Shown one piece after another: positions 1 through 64,000 of a stretch of DNA of 64,000 nt. The notes beneath the pieces are model-generated. The model did not search any database, had not been told where the DNA came from, and saw only the letters and a program-made list of their open reading frames with translations. The translations under genes were made by a program, and so were the position numbers. How positions within the stretch are numbered: the stretch's first letter is position 1; each line of letters opens with the position of its first letter. The DNA lies in the NCBI GenBank assembly GCA_965637545.1, contig OZ281494.1, forward strand, positions 24,304,001-24,368,000, written 5' to 3'. The stretch is from Phallusia mammillata. Its lineage: Eukaryota.

Positions 1-1329
1 CAACATATTTCTGGGAGATTTTGTGGTCTTGTGACTGCAAATTAGTTTTTAAAAAACCAGAGTCATAAAACAAACGAACAAAGTAGAGTTTTCACCTAAT
101 TGCATTCCATTGATCAACGCCGTCGATGTCATTAAGTTGTACGTCACATTGAACCGCACTCATAATGGTAGGTAACCAATCAGTGACGTGCATCATTTTA
201 TTGCTGACGTAATTGTTTAGCGATGAGTGATGTATCAGCGTGGGTCCTCTAATTCCCCCTTCGTAAAAACCCTTTTTCACTCCTCTCAAAGGCCAGTTAC
301 TGGCTACTTGTCCAACTCCGCCATTATCTGTCAAAAACCGTCTGTTTCACCAAACTATAGAACTATTAATTAATTAAACGGCCACACGTGCTAATTATAC
401 TAACTTAATAATTACCCTTATTTTTTATTACGCTAAGATGAACATAAATCTATAACTGGGATCAGCCCTGAAGCGTTAGTGCAGTCCAGCGATAACGTCA
501 TACTTATACGTAATTCAAAATGCACCAGGAGGATTTGAAGGCGTTATACCTATACTCAATTTCGTTAATAAGTATTTTTTAAATTCAGGTCTACACTGCT
601 CAGAGCCGCTCGACTCGGAGTGCATTTTTGTAAGGAAGGTGTAGTGGTTGTTCATTTGCACCGAAACCTCTGAAAACAAAAAGATTAGACAAGAATACTC
701 TTTGTGTAAGAATAAATTGACAACGAATTTTAACCGTATTTCGCCGCGTTTACCAAATTTGAGATAAAACGTTATTAAGATAATAAAAAAAAAAACTTGT
801 GTGCAGTACATCCTATATTGCAGACAATTTATATTGTTTTTCACTTCTGGTCAGTTTCTTTGATAAAGATAATATATTTTTATTGTGTTTCAGAAAACAC
901 AAAAATACCGGAGTGCAATGTGAAATCCCGACAACATTAAGGGACACTAATAGAAAAAAACTATATCTCATAACATCCCATTAGAGCACTTTTATCATTT
1001 TGCTGCGGCATATCTTTATCATTTCATGGACGTTGTAACCCTCCAACAGAACGAAAATTGTTACCTGCCAAACTGTCGAGAAAAGGTGTCTTAACTGCCG
1101 AGTCTGATCCAACTGCTTTGTAGCCGACGTCCCCATAACCAAGATCATCCGCCATAACAAAAACGATATGTTTCGGGCGTAATGAATGTGCTAATAAATG
1201 AATTCTAAACGTTTTTTTTAGTTGATGTTTGGATGAATTATTAACATACTGGTCTTTACCGTTTTGTGCAAATGAAGACAGCAAAAGAGGTAACAAAACA
1301 GAAAACATCATCAATGGAGATGGTTGCAT
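1..1329 (-). CDS. Arylsulfatase B/I/J-like gene, 5' part (3' end beyond left edge); catalytic region apparently absent
   Basis: Exons 1329-1260, 1190-1065, 327-96 and 34-<1 have GT-AG boundaries and consistent phases. They encode a signal peptide, PKHIVFVMADDLGYGDVGY..TPFLDSLA, then DNGG..SNWPLRGVKKGFYEGGIRGP..MMHVTDWLPT..DGVDQWNAI and SPR, all hallmark ARSB-family motifs. No CxPSR exon is seen in 328-1064. Confidence 0.85.
433..540. repeat. Dispersed repeat fragment shared with 13472-13585
   Basis: The core TAAGATGAACATAAAT..ATAACTGGGATCAGCCCTGAAGCGT..TGCAG.CCAGCGA..GGAGGATTT occurs here and inside the 12011-13810 element. Confidence 0.75.
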
Positions 1330-2614
1330 GCTTCTTTAATCCTGTATTTCGTGGGGTTTTAAAACTTGATTTTACCTTTGATAAAACAATCGTTGTTCAA
1401 AACATTTGTAATGCATTTGCAGCTGGTCCTAGCAATGCATGAAAGTACCTGTAACAAAAAACATTTCAATAGTGTCTGACAAAGACCTGTATTGGCTTGT
1501 CAATTTAATTTTTTTGTTAGCTTTGCAAACGAATTTTTCTTTTTCATAACCGTTGCGATTTGTAATGCGAAGAGACTGAGTTGATCGAAACCTATTTTAA
1601 TCTTCTTCATTAAAATAAAAAAACTCATGACAATGGTTCGGAATACTACCGATTTAATATTTCCACACCTTCAGGCTATAAATACATGCATTAAAAAATG
1701 TGGTCAAACAAAGACAACTCTTTATTGAAAAAAGTATCCTTAGAGTTAGACAAAAACGTATTTTTCTTGGTTTCACTTGATTTTCATACACGCAAACATC
1801 CAGAACTAAATATTAACCGCATTAATGTTTAACAACACAAGCAAACATGAAGATATCATAACATCGCCGTACCTTTAGCAACACAACAATCCCACACAGA
1901 GAAATATCAACATACATGTGCTGTATAGTAACTTTTGTCTGAAACGCAAACGAATCGAAGTTGTGTGAAACGCGAACGTTTCCTGTTCACTTTAATGTAG
2001 GTGAATATGTCGTTGACATGAACAACTTTGCTTGTGATACCGATGATAATGATATACTCACACATGATTAATGCAAGAGGAACAATCGGTAATGTTTAAG
2101 CAAGTTAATTTTAAACAATTCGTCATGGGTTCGATCGAACCCCGGTTAAAAACCACTGCTTTAACAACATAAGATTTGTGACAAAAACATTCATGAGTGG
2201 AGCGTCATGCGTCGCGTTTTCCAGATACAAAACGACGTACATGCCGGGACTGAACGAGTTGAAGCGTCTAACGAAAAAAGATATTTACCTTTTTTGCTAA
2301 TTAGTGAATTTATTACATACACATGGCCGAACGTGCACGTGTAGTCAAGCGCAAACGCAGCCTTCACCTCAAGTTCAAGCTTGAACACGACTTCAAAACT
2401 CCGGTCTGATGGACACCTCGGTTTTAAGCAACGTTATTTATGGGTTTTAAAAATTCCGTTCAAACAATTACTAAATAAAAATTCTAAAAAGTTAAGTTTG
2501 AATCATATTGAGTGCTGGCGATCCGATTATACGTACCTGACATGTGCGGCTACATTCGCGATGCTATTTTGCAATACACATCTATTATTATACATGGTAC
2601 ATCGCTAAGCTATC

Positions 2615-3035
2615 CATGGGCGCCGGCAGAAATTTTTCCAGGAGGGGTCAAATTTTGACAAATACCCACTTGCAAAGATATACTACTATTTTAAGTTGAT
2701 GTACATATGGCATAAAATATATGCAGTAGATTTGCGTCAACGATGAAAAATCTCCGCACAGCCACGCAACTAGCCTATCAACCATTTTGTCCGTTTGAAA
2801 AGCATAAAAATGGTAGAGGCTATAGAAACAACAACAGATACGTAAACAAAGCAGACATCGTTAAAGTCGCTTGTTTAGACATTTGCTTTGACTATGTCAA
2901 CTTTCCTTCTAAGAGCATTACCGTTTTTCAGTCATCGCGTTTTTCGACAAAATGTTTTAATTTTGTGGTACTTTAAAATTCCAAGAGGGGGGGGGGGGGA
3001 GTACTCCCTCTTGCCCCTACGTGCCGGCGCCCATA
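2615..3035. mobile_element. Non-autonomous hAT-like MITE
   Basis: Terminal inverted repeats CATGGGCGCCGGCA / TGCCGGCGCCCAT(A) and a subterminal poly-G tract. Flanks AAGCTATC / AGGCTATA form a degenerate 8-bp TSD (6/8). Confidence 0.7.
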
Positions 3036-3899
3036 AGGCTATATACACACCTTGTTCATGTATTTACACAAAAGTATGTTGCTTCTACTAGTTCAAAGAT
3101 GGATTGAACTCAATTTGTGAGCTTTGGGCTTGTTGTACGCGCGAAACGTGTGTTCATAAAATGTTTGTAGTAATGTCAAACACTTCGGTCATTTGTGCTT
3201 AAATGCAATCAATCGTTCGGCAGCAGTTTATTCACAAGTCGCTTAGTGGTTGGCAAAACTGTATCGCAGAACTCTTTTTGGCATTTACCGAGGATGATTG
3301 TTGGACGAGGTGAGAACAATAAAAAACTATCGATTCATCGGCGAAGTAAAAGTGTGTTCGTCATGACCGTAGAGAAATAAGTTTTGCTCACAAAATAGTC
3401 AAGAATAAAAAGATCTGATGCCCAACAGCCTTTAATATAAATATACATTTCGTACGTATTTTTGTACAATAAAGATTCCGGCGTTTGCTTCAAAAATAAA
3501 GAAACCACGGTATAACATAGACGCACTCATCGGATTTAAATAACTTGTTAGTAAACAAAAATAAGGACAGTTGCACGTGAAAAATCGGTGTTCTAAGAAC
3601 AACAAATAATAACAAGGCACGAATAACAATCATCCAAATGTTTTCTATTTAAGTGGAACTAAGGTAAAACTTAAAGTGTAGTGTAAGTCACATTAGATTG
3701 TACTTTTGCAACATAACAACTTTGAACGCATATTGTAATTAGTGCCTTGTATTTGTTACTTTTTTATGCTTATGTTTTAGAAGTTGATTGTTTTGTTTTT
3801 TTGCTGAAACAAAGTTTTTGTAAAAAATTTTTCTTTTTACATTACTGAATAGATAATCGCTCCATACACCCTTTGTTGCAACAATAACAAACCAGCCGT

Positions 3900-4419
3900 T
3901 AGGGTTCCTCTATTTCCCGGATTTTTTAATTCCCGGGAATCGGGAAATAATTTTTTCATTTCCCGGGAATTCCCGACTGAAAAATTGCCGATTTTTTGTG
4001 GGTAATTAAGTCATTGCAATCGCAAAATTAGTTTATTTTTGCTGGAGGCATCTAATTAGCCATGATTTTGTCGATTAAACTATACTTGCAATCTTGTTTG
4101 AAGGTAAACAAGATTCAGAAATTACGAAAAATAAATTTGCTTTTTCTAGTACCGCTGGGTGGCGCATTTTCGCGAAAATAATTTGCCATCTCGTATAAAA
4201 ACGCTTACTTACTTTATCATTAAAATTACAAAACGCCGTATTTTCGTAACAGCTAGCAGAAATTTAAACATTTCTGTTATTTTTTTACAAAATTAACACG
4301 TTTTTGCTTGTTTGTCTGTTTCCCGGGAATTGAAAACAAATTTCCCGGGATTCGGGAACGTAATTTTGCCGGGAAATCCCGGGAATTTCCCGTCGAGACA
4401 TTCCCGGGAAGGAACCCTA
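3900..4419. mobile_element. hAT MITE with TTCCCGGGAA subterminal repeats
   Basis: TIR TAGGGTTCCT / AGGAACCCTA. Perfect 8-bp TSD CCAGCCGT (3892-3899, 4420-4427). Confidence 0.92.
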
Positions 4420-4553
4420 CCAGCCGTGGACAATCAAACTTTAAATGCAGTTATGCTCTGTTAAAATATTTTTTGAACGCCTTTACTGTTACAACTAAAA
4501 TATTTCAAAACACCACCATTACCATTTTTTCTACAGGCATCGAGCAGGCAACA

Positions 4554-7500
4554 ATGGGACAAAACCTGTCAGCATTGAAAGAGTTTAAATGTGAGGATTC
4601 CAATCAAATTGAGCAAGTCAATAGAATGGCCTCATCATATGAAGCTTTCTATTCCAAGAAAACACCAGTGACAAAAATTTATAATGGAAAAAATCACTAT
4701 GGAAAACTATTTTTAAAACTTAACACAATGCGACAATCAAGTAAGTAATATACCAAGTATGTATTAGCAAATCAATGCCTTAAGAAATTGAAAACAAAGT
4801 TTTTTTTACAACTATGTTGTGTTAATTCTGGCAACTGAACATGACCAAATGAGTAACAAGACACAGAGCGTACTAAAAAGTGTCAGTAAAACTACAGTAC
4901 TTGGTGCCAATCCAGGGTTTGCATCATTTTTGTCAAACAAAGCTCACACAAAAAGTGATACATAATTTAAACAAGTAATAATTTTAAAGGTACACTGACT
5001 GATGTGGTAATACGATGTAACAACCAACACTTTTATTGTCATTCATTGGTGCTAAAAGTGAGATCAGGATATTTCAAGAGAAAAAAATTGAGAGATAAAA
5101 ACAGTTAGGTGACATTTTATTTGTATGTGAGTATGTTGGAATCAGTAATGCATGTATTGTCATATTAGTTGGACTTATTAAAAATTACAAGAAAGCTCGT
5201 TACTCCCTCTTTTTTCTAGACTCGGTTGTACAGATTCTTGAGGATGAAATGAATCCTTTGGTGGTACAACATCTGATTGACTTTATTTATTTGGGAGAGA
5301 TAAGGATTCCTAAAGAGAATTTAATAGGGTTAGTTAGTGTACAAATAATGCCATCATGGTTTCAACACTGGGTAAACATATGCATACTTATTTAGACATT
5401 GCATACTTGCTGTAAATTCAAAATGGGAAGTATAATTTTGAGCCAATTTTGCAACAATGTATTGCCCATTCTTGAAAAATGCATGCTTTTAAGGCTGACC
5501 AAAGCACCCTATATTGGCACTGCTTGAACCAAAGATCGATTAATTTAAATTATACTGTGACTGCAGTAACCAGTTTTTAAAAGAATCATATTAAAAACTT
5601 TAATTCTTTATCACGCAATGACAAGTTAGTGTGACGGTATTCTTAAACAAAAACTGTGTCCACAGATATTTAAAAGCTGCTACAAAATGGGAGTTGGAAG
5701 GGATTTTATCCTCAAAGAAGGTTGTGATTGCACAATATGTAAATCGCTCATCAACATCATCGTTATTCCAAGAGGTTTTTACAGAGGAAGAAATGATGCT
5801 ACCTTACATACACATTTCACAACATGACTTTGAAGAGTCTGTACAACCTAAGTAGGGTTAAATGAGTTTCCACATTAGTTGTAAGGATTTAAAGTGTGGC
5901 ACCAATTTCTGCAAAAAAATTTAAACCTAATGTTTGCTTATATTGTGCCCAACATTTTTGCAATGTTGCAGTTGCATTAGATCTTTTAGTAAGTATTAGT
6001 TACTCTCTATTTAACTATCACATTACACTGGGTCAAGCATAAGCTCTCATAAGTGCAGAAAATAATTAGTCAAATTTAAACAGTATTCATTGGCCATGGT
6101 CACATGCGTTGGGTAAACATAAAAATCAGATGAGCAGTACGCACAGTGAGTAGTGCACTATTTTCAGGCTAAAATATTACCTACAAGTCCAGTCCCAGCA
6201 GGAGCTAGATCCAGAATGGAATATTTTACTTTGTACTAAAGAAGGTGACAAACTTCCGTGTCACAAGTGAGTTTTGTTGTTGTTTTATAATACTTTTGTA
6301 AATAAACAATCTTAGGTTAAGAGCTTATGGTAAACACTGTTTTGAGAAAAAAGGTAATAATAAAATTTGTTTTACCAGAGAACTATTAGCCAGCTTTGGT
6401 GAATATTTCCATGCAATGTTCTGTACATTGGCATACAGAGAATCCTATGCAAAAGAGGTAGTTTTGCAAGACATTGGAACCTCAACACTTAGGTAATAAT
6501 AGAAACCTTTGTTTGTTGCCTTTTGTTTAAAAATTGACTTGGATGCGTTCATGCTTCCCTCATAGAATGCTGATCGGATATCTTTATACCGCTGAGATCA
6601 AACTGGACTTTGATAGTGCAAGAAGTATAGCTGTGGCTGGAAGATGGATGTTGGTTCCAGAAGATCTAATTGATGCTGCACAGACACATTTGGTTAATAC
6701 AAACTTTTACTTTGATTCAGTGGTGGGATTCAATTTTTTTGTCAGCCGGTTCTATCACAAAAGTGATATTTTTAGCCGGTTCTGTTACAAAAGTCCATTG
6801 ACAGTAACCAGTAATGCTAACCTGTTCGCTGAACTCATAAAAATTCATGAGACGGTTCTATAGAACTGGTGCGAACCGGCTGAATCCCACCACTGCTTTG
6901 ATTCAACATTTGACCAAAATTATGTTGGATCTTGATTTTGGTTTACTGTCTAAAACTGGTTTGTTCTCATGTGATACAAAAAAGATTATTAAGATTATTA
7001 CATTCACATTATTGATTGGTATGTGAAATTGTGGAATGAAAGTTTTAAGCATAGTTGACTAAATTTACCTTTACTCCTGTCCTATCTATGTCGGCACAAA
7101 AAGGTCATAATGTTTGCAAACCTCTAAAGCACTGTTTATGTCAGTCAGTTTCTTCCTAAAGAACTGTGCCAAAACAGTTTTAATCTTTTGGTTAACAAGG
7201 GATCAATGCCATGGGTTTTTAGTATGAAAGACCTTTTATTATCTGCACTATATTCTTTAGTTAACAAGATAATGTTTTGTTCAGGTTGCCTCAATAACTT
7301 TCGATACTTGCCTTGAGACATTACAATTTGCAAGGAGGTATTGTTTCAACAATCTGCTGCAAGAAGCAGAGCAAGTTGCTTTCTGCCATCTAGAGGAAAT
7401 TATGAAATCAAACTCTTTCAGCTGTGTTTCATCTGATTTGTTGTGCGATTACCTTTCCAGTGATCAGCTGTGTGCCAAAACAGAAAAAACGGTAAGATGA

Positions 7501-10500
7501 AAAACAATTAAGTACATAAACTGCCCTTTAAATTAATATTGTTAAATCTACTATTGATTAATTTGTGCTTTGTCCAATCTTACATTCAACACCCATTTTC
7601 CCCAACACTAAAATACACACTAACTTACCAACCAATGTTTTGACAAAGGTATTTGAAGCAATTATGAAATGGGATAATGGGGAAGGCCGGATAGAAACAC
7701 CAAATGTAGTTAGGAAATGTTTGCGAGCTTCACTGATGTCCCCCAATGAAATAATTTCATGCATCAACTATCTGTCAAAAACTAGTCAAAAATTAAGTAA
7801 AAATGAAATCGAGATTCGATACATACATGACACAAGCGATATGCTGCAATCGATCATCACAAACACGGAAGGATTGCCAGTTGAATCAAGATTTACAATT
7901 TGCGGGGACAAGTTGAGAGATTGTTATGAAAAGGTAGGGACCTCATGTACTTTATATTAATCAAAATGTTTAATGAAGCTTAAAACGATTTGATGTAGTA
8001 AATGAAAATGAGGCATATAAATGGAGTTTAGTGTTATTTCGATGGCATGTTACCTAAAAATTTGGTATGTTTTTTAGATTATGCTGGCTGTTATTCCTCG
8101 GACAATTGGAGGTACGACTTACCTCAATGTTGTCAAGTAAGTAAGTCTTCAAACACAAACAAAAAACAATGTTTGTTACATTTTAATATTCTATGTTTTG
8201 GCTTCTGAGCTCAACTGGTTGCCATTTTAAATGAATTGTGACAATTGTATAGAGTGAAACCAAACTATCCAGAAAGTGAGTGTGACATAAATTCAATCAA
8301 TCCTGAAACATGGTTCAGTACAGAATACTGTTGCCAGCTGCCAATTCGTGAGTAAAACTGTTTTAAATTGTAATTTTGAAGCAAAGAGTTTCATCTGAAT
8401 CCCCCCAAAAAATTTAAATAATTATTATAAAATGACCAATTGCTTTTGGTAGATTTTCGGAAGTTCTCAAACTTTTGTGTTGTCACTTTCAATAATCAGC
8501 TGTATATAACAGGTATGGTTTAGTTGTACGAAGCAATGGTTTGCCATGTCGTTAGTGTCAACATAATTCGTGTTTTAAAAGGTGGCCAGTATACATCGTG
8601 GGGGCAGCAGATCACATCCTCAGCAACAGTTATTTTTGATCCCTCAAGTCCACACAGATGGTATGAAGGTCCTGAATTGTGTGTTGCCCGACACAGCCAT
8701 CATATGGTTGCAATAGATGACAGTCTGTATGTTGTGGGTAAGTTGAGGTGTAAATCATTTCACAACAGGACACAGTGTATTTTAAGTAGAGACAATTCTA
8801 GTTGATGGTAGAGACAATTTGCCAACCCTTTCTTTATTGGACAATTTTAAGAGCTGAAATATTCAGTTTTGAATTTTGTCCATTTTGTTGGATGGTAAAA
8901 TATTTCGTGCTTGGCAAACCATGTAATTTTGTGACCTAATTTTTGAGGAACTAGAAAGGTAGCTTAGTACATTTTGCCATTATACATACACTACAACCTA
9001 TTTTGAAATGTTAATCTATCCCTACACTTATTTTGTATTGGGCCCTTTTTACAGACTTGGACAACTAGATTTTTTTTCGGTTTTTCAAATTAGATTAGAA
9101 TTAAAATTAGAGCATCTCCTTTTTTGCAAATTAGATTAGAATTAGAATTTTCTCAAAATCTAGAAATTAAACTAGAATTCAAACTAGAATTAGATTTAAG
9201 TCAACCAACTTTAGTTTGTTTCAAATTTGAACTTGTAGATTTGCACATTTAAAACAATACGATTCGGTGCATCTAAAACATGTTTGAACGGAGCTGAGTG
9301 CCAAATTTCACTCAAAAACGTGTTTCAGTGATGTAGTTTGGTCTTGTTAATTACATGCTTTTGTGCACTTTGCTTACAAAATGCATGTTCAGATCACACG
9401 CCTAAAAGTGCCCTTGGACAAACTAGCGATTTGGGGAAAACTATGAATCAGATTAGAATTAGAGCTTACTCGATAATTCTAAATTGGATTAGAACTAGAA
9501 TTACCGCCATTTTGCTCTAATTTGCCCAATTACAAAACTAGAATTATCTAGTTGTCCAAGTCTGCCTTTTTAGCCACCACCAAATCAAAATGTGTCCCCT
9601 TCAGGAAAGGGGGTCCATAATTAAAACTACTTGTCCTTCTACTTGAGATTTTTGGACTTCTTGGTAACAGAACTCTGTTATACTATTTATGTTATCTTTT
9701 ACAGGTGGCGTGACTTCAAATGGAAAATTTCCACAAAAGATTGAAAGATTAAAGTTCTCTGAAGACATGTGGGTTGAAGAATCAACTTTTCCCGCAGGTT
9801 AATATCCTACATCACAATAACACTAACATTTCTCCCCCTCTTTAAGATGGGGGACTCTCATATGCCCATAGCAAATTTGCTTGTTAGAAAAACATTTTGC
9901 TAAAATGTAAACTTGAGTCATTTGTCTTAATATTTTTGGGCAAACCTTATACCAGTGGTTCTCAAACTTTTTTGACCGCGACCCAAATCTGAGTTTTATG
10001 AATATCTCACGACCCAAGCCTCAAACATCAAAAAATTTAAATATTATTATTAACGCGACGAACTGCAATTTCGAGGCCACGCCGTCGCCGCATAGGAGTC
10101 TGCCCATGTCTAAATGACTGCAGGCTTAACGAGGTCGATTCGTTTGATAACACTGCATAACAAAACACACATTGTGGCTTTGCAGCACCATGATCATTGA
10201 TAGAAGTGAATCCCAAATCTAAAAAGTTTCCTTGTATGAATACTTAATAATCCTTAAACGCTAACTGTTACATCTCCACGTCTAGTTTCGCAAGATTACC
10301 TTGTCCTATTATTCCCTGTGGTATGACGTTACAATCGCTATGTGCGTAACAGTAAATTGGAAGGCTATTGTTGGTATGTTGTAATGATTGGTTCATTTAC
10401 TGTACAACGTGTCAAATGAGGTGACTTTACTACTACGTTAAGAAAATTCGTTTCTGTTTACTTAATACAGTAATAGTTCGTTTGGGCAGAATTGAATCAC

Positions 10501-13500
10501 TGCAGCGCGACCCATTTTTGACCCTGCGCGACCCATGTTTGGGTCGCGACCCATACTTTGAGAACCACTGCCTTATACAGACATGAATAAAAGTGATTGT
10601 CAAAAAACAATTTGTTTACTTCCATTAAAATCAGATGATTCATTTTCAAAACAACCATTAAGTCAGTCTGTGACTTCGCAAAAATTATTTGACCTTTAGG
10701 GTTAGGGCAATAGGTCTATAACGAACCAAATTAGCTTTTTATTGTTTGCTTTTTGCACCAACAAAAAAAAATGTGAATTTGCTAGATAACATACAATAAT
10801 GAAACAATATTTGTGTTTAGATGCACAAAATTTTAACTGTACGGCTTGGAGGGAATTTATCTACATTTTTAGCTATCGGTCCAATACAAGTTTTGCTGTA
10901 ATGCGTCGATACAGCACAAAGAAGAAATATTGGTTCCCAGTCATAATATTACCATTGCATAATTTTTTTTTGCTCAAGCCTTTTGACATGGTAAGTTGCA
11001 CCAAACTGAGAAGATTTAAAGTTGTGATGGTTTGTGTTATTATACATCTTGTACTTGGATATTTTACCATCCTATACGTCAGTTTTTCTGTTTTCAAGAT
11101 TGTCTTCAATGACATGATTTACTTGTTGGGCAACAAAAAAACAAGAACGGGAAGATTTTTGGTGAGCACAACTCTTAACCATATTGAGTTTACTTTGTTG
11201 GTTTTGAAGGCATGGATTGTATGTGTATGTTTTAGTGAACATGGTAGACAATATATTATTGTATACAATATATATATTGTATAAGTTTAAGAGGACAAAA
11301 AACGTTTTCCCTGTACAGATTTGCAGATTTGACCCAGTCAATGAAAAATGGTCACACAATATATCAGAAGATGCGAAAATTGGAAGGTTTACTCCATTTG
11401 TCTACAACAACGTACTTGTTGTGTTAGGCGAGTTCAGCATTCCAAATCCTTTTTCCATGGTGAATAATTATATTGAAGGCACTGCTATATGGAAACCCCC
11501 TGATTTTGATCAGGTCAGTTTTTGTAAAGTAAATTACATGGTTACCAGTCCTACATTGCTGTCTTTCTCATTTCGTTTGAGTGGATAGCCCAAAATTTAC
11601 CTCATTAACCATCTATATAATGGGTGAATTATTAAACAATGTCTGAATTGAATGAAATATAGGCAGTTTGTAGAATTTGTCGATTGTTGTGGTTTACCCT
11701 GTAGTCCCAACATTTACCCAAGTAGAATTGGATGAAATTCAGAAAGGTAATAGAATACACCATTTTGAGGTGTCTATTGATGTGTTAAATCTTTAGCCCC
11801 ACCATATTCCTAAAATAGGGGAAATATATTAACAATTTTGAATTGCATGAATTTCGGGCAGTTTATAGAACATGCTATTTTAAGGTGCCGGGTGTTTGTT
11901 TTGCCCTGTAGCCCTATTAGCCCTGAATTGTGTAGGGAATATATAGTTTTGAAACAAACCATAGTGTATGTGCACCAGTAATAAATGCTAAACCACCCTT
12001 CTACTTAATACAGACGAATCCGGTTGATCGCATCATTGATTTGCCAAGGGTATTTGATGCGATTAACCGGATTATGCGATAATCCGGTTGCTATGTAAAC
12101 AGTACACGCCGTTAACAAAAGTGCTTACTTTCACTTCCCCAGCTAAAATAGAGTTGCACTGACGCTCAACTATGGCAAGGGAGCAGTATTTTCTTCCTTT
12201 TGTTGCCGAGAATTGAAAAAAGTACTCTCAAGTCAAAACTAGATTTATTTCTCTCAGCGCAACGCATGACGTCATGCTTCCTAACTGTCGCGGCTATGGT
12301 GCAATCACCTAAGTGTGAAACAGTAGAAACGCGCACACACACACTTAATTGGCGCACACGCCACAGTTCGCTTGATTTGTGCTTTCTCTTGCAGTCAGGT
12401 TTATTTGAAAAGATATGTTACATCGCATCGTAGCCAAGGGGCCCAACATTTAAATTTGGAAACTTCCCTATGAAGACGGTTTATGACGTTTTAGTCTTGT
12501 TTTGGGTAGTTTCCCTTATAAATGTACTAAGCCTCCCGCTTAATATACACGTAAAATGGCCTGTTGTTTCTAACCTATTTCGTTTTCTAGTTCAAACCAA
12601 CGCGTTCGCGGCAAAGTTCTAGGTGCATATTTGTAAGCAAGCCCAAACCCGAAAGTACACGACCGAAACCGGGTCAAACTTACAACTTTGGCACATTCTA
12701 CAGCGCAAGGGCGCTAAGGCGAGCTACATCAGTTTCTATTATAACCTGTTATCCTATTGACAAAAAGAATAATTGATTTTAGCAAAACTTCAAAGGCTCG
12801 GATTGTGGCGCTACTTTCTAGCTTACTCAGCAAAACTGCAGCTGCTGGACTAGCGTGACTGTCACGTGATCAACGTGTGATCGTTGCTTCGAAAATTTAA
12901 AGCAGCAACAAATACTAGAGGAATCAATGCCTTTCTTAATCGGTGTTCTACCTGATAAGTTGCGCAAGGTCACGAATAGAAGATATAAAATATGGTAATC
13001 ATTGGCACGTTACCAATTACGTAAATCTAAACAACATAGAGTGATTACTTGCGATCTAACATTTTTTACAACCATTACGTGTTTTGCGGGTCATGAACAA
13101 TATAACAGAAAGCATTTTTAAACATTTGTTTTATATTTAACATTGTTTAAATAGAAAATTTTACAATCAGCGTCTTTGCCGGAACACCAGTTTAATAATT
13201 TTAACACGTTGAACTTTTTTTTTAAACGCTTGTTATGTCATTATTGGCGATTAGATAAGCCAAGAAAAAGGATCAATATGCACGGCTTTGAGATAACGAC
13301 TCCTTGTTATCGCACAGCGGTACACTGAACGCCGATTTAATCTCCTAATAACTTTTCCAAAATATTTTATGATCGAGACGTGTCATTTTCAACGTTGAAA
13401 TTATATAGTAGCTTTATTTGGTGTAGAATGCAAACACGCATCTACGTCTTTTTCGCGTACATTTTCTCCGGTTAAGATGAACATAAATTCATAACTGGGA

Positions 13501-13949
13501 TCAGCCCTGAAGCGTCTATGCAGACCAGCGACCACGGCACACTCATTTCTAAAGCACAGTACGCCTAGGGCTCCGGAGGATTTTACTATCATATCGTCGT
13601 TTTTTATTGGAAAAACTCGGTCTGTTCGACTTTCACATAGAGATTATCAATCCGGTTAATCGCATATTTCGTTGAAAATCGATGCGAATAGTTTATGCGA
13701 TAAACGTACGCGCTTAACCGGACGATTTTCTTAACAAACGATGGGCGACGGTTTGGGATTTTTAATTGTGATGCAATTAAACGGATTATGCGATTAACCG
13801 GATTCGTCTGTATATTGTTTTTTTAGAATTGCAACATGAAAGGAAGAAAAGCAATTACCACTTTGCTGTGGCACCAATCTGTTGTTAAAGAACAAGACAG
13901 GTTTTATACATCCCCAGTTTGCCTATATACCAATCCACACTATCAGTAG
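4554..13949 (+). CDS. Kelch-like protein with tandem BTB-BTB-BACK-Kelch architecture, ~813 aa
   Basis: 18 phase-consistent GT-AG exons: 4554-4740, 4990-5103, 5220-5328, 5666-5851, 6168-6266, 6379-6492, 6566-6692, 7285-7491, 7649-7933, 8078-8136, 8253-8347, 8453-8512, 8582-8737, 9705-9797, 10821-10990, 11099-11161, 11319-11513, 13827-13949 (2442 nt). BTB1: TDVVIRC..FYCHSLVL..SGYF..LIDFIYLGEI. BTB2: LPCHKELLASFGEYFHAMF..ES..EVVLQDI..LIGYLYTAEI. BACK: LSSDQL..EKTVFEAIMKW. Kelch: LYITGG, RHSHHMVAIDDSLYVVGG, RFDPVNEKW. Confidence 0.88.
6718..6895. mobile_element. hAT MITE (178 bp), intronic
   Basis: TIR CAGTGGTGGGATTCA / TGAATCCCACCACTG with perfect TSD CTTTGATT. A second copy lies at 51774-51935. 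Confidence 0.93.
9052..9564. mobile_element. hAT MITE with (A/C)TAGAATT subterminal repeats, intronic
   Basis: TIR CAGACTTGGACAACTAGAT / ATCTAGTTGTCCAAGTCTG with perfect TSD CCTTTTTA. Confidence 0.93.
9953..10570. mobile_element. hAT (Charlie/Buster-type) MITE, intronic
   Basis: TIR CAGTGGTTCTCAAA / TTTGAGAACCACTG, subterminal GGGTCGCGACCC and perfect TSD CCTTATAC. A related inverted copy lies at 27053-27458. Confidence 0.93.
11586..11925. repeat. Degenerate tandem duplication (~208-bp period) in the last Kelch intron
   Basis: TAGCCC..ATTA(A)ACAAT..TGAATTG.ATGAA.T..GGCAGTTT.TAGAA..TTT.CCCTGTAG.CC occurs from 11586 and again from 11794. Confidence 0.6.
12011..13810. mobile_element. Non-autonomous Tc1/mariner-superfamily (pogo/Tigger-like) element, 1.8 kb
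   Basis: TIR CAGACGAATCCGGTTGATCGCAT / ATGCGATTAACCGGATTCGTCTG, TA on both sides (12009-10, 13811-12) and reiterated subterminal ATGCGATTAACCGGA motifs. No transposase ORF. Confidence 0.85.
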
Positions 13950-14198
13950 GAAATCATAAGAAGCAGGCGTAATGTAAAAATACTAATATATATCTTTGGT
14001 ACAGACATATGAACATTTCATATATTGCATTGCTGCATTTATCACTTTTTTTGGTGCATGAAAACAACTTTTTCAGAAAAGTTCTTGATGTTTTCAACTG
14101 TAAAAAAGAAAAGCTGCAACTTTCCTACAACAAAATAACAGAAAAACAGCACTTAAAATTGAAACTGTGAGTTTCTTTAAATGTATAACTTGTTAATG

Positions 14199-14204
14199 AA
14201 TAAA
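14199..14204 (+). terminator. Candidate polyadenylation signal of the Kelch gene
   Basis: AATAAA ~250 nt after the stop, followed by a U/GU-rich tract. Another AATAAA lies near 14980. Confidence 0.45.
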
Positions 14205-15309
14205 TTATCATTTGTTTTTGCATCCTTTCTATTGTGCTAATCTTATTCCCAGATGTTAAACATTGATTTGTGTTCTATTACCATTTTTACATTTCACAGG
14301 CCATGCCTATGTTTACAAGTTTTTGCATCAAATGCATTTTATGTTATTTTCATATGTACTACTGGTTTGTTAGCTGGTGTTTTTAAGTTCAACTACTTTT
14401 TTGTGTTTTGAGTTGTGTAGCAAAATGGTAGGTTTTTACAATGATGAACATGTTGCACTCTCTGTTTTGTACTACGCCTTTTTGAATTAAGTATTTTTGC
14501 ATAAACATTAATGTGCTTTTGTTTGATGTTGAAATACCGCTTGACAGTAACTGCTTTAGAGTCTAAAAAATGTTATGCTTGCCAGTAAAGTCAATTCAGA
14601 CATACTACATGGCACATTAACACCTAAAAATTGCACACAAACAATCAGTACATTACTGTAAATGATACATCCAATCCAACGAGACAATTGATGCTGGAAT
14701 TTTTTTTTAATTATCCAACATTTGGTGCTAGAATAACATTAAAAACTACTGTATAAACACTGTTTCTCTGAATTTTAACAATTATGCACAACAACTGTAT
14801 ACTCCTTTCCCACACACACACTTTGTAAATTAATATTTAAATCATGTGTCTAAAGTCAACCACTTATTTTCAGTCATGCACAAATTTAGCACTTACTTGC
14901 TTTCTACGGAGTAGACTTTTCTTTTACTTTGCATATTTTTCTTTCAATTAGACTTGCCATTGCTGTACCAAAGTATTTAAATAAAAATGTGCCATCTGAA
15001 AAATAATGCTATGCTAAGAAATTGTTTTAGATTTGCTTTGACAGTTAACCTAGTTTGTCAACTACTGGCCTTGTGTTTTGAAGGTTGTGGTTCCGCTTTC
15101 ACTTTAGTTGCAATATATGTAGTCATGTTAAAAGGACTAGTAGGGCAATAAACCTAGTACATTACGCCATTTTGTTTGATCAGTTTATTAAAAGTAACAA
15201 CAACACAGCTTGGTGCCAAAAAAATCACAAATGCAAATTAAACAAAATTTTGTTGAGAGAAACAGTCGTGTCCCCAACTCATGGCAAAAAAGAGAAACAT
15301 TGTTTAACC

Positions 15310-15459
15310 CAGTGGTTCTCAACCTTTCATGCACCATGGCCCCTAAAAGTAACCCTGTAAGACCTGTGGCCTCCTACCAAATAATTTATGTAGCAAACTC
15401 AACTTAATTGTAAAGTCCATGATCTATCTGGATGGATAGTTTTTGGTTGAAAACCACTG
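15310..15459. mobile_element. hAT (Charlie/Buster-type) MITE, 150 bp
   Basis: TIR CAGTGGTTCTCAACC / GGTTGAAAACCACTG with perfect TSD GTTTAACC. Confidence 0.9.
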
Positions 15460-17247
15460 GTTTAACCTTTTTGCTTTGAATGCATTGTTTGTTTGATCAG
15501 CTTGGGACATTTTCCAGATTTTTAGCAAAACTAAGGTACAAGTTACTACTTGCAACCCACCTCAAGAAGTACCAAATTACGCAGTGTTCTTTTGACATCT
15601 AAGTTTTTCAACTAAATTTGCAAACTTTCGCAATAATTGTGCAAAAAAGGGCATCATTATAGCACTCCAAATCAGAATGGACACAAAAACAAGCAAACGT
15701 ACTTCTGCACAAAAACACTGCGCCACGTCACTTGGCGATTAGCATTCCCGCCCTTTTAGTTGTAGTTCGAATTCGAATATGTACACGAAATTGATTTCCA
15801 TGAAAAAAATAAAACGATGTATGTTTAAATTATTCTACTTGTCAATCAATCGTTTATTTTTAGCGAACGCAAATTTTAAATTGAAAACAAATATGATGGC
15901 AGGAAGGCATCGTATTAACCTAACGGTTTTCGAGTGAATATACCCCCTTAAAAAAACATAACTAATTGAGTATAGTTTCAGGTTTGCATGTTTCATAAAA
16001 GTTTCATTAAACTGGTGTATATCACATATGCAATTTATTCAATAGGCCTATTTTTAAAATAGCCTACACAAATACAAATTTTGTATTTTTCAACTTTTCA
16101 CCTTTTCACCTAATGAGCATAAATCAAAGTGGTGACAATTTTATTACACCAAATTATGTGTGGAAAATAATACACCCTTATATTGGTCTCCTTTCCTGAA
16201 AGAGATGTTGTTTTCTGTCCCTACTTTTTTTCTATCTTATGTAGGTTTGTTCCACACGTTTGGTCAAGATTTCCACACGTGATAGGTTACTCGAAGGTGA
16301 TTTTTCAAAGTAGTATTCGGATGAAATTCTTCGGTATATCTTATCACCCACAAACCCTTTGTCGCGAAGATTTCAAAAAGCAAGCTGATCACCGGAAAGG
16401 CGAGAGCAAAATTATATTTCATAGGATTGTGTTCCACGAAACTCTCAAAACTCTCTTAAAGGCTCATACAGAGTCTTTGTCAGGTCATCTGTTAGTCAGG
16501 TTTTTAGTTAGCATTGAGTTAATTTAGTCAAAAATTCCTCAAAATCATGATTTTTTATTTGACATACAATGGCAAGTTAGAGAAAATGAGAAATAAGCAA
16601 AAAACAAAGAGAAGAAGTTTGTTTGAAAATTATTATCCAATAACTACGACCCGACCAGCGGGTACATATTCCTAAAATAGTTAACAACGAGAGGTATAAC
16701 AGAAACTGTTTAACTTAACTTGGTTTTACTTTGAAATAGTTTTCAAGAAAACTCATGATATGTGCTATATGGTAATAACATACATAACTTACTAAAAGGT
16801 ACTGTTGGATTTCGCCTTTTAAGATTGCAATTTGTTTGCAAAAACATGCAGGTACATCAGCAGATTGAAACATACGTAAACAGGCAGACACTATGATAGT
16901 GGAATCAGTCAGAAATGAGGTAATGCTAATAAGAAAACACAACGGAACAGTAAACAAAAAAGTAAGAACTGAAATTCCTTGTTATAGATCACAAATAATT
17001 GAGTTAAATTCAATTAGATCAAGACAAAAGTGACTTTTATGGTGAAAACTTGCAGCGAAAGGTTTCGTCTCTAGTGAAAACCATAACCTCAAGCTATATT
17101 TGAAAGAAAACTGTAATGTAACATGGCAATATTAAGATGCTGTTGTCTAATATAAAGGGGAATGTTGACTTTATAGGTATGTTGTCTCACGCAACTTATT
17201 TATCAATGTGGCAAAAATGTTTTAACCGCAATCAAAAAATAAGATAT

Positions 17248-20207
17248 TTAAAGTACAGAAGTTTGCTGAGGTTTTTCTGCGGTTAACAAGGGGGCCTGGT
17301 AGGGTCCACTCTCGGTCCCATCTGGGGTTTGAGATTCCCCCGATGAAGTAGATTTACGTTTGCTGCTCGACGATGATGCAAATGATGACGTGGATGACGT
17401 AGTGAGCGCCCTGGAACACGATTGAATGCCGATGGGGCGAGAATATGCGACGACCAAAGCGGGCAAAAGAATACAGGTAAAATAACCTTGGACAAAACTG
17501 TAATCTCGGAAGTTGGCGCAAGATTTTAGCCCCAGTGGAAGACCTGGGATCCGCCCCACATGGTATGCGTAAAAAGGAGCATAACAGACGAAGCACACTG
17601 CACAAATTAGGGCCACCCAGACTCCGGCGGGCATACAGGGACGCATTTGGCGCTTATTGTTGCGGGATGAATTTTTATGGCGTACCGCTGTCGGTTCGGA
17701 ATATGCGTTTTGTGGTACCAGGACTGAATGTGGCGTCATAAGGACTTTGTTAAGAATCCACAACACAAAGACGGCGAGAAGTGGGAGCAAAAAGGTTGCC
17801 ACAAAAGTCACAATCAGCCACGTCATATAAGGAGGATTGTCAGCGTCTTTGCACTCTATAACATGCTCCTGCACTTCCGCCTGGAACGGGATTTCCGGAA
17901 GAGGGTAGTGCTCCAATTCGTAATCATAGTACTCCATATCATCCTCCGCAAAAGAATCGGACTGTTCGTAATGATCTTCTTTCTGATCGGGAAGAGGAAG
18001 TTGGAAGACCAGCTCGCATGTATTGATTTTTCCCAAATTCTCAACCTCGGAAAATACAAGCATTGGTGCAGCGAAAGCAAGGGAAAACACCCAACCAAAC
18101 ACCACCGCTGCGATTTCTAGGATTGTGCGTGTGATGTCAGTGATACGTGGACGCTTACGTAGTATGACGTAGTCGGCGCAGAGCGTGACGGTGAAGTAAG
18201 CCTGGGCGAAGATTGCAAGAGCCTTCACGCAGTTAACCAACTGTGAAAAAGAAAAAAAAGATTTAGTGCAAAGTAGAAAATAACTCGTAACAACATAAGT
18301 TTAAAACAAAATAGTCATTAATTTAAATATGTCAAAAAAGAAATCGTTAGGTGGCACCAGAAGTCAAAACACGGAAGGTTTTGCACTTGTAATTTTTGGG
18401 TTTAAAGTCCAAACAAATGGGCCAAGCACAAAATAAGTTGAAAAGTTTGTTGCAACCCACCACAGACACATGCATTTTATCTCCAGTTGATCATAAATTC
18501 ACTGCTGCTTACATGCAGAAACCCATACTAATATGAATTAAGATGTTACCATTTTTATAAAGTGACAGTTTTGACGTTTGAAAATAAAGGTGTAAGCCAA
18601 GGAAAATTAACCGATATTATGTGATATTTATGCTCCTGTATGCAAATTTTTTTCTTCTATTTTAATTTTTTTTTTCTTTGTTTAATACACGCAACACGTT
18701 TCCGACTTTGAAAAATATATGGCTAATACGACTGTAGAACATGAGATCAACCCTTATAAGGAGGGAAAAAATAAATAGCCGTAAAATGGCCAAAAAAATT
18801 CGATGTCAGAATACAATTTAGGATGTTGATAATACATTCTGCACCAGGCGCTAAAAACTAGACAGAAACGTATTTTTTTACCTTTATTCCACATTACTAT
18901 TTGATTGGTTCTAGGGCAGCGGTTTTGAAACTAGGGCCAAATGTTTGCGTACTGGTACGCAAAGCAATATCTGTAGAACTGCCAAGAGACCAAGGTTCTA
19001 TAATCTTACTTGTGTTGCAAAGGAACAATTGTTTGCGCATAATCGAATGTCTTAAACTCGTCTGTGATGTCACAAGCTGCTCTTAGATTGATATTGATAA
19101 ACAAGCGAGTTTCTATGTTAATAAAATCCTGAATGTTGCAGTGAGGGTGGAAATGTAGTGACGAATTTTATTTAGCTTGGACCGTAAGTCCAATAGCACA
19201 TCGACCATTCTGTAAATGAAAAAGTTTGAATGCCACTGTCCTTGGCCTGAGCAATAGTCTGTGCGGCCTGAACGAGTGTCGATAAACCGTTTGGCGGCCT
19301 TCACAAACAAAAAGGTTCCCCACCCCTGGTTTAGGCTCACAAAACATAAGGAAGAATTCTTTCTACCCAGACAGCAGCCGCTAAGTCGGGAAGTGGTATT
19401 TGATATTTCCGTGCAACCACGAAAAATTAAACCGGGTACCGAAAATAAAAAAGGAATGTACCAACACCGTAAATAGGTTTGCCGTTTGCCGATTTTTACT
19501 TGGTAGCCTATAACATTGTTATGGGGAGTTAAAAGATACGATCAGAAATGCAGGGTTAATCAAGTCAATTTTGGCAACTCAAAATAGGTTGATTGGTGGC
19601 GCAATGTGTTAATTTATCGTACGATATAAGCGCTAGACGCACCATTGCGTTATGTAAACACTTTTATAGCAGGCTGTGAATGCCTATTTATGCTTACATG
19701 AAATTTATAATATTTTAATCTACATGTTACGTTCAATGTTATCCCCCACCTTACCTTGCACATAATAGATCCGAGCATCCAAGTTTCCAGCAGCCTGTAC
19801 TGCGCCGAAAATCCCATAGACAGAATAAGCAGGAGACATGAAATGCATAAGTTCTGCATGAACAACCTTTGTGAGTACTGCAGAGAACTGCATCGCTGTG
19901 ACACAACCAAGGCCACCACGTTCATTACAGCCCCCGCCACAGCTATGACGAAATACACCAGACTGATGACGTAACGTCGTGATGATGTCATCTCTCCAAT
20001 TTTCTGGTCCAACGATTTTTCAAGTTCTTCGAGACCACCGTGGTCTGCTTCTAAGGGGTTTTCCCCATATTCAGCATCTTCAAACTGGAACTCGTCAAGG
20101 TCGGGGAAGTTGCTTGGTTGTCCGAATGCCGAACTACTGATGCTCAGCAGCAACATCGGTAAAAGCAATGAAGTCATAACGTGTTTTATTTTACCGTTTT
20201 TAAGCAT
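17248..20207 (-). CDS. Orphan class A (rhodopsin-like) GPCR, peptide/chemoattractant-receptor-like, atypical; ~481 aa (471 aa from ATG 20177)
   Basis: Exons 20207-19755 and 18240-17248, separated by a phase-0 intron after WMLGSIMCK. Signal peptide, acidic N-terminus and seven hydrophobic segments with N1.50, C3.25, W4.50, P5.50, CYAP (P6.50) and P7.50. Ser-rich tail ending TSVL. An acceptor near 20229 implies an upstream non-coding exon or trans-splicing. Confidence 0.9.
19245..19328. mobile_element. One end of a hAT MITE (fragment) in the GPCR intron
   Basis: GCGGCC repeats followed by AAAAAGGTTCCCCACCCCTG, a typical Charlie-type terminus. The matching other end was not identified. Confidence 0.5.
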
Positions 20208-23200
20208 TGTGATTTGCCTGCTGTAATCTAGGAAACACAAAGAATTTTGCAATGAGAATAAATCATGTTAAATGTCATCTAAAAAGGAACCACTGTTAAG
20301 CGATGTGACTGCATGTTTTGGTGAAAAATATTTACGTATGCATAACAATATATCCTGAAAATTATACCACAGACCGTTTGATTTGTTTCGCTCAAATGCA
20401 AACAGCATGTAAGTTCTCAGTAACTGCGTAGCAATGATGTTGTTTATTTCTTTAAGCGTAAATTAGAACCGTGGAATATGTAAACAGACAACACGCGAAC
20501 AAAATCACTTAAACGCGAGAAGCTGAAATTTCAGTTATTTTTGCATCGCATAACAGCCGCTATAGGCTATGCGTTGATTACAGTAAACAAGGTAATTTTA
20601 GAGGGATGTGATACAAAAACCAAACCTGGGAAGTATGTAAGGAAGTGGCAGTGAACCAAAAACAAAGATATTGCTTCTTGAAATACAAATAAGTAAGACA
20701 TAACGAGTTGCTTCAATTCCTCAATCTGTTGCCTAAATATTACGTAACATAAGCGTCGTGAAAATTTGTGGTTGGGATCAGTGCGCCACAACTTTTAGGG
20801 ATGAAATTGCAGAGCAACAGTAGACATTAGGAATACAAATTACACACCACGTTCTCAGCTACACCAATAGTCTGGAACTTTCGTAAAATTGGTGATTTAT
20901 AATCCCTTTGATATAAAAAATCATACCATCAAAAACTTTTGTTTGAAATGCTTTAAACGTTTGAAATACTTCATTTAGTGCTCGTGCCACCCAACGTGGC
21001 AATCTTTTTCCCATTTTAGCTGGCCAAACAATTAACAACAACAAGTTGTTCACCTAAGCAATAACTTTGTGGTCAATCTAGCATACCGCACTACTCAACA
21101 CAGACACCCTTCTTAAAGTGCCTCCTGAGTGGCATGTAATTGCCCCTTGACGAGCAAAAACTGTCAGCTGCCATCAATCAAATGCCACTTGAAATTTGAC
21201 AGAGTGTGATGAATCGTTACGCTTTAATGCGCACCAATAAGAACGCCTCGTGCTGGCTTGTCACATTTTTTGGGCGCATAGGAAAGCACTTGAAAGAATT
21301 ATTGTCATACTTCGGACTCTAAAAGCTTGGGCAACGGCCGCAGTAGCTATTCGTAATCACCACCACGGTTGAAACAGACCGCTTAACGCGGGGCTGGTGA
21401 TGATGGGCGCTTGTCATTGATCTGTCATTTTTGCTCTGTTGCCTGTGATAGCGGTGGGTTATGTATAGAGGAGGTTAGTGAAAAATTCCAACCCATTTGG
21501 GGTGTTGGCAAACTTCTCAGCAATGACAAAAAGATTAAATAATGGACTAAATAGAAAATTTACCTTGAATAAAACCAAGTGGCCAAAGCTAAAACATATA
21601 AATGCATGACATTATTTTTGATATACTTGCCACCTATCTTTCATGTTTTTTGTCCTTATTTGTCATGGGGTGACAGATACTGGAATAAATATCCCATTAA
21701 AATGTGAGAATATGCTTAACTAGGGTTTCCAAAGCATTTCATACATTTTCGTACGCTTATGTCTTCAGCGTAACTAACTTGAAATGTCACTTGGTAAATG
21801 TCGGCAAAGGTTTACAAAAGCCAAGTGAGTATTTAATTCAGCGACTTTACATTGAATGCAAGACGGTATTCAAACCTATATGGATATCTGTATTACAAAT
21901 GTATGATGTGAAATGTAAAGTAATGGCGGTACGTTCGCTTTATTTCAAGTTTTTTTATCGTTCGCTTAGTCGTGTTCGCTGCTCCAAATTTTTGGTTTAG
22001 AAGCTCTGTTTAGTGGTTTGTCATGCTGTTTATTAAGTCTAAAAATGTGCACCGGTTTTTACGGAATTCACGATTAAGTGATGATTCAGGCGTGTGAAAA
22101 TTCACATGTGGTTTGCATATAATTGCTGCCTTCTCAATACAAATGGCGATGACTTGTACTGAGAAACGATATATGAGACTAAATTTACGTTCGAAACGTG
22201 TTTTTTCTGTACACTGTCATTTGTTTTACATTACAATTCACATATACTGCACACATTGGTCCTATATACAGCACCTTATTACTAGTTACAAATGCCACAG
22301 TTATTTTTGACCTAACGGTGCACATGAAAAACAGCAATAGCTTTAGAAGCTAACGGAAAAAGATGGGCGAATTCCTTTGAAAGGTGCAAAACACTTTTAA
22401 GCAAAAACGTTGATACAAATTACTGACCAAGATAACACACTAACATTTAAAAAAGACGTTTCGTCGACACTAGTTCAAAATATATTCAAGGGTATTTACT
22501 GTGAAAACCATTTAATAAATGTACGCAACTAAAACAAAAGATTCGTCGAAACGTTATATTTTACTCAAATATATTTTTTCTATTATACATAATATTTTCA
22601 TGAAATATTAACGTCAATTAATTAGTAAACCATTATACCAAAAATCGATCCAAAGTGCAAATAAATAAACTGAGATAAAATCGGCGCATTTGCTGGATTG
22701 CGAGATGTACTGAACCTCAGAATATAATTTATTCGTAAAAAAAAATGACACAAACTAATAATTGTCAAAAATCACCAAATCTTTGCACCCAAGTCTAGTC
22801 AATAAACGCGACCAACGAACCAACGCCCTAACCCACATTGGCTTTAAATTTGTTTGCATCCAAATATTTCAACACTATAACATCACACTTCCATGCGTTT
22901 GGACAGCACGAAGCATTTTGAGTCAATTCAGCAAAGATTGTCACCGCGTAAATAAAATCACATCACGTACCCGGCCGCCAGAGGACGTGACGTCATCACA
23001 ATCAAACCCCCTACCCACGACATTTCCTCACATGCACATTGTCGGGTGGACTATTGTGTCACAGCACGCGATAGGAAATAACAAACAGTGATTGGCACAT
23101 GTATATTCCCATTGTAAATGCGAGGCTACACTTAACATTTAACTGAAGTTCAATAACCTTGGCAACAACATAGGACCGTGTGACTAATAGGTTACCCTAA

Positions 23201-26200
23201 TACTGTACCATGTGGTAAACGTCAATAAAAAGCGTGGCCCCACAACAAGCAATTCAAAGATTAACATAAAACGAGGTTGAAATACATTGTGAGTATTGCA
23301 TAGATTTTTTAAGATAAGATATTTCGTAAAGAACTTTGTTGTTCATTTTTGTTTACATAACCTAAATTATTGCCCATTACCAAGTTTTGGTAAAGTTTAA
23401 ACATCAGATGTCATTCGATTACAGAAACAAACATAAATTGGCGTTGTGTAAAGTTTATTGTTTTGGTTTAGTTTAACTAATTTGGCGAAACTTTAGTAGG
23501 ATCTGACAGCCGCTTGGATTAAGATTTTTACATCCGAGTTAAAAACAAACAAACACTTTAAAGTTACAGTAAATACACACAAGTTTAATGATCGTAAACA
23601 AGTTGACGAAATTCGAATGACATTTCCTAGAGAGGTTAAACTTATTTGGCACGCGACAAATGTCAGCAAACTTTATGCCCTCACTTGGTCTTTCACAAAA
23701 AGTCAAAAAAACATCAAAGTTGTCAATCTTCCAACCATTTCCTTGATATACAAACTTACTTGACTCAAGAAACTTCTCTAAAATTTTGAAAATCAAGCAG
23801 AACTTGTCATTCACTAAACCCTGTTCCCGAATTCAACTTAGTGTGAGCGTAAAAGTTAACTGATATACACAGATTACGCGAGTATTGCGTCAATCATTAC
23901 AAACAAAATCAGGAAGATGATTTACTTCCTTCCCGAATTTTCGCGGACTTTCCTTTGGTGCGAGTGCCGAACTCGCGGTGAGTGACGTTTTCACTGCGAC
24001 AAACTTTCATGCGTCCGCGCAATGTTACTCCTGTGATCTGCCTTGATTGATCACCGCCGTATAAGGACATTTGCATCAGTAGGAAGTCACTTAAAGCAGA
24101 TGAAGCACCTTATCTGGACAGCTGGAAGTCTGTCACCTGCGCCCAAAAATTTACCCAACTTAATTTTTGATGTTATTTTTATGTCCGTATATGGAACCAT
24201 TCGGCCAAGCTCCTGCCCAATTGTTACATTTTAAAAATTTACAACCCCTCAGTTAACGAATAGCGCGACTGTTTTTGTCTGGACTATAAATACATACCAA
24301 TGTAGATTAGAATGCAGTTTTGTAGCGTTTTGGGAATAAAATCGTTCAGGATATAATCACGCAAAAATTGAAACTATTGGGCAAGCTGCATGTAAACGCC
24401 TTTTGTTCCATTATTGTCTTTTTTCAAAATACGGTATTTGACAGCAAGCAACGAGTAAATACCAGTTAAACGACTAAACCTGTCCTGGGTTAGGCTGCAC
24501 ATATGTTATGCAATTCATACTATGGCAATCTTTTTAGCCAATTGGAAAATGCATTGAACATTCCAAATCAGTCTCGAAACAGACGGCGCTGGAAGAATTT
24601 AACTATTTTTAAAAAAATGTGTGTTGCCAGCGTTTTCCTCAGTAGCGGAAACAAAGCGAAACTACGTCAGTACATACCAAGGTAGCAAAACGCCACGCGT
24701 GCTGCGTAAACTCTACACGATCATCAAAGAAATGCCTTTACTAGCGATTTAGTTGAATGAAAGACTGGAAACAATAGTTTTATGTTTCACTCGATGCCGA
24801 GCTCTGATGTGTAAGATGGATTTTCGCAGGCGCGTTAAGTTACGCTAAAACACATGAGTTCAGCTCTAGGCTTGTTTACCCGGTCAAGCTTCGTGCAGTC
24901 ACAGAAAACCATGTTGTTAACGCCTTGTTATAAAATTAGACAAAAATGTCTGCAAACTAGTAACACAGTTAATTTTTAAAAAGTTTTATGTCGCATGTAA
25001 CGATTTTATAATTTAGAGTTAATGAAACAATGCAAGATCGATTAATCAAGTTGTTGTCGATAAACGACTGTAACAGATTTATACAAACAAACACAAAACT
25101 AGACTGAACCAGATAAACTTTTCGTCTATTTATACAACCATTTTAAATTTTTGCCTAATATCCTCCACGTGACTGTAAAAGTACCTACTTGTACAAACAA
25201 CAGCAAGAAAATGCATAACAATTACCAACCGCTAAAGTTGTACACACGAGTGCGGTTAGCAATGTTGAAAGTTACCTAGGCAAGCGCACTTCTTGGTCGG
25301 CAAGACGTTTAAATTAACCACTCGTAAATGTTGTAATCCATATGAATGCTGAGTGTCGTTAAATTGTCGGCGCCAGCCCGCAAGCAGACTAGAAGAGATC
25401 GTTCAGTTGTCTATAGTGCTACAAGATTTACGCAACCAAATTCGAAACGAATATAAAACGAGTAATACGAACTTTTGGTAGATCATTAAATTTTGAGTTG
25501 TCACTTTTATAGGTCTATAAAAAAGTTTTCTCCTTTTTTTACACAATCGTGTTTGTCTTAAATTCGTGTTTGTCTCTACACAAGCACTCTTCTGTTTTTC
25601 TTAATTTGCAGAGCTTAACTACACGAACAATTGTTTTGCAAACTTTAACGGGTGCTGTTTTGACCTTTTCCCTGCGGGATAATAGTCGAATAATTTACAC
25701 TTCGCAAAACTTCTACGCTAATTAGACACCACAACAACGGCAAACAAATATTTTCAAACAGCCGTTCAGCTTTTTAACTTAGGGATAGATTGAAAACCAT
25801 CAGTGCCCACAGTATTGAGATTTGAATGGGGTTTAGTAGATGTCGAGGTAAAGAGGTTTAAACTTTAAAGCTTTGACTCAACAATGAAACGAGGCTTTAA
25901 CGCGCGAACAGAAGCTGAAACTAATCCCCGAAGAAATAAGAAAGTTTGAAGTGGACAAACATAACAGAGAGATGGGACAATGATCTCAGATCCACATTTC
26001 GTGACTTTTCGGTGTTTGAGGGTGACAAAAACGCAAGGTCTCAACAAATGGCGTTTTTGTGTTCAAATAAATCAAAGATGCCATTGCGAACTTCAAACAA
26101 CAGTTTTCGAATTTCGTATATTTCACTCATCACCTTATTTAGTGAACTAGGCACGCAATTATCCATGATACTGACATTCAAAGCAATCAGGCTTAATGGT

Positions 26201-27052
26201 TTTTCCACCTCTTCAGATAATTTAGTCAAACAAACATATTGAAACGGAATTGTTTAAGTGCAAAGTCTCCGATACAAAAGTTTGATATCCAAGCTTATGG
26301 CATATTTTGACGTCTTTACATCAATAGCTTGCATTTCAGGTGCTCCAATTTCCCACCCACATAGATAATCCCATACTAACGCACACATTTCAAACGAAGG
26401 GTATTGAATCTGAGACTAGTCTTTTCTATTGCTTGTTTAGTGAACAACAGCTATAGATAATCGAGTAAACAAGACTTGGTACGCCATTTGACATGAGTTA
26501 GATTAACGACGAAGATTTGCGGTACGTGATTTCGTCGACCTGAAGAGCTTCGTGACTCATGTGGTTTGGCTGAATACAAACCTTTCGTGGCGGAATTTAG
26601 TTGACGTAACAAATCATGTTTTTGTGATCAAATAGCATTTCCTTTATAAGCTCAAGTTGTACATTTTAGATTTTGCACTTCGTTAAAAGTTAAAGTGATG
26701 TCAAACATGTAAATCAATGGGATGCCTAATACTAAACAACATTTAATTAATCAAGTTATAAACTCCATTTAATCAGGTTAAATCAGGCCCACTAAAAGTC
26801 CTGATAGAGTCAGTGAAGCAGCGCAAGGAAGCGGTCAATCAGATTAAAACCAGGCTTCTCGAGTTACAAAAGGCGGGTAGGCAAAGTTAACTGATGATGA
26901 CAGACTAAAGCGTGCAGCTACAAAGCTGTTCCATCAATTACCCGCGACCTCGACTTACAAATCGTTTTCACATCGTTTCAATCAACACATGGAAATCTTA
27001 CACCCCTTTATTGCGCGTTTGAGTCTGTTATGATCTAATCGTCGGTTTAAGT

Positions 27053-27458
27053 CAGTGGTTCTCAAAGTATGGGTCGCGACCCAAACATGGGTCGCGTAGG
27101 GTCAAAAAATGGGTCGCGCTGTGGTGATTCAAATTTCTGAGAGTTTAGATGGCACCCAGTTATAGTACTACCATAGCCAAATACAGCCTCACTCGACCGT
27201 TGTTCAGCAAAATGAACCAATCATTACAACATACAGACAACAACCTTTCAATTTACTGTTACGCACACGGCTATTGCAACGTGTTAGCACGGGTGAAAGG
27301 AGGTTAGTCATGCGAAATTGAACTTGAAAACGAACAGTTAGCGTTCAAGGATGAGTACAAGAAATAAAAAATACTTTTTTTGTTGTTTGAGGCTTGGGTC
27401 GCCAGATGTACATGAGGCTCACATTTGGGTCGCGCACAAAAAAGTTTGAGAACCACTG
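27053..27458. mobile_element. hAT MITE, same family as 9953-10570, opposite orientation
   Basis: TIR CAGTGGTTCTCAAA with perfect TSD GTTTAAGT. The internal AATGAACCAATCATTACAACATAC..AATTTACTGTTACGCACA is the reverse complement of sequence at ~10340-10400. Confidence 0.93.
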
Positions 27459-30400
27459 GTTTAAGTGGTTGGAAGAGCGGTCAGGTTTCGTTATGGCAAA
27501 ATCTCGAGATTTGCAAAAACTAGAGACTACTGCAGCTATTTGTTATGCTCATGAATTACATTAAGTATGAGGTCCTTGTTGTTTTGCAGTGATCTGTTAC
27601 GCTTTATTGTGTATTGTATTAGCAGTAATATCGCAAAAGTGACAGCAGCGACCTTTACTTTGATAAAAACTCATCAAAGTATAAAGCTAAAAGACACCTT
27701 TCAAGCAAATTTAACGAATACACAAACAATCACACCTACTTTTTTTTAAAAAAAACATGAAACTAATTGACGATCTGTAAACAGGCAGAACGGAGGCCCG
27801 GCTAATTTTACTGTCGAACGCAATGAACTGTGTGTTTTCGACGAGGCAATTCAAACACCATTAGGCCGCAACAACAGTTGTCAGGTGAAAAACATTCTTT
27901 TTTAGAATGACGTAATAAAGAAAAATGCCACAGGGCTCCAAAGGTCTATCTTGAACTTCGCAAGCACTTAACAACACAAAACAACCACAACTACAAACTT
28001 AACACGTTAATGAACCAGAAACACAACCGAAATGACAGGACTATTTACAAGAGCTCCGCGTAAGGGATGCAGACCCGCGAATTATCAAACATAAGTGTTT
28101 GTGGCATTTTAAAGAAACTTTGTACACTTAAAAAACTACAAGCAAGTATTTTTTTGTCTTTAAACAACATTGACTTATTTAAATTCGCAATTTTAAAGCA
28201 AAGAGCCGTTTTCTAATGTGTAAACACCCCTTTTTCGATAAATAATCTTTGACGTTTTCATCGGATAAATCGTCTTAATACAGCGACAAGAAATATACCT
28301 AAACAACACCATTGTTGCTTATTTATCAGACCCTGGCTGTCCTTGGGTTCCTACGGTGGAAAGTGAAACGCAATATGTTAAGTCACCACGGGACATTGGG
28401 AGATGTCAACAGGCAAGACACACGTGTTGAAGGATATGGGTAACCGCCTGCTATCCCGCAGTGGCAAACCATTCATCAATTCACAGTTTTGCTTTTGGAC
28501 CAATATTGACTACATGGCATTCCGATCGTTTTAATAATAGCCTCACAAGATAAACAATTGTTTGCAAATAGCTTCACGTTCAAGTTTAAATACCTAAAAC
28601 TTGAAAAACGATTGTTCACTTACCGATAAACTTAATTTGCAAAACGAAGTTAAATTTAAAAAGTCACCAAAGCGGACTTTTATAGACATACAAACATGTA
28701 CTCCTACGTCAAAATGATAGAAATTAATCAACAGATCATGACTTGTTAAAATACGTCGAGCAACCACGAAATCACCGGGAAAATTATCCACGTAACCCGG
28801 CGGAATTTTATTTTGTTTCACGGCCTCGTTAACGACAGACTCACGCCAAACCCCACATAATGAAATTGGGCTAGGTTGTATTTTAGATAACCCTGCATTG
28901 TAATTTACTCACGAAGGATTCAAAATTGCACACAGAGGGCAATTTGAACCTTTGTGTGGACTATAATTCCCTGTTTTTAAGGATGCAAAACTGAGTGCAA
29001 TTTTAGGCTTTTTCTCAGCACGTTACATTATTTTTTAAACATAGTGATGTGTGACAAACATCGGCATTTCTAAGCACGTTTTCTATTTAAAACAGTAAGA
29101 AGTTTACATAACAAATAAGAACTGTGGTGATTTTGTAATGAGTCACACTTGCCGTATTTTTAGATGATATTTTATACAACTTATTTCACTACTTGCCAGC
29201 TGCTAAACAATAACTTTCATCAGTTTTAATTTCTTTTACTTTTTTAAATCTTTCCCTTTCGATTGCGCACTTATATGACTTTCACATATATACACCACAG
29301 TGGTGGTTTAACGTACACACCGTATCACAAAAATATCAATACAAGCGGGTTGGTCTTCATATATTTCGGCACTCACCAGCATATCCGCCAGTCAAGCGGC
29401 GCAATGCTGCAAATTTCGTGGAAATGTCCTTCACTTCCTATTTATATAACCCAGAAAACTCAGCTTTCACAGTTCGGAACACTGTTTTTTGTGTGTAAAA
29501 ACATGGGATAACCGCCGTTGAAGCAACCGGGTTAATACTAGAATTACAACCTTTCATTACGTTCGATTACAGAAATTATTCGATAAACTATTGTCAACAC
29601 CCACAGTATTCTAGACAAGTATTTAACCGTTGGCCTTTTACTTAAACATAACACTAGGGTCAGTGCTACTGGGGTTTTAGGCCACATAGGATGTTAAACG
29701 GTCGAAGACCTCACAGCTTAGTAGAGGTTTTAAAAAACTTCAGTAGCTTTAGCTTGGGCAAACAAAGCTTTGACGCCAGGAGCAACATGTAGTGTTTGCT
29801 TGTCCTCGAGATTTGCAAACACGGGTATCATAAAAATAAGCGTATAACAACACTAAGTATTTCTCAATCATATATGTCCTAAGTTTATGTGTTTTATATT
29901 AAAGTTTACGCCAGCCACAAAGCATCTCCTCTATCCAAATAGAGTAACCTCTCTAATTTATGAGAAACACAAGTCGAAAATGTTCCAAAACTCTTTTATC
30001 ATCTGCTAGAGTAAGTTAAGCCCGAATGGCACGCAAAATTACCGGCCACCGTGCTTACCACTGAGCCAGATCACTGCGCGCATAACGTCACCTGCAACAC
30101 ACACCGGTTATTACTAACAACACGTTTCCCGCCATACAAATCTCCGGTACTTGCCAGGTGATGCGTCCATAAGTTGTCACTAAATAAGAGCGCTCGCGTG
30201 GAATTCGTTACTTCACCCCAAAATGTCGGCGCATAAGCAAATAAACACATCAGTGGTTGAATTTGTTAAATGCATCTCGCTAACATTTGCTCCAATTAAA
30301 ATTTGCAAAAAGAATTTTTGCTTGTCGCCTAGGTTGCTCGACTAACTTAACAGAGGTGTTAAATATTCTTCCCTTGTATAGATTTTTGATTTGTTGGTTA

Positions 30401-33400
30401 AATAACGGGAAATTCTTACTGTAGTTTCAAAAAAATTCAAAAATTGCAAAAATCTACTCTGGTATACATCACATTGACAATTATACATCTGCGGCACAAA
30501 ACCCGACCGAAAATATGCAGCAATGTAATCCCTACTTCTTGTCAAACCTGTCACGAACAATCTGCAGTTTAGCACGCGCCTGAAGCCACAACTATGGCAC
30601 ACTCAGCAGCGCGCGAACATCAATATACACATGACGATAGAGGTTGGTGAGAAAAAAGTTCTTTACTTCTTCTCGCGTTACAGCACATCAGCAAGTAACT
30701 TGATAGTGGGCAGTACTTCATGAGGAAATGCTTGAGCTTTCAAACCGTCTATCCTGGAGTGTGTATGCAGCTGGTGTAAGGGACTAATTGTGTCAGGTTG
30801 CATGATGTTATGACCAGGCCCGAAACAACCCCTCGACTAGTAAAACACCATTACCTACAAGTTTTCCTGTCCCTGTCTTTTCAATACGAGCCAGCGAAAT
30901 AGGCTAAGTTATCCAGCAATATTTACTGCTTATCAGCAATATTTATTAATCTCACCTGATATCTAATTTGTATGCACCTAAAATGATTTATGGTGTTGAC
31001 AAATAAGATAATGTGAAGTTTTTCAGACCACACACAATTAATTGCAAAATTTATGGACGCAAATAAGCAATTGCCTTCTGCGGGTGTTTAAGTCGTCGTT
31101 TGTGCAAACACATAATATGTAATATGCTTCAGCATATGCAAGTGTCCCAGCAAAATAGCCGTTGGCAACATTTTTTTGTACAATTGCCTCGTTATTTTCC
31201 AATCTCTTTCGGCGCAAAAGATTAAAAGGCGATAAAAACGACAGTTTTTTACGATTTGACATTTAAAAACAAATTTTATCACAAAACCAGCAATTTATGA
31301 TGTTTTAACAAACATTAAGTCCACGTTTTAGTCCTAAAATAAGATAAGGTAGACTGTTCAAAGTTCACTACATATATTTTACATAAGCATGTATGCCCTG
31401 TCATCCACTGCAAACAGCGCAAGTGCACAAAAGGCATTTTAACCAACCTGCTTGACCGATATGTTTGTTTTAAAGACTGCAATACTCCATAGAGTCAAGT
31501 TTATGCATTCAAACATATACATGCAGCTTCTAATACCGTTAAAAAAAGGTCCAGATTTGTTAAATTTTTAACGCACTTCGCATAGAAGTGACGTCGAGCA
31601 TAGAAGAACAATCTGAATATGGCATTCACAACAAACTTATTATCTTGCGCTGTAGCAGACGCTAAACATGACCTTATTCACCTTGAAAGACAATACTAGG
31701 CAACAAATCTGACATCGACACGGGTGATGTGCTGTGACGCAACAAACGCTCCCTTATTAGCAAACAGAAGACCAATAATCGCGAGGTATTGGCAAACAAT
31801 CCTCCATTCTATGTAAACTTATAAATTATCCTTTTCACATAGCTTCTGGCTTATCAAGTCGACTAAAATAGAAGTCATGGAGTAACGATGGTTGCATACG
31901 AGTAACCTTTATTCCACTTTTGTGAAATGTTGGTTTTCGAAATTGTAACATAAAAAACATGTATAGCATCCATGTTAAGTGTTGCCTAAAACTATTTTTT
32001 TTAAAGTGTAACTATACAATGAGTGCATATACTCGGTGGTATGTGATTAGCTTATTACTTGGTTCAGGTAAGTTTAGGCAACACTACGCTAACAAAATTT
32101 AGCATGCAAATGTTCAAGAGAAGGTCGGGAGCAGGTACTTCGACATTTTAAAGAAAGAATGTTAGGTTTTTTTTTGTGGGAAGAAGCGTATTCACCCGTA
32201 TCGCAATCGCAGTAATTTCAAGCGCACAGGAACACACCTAAATTACGTTGCAGTAATGTTACTTTAACATGCAAAGCATAGCGCTTACGTAGAGATATCA
32301 AAAATATTTAGGGACCAAAGTCAGGGGGTTGACCGTGATAATAAAACTTGCATACTGTTTATGACTGTATTTTTTACCCATACAAATAAACCACAGTGCA
32401 TAGAATCACAATTAGTAAATAAAGCCAACAACAGAAGGAAAGATTATAGCAACTGTCGCCAAGAACACTAAACTTGTTTTTCCTGAATTTACAACAAATT
32501 TGTTAAAACCAACAAGGCTAAGCATTGTGAAGTAAACGAGGTGCAATAAATTATACACTTCACAAAATGAAGTGATATTGTCTGGGGATAAAATACACAA
32601 AAGGGAGCCACTTCACAGATGTTCAGTCAAATGACAACTGTACTACTAACAATAATCCTCAGTAACAACAAATGACATAAATTGCTCAAACACCATTTAT
32701 TGTCAACGAGGCAATGGAATAAACTCGCAAAAGAGTAGCAGTTTTCGTCCAAACCGCTGTTAACGTTTCGTTGAAAAACTTAACGCCCGTGGTTCAGAAC
32801 AATTCTTTAACGAGCGCATATGATAATTTTCATTAACATCTAGTTTCAAAGCAACACAGCCCTCTTTGGTTGGGCGCACCAAGCCAGTTTAAAAAAGCGT
32901 GGTTGACTTTGCAGTATAAACAGAAAAATTCAAATAGATACTGAAGTTTTGTTTACTTTATTTCACCAATCTTGTTTGAAAAAAAGCCTCATTAAAACTG
33001 CAAAGTACCTTATGTTGTAGATTCTCTCGAACACCTTTTCCAAACATAATCGAACGTTATCATCATGACAGGGTTATCGATTGCCTGAACAATGCACACC
33101 TTGGAGTACAAGACAAATTTGCTCCGAGTCAACAATGCACAAAGTCTCATAACACCTGATGTCATTGTTACATCACACAAGCTACGCCCCACACCACTTC
33201 AAACCATGTGCTTCAGACGATTGATAACCTAACGCAACAATCGAAAACCATTGCTCTACAAACAAGTGCGAATTCATAAACTTCCGAAACTTAAACGACT
33301 TGTATGGTAGCTCTTCAATTCTGTAAAGTGCCTTTACTGTACACGTGTTTTGCCTAAACCTATAAGGTATTTTATGAATTTGTACAGCTAAAGTCGGTTT

Positions 33401-34107
33401 CGGGGCAAGCTAGTGGGTTTGACCATAAATTTGCGTCGATAATCACTGGTCGACCTTTTCAACACAAACAGCTATCCATGCAGCGTCTAGGCTCCGAAGT
33501 TAAACATGAGTTTACCACAGCAGCAAACTTTCAAGTACCAATTGACTCATCTCTATTGCTAGGGAATTTGGGGATTAAAACGGGTGAAAAGAAGGGAATT
33601 GTGCTTGTCCGAGTTGAAAGTGTCTCCGGGTGCAATAAAGTGTCACAACACTCATGCTCTAAGTCAGGGGCGTGCAACATACGGCCCGCGGGACACAGTC
33701 CGGCCCGCCAAGCTATTTAGTGTGGCCCCCACCAACACACTAATTAAGATAAAAAAATGCTATTTTTCTGAGAGTTTAGCAAAATTTTCCACTAGTTTTT
33801 GGTAAATCTCCTAATTTGCTATATTATACTTAACAAATATAAGCTAAATCAGCGTTTTCCAACCGGTGGATCATACAGCAGTTACAGGAAGTAGCCTACT
33901 TCACCAAATGTGACGTATAACAATTCCCTTTGTCTACTAAACAACTATTTTGTTGCGAAAGCCAGTGTTGCGCTGAATCTCTGTACGTTGTAGAACAGTG
34001 TGGTCCAACTTTATTTTGTTGCGGGCCATTCAAAATCGTTAACTTACTACGCGGGTCAAGGTTTAAATATTTGCAGAAAAAAACCTTTTCTGGGTCAAAC
34101 TCTAGAG

Positions 34108-35042
34108 GAGGGGTTCTTAAACTTTTTCGGCCGTGCCCCACTTGACACTATTTATTTATTCTCACGCCCCCCTAAAAAGGGTTAGCACTGATGATGCTTG
34201 TCTTATTTTTTGAAAACAACATACATCGTAGGTCCGCCTTAAGCTACTGTCAAGTTAGTTCCAATCGTTCGAAAAAGCCACTTACGCATATGTTGCCCAA
34301 AAAATGTTGATGCACTAAAAGTCAAGGCAATCTCTAATGCGAAATTGCGAACAACTAAAGAATGTGCAGCCGACTATATAGTACAGGGGTCACCAAACTA
34401 CGGCCCGCGATCCCATTTTTTAGGTTTGCCAAAACGTATTGATAACTTTGTTACTGTCAAAAATTAATCTAATCCTTACGAAAGTTTACTGTTACGACAT
34501 GTAAAATTGATATTACCGACTTTCATAGGATTGCAACGCCCAGGATCGATCCAAAGCCAGTTTATTACGTCACAGACTAAACAAACAATGTTAATTGTGC
34601 GCAAACAATTGCCTTATTGTGTTACTTGTGACGTAATATACAAACGTTCCTTGTAAGATGAGACTAACTATACAATTTAACAGATTTTAAATAGGCTTTT
34701 TAGAAAGACCATATATCTTTGCGCCCCTATAAAATTCGCCTCGTGGGCTAAGCTTGAGAAGACGGCACTAGGGCATGTAAACTATGCGGCACGCGCGAAT
34801 TAGTATTAAACGTATCCGGCCCGCAGTGTAGAAAAGTTTGGATAGTACAACTGGACATCCATTTCAGAGTAATGAAGCGTTTACTTTAAACAATAAGTTC
34901 GAAATCAGTGCCGACATAATTCCAATGCATTCATTTACAATTGTTTGCAAGTGAAAACTTTGCAGCCAGATTGTGCTGTGCCCCCCTTGCGAACCCTTCA
35001 CGCCCCCCTAGGTGGGCGCGCCCCCCAGTTTAAGAACCCCTG
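34108..35042. mobile_element. Third-layer hAT MITE
   Basis: TIR (G)AGGGGTTCTTAAACT / AGTTTAAGAACCCCTG. Left flank CTCTAGAG, right flank retains TAGAG. Confidence 0.8.
34384..34841. mobile_element. Innermost hAT MITE (right TIR truncated)
   Basis: Left end CAGGGGTCACCAAACTACGGCCCGCG. Right end CCGGCCCGC..AAAAGTTTGG is followed by ATAGTA, matching the left flank ATATAGTA. Confidence 0.72.
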
Positions 35043-38000
35043 TAGAGTAACTATATACCATTTTTATATGTAGATAAGTTTATTTTTATATTTTATAGTT
35101 ATTTACTAAGTAGAAGCTGTCAAAAACATTCAGTTTCCACTCTAACGCAAAAATGCCCCTGAACGGTTTATAGAAGCAAAACCCTTTATTACATAACAAT
35201 GCCTTGTCATACGTCACAATACGAGATTTTACAGTATTTAGTGTGTGTTAATCCTCACATTTTAAAAACATTGAATTATTGAAAACAAAACTTATAGTTG
35301 TCATTAAAATGTTGGGACTTAATTCGCGGGCTAACAAAATTATCTGGCCCGCGGGCCTGCAGTTGGACCACGCTGTTGTAGAAAATAAATTTATTGATGT
35401 TTTTAGAAGAATTTCGTATTTATTGTGCACATAGAAAAAAGTTATGTGGCCCTCGCTTGAGGTCCGAAATTGGTTATACGGCCCAGCGACGAAAAATGTT
35501 GCACACCCCTGCTTTTAAGTCCTAAAAAACAGCGGTGAAATGTAAAAGCCTGACAAAATGTACCTTTTTGTAAAAACACGGTTTTATAGATTGTAAAAGG
35601 TTATACTGTCACCAACAAAAATTTATCTTTCGTTAAACCCATTCCTGATGATGTGAAACGTCATAAAACATCATTGAGTGACACAAGCAAACAATTTGGG
35701 AGTAAAATTATTCGGAGTAAAACTTATTTGGAATCACTTTTTATTATAAGATTGATTAATTTCATAGTAATGTCAAAAACTGTAAATGTCAAGTTCAAGA
35801 GTACGTCTAATTGAAAAAATATTACGTCAACAAAAACTAATACATTTAAAATGGTTTCCAAAGTTTTTTTGTTTCAGCACTTAAGCCACAGAAAGGTATT
35901 TCCCGTGTTGTGAAGTTCGGTAACCAACCAAATCAATCTGGTAATTACACGTGACAACCACGTGCAAAGTAAAATTTCGCGCCTTTTCCGGAATGCATAA
36001 AAATCAAACACATATCAATATTTGTTTTCAGGGGTGAGTGGGCAAAGATGAATACAGGTGGGACAAACTACTATTTGTACAACTGTAATCTGATCCTAAT
36101 CACACAAAACGGGAATTAGTTGAAAAGTTGAAAAAGTTGAAAAGGGATTAGAGAAGGCAATGTACCTTGAAAGAGCGGAACTCGTTAGCGAACAAAGAAG
36201 GCGAACAAGTATTTCGATGGAATGTATTTTACCACAAACTATAACTACGTCTGAAAGAAGCATTTAAGAATAAAGTGTTCGGTGCTTGTATGACAGTGGC
36301 AACTGCATGGTTGTCAAAGCACAAAGGAACAGATAAACCTTATGGTTTTGAACGCCTGTATAATCTTGTTTCGGGTTTAAATGTCGAGATGGTTATCAAT
36401 TGGAAAGTTTTGCATCTATTCTCAGAGCTACTAAAAAAAGCACTTTTTGCTGTTTACCTGACATACAAAAGTCTACCAAATTAGAATTTTCCAGCTCTTT
36501 CATTGTGCATTCTATTTCAACCACAATAAGTTCTGAGAAAATCCAAAGAAAGCGAAAACTGAAAGTCTGGTTTATTTGTTCAAGCCAAGGCGATCAAAAT
36601 AACATTCCTTTTGAGCACAAACTATATATAATTGCAATCCAGCTCGGCATAAAATACAACAAAGCACCGTAAATTGCCAACTGATCCCATTGAGATATGG
36701 CCGTGTTATACTCAGTAAACTCTGCTTGGGGTATGTTTGTAATCCTCCGGCCGAAAGATAAGATTTCATCGGTGGCCTTTGAACCTCACAACGCCCTAAT
36801 CCTAATCCGGCAATTTCACTCGATCTAAAGCCAAATTTCTGAAAATATTTTGCGGGTTGCGGCTATACTTTTTTGTAGCGCTTTATGATATTTAAGGTGA
36901 TGCTGGTTTTTATTAGTGCTTCCTTGTGAAAACGACGTCCGAAAATCGATAAAATATACAATCCTTATTGGGGCAACTTTCATATCAATTTTTCGCAAAG
37001 TGTTTCAATTTAATGTGTTTTAAACATGGTTTTAATTTTTATTTGCATTAACACTTAGCACAAATGTATTTCAATGTTGCAAATTTTAATCACGGCTTGG
37101 ATTCTTGTGTTTTCTTTTTGATAAAACAAAAGGAACTAGAAAAGTCAATAGGCTGGACCAAACAAATAAACGAGATAACAGGACACATGCAACACATGTT
37201 TAATAAAACGACGTCATAGTAATGTCCCTTCATCAACCAATGATGTACTTTCCAATACACAGCGGACCCGTCGTGTATTTCAACACTAACTGGGCAAAGA
37301 GTAATTAGTTCCGCTATGCAGCCACTAAATGAGAAAGGAACAGAAAATGAACTGTACTGTTTACAAATCAGAACAGGCAGCTTCACATCAGTAAACAACA
37401 ATTTGGTAGTCAAAATAATAATAACTATCATTTCCACATATGATTGTGGTAAACGTCGAATTACATTGATACCATACAGCATTTACGTCTTGCAAACGAA
37501 AAATACATAACTTTGTCTAAGTAACGTTTCTTAGGCATATTTGCCTATTTTTAAAGAAAAAAAGATGAGGATATGATACCGTTTGTTTTCCTATTGATTA
37601 CGGATGCGACCCATATCACAAACCCTACATTTTAACGAACACTAGACCGCCTCAGAAACAAAAGGATCATGCCGCAGGAGACATCCCTGAGAAAATTTGA
37701 CTGACAACCGCACAATGGATGTTGTAATCACCACAAGAAAACCCCAAAATGTAGGGGAATGATCGGTTGTCGAAGGCAGCGCGTTCTATTGAGAACCGAG
37801 CGAGCGTGTTATCCCCCACTCGGAAGTTGGCGAGCCGCAAAAGCTGCACAAGTGGATTAAGTAACTCCGATTTCGCCAGAGAAGTAGGCTAGGTGTTGGA
37901 ATGATAAAAGGTGATAGAACAAGGCTGTTGGGGTGGGAAGAAAAGTAACCACATACTGCGCTACCAAAGTACTGGACTGACAATTTACATTGAAGGCGTA

Positions 38001-38314
38001 CAAACTTTATTTGATATGAGAAGTTTGTTTTCGCCACTGCTTGGACAACTTCATGTATGAAAAATTTAAATAACACAAGCACCACTTTCATGTCAGCTTT
38101 CACCTTTCACGTACGTACGAGCGTGGGTTCTAATGGAAGGTCCAGTAGGCTGGGTTTTTAGTTTCCAACAGCTGCAACAAGTGTTGTGTGCTGGTAAAAA
38201 CTATCGGTTTCTGTTACATTTCACAACAAAGACCCAACGAATCGGCTCAACGCCTCTTGTCAACTTGGCGAGCGGTGATACTTTAGACTTGTGCGGGGTT
38301 CAGCCAGGGGCATT

Positions 38315-38369
38315 TCGGGTCGGGTCGGGTCGGGTCGGGTCGGGTCGGGTCGGGTCGGGTCGGGTCGGG
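38315..38369 (+). repeat. (TCGGG)11 pentanucleotide microsatellite
   Basis: Eleven perfect TCGGG units. Confidence 0.95.
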
Positions 38370-41300
38370 GCCGGTTGCGGGTTGAGTTTAAATAAGCTTA
38401 ATTCGACTCTGAAATTGTCAAAAAATCCACGTTTGTTAATTTGACTTTAGACGCTAATCAGGGTTTGCTTTTTGAAGAAAAAAATGTGTGCATATAGGGT
38501 TTGTGTTAAAAAGTCGGATTCGGGAATTCAAGGCACTTGCAACACTGTGTGGGTTAGCAATTATCAACATGTCTGTTTGGGAGTTGATGTTACATACAAA
38601 CACGCGCCCCTAAATAACACACATTTACTAAGATTAACAAAAATGATAAAATAGCCTTTCAGAATCCAAACATGGCAGCAGCATTGTTCAAAATTAGCGT
38701 TGTCGATACACTGATATTTCGCCTGTGGGCAAGGCAATCCAAAAACGAGAGGAATTTTTGCTGCACCTGTTTTTATGCATGGTTTTGTACACCGTAAGCA
38801 CGGTTTTAAACATGCTAATCCGATAGCAACAGCGGTATGCAATAGCTGTAAAAATTTCTTCATACTATCACAACACTTCGCGCTTTTCGAGCTTAAAAAA
38901 ATAAACAATAATGCATAAAATATCAGTAAAAAAATTGAGACTGCAAAAATTTGATACAAGTGTATTATTTTTGGACTGGATAAAACTCTCGTTCATATTC
39001 GTGCAGCCAAAAAATGTTTTAATGGTCAACGACTTCAGGAATAAATCCTTTAGGAAAACACGACTCAATTACAAAAGACGTACATTTCACGAGCACTAAA
39101 AAGCGGCACAACCACCTGACAAATGTTGAGGTATGTATAGAAACACGCTTCGCAAGCCAAACTAAAACCGCTACGGAAAGACCGATGAGATGTTTCCAAA
39201 GCAAACAAGATTACCCGGAGATTTAGGAGGCACGCAACTTAACTTTATCGACGCCTCACTTTTTAGCATGTTTCTGTGGACGGAAACTTAGGGTATAGAT
39301 GCGGGTTAAGAGGGGTTTACTTCAAGTGGTCTTCTGTAACTTCGCTAGTATCCCAAAACACACACGGAGATGTATTTTAGGTGGCCAAAATGCGACACAT
39401 GGATGTTTTGACGCTTGTTCGTCACCTGTCAACTATTAGCATGAGATTATGAAATCAAAAACAAACAAACGCATATTGTTGAAGTCAGATTAAAAGTAAC
39501 CTCGAAAGGTTATGTGAAGTCAAAATAAACTACAATATAAGTCCGGAAATTTAATTTGCTGTTGATGAGCATTACGACAATTGTTGTGAACACAGGATTA
39601 TAGATGACACTATTTAGTAAGTTAACACAATTTATATTTTCTTTGACATACGCTGATCATCACAAACTTTTCATGCTCTGCTGTCGATCAACTAAATGTC
39701 GAGTACGAGATTTAGTTGATTTTTATTAGAGAACACAATTCAAATAATAATAGAATTAAAATCTATTGCGTTTTTTCGATCCACCGCTCTTTTAATGTAA
39801 GTAGTCAGTGCGTGAACTTTATCCCAGCAAAAACAACATTTAGGTCAAAACAGTGAAAAAAATATAAGAAAGTTTTGTTTGTAATATTTGGACGATTTAA
39901 ATACCAATAAATGTACTAAGTGACCAAAATGTACCAGCAAACACGAAAAAACATGGGTTTCTTCCGAAAACCGAAAGTATTTGACTGCGCGTGGGAAACA
40001 TGCAAGCACAGGGTTTAATTCACACGATTGTAAAACCACTAATCGCAATCTGCAACAAGATTCCACGTAATTGCGGCCAAGGTGTCAAAAATACTTCCAT
40101 CAACTGTGAATTTGAACGTTGAGAAGCCCAATAAATCAACTAAAGAAAAATCGGGCAGTCATGGAAACCTATCATTTGTGGTTTTCAGTAGAAAGTGTGA
40201 ATTTTTTAAAGGGCGATACATAAAACGCTGGCTTCAGTCCCAATGAAGCTAAAAACCCATGGGTGTTTGATGTTGAAAGGAAAAAATTCCATTCATTGAA
40301 GTCAAAAAAGAGTCCACCTTTTTCACCTTTTACAACCTTTTATTTGCACATATATATTATATTCTGTCCATACAATCGCGGGTTTAATTGCTAAAGGTAT
40401 TTGCGGATTTGAACGTCAAAGCACTTGATCTGTAGACACGTGTAACACGAAGGTTAAATCAATCTTGAAACAAAACCGCACCACTTGACACATGTTTGAA
40501 CGCGTAATACGCTTGGTGTGGTCAGAAATCAAGTGCATAATTAAAAAAGTTTTGAGCGATGAATATTTCGTGATAAGGTGATTTTTTGTTTTGAGTGCAT
40601 TGACGCAAACAACGTTAATTGCCTCTGTATATTTAAATGCATGAGGTAATTCACCAAAAAAGTCATACATGCTTGCGACAAAACCACAAAGTTTTTATAA
40701 GTATTTGTACGACAACAAAGGTACAAAGTACTTCAAACAACACAGATTTCAATTTACCTCGGAAAATGACACTTATATTTTATACAGTAATACTCTCACT
40801 AACCCCCATAAAACACCTTTAAAAAATCAGATCGTTATCATGAATATTATGGTTTACGGCTCATTACTACAAAACTATGCGAGGTCAACCTAGCAAAAGC
40901 AGTCGCGTCTTTCATTGACCACCATTAGCACAAGCATCAATGCCTTCAAAGCATTACTCGGACACATTAGCATTTTGGCACAGACGCCGAAAGCTCAGGT
41001 AATACATACTTGAAATTACAGATGTCGGTCCCTCTACGGCATGAGGCTGAAAAGGCAAATCTTGTTTAGAAAACAGCTTATTTGCTACATCTAGTCTTGT
41101 TATATTGATTAAGCCCTTTTGTCGACTTAGGCTATGACTAAAACACGAAAAAAGTTTGCCCAAAAGTGCAAACACATTGCGTTGAACACCACTGATATGT
41201 GCAACTGCACAATCTTTCTTAAATTTACAAATCACCTACTTTATTTAAAGAACCACTAGCAGCGTGCAAGCAACCTAAATGAAGTCTGTTCAACTACCAT

Positions 41301-44300
41301 AGCTTCAACCAGCTAAGAGTCATCGAGTTATGTATTTGTCAACAACAACCCCTAATCTGGATCGACTCGATATCGTTAGCAAATAGGGCACATAAACGTT
41401 ATTAGCTGACTTAGGCTCCGATTGTGTTTGCGACATGTAAATAACATTGTTGGACCTTTTGACTGTGGGGTAATATGCTCATAGATTCTTATTTTGCCCT
41501 TGTGACCACAGTAAACATATCGATGCAGGCAGGGGTCTGATTTTCGCTTACTAAGGGTCAATTGTGTTTGCCACATGTAAACAGCAATGGTGCATGGTTC
41601 TCACACAGAAACATCAAAACGAAACCGTCGGGTCTGTGGTTCAATTGATTAAAACTAATGTAGTGCATAAATATTTAGTACAAAATCCGCAATATTAATA
41701 TTGCCGTGGGATGATTTGTCAGAAGGGGCCCAAGGTTACCTCAAGTACACCCGTCCTGCCAAAATTATACCGACTGTGATGATTTGATATGTTTGATTAA
41801 AGAGCATTTTACCTCCATATAGATTAATACTTAGATACACTAGAATTCATTTTTGTTTAGAGCAGTTCTTTCATAACATTTTCTTTGTATTGCAGAAGCT
41901 ATTGTGTGTTTTAGCTTGACTCTATGACCTAACTAAACAAGATGGTTATATAGAGATGGGGTGTTGCTTGCTACGGAGCAGGGTCCAAAATGTGTTTCTG
42001 CATGTATAAATAACGAAGCCTGACCTTTCAAACGCATAGATAACTAATGTTTTACCACGCTGCATTTTAAGATGAGTTTATGACTGTGCAAAGGCGTTGT
42101 ATTTTTGAACACTAAACATCAATTTTTTAGTTATAAAGTACATTTCAGTTACAAATCAAACCCTTTAAAATTGTACTGGTAATTTGTATTGACATAACCA
42201 CAAAACTGAAGGCAAAAAGTTCCAAAAAATAACTCCAAGATCAACCTTCCAAAAAAACAAAACACACCTGCATCAAAAGCTTCGCAAAGCCTTTGAAGTC
42301 AAACTATTCCGAATGAACACTTACGACATGTTACGTGGTTTCGGTTCAATCCAACAGCTTTAAGCCGGCCCACAGCTGTCTACAGGCCGCCATCATCAAT
42401 AAACACATGAATGCTGTGAAAATGTGAGAAAAGCGTCTCGTTTTACTAAAACCTACAATTGTCAAGTCATCAAAGTTTCTAAACCGTGCCAAAAAATGCG
42501 CACAAATGCGGTTGTTTTCCATTCTTGTCTGATCTTAACCAAAACCGCATGAAATAAACAAAATCCGAACAAAACGCGAGAAATGCCAACCTAGGATTGA
42601 CAATGCAGATCAGAGGTAACAGGCTGCTAACAGCACTTATAGGTTTAAAATCCAAAACCTTGTGATTACGCAGCTTACACTTTGGACCACACACCGCATA
42701 ATGCCGTGCTGGCGGCGCGCAGTTTTAGCTGGAGCGATGACATGAACTTGGCTCGAAACCAAAAAACTCGATATCACTTGTCGTTGTTTCCTTCCAGGGG
42801 TTAATGACCTCAGCGGTTAAAGTTTGGCGGCCCGGAATATGAAAGTCAATATTATTTTGTCTAAAAGTAAACGGACATAAAAATCGTTCTACCCTTTACT
42901 GTAATCCGGGCTTACTCCCGCGAAGCAATATTTAGCAGAATCAGCCATTCTTTTTTGTGGCCAGCACACTAAAAACACCCTGATAGTACGCATGGCACTG
43001 TTAGTATAAGCAATGTCCATTCTTGGTTGAAACTGACGATATTATATTTGACTTGGCGTTTAATATCGCATCTTTGAAATGTAAAAAATGTGTCATTAAC
43101 ACAGGGCTTTATAGGCAAACAAAGTTTAACAACAGAGATACGTGAACAGCTGTACACCATAAATCAATCTTATTACAGTGACTTTTTATTTATGGTTCAA
43201 TATTTGCCTTTATCCTTATTTGGCACCTTGCTGAGGGCGGTACTATTTTTGGCAAATTTATAACATGCAGTCATAATTAATGCATACAATTTGGGACTAT
43301 AGACGAAATTCGCGTTTGATATATCACTGGCCGTATTTTTATGAACAATAGATAATAAAAAGCTTCACGAAACAATATTCATGTGGAAACTTTCTTATGG
43401 GCGAACTTCGAAACCACTGCTTTTTAAACCGGGTCGTGGTAATTAGAAACTTGGTAACACCTAGGTATACACCACCATCTCCCTTACTTAACGCTATGTA
43501 GTCAAATCGCATTTTACGCTTAAGAAAAACGATATGCAACGTAGCTTCCTTCACAAAAGATCTATTGAACCATTATCTACTGATAAACCCTTATCACAAC
43601 ACACAAGTGTGCAGGCCTGTCAACTGCGTGAGGTCCTAACTTGATTAACGTTGGTTTCAAGCTACAATACAAACAACCGATTACAGCAAACTTGACCAAT
43701 GACCTAAGCTAAGCAGTTGCAAAATACTGCGAGATAACTCTTCAAACTCTGCACACGCGTGGACTGATAAGTTTCTCTACCTGCACAAGAAGATTTTCGT
43801 TCTTGTTTGCTGAACCTGAAAAAAATTGGGGCCGCGTATTTTTTTTCAACAAAGATTGACAAACAGTTAATCGTACAACCATTTAAAAATACATATCTAT
43901 TCAAGCAAGATTAAATACACCATGTTTAAAAGTCACAGTTCACTTGTACTTAACTGTGCATACGATTTGCAATTAAAACACAAATGTTTGTAAGACTATG
44001 CGTTTAACAAACGGTTCCACCTGCGTTAAAGAGCAGATTGAAATACAAAAGTTCTTGATTTAGGTGATATATGTAGGCTTGCTACTTCAAATACACAGCA
44101 ACCAACAACGGTTGTTGTACAACTGTTTGGGTTGATAGCAGACGTTTTTTGTTGAAAATAAATAATATCAAAATTTATTTAGGTATGTGAGTAAATTAGA
44201 TTTTCCAATTACGAAAATTTAATGTCGGCGTACATAGCCCTCCTGCCAAAGTTGAATCTATGGTCACCGAACGCCCACGACAGCTCAAGATTTAATCTGG

Positions 44301-46042
44301 TTATAACGCTATAGCGCTAAAAATGTCGAAGCTAAGTAGCGTGAAATTTGAACAATTACCATGTTTGGTCATGGGCATCGAAGTCAAAATAACCGCTTCG
44401 GTGATGAATTTTTTCTCGCATTAGCATGTTTTTATCACAAACAAAATCAACGCGCCAGCAATACTATTTACTTGTTAGCGATTTTATCTCGAATTATCAT
44501 GTTTTGACAGGTCGTTGCCAGCGTATGGCACATACATGTAAGCTAAAGTTGGTCCTGATTGCAGACGCTTTCAAGACCCAACAATTGCACAACTAAAACT
44601 CAACAGTTACACAACTAGATTTGATCTAAAAAGTTTAATCTTATTTTACAATAAGCGTGTAGTTTTAGCAGTGGTTTGTGTATTACAATAACTTTTGATG
44701 TTTACAATCTAAACCATATCTGAAAGCTGACAAGTTTGCAGTGTTGTTCAACAACACTCATCCACTACAGCTGTATTAAATCAATCTCTGTTCAATCATA
44801 CCACAAAACCACAAAGCTCTTGCGCACTGTTGAACCTTCGCATAGTATCTGGACAACTGTCTATCTACCAAGTTGGCATCCAAGGCTAGAATGCAGTTAA
44901 ACACGTTGTGATAGTTTTAGAACTAAAAAAACTACAAGTTTTTGAACAAAGGTCATGCCTTTAGCCTAAGCGTGTGACTTTCATGAGTCAGACGTTTGGT
45001 GGTGAAAGCTTTGCGGTTTGTGCAATCTACTACGACCGATAAAACAAAAACTCAGCCGGCCACGAGGCGTTAATCAGCTTCTGTTGAATGACTACTTGCG
45101 AAGCACTGAAGGGCTATGATAGCCGCGGAACGGAACTTATAACTCATCAACTCAATTACTGGCTGTGTTTTGGAAATTGGATTACATTGTTACGTCATGT
45201 GCTTGGGCAAAAAAGGCGGCAAATAATATCGCTTGAAAAATGCTTTTATGGTTACTAGTGTACTGAGTAATATGCCCCACACATTGTTTTGCACCCTCAT
45301 TTTACGTTTTGTAGTGCCACATGGCAAGCAGTTTTCAATGCGAAATGAATACATGGGTAAAAAACAGAGCATGCATCATATTTAACTCTGTGATTTTATC
45401 TTCTATTACAGCTTAAGCAATAGTTTTTAATGGTGATGTTTGTAGTTAGAAATCGGGTGGCATAATATTTTCGTAGCCTTGTGCCAATCTTAAAACACGA
45501 AATTGCCATCAAGGCAACTGTTTGTTTTCCTCCCGACTTTACAAACCAAACCAAACGCCAGTCAAAATGGACGAAACTTGTTTACATTTGGTCATTCTAA
45601 AATAACTGAAGTGTTTTGTTTGCCTGCTGTCAAGACGACTGACCAAATGATTGTCGGCTCCAAAAAGTCGCTTATATTCAATCCCGTGTCAACTTATTTG
45701 TGTACACAGTTTGATACATAAACAGAAACGTAGAACTGCAAATATTTTATGTTGACCAGTCGGTCTTTGTGGACGCTAGGAAACGACACAATGGCGTCAA
45801 AATTTTAGTTTTGTTCAAATAGACTTTTTCAAAAGTTTCGGATCAGTCAATTGCATTGGGTTCCCAAACACACAATTCCGTTGTTTGCACAAAATACAAA
45901 CAGTTCCAAAGCTCTTTGCAAAGGTTTTTTAGCAGGAAAAACATATTTTAATACAGTAGTGCTGAAAGTAAACAATTCCATTGGGAAATTGAATCATAAA
46001 GGTAATGGTTGTCACAAAAAAGAGTTTTAAAAATACGACCGT

Positions 46043-46048
46043 TTTATT
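46043..46048 (-). terminator. Candidate PRPF31 polyadenylation signal
   Basis: AATAAA on the minus strand ~300 nt downstream of the stop. Confidence 0.5.
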
Positions 46049-46347
46049 CTGAAAGAAATGTTTTATGAAAAACAGAAACTGTTAATCCGACGATTTGTTT
46101 AAAAAAACACAAAAAGTATGTTTTTGCTTTGTGCCAATACTCTCCAACTTGGCTGCCATCTGTTATGCTCGTAGACGTAGCACACATCGCATCCAACAAT
46201 ACCCCAAGATGGATATTTCCGATAACGTGAAAAACATCAACCTTTTTCACTGGTTTCCTAAAACTGAAAGTTCCATAATCAATAACCGAAAAAACCTTCG
46301 TCGAAAACGGTTTTCGAATAAACTAAGAATGGAAAATAAATGTGAGG

Positions 46348-49300
46348 TCAATTAGTAGCGACGTTACGCGGTGCAAGTTTCACAAATGAAGACATGTTTG
46401 AGAAGTAAGTACTGCATCCGTCTTCTTCTTCGGCTTTTTGTTCGGCTGCGTTCGGATTGACAATTTCAATGCCTAAAAAAGAGCGGATCTGTAAATCACT
46501 TGATATTCAACAGTTAGATGTAAACACAAAATGAGTTTTTTTAATCAAACAGGTATCATTTGGTTAGGGAACAAGTTTGGTCTCGAACTGTGCAGTTTAA
46601 ACCAGTGTTTCTTAATCTCTGCCGTGTCCTATATATTATTATAGAAAAGTACTTTTGGCCCCCATTTCATTAACATGGTGAGCTTCACTCATTACACGTT
46701 ACTTCAAAACCAACATGTTTAAGTGAAATATTTTAATCGGAAAATTTCGCTATAAAACTTGCTATTGAATACAACCAAACGGTTTTCTGGAAGAAGATTT
46801 GTCATTGGAATGTGCTCATGTCTCGCCGATTCAGAAACACAAAACTTTAAATAGTGGAAAAATCCTGTTGTTTCATGACTAGCATCCATATTTACATACT
46901 TTAATTTTGTAAAAGAGAAAACATCCTGATATTAGCGATCATTTTCTCCTTTGCATAGCAATATACCGACATCACATTATTAGTCTTTGGTTTTAAAATG
47001 ACGTCAGACTTTGTAATAGGCGGCTAAATAAACTTTCAACCATATCGTACTCCCCATCCCCAGCTTTTGGAATAAAGAAAAGCAAAAATCAACACAAATA
47101 TATGTAAATATTGAAACCTTTAAGCGGAGTGAAGGCAACAGAAGAAGCGGTCCCTGACCCTCTGTCTCTCACAGTTGTTTTTCCACCCCATGTACTTGCT
47201 GTGCTCGCCCCGGCAGCTCTGTTTGCTCGCTGCAGCTTCGTTTGAAGGGTTTTTGAAATTCGAACTTGTGTCTTGTTGTCGACCTGTAGAAAAAAAGAAA
47301 TGTTAACTCTCTGACACAACCTGGCGGACAACATTTTTTTATGAAAGCGCCTGCATTTTACGCAACTTCGATGTACGAGCCACTTGTAGCGGCATTCTCA
47401 TTTTCAATCATCTTTAAAGAGCGAATTAGAGTGGTGGGCCTTCCAGCTTTTTTGCACAGTTCCACAAAAAGTGTGATCTAGGATTTATGCCTGCATCAAA
47501 GCTTTTAAAAATTTCTTATTTATTTAAATATAATGATTGATAGCTAATCAAGTAATAAGTTAGTAAAGATACAAGAAACTTATGCAATCTTTTATCTATT
47601 GCTTGTTGCCTAAATAAATTGATTTTTGATGATTTTATCTTTACCTGAGCTGCCCGAATTCTTCCACTACCAGATTTTCCAAGTTGTCCAAGAGAGAATC
47701 CTATGCTATCTTGATAAGCATCCTCTTCAATCTCTCCAAAGTTCATTCTGTTAGCCTGTTTGTGCATTTCTGTCATTCCGAGTCTCTCCTTCATCTTCCT
47801 ATATCTTCTCCCACCTCTCTTTTTCCTACCGGGATCAACAGGAGCAGGAAGAGCTTTTACCTGAATTAAATAGAAAGCTATAAAGTTTAATTGGCACATT
47901 TTGGTTGGTTTGAAAATAAAAAGAAGGCTGCAATTGTTGTTTCAGAGCCTACTAAGGGATATTGTTTTTCATGTTAATCTAAAAAAAATTGGTAAAAATG
48001 TATCATACCTGTTCACTTCGTGATCTTCAATGTTGGATTAAGCACATTTAGTTTAATGAACTTTAGAGTGTATACCAGACTTATCAGAAAAAGTTAGTCA
48101 AATTGGCCTAACCTGTTTAACAGGTGGAGGTTCTTGCCATTTTTCAAACTTGGCAGTAATTTCTTCTTTCAATTGCATTCCAACTGTTCCATCTGGACTT
48201 TCGTGAAAACTGTCAACACGAGCTGCCAGTGTCAGCTTAAGAAAAACATTAAATAACTTAATGTTCCAAGGTAGCGTCATATAAATGGAAGTCACACAGT
48301 ATTATTACTAAATTTTGAGTTTGATGCAAATACAAAATTATTGGTGGATGTGTGACATTTATTTGACATAAAGTGGGCAGTACTTTCTTATTGTTTAGAA
48401 AAGAATATTTTACTTACTTTGGCAGCAAGCAATCTTGAAGCTTTTCTTCTTAAATCTGCTGGCATCATTTGTACAGCATCGCTGTAGTAAATAAAACCTG
48501 CAATACAAAACTGTCTAAATTCAATGTCCAAAACAAAACCACCAGATGACAGTGACTCAATTATAACTTGCAACGAACAATCAGTGTTTGGAAAGTTATG
48601 CTTATAGAATATAAAAACATACGTTCAAGCGACATTTATGTAAATCACAAATTTACTACCACCAATAATGTTTGTGCAACTAAGTGAATAATTTTTTTTT
48701 CTTTTTTTTCTAAAACTAGTTGCATTTTGCAACTAATCACGTGATCAAAAGTTAACCAATAAACTTACCGGTATGGGGGTTAATTGCTGTACTGGAAAAC
48801 CCAGACAAAGTTCGTTTCTGTGACCCAAGTAACATTATATTACAAGCTGGCATCTTTGTTAGTGCTGTCAACCCTCCAGCCACACCCATCAGTTTTGCTG
48901 CTACTGTGGCACCTAAAATGTGCAACACACATTAAAACAAGACAAGACAAACGGTGTGCTGGAATTTATACAAATTTATGAGAAGTATCATTAATGCTAA
49001 CAACTTATTTGAAAAACCTCACAGTTATTTTACATGTTTTGAGACAATACAAAAACAAACTATGAACTTGTTACACTGAAACACTTTACAAACACAGATA
49101 AATCCAGTGAATTGAATACGAATTGGAAAACCCAACCTTAGCCAGTTGTTACGAAAAATCAGCCGACTGAAAGTTTGGTTAATTGCTTAAAAAATCTTGA
49201 CAAGTTGGTTATGTGATTAACTGGACTTGTGCATACATAGCCACAAAAAGACTATTCAACATCACGTTTTTTGCCACCAAAAATACATGAACAGTCTACA

Positions 49301-52144
49301 TCAGGAAATGCAAACATGATTTACCTATAATAACAGTCAAGTTAGGGGCAATGTATGACATTCGTGATTCAACATAAGTCAGGATTCTGACTTTAGCTTT
49401 AAGAAGTTGTTCAGTCATGTCGCATGCTTCAAAGATTCGCATCAATTCTTCTTCAGACAAAACTTTTCCTTGTGTAGTTGAAGCTGTCACACTTACCACC
49501 ATAATTGTAGCATTTGATATCACCTAAAAAAGGTCCACATAAGAAACTTAAAAACAGCGATTGTTACTGAAACTACTGCAGAAATTTATCCTAAAAACCA
49601 GAAATTTATCCTAAAACTTCAAATTTGCAAACTCTGGTGATGAAAGGTTTGAACATGTTAGATAAGTCAGGGGTGACCAAACTTTTTTTAATTGGGGGCA
49701 ATTCTTATCAGGTGCAATGCCCGCAGGCCAACATTTGTTTGCAAAGTTTTTAATGGGACAATTATAGCACTGAATATACAGCATTAAAGGAAATTTTGGG
49801 ACTTTGCCATGTCAGTACCACGTATACTTTCTAGTGATGGGACGATACCAGGTTTTGAAGCGAGTACCGATACCGAGTTTCAGTACCACATGTATATACC
49901 TTCACTACCGAGTACGATTACTGAGTACTTAAGTGTAGTGTGGTACTTAGTTGTATATCATTGGCTAATTTATCTGTTATGGTCGGGGGTGCCCGACACA
50001 CATGTCGAGAAATGTAATCCCCATGTGATAGCAAAAAAGATATACGTAAACTGGCGGACCTTTTTCCCATTTTGTGCTGTCCGAAGCAAATATTGGCATA
50101 AAGTTGTATTCTTATGCTGTAAATCAGCCTTCGGTACTCGCACGTTGGTATCGAAAACTGAGACAAAATATTTTGATACCGAGGAACGACTAATACTTTC
50201 TTTTTACCAGTAAATAAAGTTCCATGGAACAGCTTTTGCTTGAAGTCGCCATAACCCAAAACTCGAATTCAAGTTATGGCTTCCCATGCACAACAAAAAT
50301 TGAAACAACAGTGATGGGCCACTTGAAATGCCATCATGGGCCGCATTTGGGCCTTGGGCTGCACTTTAAACACCCCTTTAGTTAAGTTTAATCATAGATA
50401 TTTTCTGTTTACAACCAACACATTGTATTTCACCTGCTGTAATGCTTCATTGTTCTTGTATTTTTCTAAATCATTTCCCAATTCCTTAATGGTCCTTATG
50501 TATTCCAGAGGGGTTGGAACCAATGAATCAAGTTCAGGAAAACGTTTTGAGTAATGATCTCTGCAAGCAATTCCAAATGATAGTTTTTTATTTTTTTGCC
50601 CATCGCGGTAAGGAAATATAACATACAAAAACACTGCCAGAATTGACTCATGTTACAACAACAACATAAACTTCCTTTAACCTGCAAAATTTGTGAATAA
50701 TGTTGATTTCATTGTCAATTTCCATCGTCAAGTTATTTGATTCCACTATAAGTTTGTATTCAGGGTCTGCCTCAACCATTCCAACCATTTGTTTATTAAT
50801 GTTTTTCATCTCATACTCGTCAATCCCATTCATTACTCTTGTGAACTGTTCGGTACTTATCAACCTGCCAAACACAAAAAAATCAAGTTAATTTCATAGC
50901 CAAACTGCCAAGCTTTTTATGCAATTTAACAGTATAGTCTGTATGATAGACATTATATCCAAGTGCATTTTTCTTGATTGTACATTTCCTTGTTTCAATC
51001 TACCGAGTCAATTAACCAGGTGCAATACCCAGATTTACATACATAGATTACAGTTAGGCAACTAAAAAACATGGTTATTCATGTATCTAAGTCAGGGGTT
51101 TCCAACCTTTTTGCGATCTCGTACCACTTAGATCAGTGGTTCTCAAACTGTGGTACGCGTACCACTAGTGATACGCCGGAACTTTTCAGGTGGTACACGA
51201 GTAGCGTTCTGTGATATACCTATTTCCGAAATTGAGCCTAATACCTAATTTAAGTCTGATTTAGAATAGCAACTCAACTGACAAAACCGATCACCCCTGG
51301 TTTAAACGAAACTATAGTTTGGGATATTCTTTTGAAATTGCTAAATATGCTATCCGGGGTGAGAAAATGGGCCTATTTCTTGGTCTATCAACTCGCACAG
51401 GGTTTTGGTGGTACGCAGCGATAGAAAAAGTTGTCAGGTGGTACGCGATCCATATAACATTGAGAACCACTGACTTAGACGCTCTGTACTGCCACGCGTA
51501 CCACTTCTTGCAGAACAACTAATTTGATCGAATCATTTTTTTTTTCGGAATAATAATATTGGCCTACTGAAATAACACTAAAGCACCACAACTAAACTTA
51601 ATGAGATTTTTGTTTACTGTCCATCAATTGGTCGAACAAAATATAAAGTTGTTTTTGTGAAAAAAAATCTATGTTTTTGTGAAAAAAAATGAAAGCTACT
51701 TGCGTACCATCTGAAAAACCTTCGCGTACCACTAGTGGCACGCGTACCACAAGTTGGGAACCCCTGATCTAAGCAGTGGTGGGATTCAAACTTTTTGCCA
51801 GCCGGTTCTATTACAAAAAGTCATATTTTTCAGTCGGTTCTGTTACAAAAGTCCATTGGCAGTAACCAGTAATGCTAACCGATACATTGATTTTCGTGAG
51901 AAAGTTCTATAGAAACGGTGCAAACCGGCTGAATCTAAGTACTGTTTATGATGGCAATTTTTTACCTGGCAACATTGCGAATTCCTTCAGGATCAATCCC
52001 TCCTTGACCAGTGTCCATCGCATCAATATCTTCAATTTCATCAATTCCTCCAATCCCATCTTCATCTTGCTCTTCCACAGTTGCTTCTTCCCCTTCAAGT
52101 CCTGCTTCTTCGAGATCAGCCAAAAGTTCATCAGCCAAAGACAT
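46348..52144 (-). CDS. PRPF31: U4/U6.U5 tri-snRNP protein Prp31, ~513 aa
   Basis: 10 phase-consistent exons: 52144-51966, 50864-50682, 50560-50434, 49523-49325, 48912-48769, 48497-48418, 48235-48113, 47860-47645, 47283-47118, 46472-46348. Motifs include [79 protein letters not shown] and [12 protein letters not shown]. Confidence 0.97.
49668..50378. mobile_element. Older hAT MITE in a PRPF31 intron, containing a TAGTGATGGG-ended element fragment from 49832
   Basis: Left end CAGGGGTGACCAAACTT, degenerate right end ACTTTAAACACCCCT, flanks AGATAAGT / AGTTAAGT. Internal GATACC/GTACC repeats follow TAGTGATGGGACGATACC. Confidence 0.6.
51093..51766. mobile_element. hAT MITE in PRPF31 intron 1 (outer)
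   Basis: TIR CAGGGGTTTCCAAC / GTTGGGAACCCCTG with CGCGTACCAC repeats. TSD ATCTAAGT / ATCTAAG, interrupted by the next element. Confidence 0.88.
51134..51472. mobile_element. hAT MITE nested in 51093-51766
   Basis: TIR CAGTGGTTCTCAA / TTGAGAACCACTG with TSD ACTTAGAT / ACTTAGAC. Confidence 0.9.
51774..51935. mobile_element. Second copy of the 6718-6895 MITE, right TIR truncated
   Basis: CAGTGGTGGGATTCAA..GCCGGTTCT..TACAAAAGTCCATTG.CAGTAACCAGTAATGCTAACC..CCGGCTGAATC is closely similar to 6718-6895. Confidence 0.9.
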
Positions 52145-52177
52145 ATCGAGTTTATGTGTAAATTTACTCTACTTGTT

Positions 52178-52214
52178 CTGAAACGTTGGCAAGTGTTTGT
52201 TTTTTTACTGAAAC
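52178..52214 (-). promoter_or_regulatory. Candidate SL trans-splice acceptor(s) of PRPF31 and overlapping variant poly(A) signal of RCL1
   Basis: The minus strand reads GTTTCAG|TAAAAAA (AG at 52209-52208, overlapping AGTAAA) and GTTTCAG|AACAAG (AG at 52179-52178), 33 nt before the PRPF31 ATG. Confidence 0.45.
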
Positions 52215-52465
52215 AATTGTAACAAACCCAACAGGAAGCTCATTTAGACATATACAACGAATTGTGGTGGATATTAAACAAAAAATGTGGAATAATGATA
52301 AAATGAAATATATATCCAAAAGCATTTTTTTTAAACTTAAATATACCAAGTTTTTATACCATTACTTAGAAACAAACCAATTTTGTCTACCTAACACAGA
52401 CTGAAAAATACGCAATCACTCATCTTATGACAGCATTGATAGACCATAAAAGCCAACATTTTCAA

Positions 52466-53587
52466 TTATCGTGTTGCCTTGTTTAAGTTAAAGAATCCAA
52501 AACCAACACATGTGAGCAACACTCGAGTATATTCCAATTTATCATCAAGCACATCCTCATCTGTTAATTTTGATTCCAGCTTAAAAACCACTTGAAAGAA
52601 ATCTTTTATGTGCCTTAGGAACTGAATGGAATAACTTGTCAAAGGTCCAAACATCACTTTTTGGACATCCTGTTCCCCAAGCGCCATAAACAATAAAGAC
52701 AGGTACTGACTGTTTGAATCCACACACCCTCCTTTGTAAATTTCTTCCAACAAAGAGTTTGCTGCGTTAACAGCAACATCCTCAGGAACAGATGGTTCTT
52801 CATCAGTATCTCCCCGTGGCACTGAACACGATTCGGCAGCAAGAAACTTTCCAGTTGTGGTTTCTCCATGCAGACATATACCAAAACCTGGGGATTTGGC
52901 TGGACCTTTTGACACATCAGTGTAAATGTATATATCAGGTATAAAATTGTTTAAAACTCCACGGGCAGAAGTCACAAGTCGATTTGCAAATTGTGGAGAT
53001 GTTTTTGTGGTGTAAGCCACACCACGGATCCTCTTTACTTTTCCAAGGTCAGTTATTTGTGCTGTACGAAGCTTTTTGATGACAGGACACTGAAACAAAA
53101 CTTCACCACCGCCGCCTGGAGCACTTCCTCGTTTCTTAACCTTTATTTCAAGGTCACCAACAACACCATACTGTCTCATTAAAGGCAGTGCAATATCTTT
53201 GTAGTAATCAACTGAAGGATCCCACTGGTCAGTGGTTATACCTTTAAGTGTGGCTTTTAAGGAAGTTTTACAAAACGGTGCAAGACACAGTAAAACTTCT
53301 AGGTAGTAACCAATTGACCTGTCATTGTTGCATTCATGTTCAAATTTACCTCCATGGAGGATTCCAGGCTGATAAAATAGAGTTGTTCCCGTGACACTAA
53401 TTGTCATTTTAGTTCCATTAGTTATTGTGTCCAATAATCGAAGTAGATTCCCTTCAAATTCATGAAGGCCTGGGTTTTCATCTTTATGCCGAATTTTCTT
53501 GATTCTCACACTTTTGCCACTGAGAGTTGATAATATGAGACGTTGTCTAAGATAGTTACAACCTTCATATTCTAAAACACCTGACAT
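52466..53587 (-). CDS. RCL1: RNA 3'-terminal phosphate cyclase-like protein Rcl1 (18S rRNA processing), 373 aa, intronless
   Basis: Single ORF with YEGCNYLRQRLILSTLSG, PGL..FE..LLRLLD.ITNG, RSIGYYLE..LAPF, KRG.APGGGGEV, IPDIYIYTD, SPGFG, LLEEIYKGGCVDS and CVGFGFFNLNK. Length matches the RCL1 family. Confidence 0.97.
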   Translation of the reverse strand: MSGVLEYEGCNYLRQRLILSTLSGKSVRIKKIRHKDENPGLHEFEGNLLRLLDTITNGTKMTISVTGTTLFYQPGILHGGKFEHECNNDRSIGYYLEVLLCLAPFCKTSLKATLKGITTDQWDPSVDYYKDIALPLMRQYGVVGDLEIKVKKRGSAPGGGGEVLFQCPVIKKLRTAQITDLGKVKRIRGVAYTTKTSPQFANRLVTSARGVLNNFIPDIYIYTDVSKGPAKSPGFGICLHGETTTGKFLAAESCSVPRGDTDEEPSVPEDVAVNAANSLLEEIYKGGCVDSNSQYLSLLFMALGEQDVQKVMFGPLTSYSIQFLRHIKDFFQVVFKLESKLTDEDVLDDKLEYTRVLLTCVGFGFFNLNKATR

Positions 53588-53739
53588 TTTGCTTTAAAAG
53601 TTCAAGAATAAAATTTAAATTACGTGGTAAAATCATAAGTATTAAGTATAAAAATAGTTCGTTTCGTTATTCTTACATAGTCTTTACTTTAAAGTAAAAT
53701 ACGTTTATTTAGTCAAAATTACCAATCTAAAATCAGTTT

Positions 53740-53925
53740 TGTCAGCGTAGTTCTCTATATTTGTCTACTTGGTCTAATGCGCGCTATTGCGGTACAGGAA
53801 GTAAGTAATAAAAACCAAAGATAAAAACAAGCTTCAAAACAAAATAGCAGAAAACGCAACATGTTCGTAAACTTCGTGTTGCTTGTGTACAGTAAAATAA
53901 CGTCATCAATAGTGGGACGCCAAGT
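53740..53925. promoter_or_regulatory. Probable RCL1(-PRPF31) promoter
   Basis: 150-340 bp upstream of the RCL1 ATG, carrying an ETS site ACAGGAAGT (~53794), a CRE-like AACGTCATCA (~53899) and CpG-containing motifs in otherwise very AT-rich DNA. Confidence 0.45.
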
Positions 53926-54675
53926 TTCTTTTCAACATTAGAAAACAAGAAATACCTAACATTTAATTCAATTCTTTTACTTGTTACGCATTAGAGAAAA
54001 GTACATGCTTTACGAAATGATAATTTTTTAGCTTCAAATATGCAAATTTGTAAATTTATTTTTAAGTGCAATGTAATGTAACTTTAATTACAATGTAACT
54101 GTCCATACACCGCTGACGTAAATTTAGTATCACAAATTCACAACATGCTCAAACTTACATAGAAATCTTACTTTTGTGTTTTACTTTTTACGTACACATT
54201 TGTGAAACCATTTAAGACCAAAAAAGGTTAATATAAATTTGATCAATGCAGAATTTGATTTGTATTTCTGCCCAAACAAATAAAATTTGACGAATTTTCA
54301 TTTTTAATGATAAACTACAAGATTAATTCCACTGTCAAAAAAATACATTGCACCAAAAAAATGAAACACAAGCTTTCAGTTTCTTTTATTTGTTTGTCTC
54401 AATAAAAAAAATGTGTACAATTCAGCACTTGTATGAGTATTACAAAAAGTTTTACACCCAAAATAAAAGTAACCGTGTTTTTATAGTGACTCGATACGAC
54501 ATAAATGTACAAGTGAATATTTGGAAATATAACGGGAAAATATAAACTAAAAACCTCTGTTAGTTCTACAGGAACCGGGCATTATTTTTTTGTATTTTTA
54601 AAAGCTTTGACAAGAAAATGTAAAGTAAAACATAATACAATTGGAGTCAAACAACAGCGGTAAAATAAGTTCTTA

Positions 54676-57600
54676 TTACAGGCGAACTCCCATCATAACA
54701 GCAAGCTCATTTCTTTGAATTACACCGTCTTTGTTGTTGTCACCGTGAGATATAAGCTTCTCTTTTACCTTCTCCAAATCTGCAGCTGTCAGTGGTCCCT
54801 TAGAAAATATGGAAATAATTTAGGCGATTAATGTGTAGGCTAATCATTATTGCAAAAATGATACAACAGAAAATAAGACAAATAAACGAGCAGCATACAC
54901 AAAATAATCGATAAACCCTAATAAAGCAACCAAAACCAAACATCTGGTGGGAGTGTTGTAAAACACTGTAAGTTTGGTCTCTGTAATCACGTTCGTTACC
55001 ACGTAAGTTTGGTCATTAACCTCAAAGACTAAGAAAACCATATGTTTTACGGTGATTGAATTCAATGTTGGTCCTGTCACTTAGTCAAGTACAAGTCCTA
55101 ACCATATTATGCTTTTGGGTTGGACTATAAAATGATTTAACATCATACGACTACGACCATGACATTAATAGAAGTGTTTCTAGCATTAAGTAAAAAAGTA
55201 ATATAAGACGCGACTCAGTGCAAGGTTACGGAACATGAGCTACGCATCATTTATTTAACATGCATTCAGCATCCCTGGCAAATTTCAATTATCTTTTGTT
55301 TTCTAGCTGGCCTACAGCATAGGTGCCCGACCCGTCGATCGCGATCGACTTGTCGATCTTAGGTCGATCGTGAAGGATGCAGAAAATAATTTGAAAAAAT
55401 GATTTTGTGACACGTTTTTGAGATGTTGCTGTAGGATGACTTTATTGTAAGCATTAATCATTAGGATATGTTGGTATGTTTACACCATATTCATTGCAAA
55501 GTTGGTGTAAATACAAAATCACCCTAAATTATGGTTCAGGCACTGCAGACAATTCAACTTAAACTCATGAAGATCTCCAGTCAAAAAAATCATGCTCGGT
55601 AAAGCAAGCCGTCATTCTCAGACTTCTCAAATGATTATTTTGCATTTCATGCCCCTTGTCCATAACTCTCTTACGTCACTGCTTTCCTTTCTAAAAACTT
55701 CCGGATTTGAACCGCTCACCCGAATAAGCTCCATCATGTCTTTCACGAATCCGTCCAATTCCGCTCCCTCTAGCGCCCCCGTCTGGCTCTGAGAGATACA
55801 GATGTGCCTTATCGTTAAGTAACATCAAATTTTGCCTTCAAATTTACAACAAGCAAGAGCTACTTAATATGGAAGAACTGTGTTTATTTTTTACACGACT
55901 AAAACCTAAAATTATTATGTTTACTAACTTAATTGAAATTTCTACTCATTAATATTATTATGTTAACCCATTGCTTTGTTAAATTTGGTAGCATTTTTGA
56001 AAGAAAAACTTATTTTCACAAAAGAAAAAAAAACGACAGGTACAATTTTAAAACGTTAAAAAACCTGGTCATAGTGACTGAAAATCTTTTCAAAATCTCT
56101 TCGTCGGGCGGCAATTGATCCATCCTTTTTATAAAACAACAACATAGGCTAATTAAAACATACAAAAACGCACAAAAAATCGGAGCTTCCGAATAGACAG
56201 ACCTGTATTTGAAATTGAAGAAGAAAGTTTTCGGAACAGTTGACGAGACGGGCCATGTCTTGTAAGTCGAGAAGTTTGTCCTCATTTCGGTCAAATAATT
56301 TCATCTAAACACGATAACGTGAATTACTCTTTATAACACCTTAAATACAAAAGCATGTTTTGTATGGACTACTGCAGCTGTAGGTTCAAGTCCCTTTACA
56401 AATATATTTTATAATGTGCTTTGCTGCATTAGATTTACACCACGGGGAAGAACGACTTTTGTAGTCCAAAGAGAGCACCCGCTTTATTCAGAAAAAGAAG
56501 CAAGTGCCCAAATCAAAAGTACATATGAAATTAAAAATATTTCTCTGTCAATCGCATAACCTTGAATTATGTAAAAACTTCAAACAAGCACCAACAACAA
56601 GGACCTAAATATTTATATTTAAACATCTAATATGCAACAGCATTTTTTAACATTTAAAACACCCTTCTTACAATGCTTTTTGCGTATTCTTTCAGTTTCT
56701 TGGACGAGACGTGCGCACCAGCAGCTGTGACGTAATCAGAAATGAAATTCTAAAGAACAACAAAAATCAATTTTTCTTTAAAAATATCTCGACAGCAACT
56801 TGCTACTGGGAATATCAGATCAAAAACAGGAAACAAATCCTCTTATCGGCAGATCTGACAGCCTCGCCCGTTTTGCTACTGAATAATTAATGCTAAAAAC
56901 ACAAGGTAATTTTATTCAATGGTTTTAGCAAACAACCCAGTAGCATAAAACGGCTGCAGTTTAACTTACATGGTACCCCTTGAGAGGAATTTTGTGACTA
57001 ATTTAATTTTAAAACTAATTGGTAAATTGCTTACATTTTTTACATAGGTTATAATGTCGGGTTTTAAATGAGTTGAGAAACTTAAAAGGTACGGAGTAAA
57101 TCAAGACAGCTGACAACCTGATGATCAGTATTGTGCAATTAGGCGTTACTTTATTCATCAAGCCTAAAATCAAACAGGAAAATATTGACTGTGGTTTATG
57201 TGGTTTTCCCTTTAGGCATACTGTTGTTTTGTATGATAAAAAAAAACAAATAAAATATTTCAGCCTATTTTAGTCCTTCTTGGAAAGCAAATCAATACAA
57301 GAAGATTATGTTTTGCTAATGAGGGAGATATATCGCATACTATAGTATGCGCCAATTTCGTCCACTAGTTGCGTTACGTTTTAACACAATCACAACGAAT
57401 ACACCCGTTTATGCGGCCCCATATACAGCCCCATATATTTACATATATGTAAATATGTGATTACTTGTAGTTCCTTTACGTCGATGAAGCCACTTCGATT
57501 TTTGTCATATTTTCTCCAAATCTAAACAGAAATTACCATTAAAACGTTTTGAAATGTAGATATAATGTAAAAACTAAAACCTAAATCAGTACAATAGAAA

Positions 57601-60600
57601 AAAATAACATGTTGTATGCTCTTGTTGGTTTATATTTTTGCAATTGTCGTAATTACGCTGGGTTACGCAATTACAGAATTACATAGCAGTGGAAAACCCG
57701 TTCGGTCGATGTGTCACTAGTTAATTTAACAACACCTTTCAAACAAGACTGACGTTTCCCGCCACGGGATAATTGAAAAATGACGGCAATATGCTATTTG
57801 CGGCACGTGGGACTGACCTGCAGATGTTACGAGGAAATTTACGACGGTTTTGGGAAGCATATAAACGGCAGTGAATGGCGCTTACATTTGCGCTTCCAGA
57901 CAAACAAATTCAAACAGTCAGCTAAATTCGGATTTCAATTTAAAGTCACACGTTGAAAGTTTAAACTTAACATCGCCCTACGATTCCTTCAAACATCCAC
58001 GAAAAAAATGTACAAGCATTGATGTTTGCCATTTACCGAACGTTAAGGATTAAAACAGCACTTGATACCTCCATAAAAGTAACGCTTGAATCAAGTGGGA
58101 TGGTTCTTCGGAAGAGAAGAAGAAACTCCTCATCTTCTGGAAGCAACATCTTTGCTATCTATCCAAAAAACGAAAAATATAAAGATTATCTAGTGAGGGG
58201 CATGAATTTGAATTCGACCGCTCGAAAAAATGCATATAAATTAGGAGTACTGTTGAAATTTTATGTGATCAGTGAACTATAAGACAGACATATTTATTTT
58301 TCGTATCAAATCCGTTTCTTAGGGCGTAACCACAAATTGTTGTGTTACAAAGAAACCACGTGCCTATTTACCTCGTTCATAGACATCCTACCATCTTTGC
58401 TTTTATCGTACGCAGACATAAAAGTTCTTTTGATGGAAGCGTGCTCTTCAGCTGTGGGCTCCTGAAATATTAATAAGTCAGGGTTAAATAGGACAAGATT
58501 TGAGATAAGACCTAAAACCTAAACACATGGCAGGCCTAAAAGCTGTAAAATTGTGAACAGTTTGAACAGATTTCAACGTATGTTGTTGGTTGGAAAATTT
58601 GATGGAAGCGGGGATTTTTTTGTAATTTTGTGGCAACATTTAGGCTGGAAATATTTGAATGCAGTGTACAAATGGTGTGATTATCGGCACAAGTCCAGCT
58701 TTTTCACCGTGTTTTACCTATCTACCTAATCACTACGAAAATGCTGATGTTTTTCATGCGGTGTGATATACCATATCAGATATCACAAAACAAGCTGACT
58801 TTATTTCAGCCAAGTAAACCTAAAGCGTCATTATCTTGGTTATCCAACGAGCATGGAGTATCGAAATGGGCAAAATACATTGGGTTAGAGTTTTACGTAA
58901 GACCTAATCGCTCAAATTCAAAACCCAGCCTTAAATATTTTTTTAAAATACTAAGCCGCATTTAAGATTCCATATAGGTCAAATCTGTTAGCTTTACCAG
59001 AAATGTTCACGTGATCAACTATTGAACAAAGAGTTTGCATCAGGCATGTATAAAATAGACACGAAAAGTGACTTATCCGCACCAAACATAAAGGAGCTTC
59101 TAGGAATTTAGGGAAACCATAACCAAAACGGTACGTCTCACAAACATGTTTTTGTTGTGGTATAATCAAGTAAAATAACAAAAAGACAAATTGACGACAG
59201 TGGCATGAAATCAATAAATTGATGAAATCTAAATCGATAAGTAGCTTCTCCGTGAAATAACAGGGCAAAGGTTGAAAATACACCTTTTCCGTCATAATCA
59301 ATATCACGGTTTCAATGGTTGTCGACGATAATGAAAGCCTTTGGAACACTATTATGCTTGTTGCACGAATAATTAGGTGTTAGTTTGTATTTTATTTAAT
59401 TGTTGTTTTTTCCTATGACCTAAACTTGGTAACAAATTATATAGGCTAATTGTCATTTTTAGCTTATAACTAGTAATGTACCGAATCTACCTGAAAAGGT
59501 TCGAGCCGAAACCGAGTTAATTCATGATGTTTCATATTGGCAATATTGGAAGTTTTTATACAATCAAAAAGTTCAGTATCTGCTAATTTTCAAAAAAGTT
59601 TGGCGAAACTGAAACATTGCAAACGGCATATTCCGCCAAAAAGTTTCGGCCAACCCAAAAAAGTTTTACATTTCTTGCATACCGTTACATTGTGTTCAGG
59701 AAACCCCCGACTACACCAAGATCACGCTGCAGTCAATGACCAACAACGCTTACTTACAGTTTACGCGGCAAGTAATCGGGCTTTTTACAAATAATTACGC
59801 TATACGTAGTACATTTTAATTAATGTTTTGGGGATGTTAGGTAAGTTAAGAGACACTATGACATCGTCTTTTTGTCAGTTTCCTCGTCCTAATTTGGATT
59901 CAATTATAGGAAATGGTCGTTAAAATTGAATGGTGTTTTGTAACCTAATTACCGGGAACTTTCCGTGACCGTTTGTTGCGACATCATAGTTGCGAAAGTA
60001 CACTATATTTAATACATGCATGAAATTTGTGCTTGTGACAATACTGGACTGTGTCGTGCGTTTTACAAGTCAGAGCCAAAACGTGTGGTTACAGCAACTG
60101 GAATCAAAAAGGTTTACTGTTTCCTACGAAAAAGGGAAGTCGGAAGTGTTACCTTTTTCAGAAGTCGTTTTGATAGTTCGTAAAAGAATGCATTAAGTTC
60201 ATTCCCATCAATGTAACCGTTGTCTGAAAAAAGAAGTTATAGTTTAGGCCTTTATTTCAAAACAGCATAACTTACTCCTGAAGCAAATGACCAAAACAGG
60301 TAAAGTTGACCACACAATGTGTCATGTCAATGACATAATACATCTAGCTTGCACCACCAGAACTCGTGACAAACAAAACGTCATTACGCCAATTGCTGGT
60401 AAATTTTACTTGATGGTCCTTATTCCAAAAACTCAAAAAAGTTGCCAGAGAATTTTTGTCGGTTTCACCAAATGTCATACTGTATTATTACAGGTTGACT
60501 TGAACATCATCGTCAACAAACTGTTGGGTAAATCTCAGACCTTAATGTGCATGCGTCCCATTTAAACGCTGGCTATGCAAACCCAAGAAGTCAGGAAATT

Positions 60601-61283
60601 ATATGATTTGCACAATCAGCAACATTTTGCACATTTTTGTCGTTGACAGTTTGTGGGAAGTCTTTTTTTGATTGACGTGCGTGTGGTGCTAAGTTCCGTT
60701 TCAGTTAATCATCATTTTGTGATTGATTATAAAAAACACATGCTTGCGCATGGGTATATACGCGTCGTACTCAATTGAACAATGCATGGGGTAACGAAAA
60801 TTGAAGCTAAACGTATAAATTTTTCCTAAAAACAAAATTGCCATCGAAAAAGCCTAAATGTAGCCGTTGGCCTTTCTGTTCTCATTTTTAAACGCGCTGT
60901 TTTGGCTTGTTAAGAGTTGCTTCACCGATGATGTCAAACGTTTGGCTAAACATGTGATTTAAACAATAGGCGTACGTTTTAGGCTACTTCAATAATAAAT
61001 CGTTTCATAGTAAAGTTATAATGCTCTACGTATGTATGTTTACGTTGACCTTTATTTACGTTGTGACTTAATGTCTACATCAGTTTTACGTAGACTACTT
61101 GATGTTCAAACTTTTGTACTCATATTACTGCCTAAATGTGATAAATTTTTGTGATGTCTATTCTTCGGGCAATATTAAGTTAGAATATAACAAGTACTCA
61201 CCATTAATGTCAAACTCTTTCCAAATATCAGCAAATTGTGTTGCTTTCAAGGCAGGCAAAACCAAACCTCCTGGCATGGTCAT
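54676..61283 (-). CDS. SCGN: Secretagogin (hexa-EF-hand Ca2+ sensor), ~273 aa
   Basis: 10 phase-consistent exons: 61283-61202, 60223-60153, 58461-58372, 58158-58069, 57521-57465, 56749-56672, 56304-56203, 56124-56065, 55788-55720, 54798-54676. SCGN-diagnostic motifs: [44 protein letters not shown] and [18 protein letters not shown]. Confidence 0.93.
55315..55370. mobile_element. Degenerate hAT MITE end in the last SCGN intron
   Basis: The palindrome GTCGATCGCGATCGAC with further GTCGATC repeats resembles hAT MITE subterminal sequence. No partner end or TSD was found. Confidence 0.45.
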
Positions 61284-64000
61284 GATTCTTTCTTCAGGCT
61301 TTTTGCGGAATCTCAAACACATAAAATACTCTACGTCGATAGTTGTAATAATAAACACTGAAAAACAGACCTCGTTTGTTGTAAAAGTAGTGCCGCAGTA
61401 TAACGTTGCGTATGTAAGCATTTAAAAGGTATATCAATTGTCTCTATGACTGTGGCTGCTGATGTAATAACTTACGTGTATTACTTTGCACAGTAAAGCG
61501 ACCTTTTGTTTTTCGTTAGTTTAAAAAAACTGTACAAAATATTTGAAAGTCATCTAAAATGAGTGAAATCTGTTAATTGCACATCTGTCGGCAAGCTTGA
61601 ATTCATTTAAACTAAACATCACTAAGTAAGCCGCAAAAAAAACGACTGTAACAATCTGGACCCCACGCCTCAAATCACTGTCACACCAACAGCTTTAACT
61701 GAACATTATGTCGATTCCCCGTTTTTCTAATTCCCTTTTTTTTCCCTCTCGATTCGAGAGAGTTTTGTTACAGCATTTGTTCAGCCCATCGCCGTTTAAC
61801 TCTTTTATAATTCTGCCTAATTTTACAACCATAAACGCAATTTATTGTATAGTATGATATAGTTTGTACAGTCTACCATATTTTACAAAACGCACAGAGT
61901 TGGGTGATGTCATCAAACATAAGAAACCTTGCTATCAGTCAGTCAAACAAAACAACAATACTGACAAGCAATTCTTACTGCCTTTGTAAACGATTTACAT
62001 ATTCATGCCTTGAAACACCTGCCATTTAATGGTTAACTAAAGACGAAGGAATATCATTTGAACCTAATCACATCCATAAACCTTTCACTACAAAATGAAG
62101 ATCGCTTTTTTTAGAAACGGTCTCGAGACATGGATTCGTAGCTACTTGTCAAAATAGTTGCACTGTTGGCCGGCGACTGACCAAGCAAGAGTACACGTGT
62201 GTAAATATTTAATCAAAGTTTTCCAGTGTTTGCTTTTTTCCAGTAAAAAGTATTTCGTCAGTTTTTGTTACAAACCCAGTTTTACCGTTTTTCTGTCACG
62301 ACATAATTAACGCACTACAAAGAGCAATACCTTTTGCCATTACGCAATACGCATATGCTTATAATTGTATACTTTAAGACATACATTAACACTTTAAAAC
62401 GTTTTGTCAGAAATCACTGAAACCGGGTGATTCACAGTGAAACAACGTTGCTAAGCTAAGCTGCATGCAAAAACTGAAAACGTTGTATTTACCGTATAGT
62501 TCCTATCACAAAGGACACCTATTTTATGACATGACATATACAATACCTTCAAAACAGCTGTAAAAGCTATTAAAAGGGCATATAGCGTCAAACAGAACAA
62601 AACACTGTTGTTACCTATTCGTTAACATTGTCTTTTCGGGACTGCAAATGCCTTTGTGCTAAATAGTCGACTTATACTGCCACGCCTCTTTGTCCCGTGC
62701 AACATCTTGGCAACCAAACGGATATCCAGTTTGCAACAGTCAAAAAGAAATGGCACAACTATCGAAGCCAGTCGTTTCGTGATACAGTACTTACTATACT
62801 GATTAAAGGTTAAAGGCTACGATGTTAATTTCTACATATTGATGAAGTGATAAAGGTGCACTGAACGTTCCAGCCTTACTTCATGCATGTTTGTTTTCAC
62901 GAACAAATTGCAATGCCTTGACATGGTGACTTTGATGTGCAACTAGGCCTACTTGTCATGCACCTTCCAAGTACCGAAAATACATTGCGACCACAAAAAC
63001 GTTTACGCGATGCATGTTAATAATGTTGGATTTTGGTTTTCTAAAACTATTGGATATGCAACACGGCATGTCCCTGAATGTTGCTAGACTGTCTTGTCCA
63101 ATATAAATGAAAAGAAGAACAAGCTAATCATGTATGCACCGGTCACCTTTTGTTTTTTCTTAGTTTAGTTCGTGACGTTGAAGCAAGGGCGGAAATAACC
63201 TTGTTAGTCATAATCTTTGCTCACAGGATTGATTCTTTGCAAAAACAGATGATTGTTATTATTGTGGTTAGTCATTTAAAGCTAACTTAACCTGGTGCAT
63301 CACTATTTATTTTAATACATAGGCTATATCTGCACATTCAGGTTAAAGGAAGTTGAAGAAGTTTCGCTGCAGTACTTCAAAACACAGAAGGCATGTAGTA
63401 TTTCCTTTAACCAGGACGAACGTATCAATAATCTTCATATTTCGCTCCAATATACCATCTTTGAGGTTAACATGTTCCCTGTTTATTGCTTTAAAAAATG
63501 AGGTATTTACAACAACATATTTTTCCTCAAAGCTATCCATCTTATGGGTGCCTGACTTTACATATACCTTGAACACGCACTGCATGTAAACTATTACACT
63601 GCGCTGCAGGGGAAACAGTAGACTAAATATCAACCAAGTTGAACTTATAATACATTGAGTTTGCTGGCCTTTCAATGGAAGTCGCCAACAATTTGGGGCT
63701 TTGTAACCGCGGCATCCTCGTTCAAATGAAACTTCCTTTCGTATTCTGCAGTTGATTTTATTGTTCCAGAGGCGGGGCCCGATTAAGCTCTTTAGAGGCC
63801 CATAAGCAGCTGAAACTTTGTATATACTGTTGAGTACATTGAGTGTTTAGTACATTGAGCATGAATATTGAAATAAGTGATGTTGCAATATTTACATTCG
63901 GACAATGCGGCATCAACTGTAAGATTGATATTTTATGGTAACCTTATACACTGAGACACCACTAAAAATTGGAATATGAACACTTTCTGTGGTGTACCCC

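What the first reader, a model, noticed from the sequence alone, without database searches (positions are those of the whole stretch)
17248..20207. Atypical GPCR: activation switches erased, structural scaffold retained (candidate decoy or arrestin-biased receptor)
Seen: numbering from C3.25, DRY reads D-Y-V (R3.50 to Y, 18174-18166). TM2 LAxAD reads LCISC (D2.50 to C), Y5.58 is W, W6.48 is Y, and NPxxY reads LPALV (N7.49 to L, Y7.53 to V). N1.50, C3.25, W4.50, P5.50, P6.50 and P7.50 are intact, and the ORF is unbroken with good splice sites. The tail has a dense Ser/Thr cluster (TTSSTSSFASSSSSKRKSTSS) and ends in a class I PDZ-type motif (TSVL). Known: D2.50, R3.50, Y5.58 and NPxxY drive G-protein activation in class A GPCRs, and altered DRY/NPxxY motifs characterise atypical receptors such as the ACKRs and C5aR2. 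Inference: a G-protein-uncoupled scavenging or arrestin-biased receptor in an invertebrate chordate.
Basis: partly seen in the sequence, partly recalled or inferred. Interest (0 to 1): 0.75.

Follow-up and report, generated by a model that had tools for sequence, protein, structure and literature searches.

The report
Conserved sea-squirt receptor lacking activation switches
This sea-squirt gene encodes an expressed, evolutionarily conserved seven-helix receptor that has lost the residues such receptors normally use to switch on G proteins, so it probably binds a ligand without signalling in the usual way.

Summary
A two-exon gene on the minus strand (exon 1 20207-19755, GT..AG intron, exon 2 18240-17248) encodes a 481-aa class A GPCR. 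It matches a Phallusia mammillata database protein auto-named "kappa-type opioid receptor". RNA-like contigs from two studies join the exons exactly as predicted, and one carries the end of the ascidian spliced leader.

D2.50, R3.50, Y5.58, N7.49 and Y7.53 are replaced, while N1.50, C3.25, W4.50 and the three prolines are kept. The same losses occur in orthologues from Ciona intestinalis, C. savignyi, Clavelina and unnamed relatives, so this is an old clade under purifying selection, not a decaying copy. W6.48Y and the PDZ-type end are not clade-wide. The Ser/Thr block SSTSSF(A/T)SSS is shared by three species.

The clade sits on a long stem inside a tunicate family of somatostatin/opioid/galanin-like receptors. 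That family has a long acidic, Tyr-rich ECL2 and an extra cysteine pair, and its other members keep DRY and NPxxY. The clade is therefore not related by descent to ACKRs or C5aR2.

The clade also carries its own conserved polar residues, so the core looks rewired rather than merely eroded. Loss of G-protein coupling and a scavenger or arrestin role are inferred, not tested. I found no description in print.

The parts
20228..20229 (-). AG of the spliced-leader trans-splice acceptor. The mature 5'UTR is then 20227-20208.
   Evidence: The contig of run X4 runs to 20229 and continues with 9 letters that are not in the genome. Read on the minus strand and followed by the genomic AG, they equal the last 11 letters of the 16-nt Ciona spliced leader in Table 1 of PMC1488885.
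19755..20207 (-). Exon 1 coding part, 151 codons: signal-peptide-like start, acidic N-terminus, TM1, ICL1, TM2, ECL1, up to C3.25-K3.26.
   Evidence: Translation. Pfam 7tm_1 profile positions 2-59. RNA-like contigs cover 19755-20159 or 19755-20229.
19836..19838 (-). Codon 124, Cys at position 2.50 where the sodium-site Asp normally sits.
   Evidence: Position 2.50 is C or S in 7 of 7 clade rows, D in 17 of 18 canonical tunicate rows and D in 44 of 44 other rows.
18241..19754 (-). Single intron, 1514 nt, GT..AG, phase 0.
   Evidence: The joint 18240|19755 (skips 1514, ends CT..AC on the plus strand) appears in contigs of X1, X2 and X4 and is absent from the DNA-like run X9. The intron is at the same position and phase in the L003 orthologue.
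18799..19330 (.). Dispersed repeat of about 530 bp inside the intron. It is not part of the receptor.
   Evidence: One search lists 42 matches in the genome: the locus itself, 39 further near-full-length copies at 88-96% identity, and two partial matches at 75-79%. There were 595 first-look candidates, of which 40 were scored. Contig depth is in the thousands in run X9. No inverted repeat of 14 nt or more.
17248..18240 (-). Exon 2 coding part, 330 codons plus stop: TM3 to the C-terminus.
   Evidence: Translation. Pfam 7tm_1 profile positions 61-144. RNA-like contigs cover it.
18166..18174 (-). D-Y-V in place of DRY (3.49-3.51).
   Evidence: Position 3.50 is Y in 5 and I in 1 of 6 clade rows. 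It is R in 18 of 18 canonical tunicate rows and 44 of 44 other rows.
17854..18006 (-). ECL2 insert (residues 230-280). It is acidic and Tyr-rich and is bounded by C226 and C281.
   Evidence: The 48 residues between the flanking anchor motifs hold 15 D/E, 1 K/R and 5 Y. The region is disordered in the AF2 model. The W4.50-P5.50 distance is 103 residues, against about 50-56 in ordinary relatives.
17452..17466 (-). L-P-A-L-V in place of NPxxY (7.49-7.53).
   Evidence: Position 7.49 is L or F in 5 of 5 clade rows and N in 18 of 18 and 44 of 44 comparison rows. Position 7.53 is never Y in the 5 clade rows.
17341..17403 (-). Ser/Thr cluster of the proximal tail (residues 431-451).
   Evidence: The block SSTSSF(A/T)SSS is shared with the L003 species and Ciona intestinalis. 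The tail stretch 422-450 is 21 of 29 identical to the L003 species.
17251..17262 (-). C-terminal TSVL (class I PDZ-type by recalled consensus).
   Evidence: Conserved only in the L003 species (SSV then TGA), not in Ciona or Clavelina.
17110..17247 (-). 3'UTR, at least this far.
   Evidence: RNA-like contigs of X1 and X2 reach 17110 and 17112.

Best explanation
Shown. The gene encodes an expressed orphan class A GPCR that is conserved across ascidians. It descends from a tunicate-specific family of somatostatin/opioid/galanin-like receptors with a long acidic ECL2. On one long stem branch it lost the sodium-site Asp (D2.50), the DRY arginine, Y5.58 and both polar residues of NPxxY. It has since evolved under purifying selection.

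Inferred mechanism. The outer face still docks a ligand of the kind its canonical paralogues bind. The evidence is a signal peptide, an acidic Tyr-rich N-terminus and ECL2 insert, both disulfide cysteines plus the family's extra cysteine pair, and K3.32. The ligand is probably a basic peptide or small protein.

The inner face cannot activate G proteins. It presents instead a conserved ICL1, a basic ICL2 (DYVxLRKRP), a TM7 end (AYSRP) with no predicted helix 8, and a conserved Ser/Thr block. I infer that this block is phosphorylated and recruits the single ascidian arrestin. The receptor would then work by internalisation, scavenging or arrestin-type signalling, and would shape the ligand supply to canonical paralogues.
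For: Expression and gene model. Contigs of 3 runs from 2 studies join 18240|19755 exactly. The DNA-like run does not, and one contig carries the spliced-leader end. A 481-aa Phallusia mammillata database protein matches at 99%.

Switch losses. Alignments give these counts:

| Position | Clade rows | Canonical tunicate rows | Other rows |
|---|---|---|---|
| 2.50 | D in 0 of 7 | D in 17 of 18 | D in 44 of 44 |
| 3.50 | R in 0 of 6 | R in 18 of 18 | R in 44 of 44 |
| 7.49 | N in 0 of 5 | N in 18 of 18 | N in 44 of 44 |
| 7.53 | Y in 0 of 5 | Y in 16 of 18 | Y in 43 of 44 |
| 5.58 | Y in 1 of 5 | Y in 18 of 18 | Y in 34 of 44 |

Conservation.
- Orthologues exist in Clavelina, Ciona intestinalis and C. 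savignyi (names) and in unnamed contigs.
- The clade has 100/100 support, and its internal order fits the species relationships as I recall them: Clavelina outside Phallusia plus the two Ciona species.
- Against the L003 species, 207 of 468 residues are identical. Third positions of four-fold codons at identical residues match at only 32 of 91, against 0.25 expected by chance.
- Identity is uneven. TM1-TM2 is 43/64 with Ciona, TM7 is 22/31 and the tail block 21/29 with L003. The ECL2 insert is 4/40 to 6/29 and ICL3 2/29 to 8/32.
- The 8 SNPs seen in RNA contigs split 5 synonymous to 3 non-synonymous, over 333.7 S sites and 1109.3 N sites. That gives pN/pS of about 0.18.
- Phallusia-Ciona identity in the TM core (60-67%) equals that of a canonical paralogue's exons (64-68%).

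Descent. The clade is nested in the long-ECL2 tunicate set (100/99*) and is sister to P0017+P0019 at 93/88. It shares C281 and C392 with that set (5/5 clade rows; 17/17 and 18/18 canonical rows). None of the 44 other rows has a Cys at either column.

Fold. The AF2 TM core has pLDDT above 90, with 7 helices and an ECL2 hairpin. Foldseek top hits are SSTR1, MOR, SSTR2 and GALR2, with target-normalised TM-score (TMt) 0.75-0.81.

Ligand face. N-terminus and ECL2 carry net charge of about -12 to -14 with Tyr next to acidic residues. Composition is conserved but sequence is not. K3.32 is present in 6 of 6 clade rows.

Arrestin. A passage of PMC5501109 reports one Ciona arrestin with visual and non-visual features.
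Against: No functional test was possible. The loss of coupling is inferred from what these residues do in other class A receptors (established knowledge, recalled).

The inner face is conserved (ICL1, ICL2, TM7 end), and that would also fit an unconventional transducer, even a G protein.

The PDZ-type end is present in only 2 of 4 complete C-termini. The Clavelina tail keeps only a looser Ser/Thr-rich stretch.

The tissue and stage of the RNA runs are coded and unknown. The runs are labelled 'RNA? (a guess)'.

The sister relation to P0017+P0019 is not starred, and the stem is long (1.86), so long-branch effects on the exact position are possible.

No Styela orthologue appeared among the named hits, although Styela canonical paralogues did. 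The clade may therefore not be present in all ascidians.

The SNP count is small.
Confidence: 0.55

Rival explanations
1. It is still a signalling GPCR that couples to a G protein, or to another direct transducer, through a rewired core. The clade-specific polar residues (Y3.50, Q2.44, Q3.39, E4.42, Q7.41, Y7.56) would replace the lost sodium-site/DRY/NPxxY network.
For: The replacements are conserved, not random: Q2.44 in 7 of 8 rows, Q3.39 in 6 of 6, Y3.50 in 5 of 6, E4.42 in 5 of 6, Q7.41 in 4 of 5, Y7.56 in 4 of 5. ICL1, ICL2 and the TM7 end are among the best conserved parts. P5.50, P6.50 and P7.50 are kept, and W6.48 is kept in 5 of 6 rows.
Against: R3.50, Y5.58 and Y7.53 make the direct and water-mediated contacts that open the G-protein pocket in known class A structures (recalled, established). 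All three are missing together. The AF2 model shows no helix 8. Natural receptors with a lost DRY arginine that have been studied (C5aR2, ACKR1; recalled) do not couple.
Confidence: 0.17
2. It is a ligand-independent accessory subunit. It would pair with canonical long-ECL2 paralogues in the membrane and tune their trafficking or signalling, rather than binding a ligand itself.
For: It belongs to the same family as about a dozen or more canonical paralogues in the genome (one search lists 19 exon matches). The conserved TM1-TM2 and TM7 surfaces could be dimer interfaces. The ECL2 insert and N-terminus are poorly conserved in sequence.
Against: The acidic, Tyr-rich make-up of the N-terminus and ECL2 is kept in every orthologue. 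So are the pocket lysine K3.32, both disulfide cysteines and the extra cysteine pair. That pattern is what a maintained ligand site predicts. The conserved Ser/Thr block points to regulated phosphorylation of this protein itself.
Confidence: 0.15
3. It is a decaying duplicate (expressed pseudogene) of a canonical receptor.
For: Many hallmark residues are lost. The stem branch is long (1.86-2.03). The whole-database search found few relatives: 307 proteins at E up to 0.001 and 18 at E up to 1e-10.
Against: The reading frames are intact in at least 4 named species plus unnamed ones. The same replacements recur in them. The intron position is conserved. Silent sites are near saturation while 44% of residues, and 60-70% in the TM cores, are kept. 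There are 5 synonymous and 3 non-synonymous SNPs. The gene is correctly spliced and trans-spliced.
Confidence: 0.02

Closest known systems
Canonical tunicate long-ECL2 receptors. Examples: Ciona intestinalis XP_002128959.1 'neuropeptides B/W receptor type 2-like' (a near-identical record of the same cluster, XP_078492647.1, is named 'galanin receptor type 1-like'); Styela clava 'somatostatin receptor type 2-like'; Phallusia A0A6F9D7B8 'C3a anaphylatoxin chemotactic receptor-like'. All names are automatic.
   Same: Same family by tree (100/99*). Both have an ECL2 about 50 residues longer than usual, an acidic Tyr-rich insert, an extra cysteine before TM5 and one in ECL3, and an RD(Y/F)xF-type start of TM7. 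K3.32 is shared with 8 of 18 canonical rows.
   Different: The canonical members keep D2.50, DRY, Y5.58 and NPxxY. Only P0017 and P0019 differ, reading NPxxN. They lack the clade's Q2.44, Q3.39, E4.42, Q7.41 and Y7.56.
Vertebrate atypical receptors: C5aR2 (C5L2), ACKR1-4, CCRL2, GPR1/CMKLR2.
   Same: What it looks like (properties of the vertebrate receptors are recalled). Both have a class A scaffold with the DRY arginine or its surroundings altered, acidic Tyr-bearing ligand-docking segments and a Ser/Thr-rich tail. Both are kept under selection next to signalling paralogues.
   Different: There is no descent from them. The gene sits in a tunicate-only clade. The nearest solved relatives by sequence are SSTR1, GRPR and CCR1, with TM1-TM4 only aligned. 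A passage of PMC10792014 places the origin of chemokine receptors in the vertebrate stem. More switches are lost here (D2.50, Y5.58, N7.49 and Y7.53 as well). The function is untested.
Vertebrate somatostatin, opioid and galanin receptors (SOG cluster).
   Same: They are the nearest solved structures by fold (SSTR1, MOR, SSTR2, GALR2; TMt 0.75-0.81). By sequence, the canonical paralogues match SSTR2 (P0022, 1e-51) and GALR1 (P0017, 2e-27).
   Different: Identity is 13-20%. Only TM1-TM4 align by sequence. Position 3.32 is Lys, where 10 of 44 other hits have Asp. The database name 'kappa-type opioid receptor' is an automatic best-hit label, not orthology.
Ascidian C3a/C5a receptor candidates (CiC3aR, BsC3a/C5aR; PMC7565592).
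   Same: Passages of that paper describe ascidian candidates that all have a large ECL2 rich in Asp and Glu between TM4 and TM5. The family found here has the same trait.
   Different: I could not tell whether those candidates are members of the same family or include this gene. Their identifiers are in Table S2, and supplements are closed. The paper's main text does not mention DRY, NPxxY or C5L2 (0 occurrences each).

Membership tests
Class A (rhodopsin-like) GPCR, Pfam PF00001 7tm_1 | Match to the 7tm_1 profile | tested here: met
   Each exon alone scores 24.2 bits, under the 30.5 whole-protein cut-off, on adjacent profile parts 2-59 and 61-144. The full-length database protein P0001 carries a precomputed PF00001 hit.
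Class A (rhodopsin-like) GPCR, Pfam PF00001 7tm_1 | Seven-helix fold like solved class A receptors | tested here: met
   AF2 gives seven TM helices with pLDDT above 90 and pTM 0.71. Foldseek returns at least 500 PDB GPCR matches, the top ones with TMt 0.75-0.81.
Class A (rhodopsin-like) GPCR, Pfam PF00001 7tm_1 | Structural hallmark residues N1.50, C3.25-ECL2 Cys, W4.50, P5.50, P6.50, P7.50 | tested here: met
   All are present in P0001. N96, C150, W201, C226, P304, P373 and P411 fall in columns that are at least 90% conserved across 71 rows.
Class A (rhodopsin-like) GPCR, Pfam PF00001 7tm_1 | Activation microswitches D2.50, DRY, Y5.58, CWxP, NPxxY (typical of the family, not strictly defining) | tested here: not met
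   The protein reads C, DYV, W, CYAP and LPALV.
Tunicate long-ECL2 SOG-like receptor family | Groups with these receptors in a tree, to the exclusion of other class A hits | tested here: met
   The 24-row set has support 100/99* in the careful tree of 43 rows. The 25-row set has SH-aLRT 100 in the quick tree of 77 rows.
Tunicate long-ECL2 SOG-like receptor family | Long ECL2 with a second cysteine before TM5, plus an ECL3 cysteine | tested here: met
   W4.50-P5.50 is 99-103 residues in the clade, 88-174 in canonical members and about 50-56 in most others. C281 is present in 5/5 clade and 17/17 canonical rows. C392 is present in 5/5 and 18/18. None of the 44 other rows has either.
Atypical chemokine receptors / C5aR2 | Descent from the vertebrate chemokine or anaphylatoxin receptor clades | tested here: not met
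   The gene is nested in a clade whose named members are all tunicate. The best solved relatives by sequence are SSTR1, GRPR and CCR1 at similar weak scores.
Atypical chemokine receptors / C5aR2 | Altered DRY region | tested here: met
   DYV in 5 of 6 clade rows and EIF in 1.
Atypical chemokine receptors / C5aR2 | Binds ligand without G-protein activation; recruits arrestin or scavenges | not testable with these tools
   Needs cell assays.
Kappa opioid receptor (the database name) | Orthology to vertebrate OPRK1 and the Asp3.32 amine anchor (recalled) | tested here: not met
   Position 3.32 is Lys. The protein lies in a tunicate-only clade. KOR does not appear among the 60 solved-structure matches listed.

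The most novel reading that the evidence does not exclude
Ascidians evolved their own non-G-protein 'atypical' receptor, independently of the vertebrate ACKRs and C5aR2, from a somatostatin/opioid/galanin-like family. It kept the ligand-docking outside but replaced the whole sodium-site/DRY/NPxxY network with a new conserved polar core (Y3.50, Q2.44, Q3.39, E4.42, Q7.41, Y7.56) and a phospho-tail. It would act as a scavenger or arrestin-only partner that shapes gradients of a basic peptide or protein ligand shared with its canonical sister receptors. This would be a second, older invention of the decoy-GPCR principle within chordates.
Probability: 0.3. Interest if true: 0.65.

Novelty: new variant of a known kind. 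Interest (0 to 1): 0.45.

Why it matters
Receptors that bind a ligand but do not activate G proteins (ACKRs, C5aR2) are treated as a vertebrate refinement of chemokine and complement signalling. A conserved ascidian receptor that lost more of the activation machinery, in a different receptor family, would show that this design arose more than once in chordates.

It would also provide a natural test of which class A microswitches can be dispensed with. Ciona and Phallusia embryos are transparent, can be electroporated and have a single arrestin, so the question is directly testable there.

The result also corrects a misleading database name ('kappa-type opioid receptor').

Tried and rejected
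I fetched the locus from the metagenome collection instead.

Classical dN/dS.
- The only orthologue DNA I could reach (L003) is too far away. Silent four-fold sites match at 32 of 91 against 0.25 by chance, so dS is saturated.
- I report that comparison and the SNP split instead.
- DNA of the 70%-identical relative P0010 could not be reached.

Searches that added nothing.
- A search with the divergent member P0011 found nothing but itself.
- The profile search of the clade added only the full-length Ciona protein.
- The ESM Atlas gave only generic class A neighbours.
- The earlier notes of this scan hold nothing on class A receptors of this kind.
- No long ORF, and in particular no second receptor exon, lies within 8-12 kb on either side. 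No family member lies in the window.

The weak second hit in the genome (L002) is an exon of a canonical paralogue, not a copy of this gene.

C3a-receptor kinship. Suggested by one automatic name and by PMC7565592. Sequence does not favour it. The 'C3aR-like' Phallusia protein P0022 matches SSTR2 best (1e-51). C3aR appears only at rank 59 of the 60 listed matches for P0017 (7.7e-21).

Literature. No paper on a tunicate GPCR lacking DRY/NPxxY or acting as a decoy was found. These searched only the held library and used only those words.

Papers and what I saw of them.
- Passages only (find mode): PMC7565592, PMC6475428, PMC2396169, PMC10792014, PMC5501109 and PMC1488885 (the last including Table 1).
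- Search listings only: all other titles.
- Supplements not opened, because they are closed: Table S2 of PMC7565592 and the additional files of PMC2396169. They may list this gene or its Ciona orthologue.

The proposed C281-C392 disulfide and the contacts of the new polar residues are therefore untested.


Full report
**What is there**

The finding lies on the minus strand. Exon 1 runs from the ATG at 20207 to 19755 (151 codons). A GT..AG intron of 1514 nt follows. Exon 2 runs from 18240 to the stop at 17248 (330 codons).

Each was searched alone. Pfam 7tm_1 matches both at 24.2 bits on adjacent parts of the profile, positions 2-59 and 61-144, which itself supports the splice.

Exon 2 alone retrieves a 481-aa protein of Phallusia mammillata at 99% identity (CAB3264569.1 / A0A6F9DN61, auto-named 'Kappa-type opioid receptor'). 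Its length equals 151 + 330, and it differs from the window's translation at four residues (5, 132, 249, 340). I used this database protein (P0001) for whole-protein analyses.

The window is at 24.30-24.37 Mb of contig 1 of a 240-Mb genome.

**Is it transcribed as predicted?**

Yes. Contigs of three runs from two studies (X1, X2, X4) lie on both exons and join 18240 to 19755 exactly, skipping 1514 nt with GT..AG ends. The runs are labelled only 'RNA? (a guess)'. The DNA-like run X9 covers the intron and shows no such joint.

These contigs reach 17110 at the 3' side. The X4 contig ends at 20229 with nine extra letters. Together with the genomic AG, these equal the last 11 letters of the 16-nt Ciona spliced leader listed in Table 1 of PMC1488885. 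The mRNA is therefore trans-spliced about 20 nt before the ATG at 20207, which is the first ATG of the mature message.

Tissue and stage are unknown because the run names are coded.

**The motifs**

In a MAFFT alignment of 107 database hits, P0001 reads as follows.

| Position | Residue in P0001 | Status |
|---|---|---|
| N1.50 | N | kept |
| L2.46 | L | kept |
| 2.50 | C | lost (normally D) |
| C3.25 | C | kept |
| 3.49-3.51 | D-Y-V | R3.50 lost |
| W4.50 | W | kept |
| P5.50 | P | kept |
| 5.58 | W | lost (normally Y) |
| 6.48 | Y | changed (normally W) |
| P6.50 | P | kept |
| 7.49 | L | lost (normally N) |
| P7.50 | P | kept |
| 7.53 | V | lost (normally Y) |

The register is secure. D3.49 to the ICL2 proline is +8, and the ECL3 cysteine to P7.50 is +19. 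Both match canonical relatives (my count). The tail holds TTSSTSSFASSSSSKRKSTSS and ends TSVL.

**Relatives**

HMMER scored P0001 against 1.84 billion representative proteins. It found only 307 with E up to 0.001, 18 up to 1e-10 and 6 up to 1e-30. That is few for a class A receptor.

The closest hits form one group.
- P0007: Clavelina lepadiformis, 467 aa.
- P0008: Ciona (H2XNS0), partial.
- P0009: a second Ciona entry (H2YGH0), partial. By recall this is C. savignyi; the listing shows only 'Ciona'.
- P0002 and P0012: the two exons of one gene on metagenome contigs, fetched as L003 and L004.
- P0010 (70% identical to P0001, exon 1 only), P0013 and P0011: unnamed sources.
- P0175: the full-length Ciona intestinalis protein, 446 aa, also auto-named 'kappa-type opioid receptor'. 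A profile search added it.

All of these share the losses. I picked 71 rows from the hits (9 of the clade, 18 canonical long-ECL2 proteins, 44 others). In that alignment the counts are as follows.

| Position | Clade rows | Canonical tunicate rows | Other rows |
|---|---|---|---|
| 2.50 | C or S in 7 of 7 | D in 17 of 18 | D in 44 of 44 |
| 3.50 | Y in 5, I in 1 of 6 | R in 18 of 18 | R in 44 of 44 |
| 7.49 | L or F in 5 of 5 | N in 18 of 18 | N in 44 of 44 |
| 7.53 | never Y in 5 | Y in 16 of 18 | Y in 43 of 44 |
| 5.58 | Y in 1 of 5 | Y in 18 of 18 | Y in 34 of 44 |

W6.48 is kept in 5 of 6 clade rows, so the Y in Phallusia is a private change.

**Selection**

That test was that orthologues keep DRY/NPxxY and this copy decays.

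- In L003 the intron sits at the same place and phase, after C3.25-K.
- Between Phallusia and the L003 species, 207 of 468 aligned residues are identical. Third positions of four-fold codons at identical residues match at only 32 of 91, against 0.25 by chance. Silent sites are near saturation while the protein is held.
- Identity is very uneven. TM1-TM2 is 43/64 with Ciona and 41/64 with L003. ECL1-TM3-ICL2 is 27/45 with Ciona. TM7 is 22/31 and the proximal tail 21/29 with L003. By contrast the ECL2 insert is 4/40 to 6/29 and ICL3 2/29 to 8/32.
- A canonical paralogue (Ciona P0017) matches its Phallusia exons at 64-68%. The atypical receptor is held about as tightly in its core.
- Eight differences between the genome and the RNA contigs split into 5 synonymous and 3 non-synonymous (G5A, A249P, K340R; all outside the helices). 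The sites are 333.7 synonymous and 1109.3 non-synonymous. That gives a ratio of about 0.18. By my own hand arithmetic, three or fewer non-synonymous of eight has a one-sided binomial probability of about 0.02 under neutrality. The numbers are small.

**Descent**

- A quick tree of 77 rows and a careful tree of 43 rows agree. In the careful tree I used 7 clade rows, 17 canonical long-ECL2 rows and 19 others. I left out the exon-1-only fragments P0010 and P0012 and the gappy P0070, and used P0175 in place of P0008.
- The clade is one group (100/100) on a long stem (1.86-2.03 changes per site).
- It lies inside a set of long-ECL2 receptors (100/99*) whose named members are all tunicate.
- Its sister is P0017+P0019 at 93/88, which is not a starred branch. 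That pair already reads NPxxN.
- Within the clade the order is Clavelina, then (Phallusia + L003 species) and (P0175 + P0009, the two Ciona entries). This fits orthology.
- Two characters independent of the tree tie the clade to the family. One is a second ECL2 cysteine just before TM5 (C281). The other is an ECL3 cysteine (C392). They are present in 5/5 clade rows and in 17/17 and 18/18 canonical rows, and in none of the 44 other rows.
- The W4.50-P5.50 distance is 99-103 residues in the clade, 88-174 in the family and about 50-56 in ordinary relatives.

By sequence, the canonical members match solved SSTR2 (P0022, 1e-51) and GALR1, NOP, KOR and SSTR (P0017, 2e-27 and weaker). P0001 itself matches SSTR1, GRPR and CCR1 over TM1-TM4 only.

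The AF2 model has mean pLDDT 74.2, pTM 0.71 and helices above 90. It shows an ECL2 hairpin at 215-228, a disordered insert at 230-280 and no helix 8. Its best structural matches are SSTR1, MOR, SSTR2 and GALR2 (TMt 0.75-0.81).

The gene is thus a derived member of a tunicate somatostatin/opioid/galanin-like expansion. It is not kin of the ACKRs or C5aR2, and it is not a kappa opioid receptor.

Literature context, from passages only.
- Kamesh et al. counted 12 'unclassified chemokine receptor cluster-like' receptors in Ciona (PMC2396169).
- Aleotti et al. place orphan urochordate sequences as sister to the vertebrate chemokine-type groups (PMC10792014).
- Peronato et al. describe ascidian C3a/C5aR candidates with a large acidic ECL2 (PMC7565592). 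Their identifiers are in a supplement that I could not open.

The core is not simply eroded. The clade has its own conserved residues where relatives have others.

| Position | Clade | Relatives |
|---|---|---|
| 2.44 | Q in 7 of 8 | mainly L |
| 3.39 | Q in 6 of 6 | S or G |
| 3.50 | Y | R |
| 4.42 | E in 5 of 6 | T, A or S |
| 7.41 | Q in 4 of 5 | mainly L |
| 7.56 | Y in 4 of 5 | mainly L |

Other conserved parts are ICL1 (QRCxxxQYSQ(R/K)LFMQN), ICL2 (DYVxLRKRP), the TM7 end (AYSRP) and the block SSTSSF(A/T)SSS. This block is shared by Phallusia, the L003 species and Ciona, and is looser in Clavelina.

On the outside, the sequence of the N-terminus and ECL2 insert drifts but their make-up is kept. 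They hold 8-16 acidic against 1-6 basic residues, with Tyr next to acidic residues. The canonical paralogues show the same make-up. K3.32 is kept in 6 of 6 clade rows. An N-terminal hydrophobic, signal-peptide-like stretch is present in every full-length orthologue.

**How it most likely works**

Shown: an expressed, constrained class A receptor of a tunicate family, lacking D2.50, R3.50, Y5.58, N7.49 and Y7.53.

Inferred from what these residues do in other class A receptors (recalled, established): it cannot open a G-protein pocket in the usual way.

Inferred from the kept outer face: it still docks a ligand of the kind its paralogues bind, probably basic.

Inferred from the conserved Ser/Thr block, which matches the recalled arrestin phospho-code patterns 7 and 5 times in Phallusia, and from the single Ciona arrestin reported in a passage of PMC5501109: it is phosphorylated and engages arrestin. 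It would then work by internalisation, scavenging or arrestin-type signalling.

I put this reading at 0.55. The rivals are a rewired but still coupling receptor (0.17), a ligand-independent partner of paralogues (0.15) and a decaying copy (0.02). The rest is unassigned.

**Novelty**

The proteins are in databases under misleading automatic names. I found no paper that describes a tunicate GPCR without DRY/NPxxY or a tunicate decoy receptor (held library only). Supplements that may list the gene were closed.

I rate it a new variant of a known kind, namely atypical class A receptors. It has an independent origin and a more thorough loss of switches. Interest is moderate. Degenerate orphan GPCRs are common, but this one is old, constrained, has an identified canonical sister group, and sits in an experimentally tractable chordate.

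Noticed in passing
window 18799-19330 (inside the intron): Dispersed repeat of about 530 bp. One search lists 42 matches on all large contigs: the locus itself, 39 further near-full-length copies at 88-96% identity, and two partial matches at 75-79%. There were 595 first-look candidates, of which 40 were scored. Contig depth is in the thousands in the DNA-like run. No terminal inverted repeat of 14 nt or more. Short RNA-like contigs also match it, probably from other copies.
   Followed up: partly
window 20228-20229: The mRNA 5' end carries the end of the ascidian 16-nt spliced leader. Phallusia therefore seems to use a leader whose last 11 letters equal Ciona's.
   Followed up: partly
L003 10001-11068, and L004: Two 'metagenome' contigs (59.6 kb and 24 kb) are ascidian nuclear DNA with a spliced orthologue. 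The stored protein P0002 runs 13 residues past the true end because the gene caller read the TGA stop as Trp. In the tree this species is sister to Phallusia (100/96*).
   Followed up: partly
proteins P0017 (Ciona XP_002128959.1 group) and P0019 (Styela): The canonical sister pair of the clade keeps D2.50 and DRY but reads NPxxN (Y7.53 to N). This may be a first step of the same erosion, or an independent change.
   Followed up: no
protein P0037 (337 aa, source unknown): An unrelated class A hit reads N at 2.50 and D-Y-L for DRY but keeps NPxxY.
   Followed up: no
L002 = G000:C6:16975768-16979019: The weak second match to exon 2 (E 7.2e-4, with stops in the read-through) overlaps an exon that matches the canonical P0017 at 41% without stops. 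It is a paralogue's TM6-TM7 exon, not a pseudogene copy of this gene.
   Followed up: partly
G000:C6:17597178-17624561: The Phallusia orthologue of Ciona P0017 is split into several exons (matches at 64-68% identity). A second similar TM6-TM7 exon lies about 23 kb away. This may be a tandem pair.
   Followed up: no
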